Positions 1 to 64,000 of a DNA stretch of 64,000 bases are shown piece by piece; the first letter of the stretch is position 1; each line of letters opens with the position of its first letter. Source of the stretch: Carcharhinus longimanus. Taxonomy: Eukaryota. The stretch is taken from assembly GCA_030264375.1 (NCBI GenBank), contig JASCQW010000001.1:100004222-100068221 (forward strand). Reading direction: 5' to 3'. Both the position numbers and the translations under genes were made by a program. Below the pieces are notes generated by a model. That model saw only the letters and a program-made list of their open reading frames with translations. It was not told the DNA's origin and did no database searches.

Positions 1-38
1 GATCTCACACTTAACCCCCAGCCAAAAGGCCAAGAGGC
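1..38 (-). pseudogene. Degenerate copy of the U2 snRNA 5' end at the 3' junction of a Tx1-clade LINE (runs off the window edge)
   Basis: Minus strand reads GCCTCTTGGCCTTTTGGCTGGGGGTTAAGTGTGAGATC versus vertebrate U2 5' GCTTCTCGGCCTTTTGGCTAAGATCAAGTGTAGTATC. GGCCTTTTGGCT and AAGTGT are shared exactly. Confidence 0.7.
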
Positions 39-2175
39 TTTTGTTTTGCAAAAATATACTTTGTTCATAAACTATCGGCAAGAACATTACAAACATTCCA
101 AAATGGCGATCGCACAAAGTGGGATTGTATTCAAGTTCTTTACATATATCAAGTAACACTCTGAGATACTTCAATACAGTCAAAGAAACCTTACAGACAT
201 TTTACAATGGTCCTTACAAATGGTGCAAAGATGTTTAAAGGTTGTCTGCATTGAACAAGTTGCACTCCAAAGTGCTTCAGTACAACTGAGATACATGTAA
301 TATTCACTGTTTTTAAAGTTTATTTATTAGTTTCACAGGTAAGCTTACGTTAACATTGCAATGAAGTTACTGTAAAAATCCCCTATGACTACACTCTGGC
401 ACCTGTTCAGGTGCACTGAGGGAGAATTTAGCATGGCCAATGCACATAACCAGCACTTCTTTCCAACTGAGAGAGGAAACTGGAGCACCTGGAGGAAACC
501 CACGCAGACACAGGGAGAACATGCAGACTCCGCACAGACAATGACCCAAGCCAGGAATTGAACACAGGTCCCTGGCATTGTGAAGCAGTAGTGCTAACCA
601 ATGTGCCACCATGCCGCCCTGGGATGCATTCATTGAGTCATTCAGCCTGAGGGAGTCCTGCTCCCCTCAGTTCACTATGGGTGAAAGGTCTTAGATAATG
701 ACCATCTCCTTTGCACTGCTGTGGCAGCTGCCCAAAGCTTTATTCTATCCCTCAGCAGGTAGTCCTGGGCATTGGAATGTGCCAGTCTGCAACACTGTCA
801 GGGGCAACTCCTTATACTGGAAACCCAACAAGTTTGGGCAGACCAAAGAGCGTCTTTTACTGAGTTGATGACTGATGATCCTCCAACAGCATCTGATGTT
901 TGTCTCAATGTGCATCCTTGGGAAAAGCCCATAGAGCAGAATCCTGTGTCATGGAGCTGCTAGGGATGAACCTCAGCAAAAACCATCTTACCTCTCTCCA
1001 AACCGTCTTTGCAAAGACACATTCCACAAGGAAGTGGACAACAGACTCTTCCCACCACAGTCACCTTGAGGGCAACATGCAGATGAGACTCCAAGCATGT
1101 AGGAAGGATCTAACTGGGAGGGTCATTCTCACCATCAGCCACGCTGGTTCTGATGCTTGTTTGAAAGATCTGGTGATGAGGCATTCTGTCAAATGGTGCT
1201 GACAGTCAGCGTAGGGGATTATCCAACAGGACCCACCATCCCCTTTTCCCGTAGGTCCTCTAGGACGTTACATGCAGACCATTTCCTTATGGATTTGTGG
1301 TCACAAGTGATTTTCTACAAAAACTTTTCCATGAGAGACAGGTGATGTAGCATGGTCCAACTACTTGGAGCATTCTGCAGCAGGGTAGCCAGACCCATTC
1401 TGCAGCAGGGTGGCCAGACCCATCCTTCACAACACTGGGGATGAATAGAATGTTAGCAGGCAGTGGCAATTGGTGTTTATGTACCAAGGATCTACGCACA
1501 GCTTGATGCAGCCAAACAAAAGGTGGCCATCGGGATTAGACGTGTTTTTCACCCCTTTATGTAGAGATGTGTACAACACGTCCCTATGAACGCGGTCCAT
1601 TTTTGACTCCCAGATGAAGCGGAAAATGGCTGGGGTGATTGCCACAGAGCAGGAATGAGGAATGGGCCAGACCTGCACCACATACAGCAGCATCAAGAAC
1701 ATCTCAAACTTGATGACCTGGTTCATATCTGCAATGGGGAGACAGCGTCACTACCACATGTCCAGTTTTTAGTTCATTATAGCTATTTGCTCCCTTCAGA
1801 TTTTCATGCATGTCTTTGTCCCTCCGAACCATATCCCCAGCACCCTCTGGCCATCTGACCTGACAATCAAGGGTCAATCTGCCCAGTTCCCAAAGAACAT
1901 GGTGTTACTCTTGCTTCGATTTATCTTGGCACCCAAGGCCAGTTTGAAAAGACCGCAGATGTTGGATCAGTTTGCACACCGACAGCAGATCTGAGCAAAA
2001 GATGGTGACGCACTTAAGTCCAGATACTTCCGTCATCTGGGATTGTCACCCCTTTTAAACCCAAATCTTCCCTGATGGACGCAGTAAAGTGTTCTGTACA
2101 ATACACAGACAGGACAGGAGAGTGAGGCCAGCCCTGCCTAACTCCAGATTTAATTGGAAAACTTTCTGATTCCCA
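39..2175 (-). mobile_element. Decayed, 5'-truncated Tx1-clade (L1 group) non-LTR retrotransposon, Keno-like; ORF2 RT/C-terminus plus 3' UTR, interrupted by a SINE
   Basis: Minus-strand peptides SFPIKSGVRQGWPHSPVL (GVRQGCPLSP RT motif), LLYVVQVWPIP...IFRFIWESKMDRVHR, IINSVKDALWSA and CRLAHSNAQDYLLRD are typical of Tx1 ORF2. Frameshifts and stops are present. A-rich 3' end at about 39-70. Confidence 0.85.
313..619 (-). mobile_element. HE1-like tRNA-derived V-SINE, tail variant B, nested in the Tx1 element
   Basis: Head GGGCGGCATGGTGGCACATTGGTTAGCACT with A/B-box-like motifs, V-domain-like GGGTTTCCTCCAGGTGCTCCAGTTTCC, tail ending TAATAAATAAACTTT. Confidence 0.9.
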
Positions 2176-2329
2176 CCCAAGAAGCTTCAATTCATTTTTC
2201 TTTTGGTTCAGATTTCCTTCCACTAATAGTTCTAGCACCTGCTCCAGACAGAATTTGGCCCTCTTTAAGAGCTGCAGCCTGGATTTTGGGTGACACAGCC
2301 TGGTTTTGGGTATTGTAGGCTAGCTCTGG

Positions 2330-2520
2330 GAGCTGTTGCCTTCGCTAAATTTGAATCTCCAGCCCCTGCTGAGGTGTTCAATCACTCAGTCACACCTTTT
2401 GCTCTGGCTGCACATTGCAATAATGCAAATTAGCAGGCAACATGAAGCTGGCTTGCTGCCTGCATCAGAAGCAATGGGCGCGGGTTAATCTCAATGAATG
2501 TCCAATTGAGCTCCTGCAGT
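2330..2520. repeat. Interspersed repeat fragment shared with about 9360-9530 (unclassified)
   Basis: AATTAGCAGGCAACATGAAGCTGGCTTGCTGCCTGCATCAGAAGCAATGGGCGCGGGTTAATC closely matches AATTAGCAGGCAGCATGAAGTTGGCATCCTGCCTGCATCAGAAGCAACAGGCGCAGGTTAATC. Confidence 0.7.
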
Positions 2521-3679
2521 TTCTTTGAAAGTAAATGATTTAATTTTCAAATAACTTCCTATGTTGGTGCATAAGAACCTGGAAGCCCATGTTTGGTATT
2601 TAGCTGCAAACAGATTATTCATGGCTCATCCTGGCTTTTCTGAATCAAAATTTTAACAGGAGTGAGCATAAAATCAGGATCAGCAAATATTTTTCCCTGC
2701 AGGCTTATAAATAATTCAGTGGTTATTTTATTATGGAATAGTTGTGGGCCAGCCTGCACATTTTATATAACCTACCTCACAGAACTGGAATTCCTTGTGA
2801 ATAATATTACCCTTTCAGTGTATTCCTCATGCTTGACTATTGCCCCTGGGGTTTGAGTGCATATCATTTGCTTAATGTCCTCAGGAAAAAGGAGCGAACT
2901 GAACATTGTTTGGTATGAGAGTCCATTGGCTTGATTTGTTCTGATCTCTGCTGTTTTTCTAACCTTGTATATTGGATGCCAATTTTCTTGCCAAAACAAT
3001 GGATGGACCAGCAGTTGTACTACTTTTAGATTGGCACAATAATAAAAGCAATTCATTGGAAAAATTCAGAAGCAGCTCATAAAATCCAGAAAGGTACTTT
3101 GGTCTCAATTACAATCGGATCATCTTCTGAGAGCTCTGTGATGACACAATTATTTATATTTCTTCTGGGCTTAAAAACAACAGGCTGAAGGCAAAGTTTT
3201 CAAGGATTGGAAGAGGAGTTATTCCAAGGAAAAGCAGCAAATTAGTAATTTTGCAGCAAGTTTGTGAAAATGATGGAATTTGCTGTGGACAGTTGACCTT
3301 AGCTGTTCATTATACTGTGTTTATTTTATATATAATGGAGATTAAGTAACTAATGGCTCAATGTGTCCTGGGTATATTCTATTGGAATCATTTTACATGA
3401 GGTTTAAAAGGTGTATTCAACTACTAAATAATAACCATTCTGTGTACGGCACAGTTTGAATTATAAAAACACCTTTTAAAAGTTTGGGAATTTTTTTTGC
3501 CATTTAAAGGGAGCTACCATAAGTTTGAAGGATATTCCCACAGACCTATTATCTTTTATATTAATGCAGATTAATTTTGGTGTCTCATTAATGCAATGTT
3601 CTGAGTCGAACTCAGGATGAACATGGCCAGATTGAATTTTAATGAATAGCGTGAGGCTACCTGAAGAAAAGCAAAAGGT

Positions 3680-3935
3680 GAAAATAAAAATACAAACATT
3701 GCTGAAAAGAGAGACGTATCACAGAAATTTCTTGTCTCCCATTCATCAGGACAAACACAAGAATGCCATATTTCAAACAATTACAACAACTTAGACTGCC
3801 GGAGAAAAGTTTAGTTTATTCATTAGTCTCACGAGTCGGCTTATATTGACACTGCAATGAAGTACCTGTGGGGGTAAAAAAAGGATGTTGATTGGTTGGC
3901 AAGTCGATTGTGATTGGCTGAGGTGTTGCCATCTG
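3680..3935 (-). mobile_element. Probable Penelope-derived terminal fragment (homologue at 50420-50590, + strand), split by a SINE tail-B fragment at about 3808-3868
   Basis: Reverse complement matches 50420-50590 (TTTGAAATxTGGCATTCTTxTGTTTGTCCTGAxGA...TCTCTCTTTTCxGCA). Confidence 0.55.
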
Positions 3936-3940
3936 CAATA

Positions 3941-4145
3941 TGTAAATGTTGGGGCATTGGGATGTGTACTGCTCCTTTAAGAGTATGAGTCATGTCACTG
4001 CTGTGATGGAATTAGCTCCTCCCAGGATGGAACCTCGTTAAGCAGTCTCAGATCTAACTGTGGGGCAGTGCACACCTGTAATAAAGAATTCACCAGTGTT
4101 TAAGTTTTGAGGCCTACTTTGTGGTTCCTCTTGTACCATATTTCA
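3941..4145 (+). mobile_element. Possible solo LTR remnant (Gypsy-like), related to 14116-14330
   Basis: Starts TGT, contains AATAAA, ends CA. Shares CTGCTCCTTTAAxAGTAT and GCAGTCTxAGAxCTxACTG with 14116-14330. Confidence 0.4.
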
Positions 4146-4749
4146 ATAAGTGTATATAAAACACCATGGAGAAAGCAACTGGAACTAAGGATTCTTCAGT
4201 TCTCAGGTAATTCAAATAAGGTGCAAAGCTTGAACCTATTCTTTCTCTTTGTAAAGAATGGCTTTCTACATATGAATTTATGTCACTCCCAGCAAGCATT
4301 AATGAGCCATTATTAGCTTGACTTATTATCTTAAATTGGTTGCTAGTGTAGCTATTCATCCGCTCAAGAAAATGTTGAAAACCTTTGAAGTGATAATCAA
4401 AATTACACAACATGTTTGTCATCATCCAAAAAGTGAGGTTATCTAACGTCATTAGGATTCAATCTTAAACTTCAGGACGACAGGATATTTTGATAGATGG
4501 ATAGTGATGGAGCAAATATTTTTACTGGGAATAATATTAAAAAATGTGCTTCTTAATCTGTAAATTATAGCCTCTACATGAGGAAAAAAAATGAAGCAAA
4601 ACAATAACGTGTTTGCACTGGGATAAATGCCCATTCGTATGTACTTTTTGCGTGTCCCTGGCTGTACAAATATAATTTTCATATCTATGGATGAATGTGT
4701 ATGTTCGTGTTTGATGAGAGTGTGGATTGTCTTGTTAAAGTAAAATTAT

Positions 4750-5350
4750 CAGTCGAGGCATAGATCACCAAAGCAGGGAAATCATGTTGGAGTTCTATAA
4801 AACTTTGGTGAGGCCACAACGGGAATCCTGTATGCAATTCTGGTCACCACGTTATAGGAAGGCTGTGATTGTACTGGAGGGAGTACAGAGGACATACACC
4901 AGGATGCTGCCTGATATGTAACATTGAAGTTATGAAGAGAGGTTGGACAGGCTTGGATTGTTTTCCTTGGAGCGGAGATTAAGGTGTATGAGATTATGAG
5001 GGGCATGGACAGAGTGGATAAGGAGCAGTTGTCCCCCTTAATTGAACGATCAGCCACGAGAGGACACAAGTTCAAGGTGAGGGGCAGGAGGTTTAGATGG
5101 GATGTGAGGAAAAAGCTTTTTTATTCAGAGGGTGGTGATGATCTGGAATGCGCTGCCTAGGAGGGTGGTAGAAGTGAGTTGCCTCACATCCTTTTAAAAA
5201 GTACCTGGATGAGAACTTGGAGCATCATAAAATTCAAGGCTATGGGCCAAGTGCTGGTAAATGGGATTTGGTGGGAGGTCAGGTGTCTCTCGTGTTGGTG
5301 CAGACTCAATGGGCCGAAGGGCTTCTTCTGCACTGAATGACTCTGTGATT
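4750..5350 (+). mobile_element. CR1/HER1-like LINE 3' end
   Basis: Degraded CR1 ORF2 C-terminus (YKTLVRP...QFWSP, TRGHKFKVRG). The 3' tail GCAGACTCAATGGGCCGAAGGGCTTCTTCTGCACTG is shared with the HE1-like SINE tail A. Confidence 0.9.
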
Positions 5351-6099
5351 TTAAGTTCGGCCAAAATAAAGGCCATCACCTATGATTGCAAGACCACTTT
5401 CACATATTATCTTTTAACAATGATTTGCTATATGAAAACAAGATGCAACCAACTTAAATTCACATGAAAGATCTTTCTCGTGACATTTTCACAATATCAT
5501 TTTCCTGAGGAACAGCTTCGCCTCCTAAAAACCCACTAAGGAAATTTGGGCACTTGCGTACATTTTTGTGAGTGTGATTGAAAAATCATGTACAAAACAT
5601 GTCCAGATTTCCACATGTGTGGCTGGTGGAGGCAGTACCTATCCATGAGTGTAGAATCATGAAAGAAAAATGACCAGCTCTTCAGTCCAGCTAGTATTAG
5701 AGAAACTGCACTGAGATTCTTTGTTACAAAAATCGATTGTAATTATGGTCTATTTTCTTTTAGCATTGTTTAGAAAATTGTATTGCTTTGTTGGTTTGTT
5801 TAGGAAACAATTTTCAGGGACCCTAATATTAGAGAAGTTCTATAGCTCATCAGTTAGCCCACTAATTGAGAAACATCATCATAAATTGATGTTCAAATAA
5901 GAATTATTAGTCTTAATTTTCTACAGTGACTTTATGTGGGAAGCATTTTAGAAGTATCAAAATTCAATGACTATTGTGATGGTTTTTGTAAGCGCTAGAT
6001 AATCGAAGCCTGTAAAGTCCTGGTTTACTTGTCTCCCAAGATAAGCTAGCAACTGGAATTGCACTTTGAACAATGTTGCTCTGTCTTTCTCCAGAGTGT

Positions 6100-6700
6100 T
6101 TGAGATTCTACCTTGCACATCCAACCTTCCCCTCCACTGTCCACATCCACCCAGCATTCACCCTGTCAAGCCCCCTCAGAATCTTACATGTTTCAATAAG
6201 ATCACCTCTCATTCTTCTTATCCCCAGTAAATATAAACGCAATCATCTCAAGCTTTCCTCATTAGACAACCCCTTTATCCCAGGAATCAGCCAAATGAAA
6301 TTGTGTATCAGGGTGGAAGGAATCCAAAGAAGGTCCCCGTAACCTCATGAGGAAGAATTTCCCTTGTGATGTTAGTGATTAGTTTGCCTCTTGAATTGTC
6401 TCTGAACCTGGCGTTCTTTAATGATGAACAGAAAAAAGAGCCACAGATTAACAACATACAGCTTTAAGTTTAATTTATATTTTGTACTTGGTTGTTAAGT
6501 TATTGTATTTATTTCCTCCCCAGTTTCTGCCCATTGATTATTTAGTATTATCGGAATGTTATTGGTGTCTTCCACCATGAAGACTGACAAAAGGTATTTG
6601 TTTAACTCCTCTGCCATTTCCTGGTTCCCCATTATCTCCCCAGACTCATTCTCTCAGGGGCCTGTGTTCACCTTGGCCTCTCACTTCCTTTTGATACTAG
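6100..6700 (-). mobile_element. CR1 LINE fragments (about 6100-6300 and 6555-6690)
   Basis: CCCTGTCAAGCCCCCTCAGAATCTTACATGTTTCAATAAGATCACCTCTCATTCTTCT is a typical antisense CR1 ORF2 segment, also seen at about 8575-8650. Confidence 0.7.
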
Positions 6701-7406
6701 TGCTACCATTTTGGAGTTCAGTCATTCAGCAAACACACTCTCAATCACGCATGGCTGAACGCGAATACAACTTACATATACTACTTATAAGTTACTTGCT
6801 GATTTATTTCCACTGGCTAATGCCAAGAATGTATGAGTGTGTGGTGCTTTCTAGAGTTCTTTAAAATTGCTAAAGTCTGCAGGGAGAAGTATGAAAGTTG
6901 CTGAAGGATTTGGTTCTGACTTCAGGGCTTCTCCACAAACCAGTTGCAGCAGTTAACATCCCCCTTGTAATACTGCATGACTGGAAAAATTAGCAAAGGC
7001 CACGCAGAGCAGGACATGCCAGGAGAAGGGGGGAAGAGGGGTGATGGGGAGGAGGAGGGGAGAGAAGGGGTCTTAACAGCAGGAAATATAAGCCTGATGT
7101 TCAAGGAATAACTCTCTTCAGCGAGAAACAGTGTGCCAAATGGCTGCATCAAGGATGCAGGGTGTAAGGACATCCTCATTAAATTCTGCCACTAACTTCA
7201 TGCAGAATTGCGACATCAGAGCAGGACACAAGGACAACATTNNNNNNNNNNTGGCTGTGAAGCCCACTGTTTAAACTGCTTTTCTAGATTCTCCATAGCA
7301 AAACTGCCTTTGCTTTGGGAAACAGGTAACTGTGCTACCCTTGTCTCTTACCACGGCTGCAGGAAACTGTGTGTAGTTGGGGTCTCACCATGTGCATATC
7401 CCAATA

Positions 7407-7728
7407 GGCACCACAGTGGCACAGTGGTTTGCACTGCTGCCTCACAGCACCAGGGACCCAGGTTCAATTCCCGCCTTGGGTGATTAACTGTATGGAGTTT
7501 GCACATTCTCCCTGTGTCCATGTGGATTTCCTTCCACAGTTTAAAGACGTGCAGGTTCGATGGATTGGCCATGCTCAATTGCCCCTTAGTGTCCCAAGAT
7601 GTGTAGGTTAGATGGATTAGCCATGGTAAATGTGTGGGGTTATGGCCTTCGGTGGGGTAAAGGGCCTGGGTAAAGTGCTCTGTGGGAGAAATTACCTCCT
7701 TCTGCACTGTAGGCATTCTATAATTCTA
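7407..7728 (+). mobile_element. HE1-like SINE, tail A
   Basis: tRNA-like head, V-domain-like core, tail CCTCCTTCTGCACTGTAGGCATTCTATAATTCT. Confidence 0.85.
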
Positions 7729-8264
7729 AGCAATTTTCCAAAGTGCAGTCAGTATCAGTATTTGAGCTTGTGCGTACAAGTGTGGGATCAATTGATGGTA
7801 TCTAGATGAACAGTTTGATTGGTGAGCTTCACTGGTACTGGCAATGTGGATCTTCTCCCCTGCTCTTCCAGCTGATAGCTTTCCAGCATCTCTTGACCAG
7901 GCAGCAGTTCAGGGGTAACTGAAAGAAGAAAGGCACAGGGTAGGATAGTACAGAAGGGAGGGGGCAAACAAGAAGTACAAATTGCCTGCAGATTGTAAAT
8001 GAGAAGAGATTGTGGGATGACGGAGAAATGGGGTAAAGAAGCAACTCAAGTTACCAAATATCCTGTCCCACTGCTGGCCAGAGTCTCAGGTATAACTGAA
8101 GGGGAGCATCGTCACCTCTATCGGGGTAAAGACATGCAGCCATGCGTGACCCTGCCAGTTATGCCCTACTGGTATGTCAACACCTTGTGTTTGGATTACG
8201 TACCTGTGTTGGTTGAGTAGCTGGGCAGTGCGTGCATACTGAGATGTGGTATGAGTTTTACATA

Positions 8265-8850
8265 AATAGAAACATAAAAAATGAGAGCAAGGAGGCCATT
8301 TAGCCCCTCAAGCCTGTTCCACCATTTGTTAAGATCATGGCTGATCACCCAACTCAATAGCCTCCCCCTGATATCCTTTGATTGCCTTCACCTCAAGTGC
8401 CATATGTCTTGAAAACATATTTTGGCCTCAACTGCTTCCTGTGGTAGTGAATTCAAAAGCTGATCACTCTGTAGGTGAACAAATTTCTCCATATCTCTGT
8501 CTTAAACAGATCCTCAGACTGTGACCCCTGATTCTGGACATCTTCACCATTGGAAGCATCCTATCTGCATCTACCCTGTCTAGTCCAATTAGAACTTTAT
8601 AGGTTTCTATGAGATCTTCTCCCCCCCGCCCCCTCATTCTTCTGAACTCCAGTGAATAAAATCCTAACCGACTTGATCTCTCCTCACAAATCTGTCCTAC
8701 TATCCCAGGAACGAGTCTGGTTAACCTTCTCTGAACTCCCTCCCTAGCAAAAACATCCTTCCTCAGATAAGGAGACTACAACTGCACACAATCATCCAAA
8801 TGGTGCCTCACCAAAGCCCAGTATAATTGCAACAAGACATCCCTGCCCCT
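8265..8850 (-). mobile_element. CR1 LINE 3' end
   Basis: Tail repeat ATAGAAACATA followed by GGAGGCCATTTAGCCCCTCAAGCCTG and antisense ORF2 sequence. Confidence 0.85.
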
Positions 8851-11424
8851 GCAACGATGCAAAGTGTGTCAGGGTGAGGTGAAGCTCTGAGCATCAGGTC
8901 CGAGTGCTGACTGATTGTTGGTGTACAAGTGATGGGGTGTGCAGCACTGAGCAGAGTATGAGGCTCATGGTGCAGCTGGGGGGATATGACATTTGAAATT
9001 TCATGCACTGATACTAAGCAGTCACCAGAGTGAAATTTAGAAAGCACTGCATTTCAAGGCTTAACACATTGTCCTTCACACCTCAATCTACCTTCTAAGA
9101 CTCCACCTGAAACACTTTCTGGCTATTTGTGTGTAGAGCGCATCTGTCGTCCTCATCACCTCCTTGTCCTCCAGTGATTGTTGGAGAATGTTGGAGTTCG
9201 CACTCTCCCACATTGTGACATTCTTGGCTCTTTCCCCAGTTGGACTCAATTGTCAAATGACATTCAACACCCTATTCCAGCAACAATATACCTTCTGTTT
9301 AAGAGGTACAGGTTAGCTTTGAGTAGTGCAGCATATCTTTAAGTGGAGCTAACCTCTCATAATTTTAGGGCACCTGCTGAGATGTGCAACTCCTCACTAC
9401 ATGAATAGCACTGACTGCATGCTGCAATCATGTTAATTAGCAGGCAGCATGAAGTTGGCATCCTGCCTGCATCAGAAGCAACAGGCGCAGGTTAATCCCA
9501 CATCTCAATCCTTGCGCACATTCTCAGGAACTATCAAGTGTAGTCCCCAATGAATTTCAAAGTGTGAACGGAACTACTGCCATTTCTTATTTGCAGTTTT
9601 TTGTACTAATGCTTTGCCCAATGCGCGTTATTAGACAAGCAAATGTTTGAGTAAGACTTTGAATGGGACCTTATTTGGAAGACTTTACGCTGTATTTTAA
9701 CTCCCAGAAACAGAAGCGTTGGGCCCATGTTATAGGTTAAAATGCAAGAAATCTGAATAGAAGTACAACTCATCTTAAATCGACCAGTTTTAATGGGATG
9801 AGGGGAAACTAATCAATATGTTTGCTAGAGGCAGATTGATGATTTAAGTGTGGTAATGAGGCTGAATGCCTTCATCTTAACAGTTATTTTATATTTGATC
9901 ATGGGCAGCAGGATTTCTGAGACCTCAGGAAACCTGACAGTTTAAAGAAGGCAGAAGGATCTGAATCCATGAACTAAGTGCCTTTACAACACTAGTAAGC
10001 AAGGAAGAGCAGGACTGTTACCTTAAACCTAACAAACAGTCCAATAAACCCACCTCATCCACATGATCTGTCTGCTATCCACCTCCCCACTATCACCATC
10101 AGACTTTCCCAACCATCATCTGACAAGCCCATACCCCCAGCCACAATCCTCTCCCTACCATCCCCTGCCCGAAGCACCACCCAAACCTTCCGATCACCAA
10201 CTGCACTTCACACCTGACCATCCACAGAATGCCCACCTAATCTGTAATCCGGGCACCCCAACCCCACGCAAGGGATCCCCTTCACCACCCTCCCTGCCCA
10301 CCCCAAATACACAGACCTACTCTAGGCTTTGGCCTTGGGAACAAGTCTTCATGTTCAAAATTCTGCCAGCCTGCATCAAATCAGACTGCCTATTGCCAGG
10401 AACTCCACTCAAAGGCACCATGCAGAAAAAGTCTACTGAACACTCGGGGGTTGGGAGGAGGAGGTGGTAAATTTGCCTAACCTCACAACTGTACCTCGAG
10501 AACCTTGCACAGGATTTGCCTCCAGGTTCAAATCCAACAGAGCACTTCAGCTGCTTGTGCAGAAGTTAAATTATTAAAATTAAGGTTCCATAAACCTCTG
10601 TCAAGCAATGGAAAATGCTTATCAGCAGACAGGCCTTCAATGGGGTGAGCATGAATGGCTAATCTTCACCTGCATAAGTACCGTAAACATTCTGTTTTTG
10701 GCCTTCACCAGGGGATGAGAAAAACCAGAGTTTTCTATAACAGAATACCAAAGACAAGATATGGGGATATTTTATGCAAATGAAGGTTTAGCAGGGGACA
10801 GATTTTCTTTGAATAAAAAGGACAAAAAGCTAGGATATGATTGGTGAACATGTATGCAAATAAAGAATTAGAAAAATTGCTTATTTATTATTTGCTGTAT
10901 TTAACTATAATTGCCAAGTTGTTTGTATGGAATTTAAACACACTGCGGAGGGCTGCATGTCTGTTTCTCCTTATGCACAAGCAAGTAAAGTTTATAAGAT
11001 CGAGTAGTGTATAGTGCTGTTTGTACCCAAGTTAACTATAGTACCTAATGTTGCTGGTACCCTAGGTCTTCCACGCTTGTACTCACTAAACAATCAATTA
11101 TCTTTCACTGCTAATTTGTAACTTCGAGCTTTGTGTTTAAATTAATTTTCATTGCCACGTACACTCTGTTGCTGCAACATTAACCTCTTGGCCAGGTTGT
11201 TATTATAGATGAGGACTGGTTCTTGATTGACGCACCCAGTTCAATAAATAAATAAAGTTGCTGAAATACCCATTGTAGTATGCAACATTTGGACAAGTGT
11301 TGAAAAGAAAACTTGCGTGTAATTCCATTATCTGAGTGGTTCATTTAGCACAAGTGACACAGCATTAAGTCTGTCTGCTTTGGTTTGTCAATGGAACGAT
11401 TCACTTTAGTTCTACTGGAAAGGG

Positions 11425-11730
11425 CACATAAGAACATAAGGACATAAGAAATAGGAGCAGGAGTAGGCCATCTGGCCCTTCGAGCCTGCCCCGCCATTCA
11501 ATNNNNNNNNNNNNNNNNNNNNNNNNNNNNNNNNNNNNNNNNNNNNNNNNNNNNNNNNNNNNNNNNNNNNNNNNNNNNNNNNNNNNNNNNNNNNNNNNNN
11601 NNCCCAGCCTATCTAGATCCTTCTGCAGACTCTCCACACCCTCCGCACAATTTGCCGTTCCCCCAATCTTGGTGTCATCGCAAATTTCGACACCCTACAC
11701 TCGGTTCCCTCCTCCAGATCATCTATATAA
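11425..11730 (-). mobile_element. Young CR1 LINE spanning a 100-N gap (11503-11602)
   Basis: ACATAAGAACATAAG tail nearly identical to copies at 25470 and 36073. Peptide ESLQKDLDRL (CR1 RT region) lies beyond the gap. Confidence 0.9.
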
Positions 11731-14115
11731 ATAAGCAACATACTGTTGGAATGACTAATGAAAATCACTAAAGACCAATAAGAGTTAACACCAATGGAAG
11801 GAGATTGTCAGCAAGTTACTGTTTGGCTGAGGACTAGTCTAAAATTTGTCCTCTTTTCACGTTACACCTGAATCTGTACTGCTACATCTCAATAACGGAC
11901 TGTCCTTGCAACAGCTAACGCTGGTTTACGTTTTATATCATCAATCTAGTCCTAGCTGTATGAAGCAATAAAAGTAAATAATTTGTGAGCTTGTGTAATC
12001 AATTTAGAAAAATGCACTGTCCATTAAAGCAGTGAAGCACATGTAATTGTGCCTTATTAGGTGGAACTGACCACCCCATGACCCTAAGTGCACGAAGCAA
12101 CTGAGTACATCAATCAGTTTGATACTGCACTGTATCTCAGGAAACTCATAGTGACTTACATATTTAAATCATGGAGCATTATGATTTATGTATATAATTG
12201 TCATTTGAAACAAGGGTAGATAAGAGATAAGGGGACAGAAACATTATCATTGGTAATCTTGGCATGCAGTGACTGGAATGGTTGCTTGTCATGGGAGCTA
12301 CGTGTGATTGTTTTTTTAACTTAAGAAACTCATTAGTCCAAATAAAGCAAAATACGAGCTGTACTATCCCTATTTACGTCCATGTATTTATTCTTGTTTT
12401 CAAAATAATTCAAAGTTGTTATACACGTTTTACATGAGCTCAATTTGCACTCTCGAGCAAATTCATGATGGCCTCTGCATCGTTTACCACACCACATCCC
12501 TTCCCCACCTCAACTGATCTCAGTTACGTTCCTGTGGAGAGGCACAGAAAGGGCCAGTGGTAGTCTTGGAAAGAAAATTGAAAATGAGGTGAAGGATCAA
12601 CATAGCACGAATGCCATGTACCTGACCGCGGAGCTGGCAGTTGTCAGATAGCAGGAATTCGATACTCTGAGAGAAAATGTGCATAGCTGGGGCAGGGGCA
12701 ACAAGGTAAATTTTAAAAAAGAAAACCTGAACCTCCCAAAACCTCAACATTATCAGAAAATAAGCATTTCACATCGTGGACCGATTATTCTTTTTTTACT
12801 CCTGTCCTAAAGTGTCCTGATTTGGCGTGTGTCAGATTAACTTCTTCCTTTTCCTTTTAGTCTTTTTTTAGCTAGTCTCCTAGTGTTACTAAATAGTGGC
12901 AGGCTGTTTATGAGGTATTAGTTGCTGCCAGACCCAGATGCAAACATCCTAGTTTCTTCATATTTTTAAAATTAGGAATTACCCTTTCCTGTCATATTGA
13001 TTTCACATAAGATTGTGTAACCTGGAAAGTAAATGCTGCAACCAGTGACATTTTGATGCAAAGAAACCCATGGGAGATGTCCCCTGATCTTAGAGAAATG
13101 TAGAGAACGAAATTGTATCCTAATGTCAGTAGATTGATTTTCAGTTGTATTTCCGAAGAATCAATGTTTGCGAATGAAGTGAAACGTTTACAAGTGCTGC
13201 CTTCAAACCGGACTTGTCATGTATTTGGAAAGTGTATTTATGATCATCTGCATCACAGTGCAATGTATCACAGAGCTGAACAAGTCTACCTTTAAGGGTA
13301 AATTGTGAGACGTGAGGTTTCTTTCCGCACATGTGGATTTGAGAATTGAGCATGTCTGATTCATGATTTTCCACATGTACAAATTCAGCCGCAAGAAAAG
13401 TAAATGCCTGTTACTTTTGTCTCTGTCCTGCACGGTGTTCAGGAATCAGGCTCAGGCTGAAAGTAAGTAATTGTCTAGCTGAAGTCTACTCCACCTAACT
13501 GTAACCAAAATGATAATGCTGGAGGTTTGGAAGTGCTTTTCCTCTTATTATTAATTCTTTTCCAATTTCCTTAACATGGCAATCTATTCTTGATTGATTA
13601 TTGCAGCAATACCTTTCTAGTGATACCAAATAAAAGAACGTATTCCCTTTAACTATTGGTTGTAAATATATCTGCAAAGGGAACATGAGGTTTGTAACTG
13701 CTAACAACCCATTTTCTACCCTCATCAGAGGTGATTTCCCTCATCAAAGCATTTCATTAGCACAAGTGTCCCAGTGTTCCTGTGACATTAACATTGGTGG
13801 GAAGGGAGGAGGGGTGGGCAGAGGAGTGTGGGCAGGGGGACGTGGTTTTGTGTGTGTGTGTGTGACCCATGAGACCCAATCTGCACCTTCAGTGAAATGA
13901 ACACGCATTTCAGGAGGACCACAGGATGCAGGTGGGAGCTCCCATTCAAAGCAGATGGGAATATCATTATAATGTATAAATGAATATTGTTTTGAGGTAC
14001 TTGCACCTTTTTCTGGTTTTTCCAAAGTTTCCAAGACAGATAATGACTGAGTATCCATGTTGTTGCATAGTGAATACTGTAGGTAAATGAATTTAAGAAA
14101 TTGCAGAGCAATGTT

Positions 14116-14330
14116 TTATGTATGTTGGGGGTTTGGGGGGCAGGCTGCTCCTTTAACAGTATAGGCCAGGTCCTGGACTATCAGCTTGGCCTAGTATGGG
14201 CAGTCTTAGACCTGACTGAATGAGTGCCCACCTTCAAAATCAGCTCCCAGTATTGAAGTATTCAAGCCTACCTTGAGATTCTTCATGTCCCTTAGTTCAT
14301 AGTGGTATACATAATAACTGGTGACAAGGC
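14116..14330 (+). mobile_element. Possible LTR remnant followed by a PBS-like TGGTGACAAG
   Basis: Similar to 3941-4145. The element end is followed by ACTGGTGACAAGG, resembling a Gypsy primer-binding site. Confidence 0.35.
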
Positions 14331-14419
14331 ACCTGGTTCACTCTCCTTAATTTGTCTTTGCAGCTTTCTGCATGGTTCATGCCTTCTGAAGAGTCTATAT
14401 CGTTGTATTTATTTATTTT

Positions 14420-14520
14420 CAAAAGGCAACTCACCACCACCTTCTCGAGGGCTGTGAGAGATGAGCAACAAATGCTGGCCTTTCCCAGCAACACCCCACA
14501 AAAGAATAAAAGAAATTCCA
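14420..14520 (+). mobile_element. 3' tail of the SINE/LINE family ending in GGGATGGGCAATAAATGCTGGCC (also about 19040-19120)
   Basis: CTCACCACCACCTTCTCGAGGGC...GAGATGAGCAACAAATGCTGGCCTTTCCCAGC matches the tail at 36800-36870. Confidence 0.7.
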
Positions 14521-15284
14521 CAGCATCATTACATCCACCAATGTGAGGTCATGGAAGGCACTTTAGGGATGGCACGTGGATGGCAGTGTCCAGCAGTTGC
14601 TCTGTACCCGCACACCCACGTCTATTCGAGCATGTTTGCTAATACTGATTGTATTAAGGCCAAGCTGGTAGCTATACTGGATGATCTTTGAGATGCACTT
14701 TAATCAGAGTAGCTCATGCCTTATGTGACACTATATATCATGCCAAGGTTATCAGCTAGCAAAGCATGATTGATTGCACCCACTGACATGCCACAAACAA
14801 TATTTATAGGCACTGTTATGCCCACCTAGAGATTGCTGTATCACCCATGTTTTAATTCTGTACTTTAACCTGGCAAACTCTTCTCACTATTGCCTAAGGA
14901 ATAATTTGCTCCTGGACATCATGTTCTTATGTTACCTTTGTTGCTTTAAGAGGGGAACTGATGTGTGAAATTAGGAGACTTACTTTGCCCACATTTGTCC
15001 TTTCACTGTATTGCTCAGATTTTGCAACAGAATTACCAAAAATAGGATAAAGAATTAAAGATGGCTGAGAACTAAATCAGCATAGAAATCAAAGCTATAC
15101 TTTCTGATGCACTGATAGTCTGACATACAAATAATTATTACATGATGGAAAATTGGGAGATTCCACAATGGATTTCTGAACCTTTCTGCCAATTTTGTTG
15201 CACCAAAGAGTAGTAAGAGGAATTTTTTCCCAAAAATGAGCTGATTTTAATTGCCTCCACCTGGAGTAAAAGAACAAAGAAAAT

Positions 15285-15603
15285 TACAGAACAGAAACAG
15301 GCCTTTCGGCCCTCAGAGCCTGCACTGACCACGCTACTCAACTTAACTAAAAACCCCTACATTTCCGGGGATCATATCTTTGCCATACTATTCATATATT
15401 TGTCCAGAACTGCTTAAAACCAACTATTGTATCTGCTTCCACTACCTCCCCTGACAACAAGCTCCAGGCACCACCACACTCTGTGTAAAAAAAAAAAAAT
15501 CTGCCTCATACATCTCCTTTAAACCTTGCCCCTTGTATATTGAACTTATGCCTCCTAGTAAGTAATTTTTTCCAGCCTGGGAAAAAGCTTCTGACTATCC
15601 ACT
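15285..15603 (-). mobile_element. CR1/HER1-like LINE 3' end, ending at a gap
   Basis: Tail ACAGGCCTTTCGGCCC; minus-strand peptide TRRHKFNIQGARFKGDV. Confidence 0.85.
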
Positions 15604-15719
15604 NNNNNNNNNNNNNNNNNNNNNNNNNNNNNNNNNNNNNNNNNNNNNNNNNNNNNNNNNNNNNNNNNNNNNNNNNNNNNNNNNNNNNNNNNNNNNNNNN
15701 NNNCTGTCTGGAGACAATA

Positions 15720-16010
15720 CACATCTCTTTAACCTATGCTTAATGCTATCTCCATTCACATTGTTTGCACCTTTAAGACTGAATAGCAGATTAGCTGTAA
15801 AGAGTCACATTCTAATCAGTATTCTATAAATTGTGTGTGCCTTTATATGCCCTGTTTCTGATCAGAACTCTCCACTCACCTGACGAAGGAACAGCGTTCC
15901 AAAAGCTTGTGGCGTTTACTATCCAATAAACCTGTTGGACTTTAACCTGGCGTAGTGAGACTTCTTGCTGTGTTTACCCCAGTACAACGCTGGCATTTCC
16001 ACATCATGAC
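15720..16010 (+). mobile_element. Penelope-like element terminal repeat with a decayed hammerhead motif
   Basis: ACTCACCTGACGAAGGAACAGCGTTCCAAAAGCTTGTG followed by AATAAACCTGTTGGACTTTAACCTGG. Homologous to 45191-45315. Confidence 0.75.
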
Positions 16011-16689
16011 CTTCCCTGTAGCCAGTGAGGATACAAGATTTCTCCCAAGGCCCCAGCAATTTCCTCCCCAATGTAAATGGGGCAGTTATTGGCCCACAGT
16101 GTATGTTTAGTCACTCACTGCCCACTTATATTGGTGTGCCAGCCACTGCCATCTTGGAAAGGGTCCTGAAAGGGATGGCTGCGTTCCTGTCTGCTTCAGG
16201 CGAAAGGCCTCATTGTATGCAAACTGGGACCCTGTGACTTAGAAAGGACCCTGATTATAATTTTGAGGTACAAATAGGCAAAGTGAACATGGCATACATT
16301 CTATCCATTTGTAGGAGCATTGAGCAATCCAATCAGCCACCCTTGGAGATCACCAGAGGCTACTCAAAATCAGGCTACAGCAATGTTTAAACTTGTGCTT
16401 TTGTAAAACCAGGATGGCCCTGTAAAAATACTCCAGTGCTACTGACCTTTTCTGGGATCACCTCTCCACCTGTACTTGCCTCCAATTATTGGCCAGCTCC
16501 ACACAGTAATAGGCTAACATTCCACGCTGTTCAACAGAGAATTAACTTGGAGCACCGGTTTGATTTGCACAGCTTGTTGGCTGCACACAATGAGACTCAA
16601 GCTTCAACATGGTTCAGATCACTGCTGTTACAACAAGTGGTCAATGGGTATATTCTACACACCCAAGATTAAAACAGGCCAAGGTTCAA

Positions 16690-16912
16690 TTCATTAGAAG
16701 ATTTTGGTGCAAGTAGGCTTACATTAACGCTGCAATGAACTCACTGTGAAAATCCCCTAGTCACCACACGCTGGTGCTTGTTTGGGTATATGGACGGAGA
16801 ATTTAGGCGGCCAATGCACCTAACCAGCACATCTTTCTGACTGTGGGAGGAAACTGGAGCATCCAGGGAAAACCCATGCAGATACGGGGAGAACATGCAG
16901 ATTCTGCACTGA
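16690..16912 (-). mobile_element. HE1-like SINE, tail B, 5'-truncated
   Basis: Aligns with 313-540 and with the reverse complement of 27990-28223. Confidence 0.85.
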
Positions 16913-17903
16913 CACATCTGCCAGTTAAGTAGCTGTACTAACAATCGTGCTCAAATCTCCAGGACAAATAAACTGATAGGAAAAATAAGCACAAATGCAA
17001 TTGAAGTACCTAGATTGCTGATCTAAAGAAACTGCAGCTGTCCCTCTGAGACTCACAGATATTTATGTATGATGTTTAGAATATCTTCTGCTTCAATGAT
17101 GTTGGTTGACATGTTTCTTCTTTTGCGATAGCAACTTCCCTTGAGAGACTGAGACTGAATGGAAGTTGCTGATCAATGCTACTCTTGGGACAAAGCTGTC
17201 AGCACAGCAGAATATTTGGCAGTGCTAATAATGTGATACTAGATCACTATGGCAAATCCATACGTTTAACAGAAAGCAATATTTTGCTCCCATAATCATA
17301 AGAATGAACAGATTTAATTACATTTTGCAAAGAATTATCTCATGATAAATAAATCAAGCATGAGACTACAAGCTCTCCTTCAAATTTCCTTCAATCTATA
17401 TGTCATTTAAGGTAATTAGATCCCCACAATGGTGTGGATGGAGCCTGATATATGAATGAGTTATGTGTGGTTCAAATATCTCATATAACCCAAAATGTTT
17501 TGACTTGGAATTGTGCCTTCAAGATACCTTCTGTTTCAATGATTTAGGTGTATGGTAAAGCCTTAATGATAGGGCAGAATTATCTAAATGACCAGTAGAA
17601 TCCCCTCAACAAAAACCTCCGACAAATAATCAGACTGGGTAATGTGCTGTTTTATTGATGTATTTTGATGATTGCTCATGCTGAATGTCTTACCTCCATT
17701 TGCAATGATAACAATAGCTGCACTTTAAATGCTATTCATCACGTAAAAAGCCATACAATTGCAAGCTTTGCTATCCTGGCATACAACAGCTTTGACGACA
17801 GCTTCACGGGCTTTCCTGAAGAATCCACTGGATAATTCAGTTTCTACCAGATTCATAGATGTAGCCAACAAGATTGTGTGATTTAACACTGTTTTAAAGT
17901 TGC

Positions 17904-18025
17904 AGGATGGAATTTTCCCATCCCACCCGTCACGGGAATCGTAGTGGGTGGTGGCGGATCACACAAAGGTCCGTTAACCTTGGGCAGGATTTTCCGGGAC
18001 GAGTGTGGCAGGAAAATCCTGCCCC
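17904..18025. mobile_element. Short MITE-like element with GG..GAATTTTCC / GGAAAATCC..CC termini (relatives at 27715-27855, 31771-31932, 44780-44970, 46340-46520, 57270-57450)
   Basis: Starts GGATGGAATTTTCCCATCCCACC and ends GGAAAATCCTGCCCC. 31771 starts GGGAGGAATTTTCCCATCCCGCC and ends GGAAGATCTCACCC. Confidence 0.6.
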
Positions 18026-20299
18026 TTGTGAATATTTCAACTTTCATGTGTCCTTTTGAAAAAATTCTCGTGATGCATACATGGCAAATTCACAAATGTA
18101 TTTCCAAACCTTTTGATAACTTTCCAGGTTGAATATCCCTTACATTTTGCAATATCTTCTGAATATTCTTGGGAGTTAACATGCCATAGTAGTATATACA
18201 ATGATATAGAGTTCATCATCTGACCTACTACATGTATATTATAAAGCTATATATTTATATATATAGTATTGTGGAATTTACACATTTGCCACATTACATG
18301 ACTCCTCTGCACAATGTATTCTGCCCATACTCTCTCAAATCTCACACACACTGTGTTATAGCACCCATGTTGCTATTTTATAATACTTAGAAATCCTAAA
18401 TATTGCTACACCAAATAGCCCATAGTTTAATATTTATATCCACTGTATTATAACATAGCTAGCACTCACATATAATGTTTATATAAATGCTGTGCTGTAC
18501 CACAGATACTCCATATTATTACACTTACATGTACATCTTAGTAATGTACAATGTTGTGCACTCATCTAAGCATTAAACCACTCACTTAGTTATAGTAAAT
18601 GTCTGACTTAGTTCTCCAGACTGCCTAATATTCTAATAATCTGAGTATTCACAGTTTAATGGTATAAATAGACCAAAACGTGAACAAAGGAGCGAAGGAG
18701 AAGGGGAAAGGTCAGAAGTTGGAGTGACCTGCTGCTGTCGCTTCAGCATGGTCATGTAACTGAAATCTGAATGCTCACAATGAAGTCCCTATTCAGATCC
18801 TAACGTGCCTTTCCTGCCAGTCCTGACTCAATTTCAAAAACTGCAAAGAGCCTTGAGGGAAACACATGTATGCAGTTGACCTAATGGCTCTCTTCAAGAG
18901 ATAGACGCTACCTTTGTGGTTAAACTGCATGAGAATGTGACTTTATCATTCCCATTGGGAGTATAGCCAGACATTATCTGTTAAATCGACCTGCATCCTT
19001 CATCCGTATCCCTGCCATGGTAAAGCACTATTTTGGCCTACCACTACGTTCCCTAGACTGACTAGGGAGGGACAATAAATTTTGGCCCTGCCAGTGATTT
19101 CCACATCCCAAGAAATAATTACTTGCAACTGTAATGCCTCAGAGGTGTGGGGCATCGGTTTATACCCTTGGATCTTTACAAACTGAGTTCCCAATCATAC
19201 GCGCTTTACTGTGGAGGAACACTGAGAGGGGGCCAGATATTTCCTCACAGAGCAAGAAAGTCAGAGAGAAACTTGGCTCCTATACTTTTAATGGCTGTTT
19301 GCATAGCCTGTATAGAGATGAAGACTTGGGTGGGATCACTTGCTCTCTCTTGTTTAGTGCATGGTTCAGAAAAGATTTTGTGGAGAAAGTAAAGATCAAC
19401 AGTTAAGAAGAGGGAGTGTTCTCTCCCTGCAGTACATATGCCTTTTAAAAAAAAAGCATAGTGTATGCAAAGAATTTAAAATTTCATTTTTGAAAACACT
19501 CCCAAGTGCAGCACGTTGGAGAAAATGATGCAAGATACGATGAGCAACCTATTGCTTCCATTCATTTCAACCATTCCTTTCTTCCTTTTTTTTGAAGTTC
19601 TGTCTCTGATCTACAATTAGGTTTTAAATTGATTTGTTTAAAAAAGAGCCCACAGGACTTTTTCTCAGCTGAAGTTACAGTGCTGACACCATTACCATTG
19701 CCTACTTATTGGAACAGTGTAAACTGTTGTTTTTCTCCCTTATTTGAGTTGTTTCAGCCTTCGGACACAGAAGGTATTCTTTTCCTTCAAAGCGGTAAGG
19801 TTAAAGGCTGAAGTCTTGCTTGAGGACTCTTTCAACACCAACTATTTCCCAGCTTTATGCAGACACAAATGTCAGCACTGAGTTTGTATGCACCAGACCT
19901 CCACACATCCTTGTCCTTTGTAAACTGATATGCGCACATTTATTTTCCCGTAAAATGTGAGGAAAGATGGAAGCATAATTTAGAGAAAGAAAAACAGGTA
20001 ACAAGTTTCCGAGTGTTGAATATATAATTTCTTTGAGTAAGGAAAAGGAATTTCTGTCCTTGAAACCTTGCACCGGACAAAGTTACACTTGTTAGTGAAA
20101 AATGACCAATTAAACATGTTTGACTGAGATTTAAATAACGATGCTCCATTAAGCTTGCCCTTTCTTCTGACTTAATTATTATCCTTGTGGGAGCTGCTGC
20201 AAAGGCTTCTTTCAGCAGTTAAACAATTGGGTTCATCCAAATGACCTGCATCACTTTCATCATTACTCTTCCCATAAGTGTAGTGCTTCTATTACTAAA

Positions 20300-20660
20300 C
20301 CAATAATTCAGAGATCTGGACTAATAATCCAGAGAACCCGAGTCCAAATTCCCCCGTGGCAGTTTCAGAAATTTGAATTCATGTTTAAAAGATTGGAAAT
20401 CTAATAAAAAGCTAGTGTCATTGTTGTAAACCCCTCCAACTCGCTTATTAATATATTTAGCCAAAATGGCCTATTTGTACTGACATAGTTGGCTCTCAAC
20501 TACCCTCAGAAGTGGCCAAGCAAACCATCCCACAGTATCAGACCACTACAAAAGAACAACTTTACCACCCGGATTGCAGTGGATCAAGAAGAAACCTCCA
20601 CTACCAAATTCAAAGGGCAACTAAGCTCCTTTTGCTAGCAAGGATCCCATCCAAGGCAAA
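20300..20660 (+). mobile_element. Old tRNA-derived SINE, same family as 36598-36870
   Basis: CTGGACTAATAATCCAGAG...CAAATTCCCCCGTGGCAG head, GAATTTGAATTCA-like segment, TTGGCTCTCAACTACCCTC core and AAGGGCAACTA tail. Confidence 0.65.
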
Positions 20661-21742
20661 TTTAAAAGGAGAGCCACAGCCTATCTATCATCTCAATTTT
20701 AACTGTCTCTGTATGTGTGAGACAGCTAAATTAGTAAATGAAAATGTATGTGGACAGTTAACTGGCCATTCAGTACAAACCTGAGTTTTTCAATTTGTAC
20801 TTCAGAACAAGTTTTTTTTGGCAGGTAACTGATTATACCAGTCCAAACAAGTTTTGGCTAAAGCTGCATTCTCCATGTTTAATGTCATTGCCAAGAAATT
20901 TCTTCCCAGCGATATTAAATGCAGAGAAAAAGCGCAGATTATGGTGATCGATTGTATCTCCCAGGCCTGTCTGTCTAACCCAAGCCCCTAGTTGTTCCAG
21001 AATCAAACTACAGATCTAGGATTACAGGCTAGATCCCAAAATTTAAAGTTCTGCATGGCTAGAGAGGAAAAGATTTCAAATGTACCTGATATTCTTCAAA
21101 GAAATATCCAGAGATGTGAAAAATAATCACCATGCCTCTGAGCTATAAATACATTAAGGAAATGTGGTTGTATTGAGATCACAGCTATACTTCATCTCAT
21201 CAGGATGTGAGCCCTGACTGGATATCAGAGGCGTCAGTAGAAATGGGGCCTCCAAAACTGAAACAAATTTGGAAACAAAACCATTTACATTCCACTGTTG
21301 ATGTGAAATGTGTCCTGAATCATTTGCTGGTCAGTTACACCAGGTCATATCATAATAAATCTAGCTGCAGAACATAGGAGCGAGAATATGCCATTCAGGC
21401 CTTCAGGCCTGCTGTGCTATTCAGCTCGATCATGGCTGATCGTCTATCACAATGAACTGCGTCCTGCACTATTTCAAGAGGTGAAAGTAAGCCAGTACAT
21501 TCTGGTACCATGTGCCGGTAAGAAAATGGCTCAGAAACTTTAACCTTTCATAAAATTCAGACAACACTGACCCAAATTAGACTGCAATATGAATGAATTG
21601 AGATTCTCACTGAAGGTCTACTGGGGTTTCTCTAATTCCTCAGGAAACCTTTCAGATTAACAGAAGTCCCAGTCAGTGTAGACTGCAGGAAATGGCAATT
21701 TCTGTTTGATTGTAACTGTTTGTACTGAAATTTCCCTAAACT

Positions 21743-22080
21743 AAGATGGCGCCAGACCAAGGTGACTTCTTGCACACTGTGCCAGCATACCTTCTAATTC
21801 TATCTTTTATTCTTGTTCCATGCTTTTAAAACTTTATTCCAACTCTTTTAAACTCTCTAACAATACTTTAATGCAATCTCTGCCTGCTGTCATCAGACTA
21901 TTGAATGGACCTACCTCACATTAAGCTGACTTTTCTCTACACCCTGACTATGACTGTAACACTACATTCTTCACTCTGTCCTTTCCTTCCCTTCTCTATG
22001 TACAGTATGTTTTGTCTGTATAGCGTGCAAGAAACAATACTTTTCACTGTATACTAATGTGACAATAAGTCAAGTCAAAG
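21743..22080 (+). mobile_element. Internally deleted LINE-derived element, possibly Rex1/Babar-like
   Basis: 5' AAGATGGCGCC and 3' tail GCGTGCAAGAAACAATACTTTTCACTGTATACTAATGTGACAATAAGTCAAGTCAA with a short tandem terminus. Family call is from recall. Confidence 0.5.
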
Positions 22081-22659
22081 AATTGTATTAAATTGTAAAT
22101 CAATGAATTTATAGCAACAAAACCCAGGAATGGGACCCTCTTATTTATGCAGACATATTGCCAGTAAATCATTCATAACAAACCTCTGCCAGTTTAGATT
22201 AATCAGCATTGTAACAGGTTTGCAAATTGGCAACGCAACAATTGAGAGTAAAGTTATAGCAAAGTTTTGTGACCTACCTGACTGGCAGGTTCGCTGAGAT
22301 CCTGAACACTTCTTTCCAGAAACTGCTGTTAATTGTTTTTGTATAACCATGTTATAGATTAGCTGCTCACACAAATCTTCCAGCAAGAAAGGGTTTAATC
22401 TATGCTTCCACATTTTTCCTCTCCTACTCAGCACTGAGTACCTTGCTGAGGTACAATTGCATAACAAATTAACACCCCAGTTCAACCAGCAGGTAAAGGA
22501 AATTTTTTAATGAACATTTTTATATTGACATTGAATTAATGCAGTGATGTCAATGTGATTATATATCAGGTGCGCTACTTCTTGGTGATGTGCTAATAGG
22601 TGGGAAACAGGATTGCAATGCAACCGTACCGGGAGGAAATTTCACTTACTTTCGCCCTT

Positions 22660-22935
22660 GACTATCCCCATATCCCTTGATGCCTTTGGCATGTAGGAAA
22701 CTTTCAGTCTCTGGCCTGAACCTATTCACTGAGGTTCAGACCAGAGCCTGAATCCACAGCCCCCTAGGGCAAAAAATTTCAAAGATTCTTCTGAATGAAA
22801 AAGTTCCTTCACATCTCATTCCTAAATGGCTTGCCCCTCATTTTGAGACTGTATCCTTGGTGTTGGACACCCCAGCCAGGGGAAACATCCTTTCTGCATC
22901 TACCATGTCTAGCCCTTTAAGAAATTTGTAAGTTT
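22660..22935 (-). mobile_element. CR1 LINE fragment
   Basis: CCCCAGCCAGGGGAAACATCCTTTCTGCATCTACCATGTCTAGCCC is similar to 8540-8600. Confidence 0.75.
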
Positions 22936-22997
22936 CAGTGCATGTTATAGAAATACTCAGCAGATCAGGCGGCATTCATCGAGAGAGAAACTGAGTT

Positions 22998-23308
22998 CAT
23001 AGAAACCCTATAGTGCAGAAGGAGGCCATTCGGCCCTTCAAGTCTGCACCAACAACAATCCCATCCAGGCCCTAACCTCGCTTAGTTACACTGCTAATCC
23101 CTCTAACCTATCACGTCCCGGGACACTAAGGGTTAATTTAGCATGTCCAATCAACCTAACCCGCACATCTTTGGACTGTGGGAGGAAACCCACGCAGACA
23201 CAGGAGAATGTGCAAATTCCACACAGACATTGACCCAAGTCGGAAATCAAACTCAGGCCCCTGGAGCTGTGAGGCAACAGTGTTAACCACTGTGCCACTA
23301 TGCCACCC
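22998..23308 (-). mobile_element. HE1-like SINE, tail A, near full length
   Basis: Head GGGTGGCATAGTGGCACAGTGGTTAACACTGTTGCCTCACAG; tail GGCCGAATGGCCTCCTTCTGCACTATAGGGTTTCTATG. Confidence 0.9.
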
Positions 23309-25469
23309 AGTTAATGTTAAATTCACTGTTAAACCCAGTGGTGGGAGAATGTTAAATCCAGCCCAGTTAATGACTGGACTTAACATTCCCCCACCAGTGG
23401 GTTTGAAAGCAGAGGGCATGGTAAATCTATCAGGCCCACTACCCAGCCACTCAGCCCTGCCCCACCTCAATTATACCAGCCACATGGTTGGTGTCCAATA
23501 GCCTGCCCACGAGTGGGCCAATTGAGGCCCTTAAGTGGGCAACTGATGATGCTTAAGAGCCTTGACACTCCACCATTGGCATTTAACCAACAGTTGCTTG
23601 AAGTATATTGCATTTATCAATTGCTATTGCATTTCACAGTTTGAAAAGGCTTTGACCTACATCGTAATCCAAATGATTATTGTTAACACTAAGTAACTTG
23701 GATACAAATGTTACAATATTTCGTTTTCTCCAGTCAGAGAATAGCATACAATGAGCAGTATAACTCAAGTCTAAGTCACATATCATTCTTAGGAGAGACT
23801 AGAACCTAGCACATGCAATATGACAACACAATTAGCACTGAGAGTTAATGAATTCTCTCATTAAGTCTGTTTCATCAATGTGGCTCAATTGACACAGTAA
23901 GAAAAATCAAGAATTTTCCAACCCTGTTGCTGTTTCTACTTCTGATGCCAATCCAGGGGGTCTGTCAGAGAATTCCTTTAGTCAGAGTGTTTATTGGTCT
24001 GGGAACAATTGATCCACTCCTCAGTCCCCAGGGTTTGGTTTTCAGCCACTTGAAACATCATTCATTTTCCAAGGAAAGAATATTTGATTGCATTAAGTTG
24101 GTAAATAGAATGTAATGGCACACCACCATTTTTGCTTTTCTCTTCTTTGCATTGTTAACATTTTGTTAAGGGGCCTTGTAAAGAATCCAAAATAATTTAC
24201 AACAATGCGAAATGTACCCAGCACTCGTTTTCCAACGATTTCGATGTGATTGCACTGAAGCTTATTGTTGAATGGCTGCATTTTCCATTGAAGCATTAGA
24301 AAATAATAACCCCCCTCTTGAATAGTTCTCTGGTTCATGTATTTTTTAAAAATAACAATCTATTGAAACAACATTAGCTTCGAAATGGCAGCCCGCACTA
24401 TTTAAAATGGTCTTCAAAATCACATTCCAGGATTCTGGAAAAGTTGCCCCAACAATTCCTTTAATGATTGTACCATATATTATTCAGATTGTTCAGAATT
24501 TAATGGATATTACAATTATTGACCAACTGGTAGGTTTTTTTGTTAACATTAACAAGTACTTGGGCTTACATTTCCTCGCTCATATATTCTGGTAGATTAG
24601 TCTACACAGGTTGCATTGAATAAATGTATGTTTTTATAGCATATACAACAAATGATTAATGTGCATGTCAGATACTTGCAAGAAAGACTGACATCAAGTG
24701 CATCGAGCCTATTACTTAAGGTGAAATGTGAAGTAAGGTTAATCACAGAAAGAAATACGTCTCAAGTGAAAGGAAACTGATTTGAAATAGGCTAATATTT
24801 CTCAAAGGAATAGTTAATTGGTTTATGCTAATGAGGATTGAAAATATTTACCTGCAGATGACAACAAACTGAGCAACTATGTTTAAATTGGAAAATGAAA
24901 CAATCAAGACAGTGGAATTAGTAAATGTGTGATATAGCTGCTTTGAGTCAATTTCAGTAATTGAAAACCATTTTATTCAGAGTTTGGACTAAACTCTTAA
25001 TGTGCTGAAACTACATTTCATCTGGACCATTCAAACTGCACCAGGTTACCACTTAAATACAGTAAGGGACTTTCCTAAATAAAATAAGACTAAATATTAT
25101 GTTCCATTATGCTGACCAATTGTGCTGGGTCATGGGAGATTTCACATTCATGATTAGTTGAATGAGTTTCAATGGAAATTTAAACCATAATTTCACTTCT
25201 GAAAAGTGGCGTGATTTCAAACACAGGTTGTGGCCAATTGCTGATTGGAGCTAAAGCAGTAAGTCTACCTCCTTATCTTTGCCCTTCTAGAACTTTGAGA
25301 CAATCCAAATCCATGATGTTTTCTTCATCAAAGGCGTGTAAAATGAACCAGGAGTCTTTTATAACATTGATCATACAAGTGCCGACAACCCTGAGCCAAG
25401 ATGTGAAGGATTTTCTCATCACAATTTCTCACAGGAAGACAAGAATGCATAGTCATTGCACAAACTTTA

Positions 25470-25541
25470 ACATAAGAACATAAGAAATAGGAGCAGGAGT
25501 AGGCCATCTGGCCCTTCGAGCCTGCCCCGCCATTCAATAAG
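25470..25541 (-). mobile_element. Young CR1 3' tail running into a gap (25542-26220)
   Basis: Essentially identical to 11440-11502. Confidence 0.9.
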
Positions 25542-26220
25542 NNNNNNNNNNNNNNNNNNNNNNNNNNNNNNNNNNNNNNNNNNNNNNNNNNNNNNNNNNN
25601 NNNNNNNNNNNNNNNNNNNNNNNNNNNNNNNNNNNNNNNNNNNNNNNNNNNNNNNNNNNNNNNNNNNNNNNNNNNNNNNNNNNNNNNNNNNNNNNNNNNN
25701 NNNNNNNNNNNNNNNNNNNNNNNNNNNNNNNNNNNNNNNNNNNNNNNNNNNNNNNNNNNNNNNNNNNNNNNNNNNNNNNNNNNNNNNNNNNNNNNNNNNN
25801 NNNNNNNNNNNNNNNNNNNNNNNNNNNNNNNNNNNNNNNNNNNNNNNNNNNNNNNNNNNNNNNNNNNNNNNNNNNNNNNNNNNNNNNNNNNNNNNNNNNN
25901 NNNNNNNNNNNNNNNNNNNNNNNNNNNNNNNNNNNNNNNNNNNNNNNNNNNNNNNNNNNNNNNNNNNNNNNNNNNNNNNNNNNNNNNNNNNNNNNNNNNN
26001 NNNNNNNNNNNNNNNNNNNNNNNNNNNNNNNNNNNNNNNNNNNNNNNNNNNNNNNNNNNNNNNNNNNNNNNNNNNNNNNNNNNNNNNNNNNNNNNNNNNN
26101 NNNNNNNNNNNNNNNNNNNNNNNNNNNNNNNNNNNNNNNNNNNNNNNNNNNNNNNNNNNNNNNNNNNNNNNNNNNNNNNNNNNNNNNNNNNNNNNNNNNN
26201 NNNNNNNNNNNNNNNNNNNN

Positions 26221-26377
26221 AGAATGTGGGAAGAAACTGGAGCACCCAGAGGAGACCCATGCAGACACAGGGAGAACATGCAAACTCTACACTGATAGTG
26301 ACCCAAGCCAGGAATCGAACCTGGGTCCCTGGTGCTGTGAAGCAGCAGTGCTAACCACTGTGGTGCCGTGATGCCCT
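26221..26377 (-). mobile_element. HE1-like SINE 5' half, cut by the gap
   Basis: B-box GGTTCGATTCC and head CAGTGGTTAGCACTGCTGCTTCACAG on the minus strand. Confidence 0.9.
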
Positions 26378-27913
26378 CATGTCATGTCTCCATGCCAAAT
26401 GCAGTTCTGACATTGACCAAGGTGTAATGGTGGACATTCATTGACAGACTGATGAGACTCAGGAGTCTGGAATGTATTGATATTTTGTTTTGTCACATTG
26501 CATAGAGCTTGATCAGCTAATGTGGCTCCTTTAACAATCATCATGCAACATGGGTTATCTCTATATCCATGTTTTACACGTTTTAAAATCTTCATTACTA
26601 TGTAACATCTGGCAAGGCTGGTGAAAACTGTAATAATATTATTGTGAAAGTACTAATACTATCAATAATTGTGAAATGTAGATATTCCTTCTAAATCTGG
26701 CACGTCAAAACTGCAACTCTCGGAGCGTGACTTCCCGACAGAAGCCTGACGATCAGCCAGCAAGAGAGTTTGGATTTGCTCCAGTTACATTCTTAGTGCC
26801 AGATGGTGTTTAAATTATGCAAAATTCATTTTTAATTAAAATCCATTTTTTATTATACAAAATTTATGTCAGGTGATGTTTTTCATTAAACAAAATTAAC
26901 TTTAATTTTACTGAGTAACTTAATTTGTGAGGAGTGAACTTGTGAAATTAATGACACAGAATGAGCTGTTAATATGACCATGCAGTTCTGATTTATCATA
27001 TATGGTCCATAGGGCTCCATTTTGTGTAAACAGAGACAATAGCCCAGAAATTGCTGATGTATTGACAAATCTATTAATGCATCCATTTAAAAGTGGAAAT
27101 AAGCAAGTTGCTGTCATTGCTCCCTTCCTCCACAGAGTGTCCTGTTACAATCTTCACAGATGCACTCAACATAGCATCAGTGAATTGACATGGGGCAGAC
27201 TGGGATTCTCTGACCTGGCCTGTGACTGGGATTCTCTGGTCCCTTTGCAATGAATGGAGATTTGGCTGAGCACCAAATTGTAGAGTTCAGAGTGTAGCGA
27301 GGGGCAAGAACAGTTATGTTGGAGCTATTGGCCCCAGTGGCGGCTTTCTCCACCTATCGATAGGCTGTTTGGAAAAGAAAGTTGAGGGAACAGTGCCCAA
27401 GACAGAACACCGGCTCTGATTAAGCCCTCCCTGCCAGCAACTTGGCTTTTAATATATAGGGGCTGCCCTGATACAAAAGACTAAAACCAAAACCCCAGCA
27501 AATCTCTTTTCTTCCACCTCCCCCTGCCCACCAACACTGTCCTGACAGGGAGGAGTGCCCATGTGTGACCTTCTCCCCCTGAGCTTTGCACTCACCTGAG
27601 CTCCTCTGGCAGGTTTTGCACACCATGGGAGATCTGTCATAATTGGCACACTATTAATGGATAATGCAATGCGGTGATTATCAGATGTAAATATGATGGT
27701 AATTTTCCTAATAGGGCCATTGCATCACTGGCCAAGGCGGAGACAATCACATCATGCCTTTACATTGCCATGAAATGTGATTTGGGCCACTGGCAAAACT
27801 TTCTGTTCCCATCGCCAATCCCTCCTGGTGAAAACGGGAGCAGAAAATCCCCCATATGAACTTCAAATTCTACATACTCACTGTGAAACAATGAAAATGT
27901 TCTCAGTCACTAA

Positions 27914-28223
27914 GGGCAGCATGGTGGCACAGTGGTTAGCACTGTTGCCTCACAGCGTCAGGGACCTGGGTTCGATTCCTGGCTTGGGTCCTTTCTGTGT
28001 GAAGTTTGCACGTTCTCCCGGTGTCTGCGTGGGGATTCCTCCGGGTGCTCCGGTTTCCTCCCACAGTCTGAAAGATGTGCTGGTTAGGTGCATTGGCCCA
28101 TGCTAAATTCTTCCTCAGTGCACCCAAACAGGTGCCGGAGTGTGACAATTAGGGGATTTTCACAGTAAGGCCATTGCAGTGTGAATCTAAGCCTACTTGT
28201 GACTAATAAATAAACTTTACTTT
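27914..28223 (+). mobile_element. HE1-like SINE, tail B, full length
   Basis: GGGCAGCATGGTGGCACAGTGGTTAGCAC...GGTTCGATTCC...GCCTACTTGTGACTAATAAATAAACTTT. Confidence 0.92.
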
Positions 28224-29899
28224 GAACCTGGAGTAACTGAGTGTTCAATAGGGTACTAAATTATGACATACTGCTGAACAAGCTCTCTTGCACTGAAGAA
28301 CTAACTTTACGATTGTGGGTGGGTCATTCCCTCATTGAAAGTTTTGCTCATTTTTTAAATTAAAATTTATTTTCATCTTATAATATTTTGTTTATGACAT
28401 TTCAGCTGCTACTTTCATCCCATGTGACTGGCCCAGTCTTTATTTGCTTTCTGTCCAATGATTAAAATGTGAATTGTAATTCCTATGTTTCACACCCTGC
28501 TTTACTGTGTATAAGAACTCTTCAACTGATTGGCTGCTCTGCTTGTCTGCCTGTTGCTAGCCCTGACAGATGGCAAAACGTTCAAAGTCACATTGGAGTA
28601 AAAACGTCTACATTCTGGTGCCTGCTAGACATTTGTGGGTGACTTTAATCAAAGCTAATACTGCTGGTCACAAAACTCTGTCCCATTATATAGCTATAAT
28701 GAGTATACTGCAGCTTAAATGTCAAGTGTGCCACTGCAGGACAAGTTGATATCCTGCCATAGCCTCACTTCAACATTGCAATTAATATTGCAAACTAACT
28801 GAGCCTGGTATCAGGGTTTGCCATGACACCAGAACAAAAAAAAGTGAAAATCCCAGAAAGAAGTGGGCAGAAAATGGGTGCAATGAGGTTCACTCCTCCA
28901 CTGTGTGAATACACCGTAGAAATCTTATAGTCCACATTTAAACATCCATGTAGAATCACATTGGTATACACTTCAGGAGGCAGATTCACGTATTTTTATG
29001 GTTTGGGCAGTTTATATCACTGTGATCAACAACATTGTCCTAGGTTTGCTTAATTCGTTGTGTTATTCAATGAACACTTCAATTCAGGAAGCAGGCAGAC
29101 CGATGGCATGTCAATGCATTAAGCATTCTATGTTTATATACCCAGAGATTATAAATGGAAGATGAGCAGGAGAAATATAATATGGTGGGAAGATCTTCAC
29201 AGAATGTTGTTTGTAACAAAACCTTATAAACAAGATTCCAATTTTGGTAACACACGCACAGAGGAAATCTTTCCCACTGGCTAATTTGAAATGTAATGTT
29301 ACTTGAGGTCTTTTTATAGCCATTCACTTTTTCTATACGTCCCACTTTTCCTGTTACTGTTCCTGTGTGCAGGATGATCTCTAACAAGAGCTGCCCCTCA
29401 GAGTATTGCGTAATCAATGTTGATACACTAGGCAGTTATACATCAGCTGTGTAATGTAATTAGGGCACGGAAATTGTTATTGGGTCCTTTTTTGGTGTAT
29501 AATCAATACTGTGCAGACAGTATGCACTCCAGTAGGCCCCAGGCTTGCCTGAACTTGGGCCTCAGGCCTCATTTTTGCAGTTGAACCATAGACATCTACT
29601 GCATCTTCTGAGACAGCTTATCCTAAAGCAACGGGACAATTTCAAATTCATTGCTTGATTGAAAGTGGCCCTCTGGTATGCCATGGAAGAGCACTCCTGT
29701 ACTTCCTGGCTCCACATTAAATTCACAAATGATTGACATGCCCTTTTCGTGGCCACATCCACACCTGGAAAATCTAAGCAAAGGAGTCTGCAAACAAGTG
29801 CTAGGGACCTCATTAGCACATACAAGGGAACTATCAACCATTTTAGGTAGACTTACCAGATGTCAGACAAAGTGCGCAATCAAAATGGCAGCATGGTAG

Positions 29900-30300
29900 T
29901 CTCCAAAATTCCCTCAGTATGTCAGTTTTAGGTGTGTGATGAGGTCCAATTTCTGCATCCAGATGTTTTCATTTATGTCTGTGAGTGTGTGGGCATGTGC
30001 CAATTCCACATCAGCTGTCCCTCAATTCGAAGATGGCATCAAATCAGGGTTATATGCTTTTTGGCTATCCGGACAATGTGTCCTGTCAGTCAAAGTTGAT
30101 GTTGCAGGATTTTTGTGTAAATGTTGGTGGCAAGAAGGACTCTATCATTTATTTGCCCGTCCTCCCGTTGAATCCGGAGGATGAGAGGGAGGCATTGCTG
30201 AAGGAATTTCTCCAGTATGCAGAGTCCAAGAGTGCCGTGACCAGAATTGCTCTGTACACCAGAACTTTTGTTGAAAGGGTAAAACTCATCAGGGCAAAAC
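29900..30300 (-). mobile_element. RTE-clade LINE fragment
   Basis: STKVLVYRAILVTALL, LEKFLQQCLPLILRIQREDGQINDRVL and HQL*LTGHIVRI match RTE ORF C-terminal motifs (TK..VYRAVV...LLY; E.FHQRCLR.IL.I.WQD; QLRW.GHV.RM). Confidence 0.8.
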
Positions 30301-33300
30301 TGTAGATCTCCAGAAAATAAATTCTGACTCCATAGTATGGTGATTTTTGTGCAAATAGAAAGCAAATCATTTATTGTAAACATAAATCCCAGCGTTACTC
30401 CAGCTCTTCATATTGAATAGAATGTCTGTAAATGCAGGACATTGAAATTAGAGGCACAGATCTGTAATTACTCAGTGAATTGCTACAGTGGCACATCCAA
30501 GTTAATTTATTAGCATTAATGTGATACCCTGTAAAAATGCTGTACTCTCACTAACTTTTCTTCACTCATTATCAACCCAGAGCTGTTACGTTTTGGGGAG
30601 GATGAGGCTAAGTGCAGCTGACTGATAACTGTTAACTTGCTTTAGATAGATGTTACCCAAAAGCAGACTGAGTGGCAGTGACAGCTGTACAGTATCAATA
30701 GTGTTAATGCTGAGTGTTAATCAGAATCCTTCCTGTTTACCTTTATGGTACCACTACTTGCCCTTAGTGAGGTTTGATTGTAATGTAGTGATATCACTGT
30801 TATCCTTGAACATTTACATTGATTTTATTTTTATATGTAAAAATAAGTTCTAATGATTTTAGTACCACCCTGATTGTTAGGTTTGGATCAATATCCTACA
30901 CAGTCTTCAGAGTCCACAAGTCCGCAGAGTATTCACTCTTGAAAGTTGTATTGTTACCCCCTGAAGGACTGTACTCGTTCAGAGATTAAGTCAGTGTAGG
31001 ATAATAAGGTTTATTGTTAATTAATATCCAGCAATAAAAAATTAATAGTTTCCACATGTCAACAGTAAAGTGTCCACCTACTAATGACATCTGGATGAAA
31101 CCTTGTCATTACCTTTGTCAAATTATTTAGAAATACTGTCACATCCCGGCTTCACTTGTGAATCTGGCTCATATCTGAAAGAGCAGATGGAAGAACTTTG
31201 CTAGACTACCCCTTGGCTTGACCCAAAAATACACAGATCCTTCAATGAATCAGTGGCGAGGAGACACAAGCTCTGAACCTATTCATAATAAAACTTCAGC
31301 ATGGCCACAGGCCTGAAATTAGTTTTAAGTTCAGAATGGTATTTACAACCACGAGATCTGTTAGTAGTGGCAGCTCCCCCTGTGTTAGCATGCATGAAAG
31401 ATATCTTGTGCTTTTGTAACTAAATCCATGTAATCAGCGTAATACTAATGGATCTGCTGCTGGACTTGCCAGCCAAGTGCGGGATTGCTCTGATGATATC
31501 GGATAACTATAGGTTAAACCTATCATCTCTTGGGATTAGAGCCAATGACAACTGAGGTGTAATGCATTTCATCATCACAATTCCAAGCCCATTAGGTTGA
31601 TATCTTTTGACGGTTTGGGAAAATGTCAATGTGTTTAATGACAAGCATACTACTTTATTGACAAAAGAATCAATTGCAGACAATAGCAGAAATAGGTTAA
31701 CTTCCTAGTTTTCAGATGCTTCTCTGCTGGGTCCAAATTACAGGTTACAATTATGATGATTTCATTGACACTGGGAGGAATTTTCCCATCCCGCCAACCA
31801 TGAGAATCACAACAGGCGGGGGGGGGTAACCGGTGGTGGCGGTGGTGGTTGGTGTTGGAGGGGAGCAGACCATGTTGACCTCAGGTGGGATTTTCTGGTT
31901 TTGAGGCGGGTGCAGCCGGAAGATCTCACCCAGTGTATCTGTCAATACACTTCAGTATTGCCTCTCTTGGAGATAGTGAGGTTAGCAGAAAAACATCTGG
32001 GGTTCCTGAGGTTGTGGGCAACTGCCCAAGTAGCCTGAATGCGTTTTGGCAAGGGCCTGGTCTCTCAGACCACTTGGAAAGTCTATTACACCTCCCCCAG
32101 CCCAATCTACATTAGCTGTTGATGAGTTTTTTTAAAAAATGGGGTTCTTGTGGATTCAAGCCGCTTTCCTGACCTTTGGCTTTATGGTCTGTGTTTGAAT
32201 AGAATTAATAACGTACTCAGATTACATAGAGATTAAATGCCAGTGACCATTGTACACAGGATATATCCCATACACTCAGATCCAACTGTAATAACACATG
32301 GCCTGTCCACACAACAATAATCAACAGTAAATACAATTTAAAATTGGATCAAAACAGAAATAATTTACCTACTAGCAGATGAATTAGCACTGAGGTCATA
32401 GCAATCGTATCTGATCAGTGTAAGTTAATGGTTTGAATATTCAGACTTTTGTGTTCAATTATTAGCTGTCAACACCCTGCTGGGAGTAATTTATGTAATG
32501 TTCCATATAATTTCATTGTCTGATAATTCTGCATTAACAAAGATTTGAGTATGACAGTATGAACTGCAATCATGATAACTCATCAAATCCATGATATCAT
32601 TTAGTTTAATGAAAGCCAGAAGTAATCCAAACATGTTGCTGTGGAGTTTAACTGACTTTTCACAGTGTAGTTTATTATTGGGAATGGATCCCTTCAAATG
32701 GGGTACTGAAGACAAATAAAAAGATCAACAATTTGTCTCTTGCAGAATGTTAATGCAGCTTTGCCGCACAAATGTAACTTAGTATGTTAGTGCTTTATTT
32801 CCATGAAGGAATTACAGGATTAAATTTCCAATTCAATTTCCAAACATTTGCTGTTAAGAGCAGAATAACAACAACATTCTTCATTCCTTTTTCACCAGTT
32901 TTCCCAGTTAACCTTTGCCCTTTCATTACCTACAGCCAGGTCCTTGCTGAGGGGTAGGTTTTTTTCTACATCTGAACTTTGACACAAGTATCATACACTT
33001 TGTTAGCAATATAAACATATCAGGGGGCCTGTTTTTGCAGGGCTGCAGTATCACTTTATAGGAACTAGAGATAATGCTCCACATGTTTTTCCTGATATTT
33101 GGCTGTGTATAAGGTGCATACATAGAAGTGGAGTGGAGATACCCCTCTATGACTAGCATTGTTTAGTATTTGACATTGAACATGCTGGTATTAATAAGCA
33201 AGAAAATATTTCAGAATGTCTTTACCTTTCATCTTACTATCTTCTAAGTGCAATTGAATGTCAACAGTTACTTAATATGGGCCTGCTAGGGTATTAGATT

Positions 33301-35329
33301 GAATGGCCTTTTCTGATATCCATTTTCCTAAGCACTTACATTATTGGCAACATTGATCCTGTATGCTATGTTTTCATTGTGTATTATAGTTTTCTTCTTT
33401 CTGCTAACAATCCAGCTAACAATGAAGCAATTCTAAGCTAAAACATGAGGAGGGTATACATGTTAGGACAATACAGCATGGAAATTTTTTTAATTTAATT
33501 TGCCGAAATGGAAGTTTTGGCCCAACACCTGGTATGAAGAACTACATGGAGCTCTGTTGCATTATTGTATATTACCATAAGAATGCTTTAAAGAAACTTG
33601 TTCTCTTCCCCTGACGAAGAAGAGATTGAAATGACCCTTTGCCAATTCTGTTCAATTGGTATAAATGTCATACTCAGGAAAAGAAAGGAAAATGGCCTCC
33701 AACATCAGGCCAAGTCATTTCTCTCATGGTACCACCATGGTGGTAATATGCAGCAGCGTGCAGAAGGATATTGAAGTAACAATTAAAAATAGCATAGAAA
33801 GACAGGACTAAAATCTGCTTCCTTACACAGATTACGTTGTTAGTGCACCAGTGGACAGTAATATTACCAATATTTATGCATGTGCCAGCATTTGCAGGAA
33901 ATGGATTTGACCAGAGCTGTGCTGCATGTATGGTTTTAGTTGTCTTGAAAGATGTAGTCCCCAGCAGCAGGTTTTTGAATAGGAGAGGAGGGTTGCATTT
34001 GGTTGGTGGGTTTCCTGGCAGCGTGGCCAGCAAGTCATGTAAAACGCCATTGCCTTCAGTAGGACTGAAAAGATCCTGCCGGCAGCCAATGACAAGCTGC
34101 CTTCGATGCTGGAAAACCTGTTGCAGGGACTGGAAAACCCCAGCCAATGTTGTGAAATATGTCTTGTCATTGAGAGAGATGCAAAGCAGAGTTGGTAAAG
34201 TACTCTGAGTCCCAGATCTGTGAAAGACACAATCAAAATACAAGACCTTTATTCCAGATAAAGAGAAGGAAAATCAAAAAGCCATTGCAGCTTTGCACAC
34301 ATTTCAGTGAGCAAGTTGTGACATTAGCTGACTGAGAAGCAGATTGCTGGGCTCTTGCCAGTCTGGCAGTGATAAAAAGCAAATCTCAGCCTCAGCAAAA
34401 AAAAAGCTTTAAAAAAAATGAGCAGGTTGTAAATAACAGACTTTATCATTACAATTCTGAATTAGTCTGTATATCTGTGGAAAAGGAAAGTACAGGGTGA
34501 CTCCAGGTGGAGGAAGTGCGAAGGTTGACATCAGGGGTCAGTCATTGTAAGAGGCGTTTTATCAGTCACCTTTAACCCAAGGGAGCAATGTTATAAGAGA
34601 TACATACCTGCTTCCCAGCAAAACGGAGGAGGCAGCAAACGCCTAGGGTTTGGGGGTGGGATGGGGGAAGGGGGGCAAGAGTTGGCCTTTTGTTTGAGCT
34701 CGGCTTTTGCTAACAAGGAAAGGAGAAGCTGAAAATGGAGTAACCTGATCAGAAGTTCACTCAGATGTGTGGTGATTGAACTGAAGAAACTGACTCCCAC
34801 ATTGCAGGAAAGGGGGGAGGAGAACCATTTATTAAATGACTAATATCCTTTACCTTTTGCCTTCTTTAATTATGACAAGGTTGTCAACTGCCAGCCAATA
34901 TACCTTTTCTCGAAAACGATCAGCACATTTTATTAAAAGTTGAAGTATCCTCTTTCCAAGCACTCCTTTTAACTAACGTCACCCACAGTATATTCTTTTT
35001 TTAAAAAAACAGTTTTTAAAGCATCGCCCAAATTCTTGTCGAGCCTTTGGAACACCCATGAAGGCTACTCAGCAAAATAAAAATAAATCTTATTATTCAT
35101 TTTCCCTGTTTTATGACCACATCACATTAAAAAAGATCATTTCAGATATTACAGCAGTACTGCTGGTATATTTAATGGAGAATTTAACCAACCAGTGGAT
35201 TAAGTATGTTAAACAAGTTGGTAAAATACGTTGCAACATTATACCAGGCTCAATGCTGGTGGTGGTGATGGGATCAGATCTATAAAAGGGAGACAAATAG
35301 CTTTTAATTTCATTGAACCTTAATTAAAG

Positions 35330-35500
35330 GGGTTTACAGCATGGAAGCAGGCCCTTCGGCCCAACATGTCCATGCTACCCTTTTTTTTTTAGACCTCTAA
35401 GTTGATCCTAATTGTAGGCATTTGGCCTATATCCCTCTATACCCATCCTACTCATGTAACTGTCTAAATGCTTTTCAAAAGACAAAATGGTGCCAGCTCA
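35330..35500 (-). mobile_element. CR1-like 3' tail fragment
   Basis: ACAGCATGGAAGCAGGCCCTTCGGCCCAAC tail motif. Confidence 0.65.
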
Positions 35501-35799
35501 TTCCAGATATTGAGTTTTCGAGAGCTATATAACTGGATTTCACTGACCATCAGTAATAAAAATGAGCACCTTCAGTTTATTTGGAGCATTGTGGGATCAG
35601 TTCATCAGTTGTTATGGTCTCAGATTCAGGTTTGAGATCCTGGTCCTCAAATTCTCCTTTTCTCAGAAGGCCATGTTGCATGTTCAGCGTGTTGGTAAGT
35701 TTAGTCTGTGACTGCCTTCGTCAATAGAGACTCCCAAGACAGAGAAAATGATCCACAGGATCTCACTGTTGATCTTAATGGCTATAGGGAAATACTGTG

Positions 35800-36072
35800 C
35801 TATAGGGGCACATTGAAAGAAGCAATTGTGATCCTTGTGCTCCTGAATGCTTCAGAGACTTGGACGACCTGCAGCAGACACCTCAAAGTAGAAGTACCAC
35901 CAGCAGAGTGTTCAAGATCCTCCAAATCTGGTGAAAAGAAAGGTGGTCCAACAGCAGCATCCTCTCCCAAACAACTTGCCCAGCATTGAGGTGCTAATCA
36001 CTCTAAACCAGCTCTGCTAGGTGGGGCATGTAATTTGTATGCCTGACAGCAGACTCCCAAAGCAATAGCTCT
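35800..36072 (+). mobile_element. RTE-clade LINE fragment
   Basis: AIVILVLLNASETWTTCSRHLK and VGHVICMPDSRLPKQ. Confidence 0.85.
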
Positions 36073-36276
36073 AAGAATATAAGAACGTAAGAAATAGGAG
36101 CAGGAGTAGACCATCTAGCCCCTCGAGCCTGCCCCGCCATGCAATAAGATCATGGCTGATCTGTCGTGTATCAGTTCCACATTCCCGCCCTCTCCCCAGA
36201 ACCCTTAATCCCCTCTCTTATCAAAAACCCATCAACCCGCGTCTTAAAAATATTTAGCGAGGCAGCCTCCACCACT
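36073..36276 (-). mobile_element. Young CR1 3' end running into a 100-N gap
   Basis: Same tail as 11425 and 25470. Confidence 0.9.
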
Positions 36277-36376
36277 NNNNNNNNNNNNNNNNNNNNNNNN
36301 NNNNNNNNNNNNNNNNNNNNNNNNNNNNNNNNNNNNNNNNNNNNNNNNNNNNNNNNNNNNNNNNNNNNNNNNNNNN

Positions 36377-36598
36377 CATTAGCAGCCTTTCCCCTGGCTT
36401 TTGTGTCTATGACTCACCTTTCATTCCCTCCCCCTGCAGTGGAAACATCTCCCACTTTCTATGCCTTTTAGCTTTGACAAAGGGTCATCGGGACTCAAAA
36501 CGCCAGCTCTTTTCTCTCTTTACAGAGAAGCCAGACCCGCTGAGGTTTTCCAGCATTTTCTCTTTTAGTTTCAGATTCCTGCAGTAATTTGCTTTTAT
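36377..36598 (+). mobile_element. Penelope-derived 3' terminal fragment (relatives at about 22950, 46590, 58495, 61170)
   Basis: GCTTTGACAAAGGGTCATCGGGACTCAAAACGCCAGCTC...TTTTCCAGCATTTTCTC matches the reverse complement of the Penelope terminus at 47630-47760. Confidence 0.75.
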
Positions 36599-36870
36599 CT
36601 GGAATTAAGAATCTACGGATGAACATGAAACTACTGTCGGAGAAATACGTCTGGTTCACTCATGCTCTTTAGGGAAGGAAAGCTCTGGAGTCACATGTAG
36701 GCCAGACTAGGTAAGGACGGCCTACTTTTAGGCCGTCCTTTCCTGGTCTGGTCTACATGTGACTCCAGAACCACAGCAATGGGGTTGACTCTCAATTGCC
36801 CTCCAAGGGCAAGTAGGGATGGGCAATAAATGCTGGCCCAGTCTGCGACACCCACGTCCCATGAATAAAG
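36598..36870 (+). mobile_element. Old SINE (5'-truncated) containing an internal inverted duplication; ends about 16 nt from the H6PD donor site
   Basis: CTGGTTCACTCATGCTCTTTAGGGAAGGAAA core and AAGGGCAAGTAGGGATGGGCAATAAATGCTGGCC...CCCATGAATAAA tail. Confidence 0.8.
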
Positions 36871-36886
36871 AAGTAAAAAGACTCAC

Positions 36887-37528
36887 CTGTTTACCAAGGT
36901 AATGGTCGATTCGATACATCTCTTCCTCTCGGAGTACCTTCTGCAGTTCCTCAGCTAGTTGCTGAGCTGAATTAAAGTCGTGTCCAAAGGGTTTTTCTAG
37001 AACAACACGTAACCAGGATCCTGTTCTGGGGCGGCAGGTTGCGTTGATTTTGGTCGCTATGTCAGCGTAGGCAAAAGCAGGAACAGAAAGGTAAAAAAGA
37101 CGGCCACCCTCTTCAAGCCCTTCTTGCGCCAACACTTCCTTAATCTTCTTATCCAGGGAGGAATAGTCTTCCTGGGTGTCCAACTGATGGTACTGGGTCG
37201 ACTTGAGAAACCGGTCCTTGAGCAGCGCACACCTGACTGACGGCACGTTTGGTAAACACGTCAGGCCCTTCAGTATCTCGTACATCGCCGGTGAGCCTTC
37301 GGAGGAACTGAGTCGAGTGCCACCGTAAAAACTCAGGCTGCGCGCGCCCCCATCCTGATCCACGTAGCATTGAAATAAGCCCTGCCACAGGTACTTCCTA
37401 GCCAGGTCGCCGGTGGCCCCCACCAAGACAACGGAAATGTGGGACTTGGATTCTGTCGTAAGCACCTGCAGTGACGCACAGAGGAGCAGTCTGTATACAA
37501 CGGAGATCATTGTTACATCGGGTGTCAT
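36887..37528 (-). CDS. H6PD: Hexose-6-phosphate dehydrogenase (GDH/6PGL ER bifunctional protein), first coding exon, 214 codons
   Basis: Hydrophobic signal-peptide-like N-terminus; VVLVGATGDLARKYLWQGLF (NADP-binding motif); GRLFYLSVPAFAY; sequon NAT in INATCRP; WLRVVLEKPFGHD; EEMYRIDHYLGKQ. Acceptor TTTCTTTAAG|G at 37537/37536 and phase-0 donor CAG|GTGAGT at 36887/36886. The signal peptide and single-exon N-terminal domain separate it from G6PD. Confidence 0.97.
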
Positions 37529-37735
37529 CCGGGCACCTTAAAGAAACATAAAAACAAACAGTTTACCATCCCAGCTCTGACCAAAATAATGAAAACCTCT
37601 GCGACACCTAATGACAATATACAGGAAGTACAAATTTTATTTCATTCTTGCGTACTTATTTTAAAATTTGTGTCTCTTGTTATCATCCGATTGGCAACAT
37701 CTCACTCTGTGCCTCATCGTGATCCTTTACACCAC

Positions 37736-38049
37736 GGGTGGCACAGTGGCTAGCATTGCTGCCTCACAGCGCCAGGGACCCAGCTTCGATACCAGCCTCA
37801 GATCGCAGTCTGTGCGGAGTCTGCGCATTCTCCCCGTGTCTGCGTGGGTTTCCTTTGGGTTCTCCAGTTTCCTCCCACACTCCAAAGATGTGCGGGGTTA
37901 GGTGGCTGGCCATGCTAAATTGGCCCTGAGTGTCCGGGGATTAGCAGGGTAGCTACATGGGGTTGCGGTGGTAGGGCCTGGGTGGGATTCTTGTGGGTGC
38001 AGGCTCGATGGGCTGAATGGCCTCCTTCGGCACTGTAGAGATTCTAAGA
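37736..38049 (+). mobile_element. HE1-like SINE, tail A
   Basis: GGGTGGCACAGTGGCTAGCATTGCTGCCTCACAGCGCCAGGGACCC...GCTGAATGGCCTCCTTCGGCACTGTAGAGATTCT. Confidence 0.9.
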
Positions 38050-38873
38050 TCTCCAATGGCTGCCTTACCAGGAGAACAGGGCACCAGCAGTCACCTCGTC
38101 CGCGGCTGAGATCATCCGATTCCGCTGTTGCGAATGAAGATTCGGCTGAGTTCCAAATACTCCGTTCTCGCTGGCAGCAGTAATAGGGTGCGCGAGACCA
38201 GAGAATTGTGGCCCAGGTCTCCGAATTGCTAGTTGGGATAATCACTAAGCTACTAATACATAGTGGTGTTCCATAAATAATTCAGTTAAAAGAAAAGCAG
38301 ACAAATTAAAAAGTAGCAGTTCATGAACCTATCCCATGTGGTTTCAAGTGATTTGCAATCCATTTGAATGGCGAACAAAGTTTTGATCATTTCCATCCTT
38401 CCTCAGGCAGTTCCTAACTCGGATCTCTCAGCACTGGGCTAGGAAGCAGTATCAATACAATGAAATGCGTTTTACACTTGTATCTATCAATAATACATTG
38501 GCAATCACCGTACCAGCACTAAATGCTCTTTAAGCAAGAGTTAAGAAGGAATAAACCATCGGGAGAGCCGGCACTGCACCATCCAAATTAGTCCAGCAAA
38601 CTCACAACACTGGATAAAAAGATCGAAATCAAAGCCTAGGCTTCAATGAGAGGCTTAGGCCTTCAAATAAAAACTTCAATAGAGGAATTATAACACGCAG
38701 AAAACAATTCGGCCGTGCAGTTATTCCTGTCATTACATGAAAAACATCAATTATTTTGTCTCTAAGCCTTTCATTTGGACTTTAGAAATTTCATTGACGG
38801 AAAAATCGGAATCGACCACCTGGAGTGATTTGTTGGAATTCAGTCACTAGATTGTGTGATCGTTATGGTGACA

Positions 38874-39128
38874 TCATAGGTGCAGAAAGAGGCCATTCGG
38901 CCCTATCCCCGTGCATTTACCCTGCTAATCTGCCTGACAGTAAGGGTCAATTTAGCATGACCAATCCACCTAATCCACACATCTTTGGACAGTGGGAGGA
39001 AACCGGAGCGCCCGGAGGAAACCCAGGCAGACGTGGGGAGAACGTGCAAACTCCACACAACACAGTCACCCGAAGCCGGAACTGAACCCAGGTCCCTGGC
39101 GCCGTGAGGCAGCAGTGCGAACCACTAT
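38874..39128 (-). mobile_element. HE1-like SINE with an internal deletion
   Basis: Head, V-domain-like core and GCCGAATGGCCTCTTTCTGCACC tail on the minus strand. Confidence 0.9.
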
Positions 39129-39811
39129 GGTACTGTGCTGTCTCACTCATGAATAGCCACCAGGGGCAGAGTCTTATGGAGGTGACAGGGGTCTTGGCCG
39201 CAGGCTGGATAGCTAGCTAGACCCTGCGTCACTTCTTTCTGAGAAAACCAGTCACATCTTGTGCCGCTCAGTCATCTAGAAGGCAGCGGAACATTCCCTG
39301 GGATCAAGGAACCAGACGTTCTACCCACGAAAAGCTGCCAGCCACTCGGGGGCCATTTTGCACTCAGCAGCGCCACTGGGGAGGAGGAGGCCGCTGCCAG
39401 TACTACAGCTACCTGATGTCCAAGAGGGTCCCGGGCAACTGTAGGGGAGTGGTGGCGGCGGGGGAGGGGTGTTGAGGGGGTTCAACAGCAAGGACATGGC
39501 TCTTAGCAGGACCCTCCCCTTTCCCAATGATCGGGCACCGAACGCCTTGAAACAAGGGTCCCCATCCCCATCCACACCCCACATGTTAGGTCAAGCCAGC
39601 AGTGGTAGGGCAAGGTGGTCAACACAGGCCTTCCTGTGACTGAGCTTATCAGGGCGTTCCCACCCGTCTCCTTCCTACCTGATCAACTGTGTTCCCCCCC
39701 CCCCACCCCCACCCCCACCCCACATCACCATCACACCCCCAGCCCCGAGTGAGAGCACAAGATCTCACCCTGTCTGTCACACAGTGTGACACATAACGAA
39801 AAGGCAGACCA

Positions 39812-39829
39812 CAGCACCACCTAGAGGCG
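39812..39829 (-). promoter_or_regulatory. CTCF-like motif
   Basis: Minus strand CGCCTCTAGGTGGTGCTG is a near match to the CCNCYAGRKGGCRC core. Confidence 0.35.
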
Positions 39830-39887
39830 AAACAGGTTTCCACTGAAACGCCTTCCCCACAAAGCAATCAAATCTCCCACTGGGTTG

Positions 39888-40197
39888 CACAGTGCAGGAG
39901 GAGGCCCTTCGGCCCATCGAGTCTGCACTGACAACAATCCCACCCAGGTCCTATCCCCGTAACCCCACACATTTACCCAGCTAATCCCTCTAAACAATGC
40001 GTTCCGGAACACTAATGGGCAATTTAGCATGGTCAATCAACCTGACCACGCATCTTTGGAGTGTGGGAGAAAGCTGGAGCACCCAGAGGAAACCCATGCA
40101 GACACGGGGAGAATGTGAGACAGATAGTCACCCAAGCCAGGAATTGAACCCAGGTCCCTGGAGCTGTGAGGCAGCAGTGCTAACCACTGTGCCACCC
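39888..40197 (-). mobile_element. HE1-like SINE, tail A
   Basis: GGGTGGCACAGTGGTTAGCACTGCTGCCTCACAG head; CAGACTCGATGGGCCGAAGGGCCTCCTCCTGCACTG tail. Confidence 0.9.
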
Positions 40198-40379
40198 GAT
40201 TGAGATTGACATATATTGTGTATGTCAATCTCAATTGGATAACAGAAAGGTGTTTATTTGCCATCCTTTCTATTTAAGAGAGGATGAAAATTAGAAGGAA
40301 AAATAAGAAAAATCTTACGCTGCAGATATAGTTTATGCTGGTGTGCAGATTTTCTCTGGTAATTAGAATTGATAAGTTT

Positions 40380-40507
40380 CAGCAATTGTCCCTTAGTGTC
40401 AGGGGGACGAGCTAGGGTTGGGGTTATGGGGATAGCTGGAATAGTGGTCGGTGCAGACTTAATGGGGTGAATGGCCTCCTACAGCACTGTAAAATTCTCT
40501 GATTCTA
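40380..40507 (+). mobile_element. HE1-like SINE 3' fragment
   Basis: AATTGTCCCTTAGTGTCAGGGGGA...GGTCGGTGCAGACTTAATGGGGTGAATGGCCTCCT. Confidence 0.8.
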
Positions 40508-41799
40508 AGGATTTCCTGTCTTAAAACTCTTTAATATGATGAACTTTGTATAGTCTGCATAAAAAGTATAATGTAAAGACCTGCAACATGAGGGAAGCAT
40601 AAAATTAAATAAGATGCAGCAATTCATGATGATTCTTTTTAAAGGTACAATGATACCCAACAATAACTCAATAGTAACAGCTATACCAGCCAAGTTTCTA
40701 CAATGATCCTCCTTCACAGAATCAAGAGTGAAGGTGCAAAGCTTCTTGAAGTTTGAAATGCCCAAGGCACTTTGTTTGGAGTTTTTAAGGATGGAAATAA
40801 AATGCAATCCCTCAGAGAGACTGATTTGGCAATCTTGTTTGTTGGTATGGGCATGCATTCCTGAAGAAGATGTAGAGCTATGTAGCTAACACGGTAGTGA
40901 TATACTGCCAGTGATCAGATGCTGCCTGGGAGAAAGCAAAATGGTGAAGGTCAGTGACCGCTCACTATTATGATTGAAAGTAACTTCCACATAGTCAGGA
41001 ATTTGGTTCTGTTCTCTTTCTTTCATTGTTAATGTTAGAAAGATTCCTTTCCTTCACACTAGTAATTTTATACAAACATAAATGGCACTTTTTTAGGTTT
41101 GAGGACTGATATAAAAGCAAAAACATTGGAAGTGCTGGTACGTCTGTCAGCAACTAAACAAGAAATACAAGGAAAACTTTTGGGTGAGAATTGGTAAGAA
41201 GAATGAATTCAGCTTCTGTCATAGGACTGGTCAAAACAAAAGCAATGGGGAGGATAACAGGTTTAAAGTTTATTGCAAAAAAACCAGCTTAGATGGCATT
41301 TTTAGCGTTAAGTGAGATGTATAGTTTTACTTTCAGTTTTGATGTTGGCATAAGATTTTTTAAAAATATTTTCAACATAGTACCTCACCTTCAGGAGTTC
41401 CCAGCCTGGAAAGCAGGAAGTCCCTTTCAAAATCCAGTGTTGTGGCACCAGTTGGTCATTACTGAGAGATAATAAATGCTAACATTCTTTGCTTGTTAAT
41501 TGATTTTGTTCAATGTCATAACCATGCAGTTTAATTGATTGGAAACTCCTTCATTGAAATCCTGAGACAGCACAAAGCTATACATCAGTTGAATTGCACA
41601 AATAGCTTTTAGATGTGTTCCCCTGAGAGCATTTCAGTTGTTACTTCAAGAAGAATAGCAGAATCCCCCATTTCAGAGACAATGGCCAGAGGTTAACCCA
41701 GTAGTGAGGAGGAACATGGTCTTTTTCTTTTGTGTAACCTGTAAGTCACTAAAACTAAGTAGCACTTTAATGCACTAAATATCCTCATGTGACATGTCC

Positions 41800-41965
41800 A
41801 TATAGCTAAATAGGTTCTTGATTAACAAGGGGGTGAAAGGTTATCGGGAGTAGGCAGGAATGTGGGCTTGAGGTTACATTCAGATTAGCTCTGCTCCTAC
41901 TTACTGGTGGAAGAGGCTCAAGTGACTAAGTGGTCTACTCATGTTCCTAATTCATATGTTTGTAT
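41800..41965 (+). mobile_element. CR1 3' tail fragment
   Basis: TAGGTTCTTGATTAACAAGGGGGTGAAAGGTTATCGGG...GGTCTACTCATGTTCCTAATTCATATGT. Confidence 0.75.
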
Positions 41966-44900
41966 GTATACATGCGAACAAAAAAACAATTTCTCCCATT
42001 GCATATGATTGACTGAGATGTATTTAGCAGTTTGGCATCATCCTATTTGATGTCAAACTCCAGAAGAGTTTGGCTACTTTCAACTCTGAAAAACAATTTG
42101 TCTATTCTGATGTTTTGCTGAGGAGGTACATATAAAAAGATGCATACATCTCATAAATAAGAGAAAGCACTGATATCTATTTTCCTTTGTATGATAATAG
42201 CATTGTTGACGTACTGCCTGAAATTATTTTCCTCATGTGTAGTATGGGAGCAATCACTGGAATAAGCATGTGCAATCCCATCATTGTGGTCACTACATTT
42301 GTGTGCCAGACTACCGGACAGTCGAAGCACATTTGTCACTGCTACATGCGAATTTTCAACCCATTAGCTCTGCGAAACTGACATCAAAATACTTGTATAA
42401 GCCAGCTAAATTAAACAGCATTGCCCCAGCGATGCTAATCCTGGTGGGTGGATCAATACTGGACCTAGCCAAAGGCCACTTCAAAGTACTAAATGGAACT
42501 TGCACAATCCATTTGTTAGACATGCATGTAATTGCTGCAATCCTACCCCTCTGCCATTGTCATAAATCTACCAGTCATGTGAACATGTGTCTGTTTTCAG
42601 CAGGTGGCATCTTGTGGCAGCATTATGAAATTCTGGACTTCACTTTATGTCACCTCCATGTATATTGATGGGCTTTTCATGTTTCACAGCCCATCTGGAT
42701 TTCACTGATTTGGTTAAACTAATTTTTAAATCCAAATTGATCTATTGCCGTACTTCCATTTTAAGATGAATCCTATTCACTTTTCACATTTTTAAATTCA
42801 CATTTTGTATTGACACAAAGGAGTTTCTGTTTCACAACAGTCTTGCCTGTCCAGCAGCCAAATTATTTGAAATGTGAGATTTGGAGCTGAATTTTCACTC
42901 CCGAGTTGGGAGGGCAGATTTGGGACGTTATTGATGCTGCAAACCCAATGCTGGAGAAGTGCCTCATGTCTTTTGTATTTTCACTTGGTGTCGGGTACAT
43001 GGAGAGTGCTAACAGGAATCAGGCCAGCTGACCAAAGAAAGGGCTGCTGGGTTTGGAGGCGAGTTGTTCATAAGACCCATCTCAGTGCTCTGGAGAAACA
43101 ATAAAACAGCAAACAACCCTCTAGCCCTTGCCTGTCACATTCCCTCACCCTACGCCCAACCCATGGTCCATTCATGGCAATTCATGCTACTTCAAGTCTT
43201 GCATCCATCCCTATGGCAGATCATGCCGTCCAGTCATACTTTCCAATCTGAGTCCCCATATATCCACATGGCTCTTTATAGCCCATGTGCCAACTTATAC
43301 AATAATATACTTCCACTCTTTCCACACTCCAAGCCAATTTACTAGTATCCACCATGGGCAGACTCCAGGAGCCATGGAGAGATTAAATAAAGTTCCAAGT
43401 GACTATTGCAGACAAAACACTTTTACTGATAACATTTAAATCCCTTCAAATACCCAATGACTTATAAAAATAAATTTTTATTCAAGTGTTTAATCCCTTA
43501 TGAAAACATATGTATGTTCATAGCCCCACATCAAAGACTGCTAATCTATTTACAACAATTTGGCGTGTCAATCAAACTGAACTTACCACCCCCTCCCCCA
43601 TTGTGCTAATGACAGATTGTGGGAGGAGTCAAGTAGTATTAATCATTACGTCAATAGCCAGTGAAATAGCAAGTTTCTTTTTTAACTGCAGACTGGATAT
43701 CGTTTCTGTTTTCCCAAAAATTTAAAGAGCTTGACAGTTCCACAGAGCTATATATATTTGTACACATTTAGGTCTATTCTTCACAATCCCAAAGGGACAC
43801 CTGATTTCTCCCAAAGGGCATGTTACCTCTCTGAGGGGAAGGCCTTGCCTTTCCAAATAGTTCCAGCAACTTTAGACCTTTTCGTCAAATATCTAAAGGC
43901 TACAAGTCATGTTTTGGAAATCCCAATAATAAAAATTGCATCTATTTGAAAGCAGCTATATTTTTCCATGTGCAACTGCCTCCATGAATCACAGATGCAC
44001 AAACTGCAGCCCACCCTGACTCCAAACCCTCCCTTCACCCGCCATGAAAATGGTTGCTTCCGGATGTGGGGATAGGACCTCTAGAATTGGGGCTCAGGTT
44101 TTAGTTAAAGTGCAGAGCCCTTCTGACTTGGTGAAAATTCAGGTCATTGCTTGAGATGAGAGAGTGCTTCTAAGAACTGTTGCACACCACTGTAATTGCA
44201 TTTTGTACAAGGTTGTATAAAATTACGTTCCAGGACTCTGTGCTTTATTTGGGGTAAAATGGTGGAATCATGGCAGTCACGTTAACTGGTTCTGAATTCT
44301 GCCAACAGCAATCCTTGTTGGTTTGATTGTTAAAGGTTTCAAAGGGGCTCAAGTTACCTTAGTGGTGTCATGGTGTGACATATGTTAGTAAAATGTACTG
44401 GAATGTGGACACGTTACCATTTTATTTTGCAAAAGCTGCACAGAATGGACAATTTACCTTAACAAAATGGACTCTAGGGGAGTCATTTCTTTTATGTTTT
44501 CTGTAGACAGACAGATATTTCCGAACATATCTCTGAGAAATTAAAATGCAAGTGGCGTTCCCTGATTGGCTGTCCCTTCGCCATCTCAAGGGAAGACATT
44601 TTAAACAGAATGATTGCCAGACTTAATGGCTCTATGAAGATGGAATTTCAAATAAAGACATTGCAGAGGTCTTGACTGCCAAAACAGAGGTAGCAACAAA
44701 CAGATCAACACAATCCAGTTAAGCTTCTTCAACTCTAGGTTTGAAGAGGCACCTGCTTTCAGAACATGAATGTTACCAGCCAACATTTTCCAGCTCTTCC
44801 AGCTGGCAGAATCTTTTTGTTCTGTCAATGGTGACCCCCCCACCCCCACCCCATGGTGAGATCCTTGGCAGAGTAGATATCGGCAAGTCTGAAAGATCCC

Positions 44901-45099
44901 ATTGTCAGCTAGTGGTGGGTCACATCTGCCGCCAAAAGATATGCTAGGGGGTGACCAGAAGATTCCACCCACTATTATCATATTAAATTTTCTGTGAGCC
45001 GCTCATAGCCCAGGCAAATTTCAGTTGGAAGGGAAAAANNNNNNNNNNNNNNNNNNNNNNNNNNNNNNNNNNNNNNNNNNNNNNNNNNNNNNNNNNNNN

Positions 45100-45315
45100 T
45101 AAGAAGTCTCTCAACACTAGATTAAACTCCATTAATTTTTTTGGTATCATGAGCTTTTGGAGCGCTGCTCCTTCATCAGGTGAGTTGGCCACTCACCTAA
45201 TGAAGGAGTGGTGCTCCAAAAGCTTGTGATACTAAATAAACCTGTTGGACTTTAATCTGGTGAGTGAGACTTCTTACTGTGCCACCCCAGTCCTATGCCG
45301 GCATCTCCACATCAT
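45100..45315. mobile_element. Inverted pair of Penelope-like terminal repeats (imperfect palindrome, arms about 86 bp)
   Basis: 45100-45185 is the approximate reverse complement of 45191-45276, with spacer TGGCC. The right arm is homologous to 15875-16010. Confidence 0.85.
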
Positions 45316-47629
45316 GTTTAACTTGTTTAATGCGTAGTCTTACACGTTTAATAGAAGTATTCATGTGTAGCATTGCTCAGTGCTGAATAGCTCTTCAGCT
45401 ACATAACAGTACTCAATCTATACACCATCACTAAAGTATGGAGGTAAAGATCTTCCAGTAAAATGATAGTGAACATTTACTGATCAGTATTTCAAAGGTA
45501 CTGTGACAAAAAGAAGACAGCCAAAAACCTATTTTAAATGAGAAACAGAGTGTAAAATAATCGCACTATGACAATCGCATAATGAACCGTTGCCATGGAC
45601 TATGAATGCAATCACGATTGAAAATTTTCAATAGTAATTTGACAGAATCGTGACACAGGAGAGAGGAGGATGAGGAACTTGTGTTCTGAAAAGGGCTCAA
45701 GTGGATCCTGCACATATGAATACCCCTAAACAACAGCCCCATACTTTTCAATATTTGATATTTCTCTGTCTCTGGAGAGGAATCATTATTGTGATGTTCC
45801 ACACATAGCATACAGGTTTCACTGGATGTCATCAGGAATTTTACCTAGTTTCATTAAAAGGAAAATTAATTGATCGTAGAGTTCGGTAAAACCATTGAGG
45901 TGCAGAGAACATAGATGCATGTAGAAGGATCTGTTGCATTCCTCCTTTTTTTTATTCGGATACGATAGACATATCTAAATCTAGCTGTTTAGCTGTCTCT
46001 ATTTCTTGCAAGTATTCTTGTTGATGATTCTCATATTAAATATGCAGCTTGCTGAAACATGACAGATACAGCACCAATACATACAACCTAAATATTTATT
46101 CTGACAGAAAACAGACTGTTTACAGAATGTGAAACTATACAAGTTTATTGTTTGTAGCTTTGATTTAACCATACTAGAAGAGTTTGTAATGCATGTTTAC
46201 ACATGCCCACACTGGAAATTTCCATTTGCAATTTTTTAAATGGTGTGCGTGCAGAGGAGCGGAACCCCCTCATCATCCACTGCTGGCACCAAACACTGTT
46301 TGGTCAGGTAGAGCACAGTTGGTTGCAGAGTTAAATTGTGGCCAGAATTCTCTGATTATTCACGCCAGCAGGATTCCACGATCGAACCTGCAGCACATCC
46401 TGCGGGTTTCGCGGCGGCATGGATGACATCAATGGGAAATCCCATGACAGTGGCAGGACCAGAGAATGTCACCGTTAGCGAATAGTATATCACCTCCTGT
46501 CACCGGCAAACGCAAATCTGCGAGCCCATTGTCTGCGGAGGCAGAAACTGTTACAAATCAGTGACTTTTCGGCAGTTGCCACAAAATATGATCGGCTTGA
46601 AACATTCGATGTGTTTCTCTCTCCACAGACAGTGTTCATTTTTCAAGCATTTTCTGTTTTACTCCAGATTTCCAGCATCCACAGAATTTTGCTTTCGTGG
46701 CAATCTACTGTAATATTTTTCAACAACGTGCATAAGCCCCAACCTCTGAAAAGCATCTCCTATTGTACCACCCTGGCCTTTTTACTTTCCCACATCAGGT
46801 ACTGTCTCTCTGAATACACTGGTAAATTTGTGGCAGATTAGGAACAGTTTTGTTTTGTAGGCTCATTATGCACAGAATACTTACAAATAGTGGACTTCTG
46901 ATCCATTGATCTGGTGTGAATTTGAAGCCAGGTGAAAGGCCAGTGTCTAATATCATTGATTCACCTTTTAATATTGGTCACTACTCATTTTTTTGCACAG
47001 AAAATGCAACATGGAAACCTGCTGTTGAGCCCAACCAGTCCTTGTTCATGTTTATCCTTTATTCAAGCACTGATCTTAATCCCATATGCCCGTTGTGGTC
47101 CTATGTCTATTTATTGTCCTTGTGTTCAACTGCCCATCTAATCTGTTGGCACAGTTTCAATTCAATCATCAATTCTGGCCTCTGCTACCTCATAACTCTC
47201 TGTGCAAAAAAAAAACTTTTTTTGTTCCCTCAATGCTTTTATAACTGATCATATAGTCTTTTCAATTTCCATTTTTCTTTAGGGATTTTTACTGGTACTT
47301 CAGGGATCAAATTTTGTGGTTGTGCTCACTTTTCCATGAAATTAGTTTTGAATCCTTTGTTGTTTTTCTTTACCCTTTTTATGTCATTGTTGAGTGTTTA
47401 GCCATCCATTTTTGTTGTCATTCCCTTCAGTTTTGATTTGTCATTTGTTTCTGAATCTGAAATTTGAGACAATCTTGTAACTGTGATGCAGAATTTACAT
47501 ATCAGAAATGTGTTGGATAAACTACTCCCAAAACTTGTCCTTGTAGACTGATCATTGGACAGATGTCTGATTCTATCCAGCTTATTTCATTATCTTTATT
47601 TCCAAAGAAAACTCAACAAATCACAACAC

Positions 47630-49640
47630 CAAAAACAAAAAATGTTGGAAAATCTCAGAAGGTCTGACAGCATCTGTGGGGAGAGAGTAGAGCCAACGTT
47701 TTGAATCTAGGTGACTCTTTGTCAGGGCTGAGAGCAAAGAGAATCAGCAGAGATTTATACTATAATGGGGTGGGGTGGTGACTGGTGTGGAATTGGGCAA
47801 AGGAAATGTAAATGAGGATACAGAAGTCTGACAATGTGCTAAGAGTGTCCATTAAGTGATCAGAATGTGAGAATGTCAGGACAGGTATACAGATTGTTAA
47901 AAGACTGCCTGAGGAATGTGGAAGTTGCCCTGAAGTGAGGGTGGGGGGTTTTGGAAAGAAGGAGAACTGAAATATAGAAGTGAAAAAGAAGGATGATAAA
48001 AATGGATGAATGAGATGAAATGAAATGAAGTCAAATAAATGGAAATGGGGTGAAGGTGGAGGGGAGAGTTTTGCTCTGAAGCAATTGAGTTCAGTGTTCA
48101 GTCTGGAAGGCTGTAAAGTGCCCATTCGGAAGACGAGGTTCTGTTCCTCCAGTTTGCGTTGGGCTTCACTGGAACCTTGCAAAAGGCCAAGGACAGACAA
48201 GTGGACAGGAGAGCAGGGTGGTGTGTTGAAGTGGCAAGTGACAGGAAGGTCAGGTTTCTGCTTGCGGATAGATTGAAAGTGTTCAGCAAAGCTGTCAGCC
48301 AGTCTGGTTTGATCTCCGATGTAGAGTAAACCACACTGGGAGCAGCGAATACAATAAACCAGACTGAAGAAGGTGCACGTGAAGCGTTGCTTCACCTGAA
48401 AGGGGTGCACCTGATGAGCGGCAGGGAGATAAAGGGGCAGGTGTTACAGTTTCTATGATTGCAAAGGAAGGTTCCATGGACAGGCAGTGAGGTGTTGGGT
48501 ATGATGGAGGAGTGGACCACGGCGTCCCAGAGAGAGCAGCCACTGTGGAATGCTGACGGGGTAAAGGGAAGATGTTCTGGGTAATGACATCACACTGGAG
48601 TTGGTGGAAATAGTGAAGGATGATCCTTTGAACGTGGAGACTGGTGAGGTGAAAAGTGAGGACAAGGGTGGACCCTATCCTGATTCTGGGAGGGAGAAGA
48701 GGGGGTGAGAGCAATTGTCAGAGGGATGGGTTGTGTGTGGTTGAGGGCCCTGTCGACCACAGTGGGTGAAAAACCACAATTGAGGATTAAGGAAGACCTA
48801 TCGGCAGCACTATTTTGGAAAGTGGCATCATCAGAACAGTTGCCACAGAGGTGAAGGAATTGAGAGAATGGGATGGAGTCCTTCCAGGATGTGGAGTGTG
48901 AAGAGCTGTAGTCAAGGTAGTTGTGGGGGTCAGTGGGCTTGTAATGGATACTAGTGGACAGTTTATCACCAGAAACGGAGACAGAGAGGTCAAGGAAGGG
49001 AAGGAAAGTGACAGAATGGACCATGTGAAGGTGATAAAGGGATGGAAATTGGAAGCATAATTGATAAATTTTTCCAGGTCTGGACAGGAGCATTAAGTAG
49101 CGCTGAAATAGTTGTCGATGTACGGATTTAAAGGAGTTGTGGGAGGGGGCCAGAGTAGGACTGGAACAGAGAATGCTGTGCATAACCCATAAAGAGATGG
49201 GCATAACTGGGACCCATGTGGGTGCCCAGAGCCACTCATTTTACTTGGAGGAAGTGAGACGAGTTAAAGGAGAAATTGTTGAGTGAGAGAACCAGTTCAG
49301 CCAGACGGAGGAGAATGGTGGTGGATGGGGATTGTTCAGACCTCCATTCGAGGAAGAAGCAAAGAGCTTTCAGGCCATCCTAGTGGGGAATGGAGGTGTA
49401 GAGAGTTTGGATGTCCATGGTGAAGTGGAGTTGGTTTGGGCCAGTGAACTGGAAGTTGTTGATGTGGCATAAGGCATCAGAGGATGTAGGTAGGGACTGG
49501 ACAAGAAGAGAGAGAATGGAGTCAAAATAGGAGGAAGTGAGTTTGGTGGAGCAGGAACAAGCTGACACGATGGGCCTACCGAGGCAGTTCTGTTTGTGAA
49601 TTTTGAAGGAGGTAGAAGTGGGCTATGCAGGGGAGGAAAA
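47630..49640 (-). mobile_element. Decayed Penelope-like retroelement (RT plus GIY-YIG endonuclease)
   Basis: RT motifs FTMDIQTLYTSIPH and LPFLDLSVSVSGDKLSTSIHYKPTDPHNYLDYSSSH; GIY-YIG region FTCTFFSLVYCIRCSQCGLLYIG...FAEH and C-terminal RKLEEQNLVFRMGTLQP. Multiple frameshifts. Confidence 0.95.
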
Positions 49641-49769
49641 AGCAAGAGCTTTGATAGAAATACGGTTAGTACTTACAGATTCATGAATAACTATTCATTT
49701 TTTGTAACTGGTTCAAATGTGTAAGGGGAAAACTGGTTTATAATATAGTACTTCAATAAATGTGCATGC

Positions 49770-50058
49770 ATATGAATTATGAGTAGTTGGCCATTCAGCC
49801 CCTCTAACATACTCTGCCATTTAATAAAATCATGATTAATCTTGAAGTTTAAAGTTTATTTATTAGTCACAAGTCAGGCTTACATTAACACTGCAGTGAA
49901 GTTCTATGAAATTCCCTAGTTGCTACATCTGCTGCCTGTTTGGGTCAATGCACCTAATCTGATTGTAAATTCAACCCTGCCTAACCCTGATAACCTTTCA
50001 CCCTCTTGTTAATCAGGAATCTATCTATCTCTGCCTTAAAAACATCCAAAGATTCTGG
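49770..50058 (-). mobile_element. CR1 3' tail with a nested SINE tail-B fragment (about 49845-49957)
   Basis: GGCCATTCAGCCCCTC tail resumes after AAAGTTTATTTATTAGTCACAAG...ATGCACCTAA. It matches the reverse complement of 41800-41860. Confidence 0.75.
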
Positions 50059-51055
50059 ACTAAATGTTCCTTAAAAATGACAAAATGCCCGTTTCTGATT
50101 GAAAACCGATGTGTTTCTCTGCAGAAACACAGCCAGGTTTTCTCTGAACTGCTGACACTGTCAAAAATAAATGACTGGGTGTATTTAGCACCATCATTCT
50201 GGTGGGAAAGGGCCTAATGGAGCCAGCCACAGAGATCAGGGTGTCCATTTTAAAGTAAAGGCCCCTTCACCCAAGAGACATCAGGATCCCTGACAAACAA
50301 GGGGAACAGCCCCAACTCTAGAATACAAAGGGAAAGAAAAGAAACATGTTCAAGATTTGTCATTTTGTTTTAAAATACCCAGGAGATTGGAGAGTCTATC
50401 ATTCCCCCATTTCTTTCTTTGTACCAACACCTTGGCCAATTAGGGTTGACTTGCTAATCAATCAGCATCCTTCACTCTTGTACTATAAATTATTGGGATC
50501 ATTTGAAATTTGGCATTCTTATGTTTGTCCTGAGGAGTCCAAGATGAGGAACTTTAGTAACATATCTCTCTTTTCGGCAGTATTCACATGTGAACTAAGT
50601 AAAAAACGGTCAGCTATACTTGACAATGAAACTGAATTTATAATGGAATATCGAAGAGAAAAATCAGATTTATTGAGATATCCAATATGCTCTGTAACTA
50701 AAGTACTTACTGATTATTTTAAAATGATGGGGTTCAGTAACTTTACCAGGAAGTTAAGCACATGAAGTAGGATACAACTTCTGCTTAGCAAATACCATAG
50801 AATAAGAAAAGCTGAGCCAGTGGCTTTTTGTACATGGACAATTGGGAGCTTACCTTATTGTACTTGACCATAGAGTAGATACCTTGATTCCAAACTCAAA
50901 ATAGCATGACAAATTATTTATGATTTAATTGGTCCTTTTTAATCTGTCAGTAGTTGCTTGGCTAGAGGTTTTCAAAATTGCAATTTGGAATCCATTTCCT
51001 TTGTAAATAATTACAAATCTTTTTGTCCTTGCATTTTGTGTTCTTGTGGAATTGG

Positions 51056-51237
51056 TTTAAAGTTTATTTATTAGTATCACAAGTAGGCTTACAATAACAC
51101 TGCAATGAAGTCACTGTGAAAATCCCCTAGTCCCACATTCCTGTTTGGGTACACTGAGGGAGAATTTAACAAGGCCAATGCACCTAACCAGCACATCTTT
51201 CAGACAGTGGGAGAAAACCAATGCAGGCACAGGGAAA
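51056..51237 (-). mobile_element. HE1-like SINE, tail B, 5'-truncated
   Basis: TTTAAAGTTTATTTATTAGTATCACAAGTAGGCTTAC...CACTGAGGGAGAATTTA, as at 313-470. Confidence 0.88.
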
Positions 51238-53369
51238 CGATGCAGATTCTGAAGATGTCCATCAATTGCAGAATCATATAATTCTGGTATTTAGAATCCA
51301 ATGTTTTTAAACCAGATGATAGCATTATGAAAACTCAAAAGCAAATTTACTTTCAACTGAGTACCACAGCAAAGCAGCCAATGTTTTGGCACAGTGATTA
51401 CCGGTGAATTGTTAGTCCTTCAAAGTGCTGAAATGGAACTAGGTTTTCCTTCCTTACAGCTATTCCTATTAAAGGCAATTTGTACCATGAACAAATGCTT
51501 TCTTTTTCAGCTTCCAATTTAAACACTGACCGGCAGTTTTGTTCTAACACTCGCAAGAGCACTTATGGGTCAATTGCAGTGGAACATTTGCTTTATCAAT
51601 ACAGCTCAAACTCCGAATTTGCCTATAAAACTTCCGCTCACGTAGAAGGCTGCATAAGGTCAGATAAACTAGTTTCAGTTACTCGGCAATCTTTTAAGTT
51701 GGTAAGTTTGATACTTTGTTGGTATGCTAAGAACGCATTATCTATAGACTCCGAGTAACTGCTGTATATGGAATTATCAACGTACATGATGTTTTTAAGC
51801 TATCTGGATACAAACTCTGACATGCAACCCAGGAATACTGTGAAAGCCAACAATCATGTACTTGGGTTGGGAAGGAGGTGTTTGTGTTGGCAGAATCTCA
51901 CTGCTGACGTGCTGAGAATGAGACAGCTGATAATGACATCTATTAACGTTTAGTGAAGGTGAAACAAGTGCAAGCATAGTGCCTCTCAGCAGTTTATTTT
52001 ATCATTAGGATTGGATAAAATGCCGAGAAATCAATGTGCCAGATAAGGAATAACTGTCGATGAAGCCATTGGAATTTGGGGTGAGGGTATGGCTTGGGAT
52101 TGGGGAAATGGACTTTTTCTTTCTTGTGCTTTTGGAACAAATAATAGATTAAATGGCGGGAACTAGGTTTGCCATCATACATGCTTGATTTACTGAATGG
52201 AAAATTAATTTTAAAATATTAGTCCAGTACAGTTGGCCATTGTATAGCAGCAGTGAACCCCACTGCACACATTCTTGTTCCATCATTTCTTCTGTGAATC
52301 CAAGAAGTTTCACTGATGCCTTCAATAAAACCCAATGTGTTCAATGGATTCAAAAATATTACGTAGGATGAAATCCTGTGTCCTTCCTTGTGAATGGTTG
52401 GATGGCGGGCAGGGGGGCATTTAGTCATGGGAGGGTTAGGTGGGGGTGGAAATCCCACTTCCTGCCACTAACTGGCCTCTTCCTGCTGTTGCTATTGTTA
52501 ATGCAGAGGCTGGTTGGGGGCTTACGATGCAGGAAGCCTGACATACAAACCATAGCTTGTTTGTTTGTATGTTCCAAGTTTGGGAGTGGAAGGTGTATGG
52601 CTCCCTTGTTCAAAGGTAGTTAATGCCTGATTGAGGGACCCTGCACTGGGAAAGTGGGCCTGTTGAGAGCAAAAAGTTTGTTGTCGTTGCCCATCCCTGT
52701 ATCCCCTGCTCACAGTCTCTCACCTATACCTGAGTCCCTCCTCTTGATTTGAGTGGATGGGTGTAGTATCCGTGGCAGTCACTGCCTTCCTTGTGGGGCT
52801 GCTGAAAACAGACAAGTTGATGGCTTGACCAGGAGATCTCAGCAAGTGGGGCTGCTCCTGCAACACCCTCCCCCTGCCCCCACCCCTGTGCCCACACCCC
52901 CACCCCTAATCTCCTCCCAATTACAGGACAAATCTGGGACACTTGGGCACTATCCCTGCAGAGGACAGACCTTGTGGATAAGGGGAGGGGATGGTGTTAT
53001 CTGATTTAGAAAGGAGGCTGTTGAGTAATGCACCCCCATTTTCATGCTGAGGCCTCAGCAGAGTGACTTGCTAGGCTCCCCTCCTTGACCCTGAGCACAT
53101 GCCTGAAAATTGATACCAGGAACAAAACGGCCATTAGGAGCTCATTATAAGGCCTCAATTGGGGCTAAGGTGGGCATTGCTTGCCCCACCATAAAATTGT
53201 GGAGCGGTCAGATTGGGCAGGAGGTTGGAGGTAAGGGCATTGTGGAATATAATGGACCACCTACACCCCCACCTTCCCTGCGTGAAGCCTGATGAAGGGT
53301 GACCATATAGTTCTACCCCTGGATTATTGTGTACAATTGGTCATTTGCCACAGGAAAGATATACATCCT

Positions 53370-53815
53370 CTAGTACGGTGCAATTGATTCCTGGGGTGAA
53401 AGAACTGTCCTTTGAGAAGAGATTCTGCAAAATAGACTGATTGGAAGATAGCAATGTGATCTCATTAAAATTAGTAAAATCTTGGGAGGCTTAATATGGT
53501 AGGCGCTGGAAGGATGTATCCATGGCTACAATCAAGGGTCATAGTTTCAGGATCATGTGTCTGCAATTTAGGACTAAGGTGATGAAAAATTTTCTAAATT
53601 GGAAGACTATGAATGCTCAGATGGTGCACATATTCAGTGCAGAGATCAATAGTTAATAGATCAATTGATCTTTAGGCTCTAAAGGATTCAAGGAATTCTG
53701 GTTGGGGTTTTGAAAGTGGAGTTGATGTAGAAGTTCATTCATGATCATATTGGATGGTGGGGCAGACTCAAGGGGCCATAAGGTCTACTTCTGCTCTGAT
53801 TCATTATGTTCTTAA
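53370..53815 (+). mobile_element. Old CR1 LINE 3' end
   Basis: Degraded match to 56800-57258, with tail GGCAGACTCAAGGGGCCATAAGGTCTACTTCTGCTC. Confidence 0.75.
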
Positions 53816-56794
53816 ATAGGAAGTGCATACAGATTGATTGTATTTCAAGTAACTGTGGCCAGAAATCCTTGATTAAACATTGTCTGTGATCTTTGAAATA
53901 GAAGCAAAGCATTTTGAGAAAGTACATGAAACTATGACTTATAATCAAGATAGGAGCAGATAGATATATTCTGCTGCTTTTAAATTGCTTGTATAAATTC
54001 TCAATAAATAAGTGGTTTGTTACAATAGGAGTAGTTGACATGACAATGAGAAAATCTTGAAATACATATAATTACATTGACTGATTTTATCTTAATAGCT
54101 CCAAATCTTTTCAGAAGATACTTTACTTGTCTCTGGTCCTGTATTTTGAGATCATTTGTCAGTTTATAGCCTGCATGCGCACATACTTGTGTGTCTGTTC
54201 TTGTGAGCCTGTACTTCCATTTGTCAAAACAGTGGACAAACGACACTGGTTTATTGTACCTAAGATGCACAAGAAGTTTGGCTGTATTTGCATTTACAGT
54301 TTTCATTGCAGAAAGCTGGATTCACAGTTTATTTACTTAACAGACTTTTTCAACATGAGGGAACACTTAGAAACATTTGAAATTAGGGTCCATGGTAAAC
54401 AGAAACCATGTCATGCAGTGGTTTTAGTAGCTTCCAAATATAACCCTCACTAAAATTAAAACCTCATAGGTCTTATGTAGCACCCCTGAAAGAGCTGTTG
54501 CCATTTTTTGCAGGCCTGTTTACCAGGTCACAGCACTTGGAGTTTGATTTTGAAGGTCGCCTTCACTGAATCTGGGTTCAAGCAGGAGTCGGGCTTGATG
54601 TATTTAAATAAGGCCCAAAGCCTCACATCAGTGAGACAGAGTGAGTCTGACATTCAACAACCCAAGTCCAAATCATTTATTTATACACTAAGAACAGAGA
54701 GACTCGGCACTGTTGCCTCACATGCACCACCTATAACCTTTCTACATATTTTCTTTTTGTGTGTTTCTACATATCCTCTTATGCCAAAAGCTAGACTTAT
54801 TCTCTCAAGCCCTGTGTGAGGCATTATATTGAACATTTTCTGAACACACTCTATTTACTGAATTCTCCCAAACTACCCAATCAATCATGTCTTTCTTCAA
54901 CCAATCCATTTCTCATGGTCACAATTTTATCCCACATTCTGGATTGTGAAGTGTTTGCCCACAACTTGACATTAGACTGCTTGGTGTCAATATATTCGTC
55001 CCTCCTGTCTTGGCTACATTGGCAACTCTGCTGTCAATAACACAATTTATTTACTTAAAAAAGAGAGAAACATTTAAGCCAGAGGCTCTGCTGCATTTTC
55101 TAACAATTATTTCAATTTATTCTCCAGTACGTCTAATTCTTCCTTCCATCATCATTTGCAAAGAAGAAATGTAGAATATTTATTTATTTGCATAGACACT
55201 GAGAGGCTTCATGACTATTTCCTTTCTTTAATTTTTCTGACAATGATGGTCCCTGTTAAGCAGATGACTGATGACACCGCGTGGTTACGGCAGGCCAATC
55301 AGGAAGATGGGTAAAGACAACATTCATTCATGCACATCTGGTGAAACACAGTTCAAAGCTCAATAGTTTTATGAAGAATTTTCAGTTCATTGAAAGCAAA
55401 GAGCACTGCAAGGTCATGGTTGGATCATACAGTGGAAGATTTGACAATTTATGTTTCCTTCAGAACCAAACATCATTTGGGTTACATGCAAGGAATTCTG
55501 GCAGGATTTCCAATTGAATATGTTGTGATTTGTATGGAGTGATTTTCTTAATGGCCCTCTATTGATTAATTGAGCATATGGAAAGTAGGAGCACGATGTA
55601 AATTATTGTATTTGGGAGGCAAACTAAAAACTCCTTCATTGTTCCTGCTCATGATCCCAGAGGTCAGCTTGCTTCTTTATAAAGTCAGCATATAGCTCCG
55701 TGGGGTAATAAATCTCCTTCATTTCCAATAGCTAAATCTCTACAGTGGAATTTTTCTCTCTGCAGTAGTGTTCATGTTGGTTAGTTCTTTAACTGTCACA
55801 CACATTGTTGGAAGTTTAAAATTTCTACTCCCCTATTAATTTTCTTCCCATTTAAAGGAGTGAATTATTGAGCTTGTTAATATGAATGATGGTCTGCATT
55901 ATGAAATAGAACCTTTTTCCCTTTCAACATCAGCAACAAGCAGTCCAAAACGTCTGTAAGTCATGATTTACAATGGGCAAGAGCGCCGTGTATTCTGGTC
56001 CAGTGATCAAGAGGATTTTTAGCACCAGGGCACTAGTTTTCTATCTGACCCGCAGAGAAGAATCTGATGTACATTTTGGAGACATGTTTCTCCACCTGAT
56101 TCCATTTTCAGCAAAGCCACCAGATGGGCACAAAAACAGGCAGGAGGCTGGTTGATTCTACAAAGTGGGGTCCAACTGTGGGTGAAAAAGTCCAACTGAT
56201 GTTTTACAAATGGGCAGGGCAGGCTACAGCCCATGTGTCATTCACTGAGAGGCCAAACCAGGAAGATGCTCAGCAGAAAGTAAGTTTAAAACAAAATGAT
56301 TTTTCTGGGTTCCAGAAGAGTCTTCTTTTGAATCCATGCAAAGCTTGAAGCCTATTCTCCTTGCCACTCCCATTACTCCCTGAAAGATTTGCTCTTCTTC
56401 CTCCCTGAAAGCTGTCTGATTTTCCACCCTCTGAAACAGCAATCTATAGCAGAGTGTCCAAATGGTGTCTGCAGCTGGCTAGTAGAGTTCAAATATGGCC
56501 TTGGGTGGACGGAGTGAAATCACCATTGACATTGGGCCCAAAAGTCTCAGAAGTCCCTGTAGTCCATCAGACTCCCATTTCCATTGATTGCAGCAACTAG
56601 TTGTATTTCTGCAACAGGCCACTAAATGCAAATTAATGTCAACTTTTAGGCACTTGCGTAATGTGGATTTCAGAAAAATGAGAATAAATATGGTACAAAA
56701 CCCCTTCTATTGCGATTTTAATAGAGCAGTTTTAATATTGCAGAGAGGAAGTTTAATTGCATCCTTGTGGGTGGACTCCTCGCACCATCTCCAG

Positions 56795-57258
56795 AAATTC
56801 AAGGATAGTGAGCTAACCCGGTGTTACAAGAGATTGAACAGTTTAGGCCGATAATCTCTGGAATCTAGAAGAATGAGGGGAGATCAAATTGAGGTATACA
56901 AGGTGATAAAAGGTATGAATAGAAATGGAGTGGATGCTTCCTCTTGAGGGGCATTCTAGGACCAGAAGTCATAGACTTAGGATAAGGGGTAACAAATTTA
57001 AAACAGAGTCGAGGAGAAACTGTTTCTCCCAAAGGGTTGTGAATCTGTGGAATTTGCTACCCCAAAGTGCGGTGGATGCTGAGACAGTGAGTAAATTTAA
57101 GGAGGAGTTAGACAGATTTTTAATTGATGATGGGTTGAAGGATTATGGGGAGAAGGCAGGAAAATGAGGATGAGGAGCATATCAGCCATGATCGAATGGC
57201 AGAGCGAACTCAATGGGCTGAATGGCCTAATTCTGCTCCTATATCTTATGAACTTATG
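56795..57258 (+). mobile_element. CR1 LINE 3' end
   Basis: Peptide SRTRSHRLRIRGNKFKTESRRNCFSQRVVNLWNLLPQSAVDAETVSKFKEELDRFL is the canonical CR1 ORF2 C-terminus. Confidence 0.95.
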
Positions 57259-58839
57259 AGCGACATACTTTGGGATTTTCAGTGGCAGAGACGGTCCACA
57301 ATGGGCCGGTGGTGGAATCTTCCAGTTCCGCTGCTGTCATGGGGATTTCCCATTAATTGACCCCACTGCTGCTGCGGCATCTATGGTGGGGGTCACCATT
57401 GGCAGGACCAGAAAATTCCATTGGTGGAAGCAGATGGAAAATTCCACTCACCGTAATTTGAATATTAACATTAAGATTGGCGGTGATTCCTGACCTCAGG
57501 TGAGAAATAACCTCAAGTGAGAATGTTTAGTCATCGAACTGGGTGCAAAATGGGCTTATGACTACAGTCCTGTAATTAGCTTATTTCTATCTATGTAGTG
57601 AAACCCACAGCACCAAACCTCCATGCTATTTCCATTGCCTGGATTTTCATGGAATTGGGAGCCCTTCAAAAATGGCTGGCAGGCCCCAATTCTGGGAATC
57701 CTGATCCCATTCTCAGGCTTCAGGTGAGCTTTTGGAGGGTGCAGTTTGGGTTGGGTCAAAAGCCCATATTCCCACCCTGGCTGGCTCAATTGCAGAGATG
57801 GGCATGCCCTAATGCTCTGCAATTTTTATGGAGTCAGGCCAGTTTTTTTTTTAAAGACTCTTGGTTCACGACCCCCCAGACGAGACATGAACCAGAGTCT
57901 GCATGAGAGGCCCTTTAAAATGCAAGTTCAAAAGGCCCTACTCATGCCCCCTATGTCAAGCTGTGGCTGGTGGTGAATCTGAGCCCCAGGGAAATCATTG
58001 CTCGATAAAAGAGCAGAGATTGCACAATGTTCATTTACAAAAGGCTAAAGGGCTTATGTTATTTATACCTTAAATGGGCTGGATGATTGACATTTATTTC
58101 TCAATAGCAAAAGGACTGTTAACATAGTGGAACATTATAAATTATTGTTTTATTTTAAAGATTTCTTTTACACATTCTATGTTCACTATAGGGTGCATTG
58201 ATTCAATGCAATGCATTGTGTGCCTATTGGCATGGAATTGCTATACCCTGGCATGTGCATGCATGTTTGTTCTGTTTGCTGACCCAGACATCTAATTAAC
58301 ATATATTAAAATGTGGGCCTGTTGCAGTGTTTGGCCCTCCCAGGTACCACTACTCGTATCAGGAGATGAGTAGCAAGACAATTAAATATGTTCTTTGACA
58401 CTAAACCTTAATACAGTCACATCCATGAGCTTTTTTTGGTGTATGTGCACTGTAGCTTATAATCCATACCAAACACCAACAATGTATCAGATTTCTTTAG
58501 CAAAGGGTCATCTGGACTCGAAACATCAGCTCTTTTCCCTCTTTACAGATGCTGCCAGACCTGCTGAGATGTTCCAGCATTTTCTCTTTTGGTTTCAGTT
58601 CTAGCATCCGCAGTAATTTGCTTTCATCAGATTGCTTGCATGGGATCTTATTATACATTCTTCACAGTTGTTTTTACCTCCCAGTAAACAAAGGGGGGGT
58701 GAAACTCCTGTCCTTATTGACAAGCATTGTTTCCTGTTTCAAAACCATTCCCACTTCAAAGTCAATATAGTTTCATCTCTTTTATTTATTACACAACACT
58801 AGAGCTGCTCAACATGACTGCCAGCCCCAGATGAAAATT

Positions 58840-58875
58840 CTGCCACCTGGTGGCTAGGAGTGATATAGCAATGTT
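58840..58875 (-). promoter_or_regulatory. Candidate CTCF binding site
   Basis: Minus strand GCCACCAGGTGGCAG matches the CTCF core; TGCTAT lies 17 nt before the CC, near the upstream-motif position. Confidence 0.5.
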
Positions 58876-59199
58876 CATTCTGCTCAGGGGCCACACTGAA
58901 TTGGGGCTGAATTTAGTAAGAGCCAACTACTGTAAAACTCTCTGCATGGTAACTCTTTTCTTTAACAATACACAGAATATAGTTGACAAAAATTGAATGG
59001 TAGGCAAAAGAACTGAAAGAAAAAAATAAGTTTGGCTCCAAAGAGACTACAATTTGTTCAATTTAGGAAACCCTTCTGGTGCCTAATCTGTCTTGGCAGT
59101 AATTTGAATATGAAGAGATCAATCAATTTTTTTTTTAAACCTGCCCAATAATTAATCCTTGTGAGAATTACTTTAAATAATCAGTTGAAGTTATGTACA

Positions 59200-59493
59200 C
59201 TGTCCAGAGGAGAAGTAAACCAAGGCTGTGTCTCCCCTCTCTGCTGGACATAAAAGATCCATGACAACTCTTTTCAAAGAGGGATCAGTGAGATCTCTCA
59301 GGTGTCTTGGCTGATATTTATTACTTAGCCAATACCTACAGTAGATGAGCTGGTCATTTATCTCATTACTATTTGTGCAAATGTGTTTCCTGCAGTACTA
59401 TCGTGGCTACTCTTCAAAACCTAGTTAATTGCTGTTTTGAGATATACCGAAGTCATCAGGTGTATAAATAAATTCAAGTTCTTTTCTTTCTTT
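59200..59493 (+). mobile_element. Ancient Deu-domain SINE (AmnSINE1/SacSINE1-like), degraded
   Basis: GGACATAAAAGATCCATGACA...GGTGTCTTGGCTGATATTTAT...CTGGTCATTTATCTCATTACTATTTGTG...ATAAATTCAAGTTCTTTTCTTT follows the recalled Deu-SINE consensus order. Confidence 0.7.
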
Positions 59494-62400
59494 CTGTGAC
59501 ACTGCAGTCCTATAGATTCTATACTTACTTCTGGGTTAAGCAATCGTGTTTTACAAAGTGTAGACAAGAACATAATTCTGGTGGAAGATGTAAGCTTATT
59601 TCTGATTATTACTACATGACGTTGATGTTGCTAGGGGCCTGGTGCACGCCTGTCATTCTGTCCCTTTTCTAGCCAGTGACAGCAGGTGTGCAGGGGCGAG
59701 TACATTTCATTGAGATAAAGCCTATGGTGGCTGTGAGGTGAACAGGACTGACAGGCAAGGATCATTTTTCAAAAGTGGGCTTCACACCAAATTCAGACAC
59801 GTCAGAAATCTGGGGGCAGAGATGACGGGTTGTACTTTATGCATAGCAGTGACCTTGGTAACAGCAGGGTGGACTAAGAAAAACTCTCTTAGAATTTGAT
59901 GACCTAGTGTGACAAGAATCATCGCTGTTCCACTGGCTTAGGAGAGGTCAAGGTCTATGGAGTTAAAACGAAAGCGCAGACATGCAATCTTCATTTTATC
60001 TTTGGATCTGATCCTACCTACCTGTAGTCGTAATTACATCCTACTGACTACATAGCCATACATGGGAAACATTCAAGCAAGTAAATCAAAGCGATGACGT
60101 TAGCAGCTGCTGGGCCTTAGCCTCTCTCTTTCTCAAAAATCCCAATGGGCTCAAGTCTCAAATGGCTTCTGTGAAATCAATTCTCTCTCAGAAACTGTAT
60201 TCAGTGAAATTAGGGATGACAGATCTACATTACTCAGGGATGGTCCTTGGGCAAGAATATTTAAATTTGGATTTTTTAGCACTATATATAAGAGGGTTTC
60301 CAAAAGGGTGGAAAAGAAATGTCTATTTGATAACTTTTCAATGACGGCAATGATTTTACATACTTATTAAATATAAAGCTTGTAATAATTGAAGCACTGT
60401 CATAGCTTTACACGCAGAACAGTCAGCATCGATTCAGTGTTATTGCAGCAATTTTCCTCCATTGATGTTATCATATCCTGCAGTGATTTTAGAATCACTC
60501 ACCACATTCAACTATCATTTGATATTTACTGCGTGCTGGAGATTGGTTGTGATCCAGGAAAGCAGTGATACTGAACGGAAGGAGTATTCCTACTCATTTC
60601 CCATTAATCATAGGGGTTCAGGCCAGTGCAGTCGCAGATGGCCTCATCTTTAAGATAGTAACAAACCAGACTCGTGCTTAGACTTTACTATGTTTATGCA
60701 ACACAGTCATTCATGAGCTATCAGGGCAGCTGTTTATCTTCCTTGAGATCAAAGAAATACCGAGGCACAGCACATTGAGGGAAATCAGATATTGAAGATC
60801 ACAGCACATAACAAACCCTGTCTGATTCAACTTTCCCTTTTGTTCTTCTCTCAGGATTTTGCTTCACTTTCACTTTTCTCTAATCCCTCACTCATTACCC
60901 CATTCTGCTCATCTCCAATTCCGACTCCTCAACTTAAATATGTCGGGTGCTGGTGAAAACGCTCGTCTGGTCACACCAAAGACGATGGCAAATGGACCAT
61001 TGCCGTGGGCTCCTCGACTCAGACTTGCGTTGGGAATCTCCTTTTAGAGAAGGTTTTTTCTCAGGCGCTGCAAAGCCAGCAGAGGATTGGCATGGACCTC
61101 GTTTACATGCTGAATCTGCAGTTTCCATCATAGCAATGGATGAAGACGTGAGAGACACAGGAAATTCTTGCATAAAACAAAAATAGGAAGTGCTGAAAAT
61201 ACTCAGCAGGTCTGGCACCATCTGTGGAGAGAGAAAGAGTTAACGTGACTCTTCTTTGGAACTGAAAACTTGTGTATTGGTTGTTCCAAATTCAGTTTAT
61301 TTCTTCAGGTAGAGGAGCTGATAGGTTTCAGGCAGATTCAACCAATGATCTGCAGCCCCTCATTCTGAACTTTGCATCCTCCACACCACCGAATGTTATC
61401 ATTCTTCTCCAAGCTTAGAATTCTCCTGGGTGCCCAGCTTTGCTTATTTCCCTAAGTTCTCAACTTTCATCACTCACCTTGTCCCGTATCCCCCCCCTAC
61501 TTTACTGGCAATTCCTCTGCACCATCTTTATGTTCTCATTTATTGAGCCCTTCAGAATTGGGTTATCAGTCCCCAGGTTCTCCCCATCTCCATCATTCCC
61601 CGAACCACCTGATTGTATGTTTCAATCTGAGTCTTTCCTGGCTCCATTTATACCTTGCTCTGCAAGTACAGCTCTTTCCATCCATACCATCTCCCATCCA
61701 CTATTTCAATGCCCAGAGCCCAATATGTCCAAACCTTAGTCTCCTCTTCAAACCTCCTGAACCATTCTTTCCATACCAGTGAGACATGGACACCCAACCA
61801 ACGAGAACCAGGTCAGATTGAGAGCAGAGCTCAGTACCATTCTCAATCATTATAAACTTAAAATGGTGATCACATCTTCACAAAACATGTGAAAGGTTTC
61901 ACAAGAAACCCTTTCATCCCAAATAACAGTACAGGAAATCACCATGTTCACTTCACATGGATTTCAATCTAACCCCCACAGTTTTTAAAAGTTTTTTTTT
62001 CTTATCATTTAGACCCATTTTCATGAGTTTTTTGCATCTGTGCACATCACTGCGCATGCTGATTACATGGCGCATGCTGATTACATTCGCTGTCTGGGTC
62101 AAATGAATAATATGAAAACCAATGAATGGGAAATTTTGAGGCCCATTTCTACAATTCTGTGGGCAGCTATGTTCACTGGCAGTGAAGAGAACCAGGTGCA
62201 CTGTGCAGTATCCCAGTTTCTTAATACACAGCTTCATCCCATATGCCTCCACATTGTCAATGCACAATTATTTCTTCGTTTTATTCTACACCTGTTCCCA
62301 GCATTATTAAAGAGGACTGTGGATGAGACCTACCACAGACCTACCTGTTGTACGCGTGGATCATATATGCCATAGTTGGGATATCTGTGAACCTGATATA

Positions 62401-62659
62401 CCATAGGTAGTCACCTGTTGACTTATTACACCTTGGGTTAGACAGTGTGCGAAGACCTTCCTGCTTGAAACGTGCAATGTAGCCAAGCACCAGTGACAGA
62501 TTCCACTCCAACTTTGTTTGAGTCTTTCCATTTCTGAAATGAATATGTCTATTCTGACTAAATTGCTCAAATTCATGCCAAGCACATAAAATTTGAAGGC
62601 AGTTTTGTGTTGTGCGCTCTATCTACTGAATTATCTTGATGCTGGCCCAGCATTTCACT

Positions 62660-62782
62660 TACAGTCATTGACAGCTGCAGAAGAGAAAGGACTTCCATCC
62701 CTTCGTCTGGATCTGGGTTTGAACTCAGCTCTTAAAGGTCAAAGGACATTGTTGTAACCTACTGTGCTGCTGAATCCTCTCC
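62660..62782 (-). mobile_element. Degraded tRNA-like SINE head
   Basis: Minus strand has B-box-like GAGTTCAAACCC preceded by CAGCAGCACAGTAGG. Confidence 0.4.
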
Positions 62783-64000
62783 TGGATATGGTTTGCTCTG
62801 AAGGTTATGATCCAAACGTTCTCAGCATACTTCAAGTAAATGCCACTTAGCTGTGTGATATTGACACCACTGCTACAAATTAACAGGGTGGGTCAGAAGA
62901 TAAAGTCCCTGGGACCCTGCTGATATTTGGGAGATGCCAGCAGTGGTCTTGCTCGTGCTATTTGAAAGACCAATTACTGTCACGATGACAAACAAATGTT
63001 TGGAAATTATCCATATTCATTGAGCTTCATTCATGATTGAACTGCACCGGAATATAAATTTAATGACTTGAGACAAGGCTGCTATCCAGTTAGTGTTGTG
63101 TCAGTGCGCAATATACCATTTGGCAGTTTGTTTATTTATTTAAAATATTTAAACAGGATCTGCTTAAAGGTTTGTTTACAATGAGTTCCTAGCCAAGGCT
63201 GACTAACCAACACAATTTAGTGGGAGATACAGGGGACAAATTGTATGCGGCATGGATCAACATAGTCCTGATTTCTGACATTTAAAGCTTGATTGGTTCA
63301 TTGTTGCAATAATATCAACATAATATTTTTAACATTTGAAAGGCAACCAGAACCAACATCCTTGGCTGACCTCACTATCCCCAGCCGTTCCATCCACAGT
63401 CCATTGCCAACATTCAAACCTAGACTGTACCCCGTGAGCATGCAGATGGGAGAGTGGGGCAGAGAACTGTGCAGTCGGACTTCAGTACATTTTATTGCCT
63501 GCCTGTGATTTGTAGCAGGCGCAGGAATTCCCCACACAATGTTGGGTATTCCTGTTCAAGTAAAGTTTATTATTTAGTCACATTCACACTGTAACAAAGT
63601 TACTGTGAAAAAAGTGAGACTAACACAACAGCATGTGCTCTATTCTAGTGTTTCTGGCACTGGCATTTTCCAGTCATTTCAATAATCAATTCCTCATTTA
63701 TCAGATGTCCAGCATGTAAAACAAATATTGGAGCACCCAATGCCACCTCCCACAGAAACATACTAGCTCCTTTCTTAACCAGATTATAACAGGGGCTTGC
63801 AGATGAGGGGGTTAAAATATCCGTGTGACAGTTCGTCAGCTTTCCTTTGACCTGCAATAGAAACCATTTTGGAACACGTGAGATAGTTGCAACTTCATTA
63901 ACTTGGAAAAGTTGACCTTTGAAGATATCACTCAGACTGTGCTGTTAACTCCAGGGCTTGTATGCTGTTGATCGTGTCCTGGGAAGCCACAGTGAGAAAG

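Follow-up and report, generated by a model that had tools for sequence, protein, structure and literature searches.

What brought U2 snRNA-like sequence to the end of a Tx1 retrotransposon in a shark? The window, by which we mean the whole stretch of 64,000 nucleotides of Carcharhinus longimanus DNA analyzed here, begins with such an arrangement. The first-pass annotation had described Tx1 ORF2 and 3' UTR on the minus strand followed by 38 U2-like bases, and this description is confirmed. It had explained the junction by Keno-like targeting of U2, with the Tx1 copy either lodged in a U2 pseudogene or having taken its U2 flank along to an off-target site. To evaluate this explanation, we compared the Tx1 copy, the U2-like bases and the sequence to their left with related loci across the genome.

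The Tx1 remnant and its genomic setting

The features of the locus are collected in Table 1. Read from 2178 to 702, the ORF2 remnant is 39% identical to residues 315-810 of the homologue P0001, with 16 breaks read as X. Its 5' truncation falls within the reverse transcriptase (RT), stops and frameshifts are numerous, and homology to other copies of the family starts at 2179 on the minus strand. Endonuclease, RT and zf-RVT domains are present in relatives of this element, and no intact ORF2 was found in the 20 stretches checked, where the long frames are runs of N. An AP-like endonuclease with its cut in U2 at nt 38/39 is a mark of Keno. As a query, the 3' UTR at 39..310 returned 1048 candidates, of which 40 were scored, at 79-85% identity; its identity to the majority of 30 copies is 92%. 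Positions 68-39 hold the terminal motif, which closes with four terminal A, one fewer than had been quoted in the first-pass annotation. The repeat that splits the 3' UTR, in which ARAGORN called no tRNA, presumably resembles the shark HE1/V-SINE type. As an insertion, the copy in the window is dead and probably inert.

Table 1. Features at and around the Tx1-U2 junction (window coordinates)
Feature	Positions	Strand	Basis
5' end of old U2-derived SINE copy, beginning at U2 nt 4	1..38	-	left-flank and family alignment
Right copy of likely target-site duplication	30..40	-	SINE start (9 nt) lies within it
Remaining Tx1 3' UTR with AATAAA-like signal, T-run and A-tail	39..310	-	family matches
Abundant repeat of ~310 nt, a later insertion splitting the Tx1 3' UTR	311..621	-	10 further window matches, 72-85%
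End of ORF2 and initial part of Tx1 3' UTR	622..701	-	continuity with family copy L200 across the insertion
Tx1 ORF2 remnant (3' half of RT to C-terminus)	702..2178	-	frameshift-aware alignment to P0001; tree
Left copy, likely 11-bp target-site duplication of Tx1	2177..2187	-	10/11 identical to 40-30
First coding exon of H6PD	36887..37510	-	93% identical to Mustelus asterias H6PD

As first annotated, the host is a shark and the Tx1 copy has the orientation of H6PD, whose first coding exon (37510-36887) is on the minus strand. Neither the window nor the 9.2 kb on its left contains the remainder of this gene, and the Tx1/SINE array is therefore likely intronic and in sense. Two further observations concern retroelement sequence nearby. 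A 290-nt piece of ORF2 (window 1058-1347) recurs at L209:8308-8597 with 98% identity and in opposite orientation, ~620 bases left of the window and beside an N gap, as a local duplication or an assembly artifact. Two long minus-strand frames at window 47760-49240 look like fragments of another retroelement, possibly GIY-YIG/Penelope-like.

The U2-like bases and their continuation

On the minus strand, window 38-1 aligns to nt 4-40 of the U2 gene of this genome (L061), and 28 of the 38 positions agree. Of 19,586 38-mers drawn at random from the window, none reached that score against U2, which rules out a chance origin; the coincidence that the first-pass annotation had allowed for thus does not apply. 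An Rfam search of window 1-6000 alone gave no U2 match and 8 weak unrelated matches, and with the left flank added (L001) a U2 match appeared at 28 bits (E 0.022; the gathering score is 46). Left of the window, a diverged U2 derivative runs for ~156 bases more to an A-rich end, followed by a second fragment of Tx1 3' UTR. An age gradient along this array was considered and is not supported: identity to the family majority averages 88% across the family, and the downstream fragment, at ~85%, is close to that value.

The U2 gene sequence that was sought past nt 38 in the left flank is not there; a diverged SINE stands in its place, with the indels and the new tail of that SINE. The Tx1 copy therefore does not sit in a U2 gene or an ordinary pseudogene, and the 38 U2-like bases belong to a separate SINE copy of U2 origin, of which they form the 5' end.

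A Keno-clade family dispersed away from U2

By the account in the available parts of PMC4640811 and PMC6136364, the 3' flank of Keno begins at U2 nt 39. The flank in the window begins at U2 nt 4, and neither a Keno-site insertion of this copy nor a carried Keno flank is compatible with that start. The 3' flanks of 30 copies of the family also speak against the original proposal: 5 of them, the window included, are followed by a U2-derived SINE, 25 have unrelated flanks that are not U2-like, and none ends at U2 nt 39.

Among 87 homologues there was no named Keno protein, and the Keno lineage is represented in our tree by four elements with a U2 nt 39 flank rather than by the named KenoDr1 and KenoFr1. 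To obtain these, metagenome contigs were scanned for U2 nt 39 immediately after an A-tail. This gave 7 stretches, 4 with a usable ORF2; the nearest named proteins of these Keno-site ORF2s are teleost. The tree holds 29 rows chosen from the 67 of a first FastTree. Five shark Tx1 rows form a clade (100/100) that joins amphibian elements (99/97), and together these join three Keno-site elements (100/100), with the fourth placed outside, in a sister clade. A constraint holding the Keno-site elements and their neighbors together was rejected (p-AU 0.005), in a comparison whose group was named after the tree had been seen and which used 29 of the 67 rows and no mixture model. The label Keno-like is thus upheld by the nesting of ORF2 among Keno-site elements and fails for targeting of U2 nt 39, so that this is a Keno-clade family without the Keno target. 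It resembles Keno in the endonuclease-RT-zinc-finger ORF2 seen in relatives of the window copy, in its position among U2 nt 39-flanked elements and in an end composed of AATAAA, T-run and A-tail. It differs in being dispersed, as is a younger sister family, in which 1 of 30 copies ends at U2 nt 39, that copy being the query itself.

Residual U2 targeting exists in this genome. There are six junctions of an A-run with U2 nt 39. Two follow a sister Tx1 tail directly and one follows a tail with a spacer in between; a younger SINE precedes two more, and the sixth follows sequence of unassigned kind. These junctions, along with the Keno-clade ORF2, lend some credit to a Keno copy inside a U2 gene or pseudogene, or one carrying a U2 flank. 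Such an origin of the window junction is nevertheless very improbable, given a flank that starts at nt 4 instead of nt 39 and bears the indels and tail of a SINE, and a family with no end at nt 39. At L176/L197 and L190, the tail of the younger sister Tx1 is joined directly to U2 nt 39 in a true Keno-type junction; these loci have a U2 variant in common and may be one event. Separately, two small contigs (L062, L063) hold U2 genes unlike shark U2, and L062 matches the U2 flank of the metagenome Keno-site contig L274; both contigs may be contamination.

An old family of U2-derived SINEs

The window copy of the SINE is ~195 nt long and derived from U2 nt ~3-180, and family members measure ~195-235 nt. 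It returned 224 candidates as a query, of which 40 were scored, and a 29-nt stretch of its tail has 32 exact matches, compared to 0 for the reversed control. In the alignment, 77 columns separate 60% or more of 54 copies from the U2 gene. Among the changes are the loss of 8 nt close to the 3' end (52-53 of the 54 copies) and the gain of 4 nt after U2 nt 110 (48-52), and a new, non-U2, A-rich tail is common to the family. Because the copies were collected by searching with the window copy or with its tail, the degree of sharing is inflated. Nested subfamilies are distinguished by 12-nt and 6-17-nt duplications. The window copy carries 42 of the 77 diagnostic changes and belongs to a short subfamily (9/54) that lacks the internal duplication acquired later. 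The majority sequence, to which copies are ~80% identical, folds better than shuffled sequences (z -2.7, with U2 itself at z -3.4). Selection on U2 structure was considered on this ground and not adopted: the predicted U2 fold differed from the known one, and pair counts were left unused for that reason. Density was sampled in 80 pieces of 10 kb at even spacing, together 695,386 non-N bases. One old SINE copy was found there, corresponding to ~3,900 genome-wide (95% interval, 100-21,500), and three matches to U2-derived SINEs of all kinds, corresponding to ~11,600 (2,400-33,800).

Could these repeats be independent U2 retropseudogenes or variant U2 gene copies, with no SINE family behind them? 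The whole element aligns to U2 with the Sm-site region roughly kept, ordinary U2 retrocopies exist in the genome, and a variant snRNA gene might act as master. However, the shared indels, nested subfamilies and common non-U2 end need master copies, and most copies have altered the bases that pair with the branch point (U2 nt 36 in 46/54). Moreover, six other U2-like copies, in which the diagnostic changes of the SINE are nearly absent, group apart with support of 1.0. We regard this as the least probable of the readings weighed here. On these features, the element is a SINE family that was amplified from masters, SINEU-3-like, in a shark.

Other U2 derivatives are present as well. Further U2-derived SINE variants lie at L252:1690-2082 and L310:2041-2145, one of them directly behind a Tx1 tail. 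Dispersed full U2 copies at L066, L067 and L227 include ~40 nt of the downstream flank of the U2 gene with the same endpoint, and resemble retrocopies of unprocessed U2.

Shared insertion sites and order of arrival

Apart from the window, 4 of 29 Tx1 ends are followed within ~20 nt by a same-strand copy of this SINE, where 0.0035 would be expected from the upper bound of SINE density (P 5e-12). The SINE thus shares insertion sites with Keno-clade Tx1. From the other side, 8 of 55 distinct loci selected by SINE have a direct same-strand SINE or Tx1 neighbor. Three loci (L018, L056, L080) repeat their spacer behind the SINE tail, as expected where successive insertions reuse one site. The two partners also end alike, with AATAA, T-run and A-run in 13/54 SINE tails and 11/30 Tx1 tails, compared to 4/694 flank pieces.

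Target duplications provide an indication of order. The score of the duplication in the window (2187-2177 against 40-30) was reached by only 7 of 3000 upstream pieces chosen at random, and its overlap with the SINE start suggests that the LINE arrived second. A duplication at L206 likewise overlaps the SINE start (0/1000 controls) and ends ~9 nt before the junction. These are the two among six tandems examined with a matching duplication at the Tx1 5' junction; that of L207 is not above chance, and the Tx1 5' junctions of L204, L205 and L208 are ill-defined. Across the SINEs as a whole, target duplications are weak: those scoring at least 8 were seen in 5/32 old copies versus 2.9% of controls, and 3/21 young copies were above threshold versus 2.6% of controls. 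No shared target was found in the flanks, nor a preference like that for Mariner-N4: 4 of 53 empty sites lay inside another repeat, compared to 22 of 100 random points, with repeats judged only against loci collected in this analysis.

Our preferred reading, which we hold to be likely, is that a Keno-clade Tx1 stands head-to-tail before an old U2-derived SINE, with the LINE probably arriving second at a site used by the SINE because both were likely copied by the same LINE enzyme. We infer that Tx1 ORF2 mobilized the SINE. Master SINE RNAs would be reverse-transcribed by this protein with target priming at the A-tail. Since each insertion would leave the left target intact, later insertions would land just upstream, and the spacer would be an old target duplication. 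The Tx1 lineage would descend from U2-targeting Keno, retaining only a residual U2 preference. As to transcription of the old SINE, our best guess is a master inside a U2 gene, served by an external promoter.

A single chimeric event is the main competitor, with RT jumping from SINE RNA to Tx1 RNA or a Tx1 transcript reading on into a downstream SINE and taking it along. In the window and at L217, the latter from the younger families, the A-tail meets the SINE start almost without a spacer; template jumps have been proposed for the 5' extensions of SINEU in the available part of PMC4494074; and at L259:1458-1500, U2 nt 1-43 stand directly before a 5'-truncated Tx1 whose 3' flank is non-U2. Yet spacers vary by locus (0 to ~20 nt) and recur after the SINE tail, the downstream SINEs are from different subfamilies, and the first bases of the SINE are contained in the left duplication. 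A chimera is therefore unlikely.

A younger family with a U2 head

A younger SINE family, ~310 nt in length, has at least 844 candidates and stands at 94% identity to its majority. At its start is a head of U2 nt 1-40 that ends at the Keno cut and is identical to the U2 gene over nt 4-40; the element also has a second U2 head, and its body is 77% like the old family. When loci were picked for an exact U2 head, 15/16 continued as the younger SINE. Three copies (L181, L185, L227) are followed by U2 from nt 39 onward. The copy at L282 carries 17 nt of the upstream flank of the U2 gene, a sequence that occurs at only 3 places in the genome; at L282:1476-1838 (G000:C98 near 83,584,566) a U2 fragment that stops at nt 38 comes before this flank. 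A SINE master with the full U2 promoter was not found among the best 40 of 106 candidates, young repeats often being assembly gaps. Parts of the younger SINE occur in sequencing runs from 12 studies (20 rows), with no RNA run listed; we place no weight on this listing.

The U2 nt 1-40 head, the nt 39 junctions and the upstream flank at L282 fit masters located in U2 genes under the U2 promoter. Going by these sequences, a Keno-clade enzyme may occasionally drop a SINE into a U2 gene at nt 38/39, where it would gain the U2 promoter and a fresh nt 1-40 head and become a new master; we give this idea of homing slightly less than an even chance. Template switching to U2 snRNA is an alternative source of the head.

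Comparison with crocodilian SINEU and implications

The closest precedent is crocodilian. As far as the available text of PMC4494074 (Kojima 2015) goes, Keno-clade Tx1-Mar and SINEU have common sites and form tandems, SINEU is found in crocodilians and none elsewhere, and it is left open how SINEU is transcribed with no internal promoter. Like SINEU-3 (and SINEU-1/-2) as described there, the shark element is a non-coding retroposon of <500 nt made from internally altered U2, with a new 3' end and an A-tail. The tandem arrays, the sharing of sites with Keno-clade Tx1 and the recurrent U2-derived 5' additions in related families are further points of likeness. The differences begin with the host, which is not a crocodilian but a shark. 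Where the same text gives SINEU-3 a ~50-nt deletion, the shark SINE spans U2 nt ~3-180, has lost 8 nt and has gained duplications. Nor did we find a target common to its copies, whether of the Mariner-N4 kind or another. Similarly, Tx1-Mar in that account is a Keno-clustered Tx1 away from U2 genes that has sites in common with U-snRNA-derived SINEs, as here, but it targets a Mariner element, and no such target was seen for the shark Tx1; Tx1-Mar itself is absent from our tree. The shark SINE probably originated independently of crocodilian SINEU.

Our search of the literature found snRNA-derived SINEs in crocodilians only and none for cartilaginous fish, with Repbase, Dfam and subscription journals lying outside it, so that a database entry may exist. 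The available part of PMC5381603 mentions such SINEs for crocodilians only, and a term search of the available part of PMC13343379 found no mention of snRNA, Tx1 or Keno.

That one shark has an old and a young SINE family, together with a Keno-clade partner and with copies that sit at the Keno site, suggests that this pairing of LINE and SINE arises repeatedly. The shark system offers concrete loci and predictions, namely, a transcription start at U2 +1 and masters in U2 arrays. If true, homing into U2 genes would explain how promoterless SINEU elements get transcribed, and the shark families would represent a second, independent origin of a SINEU-type element from a Keno lineage.
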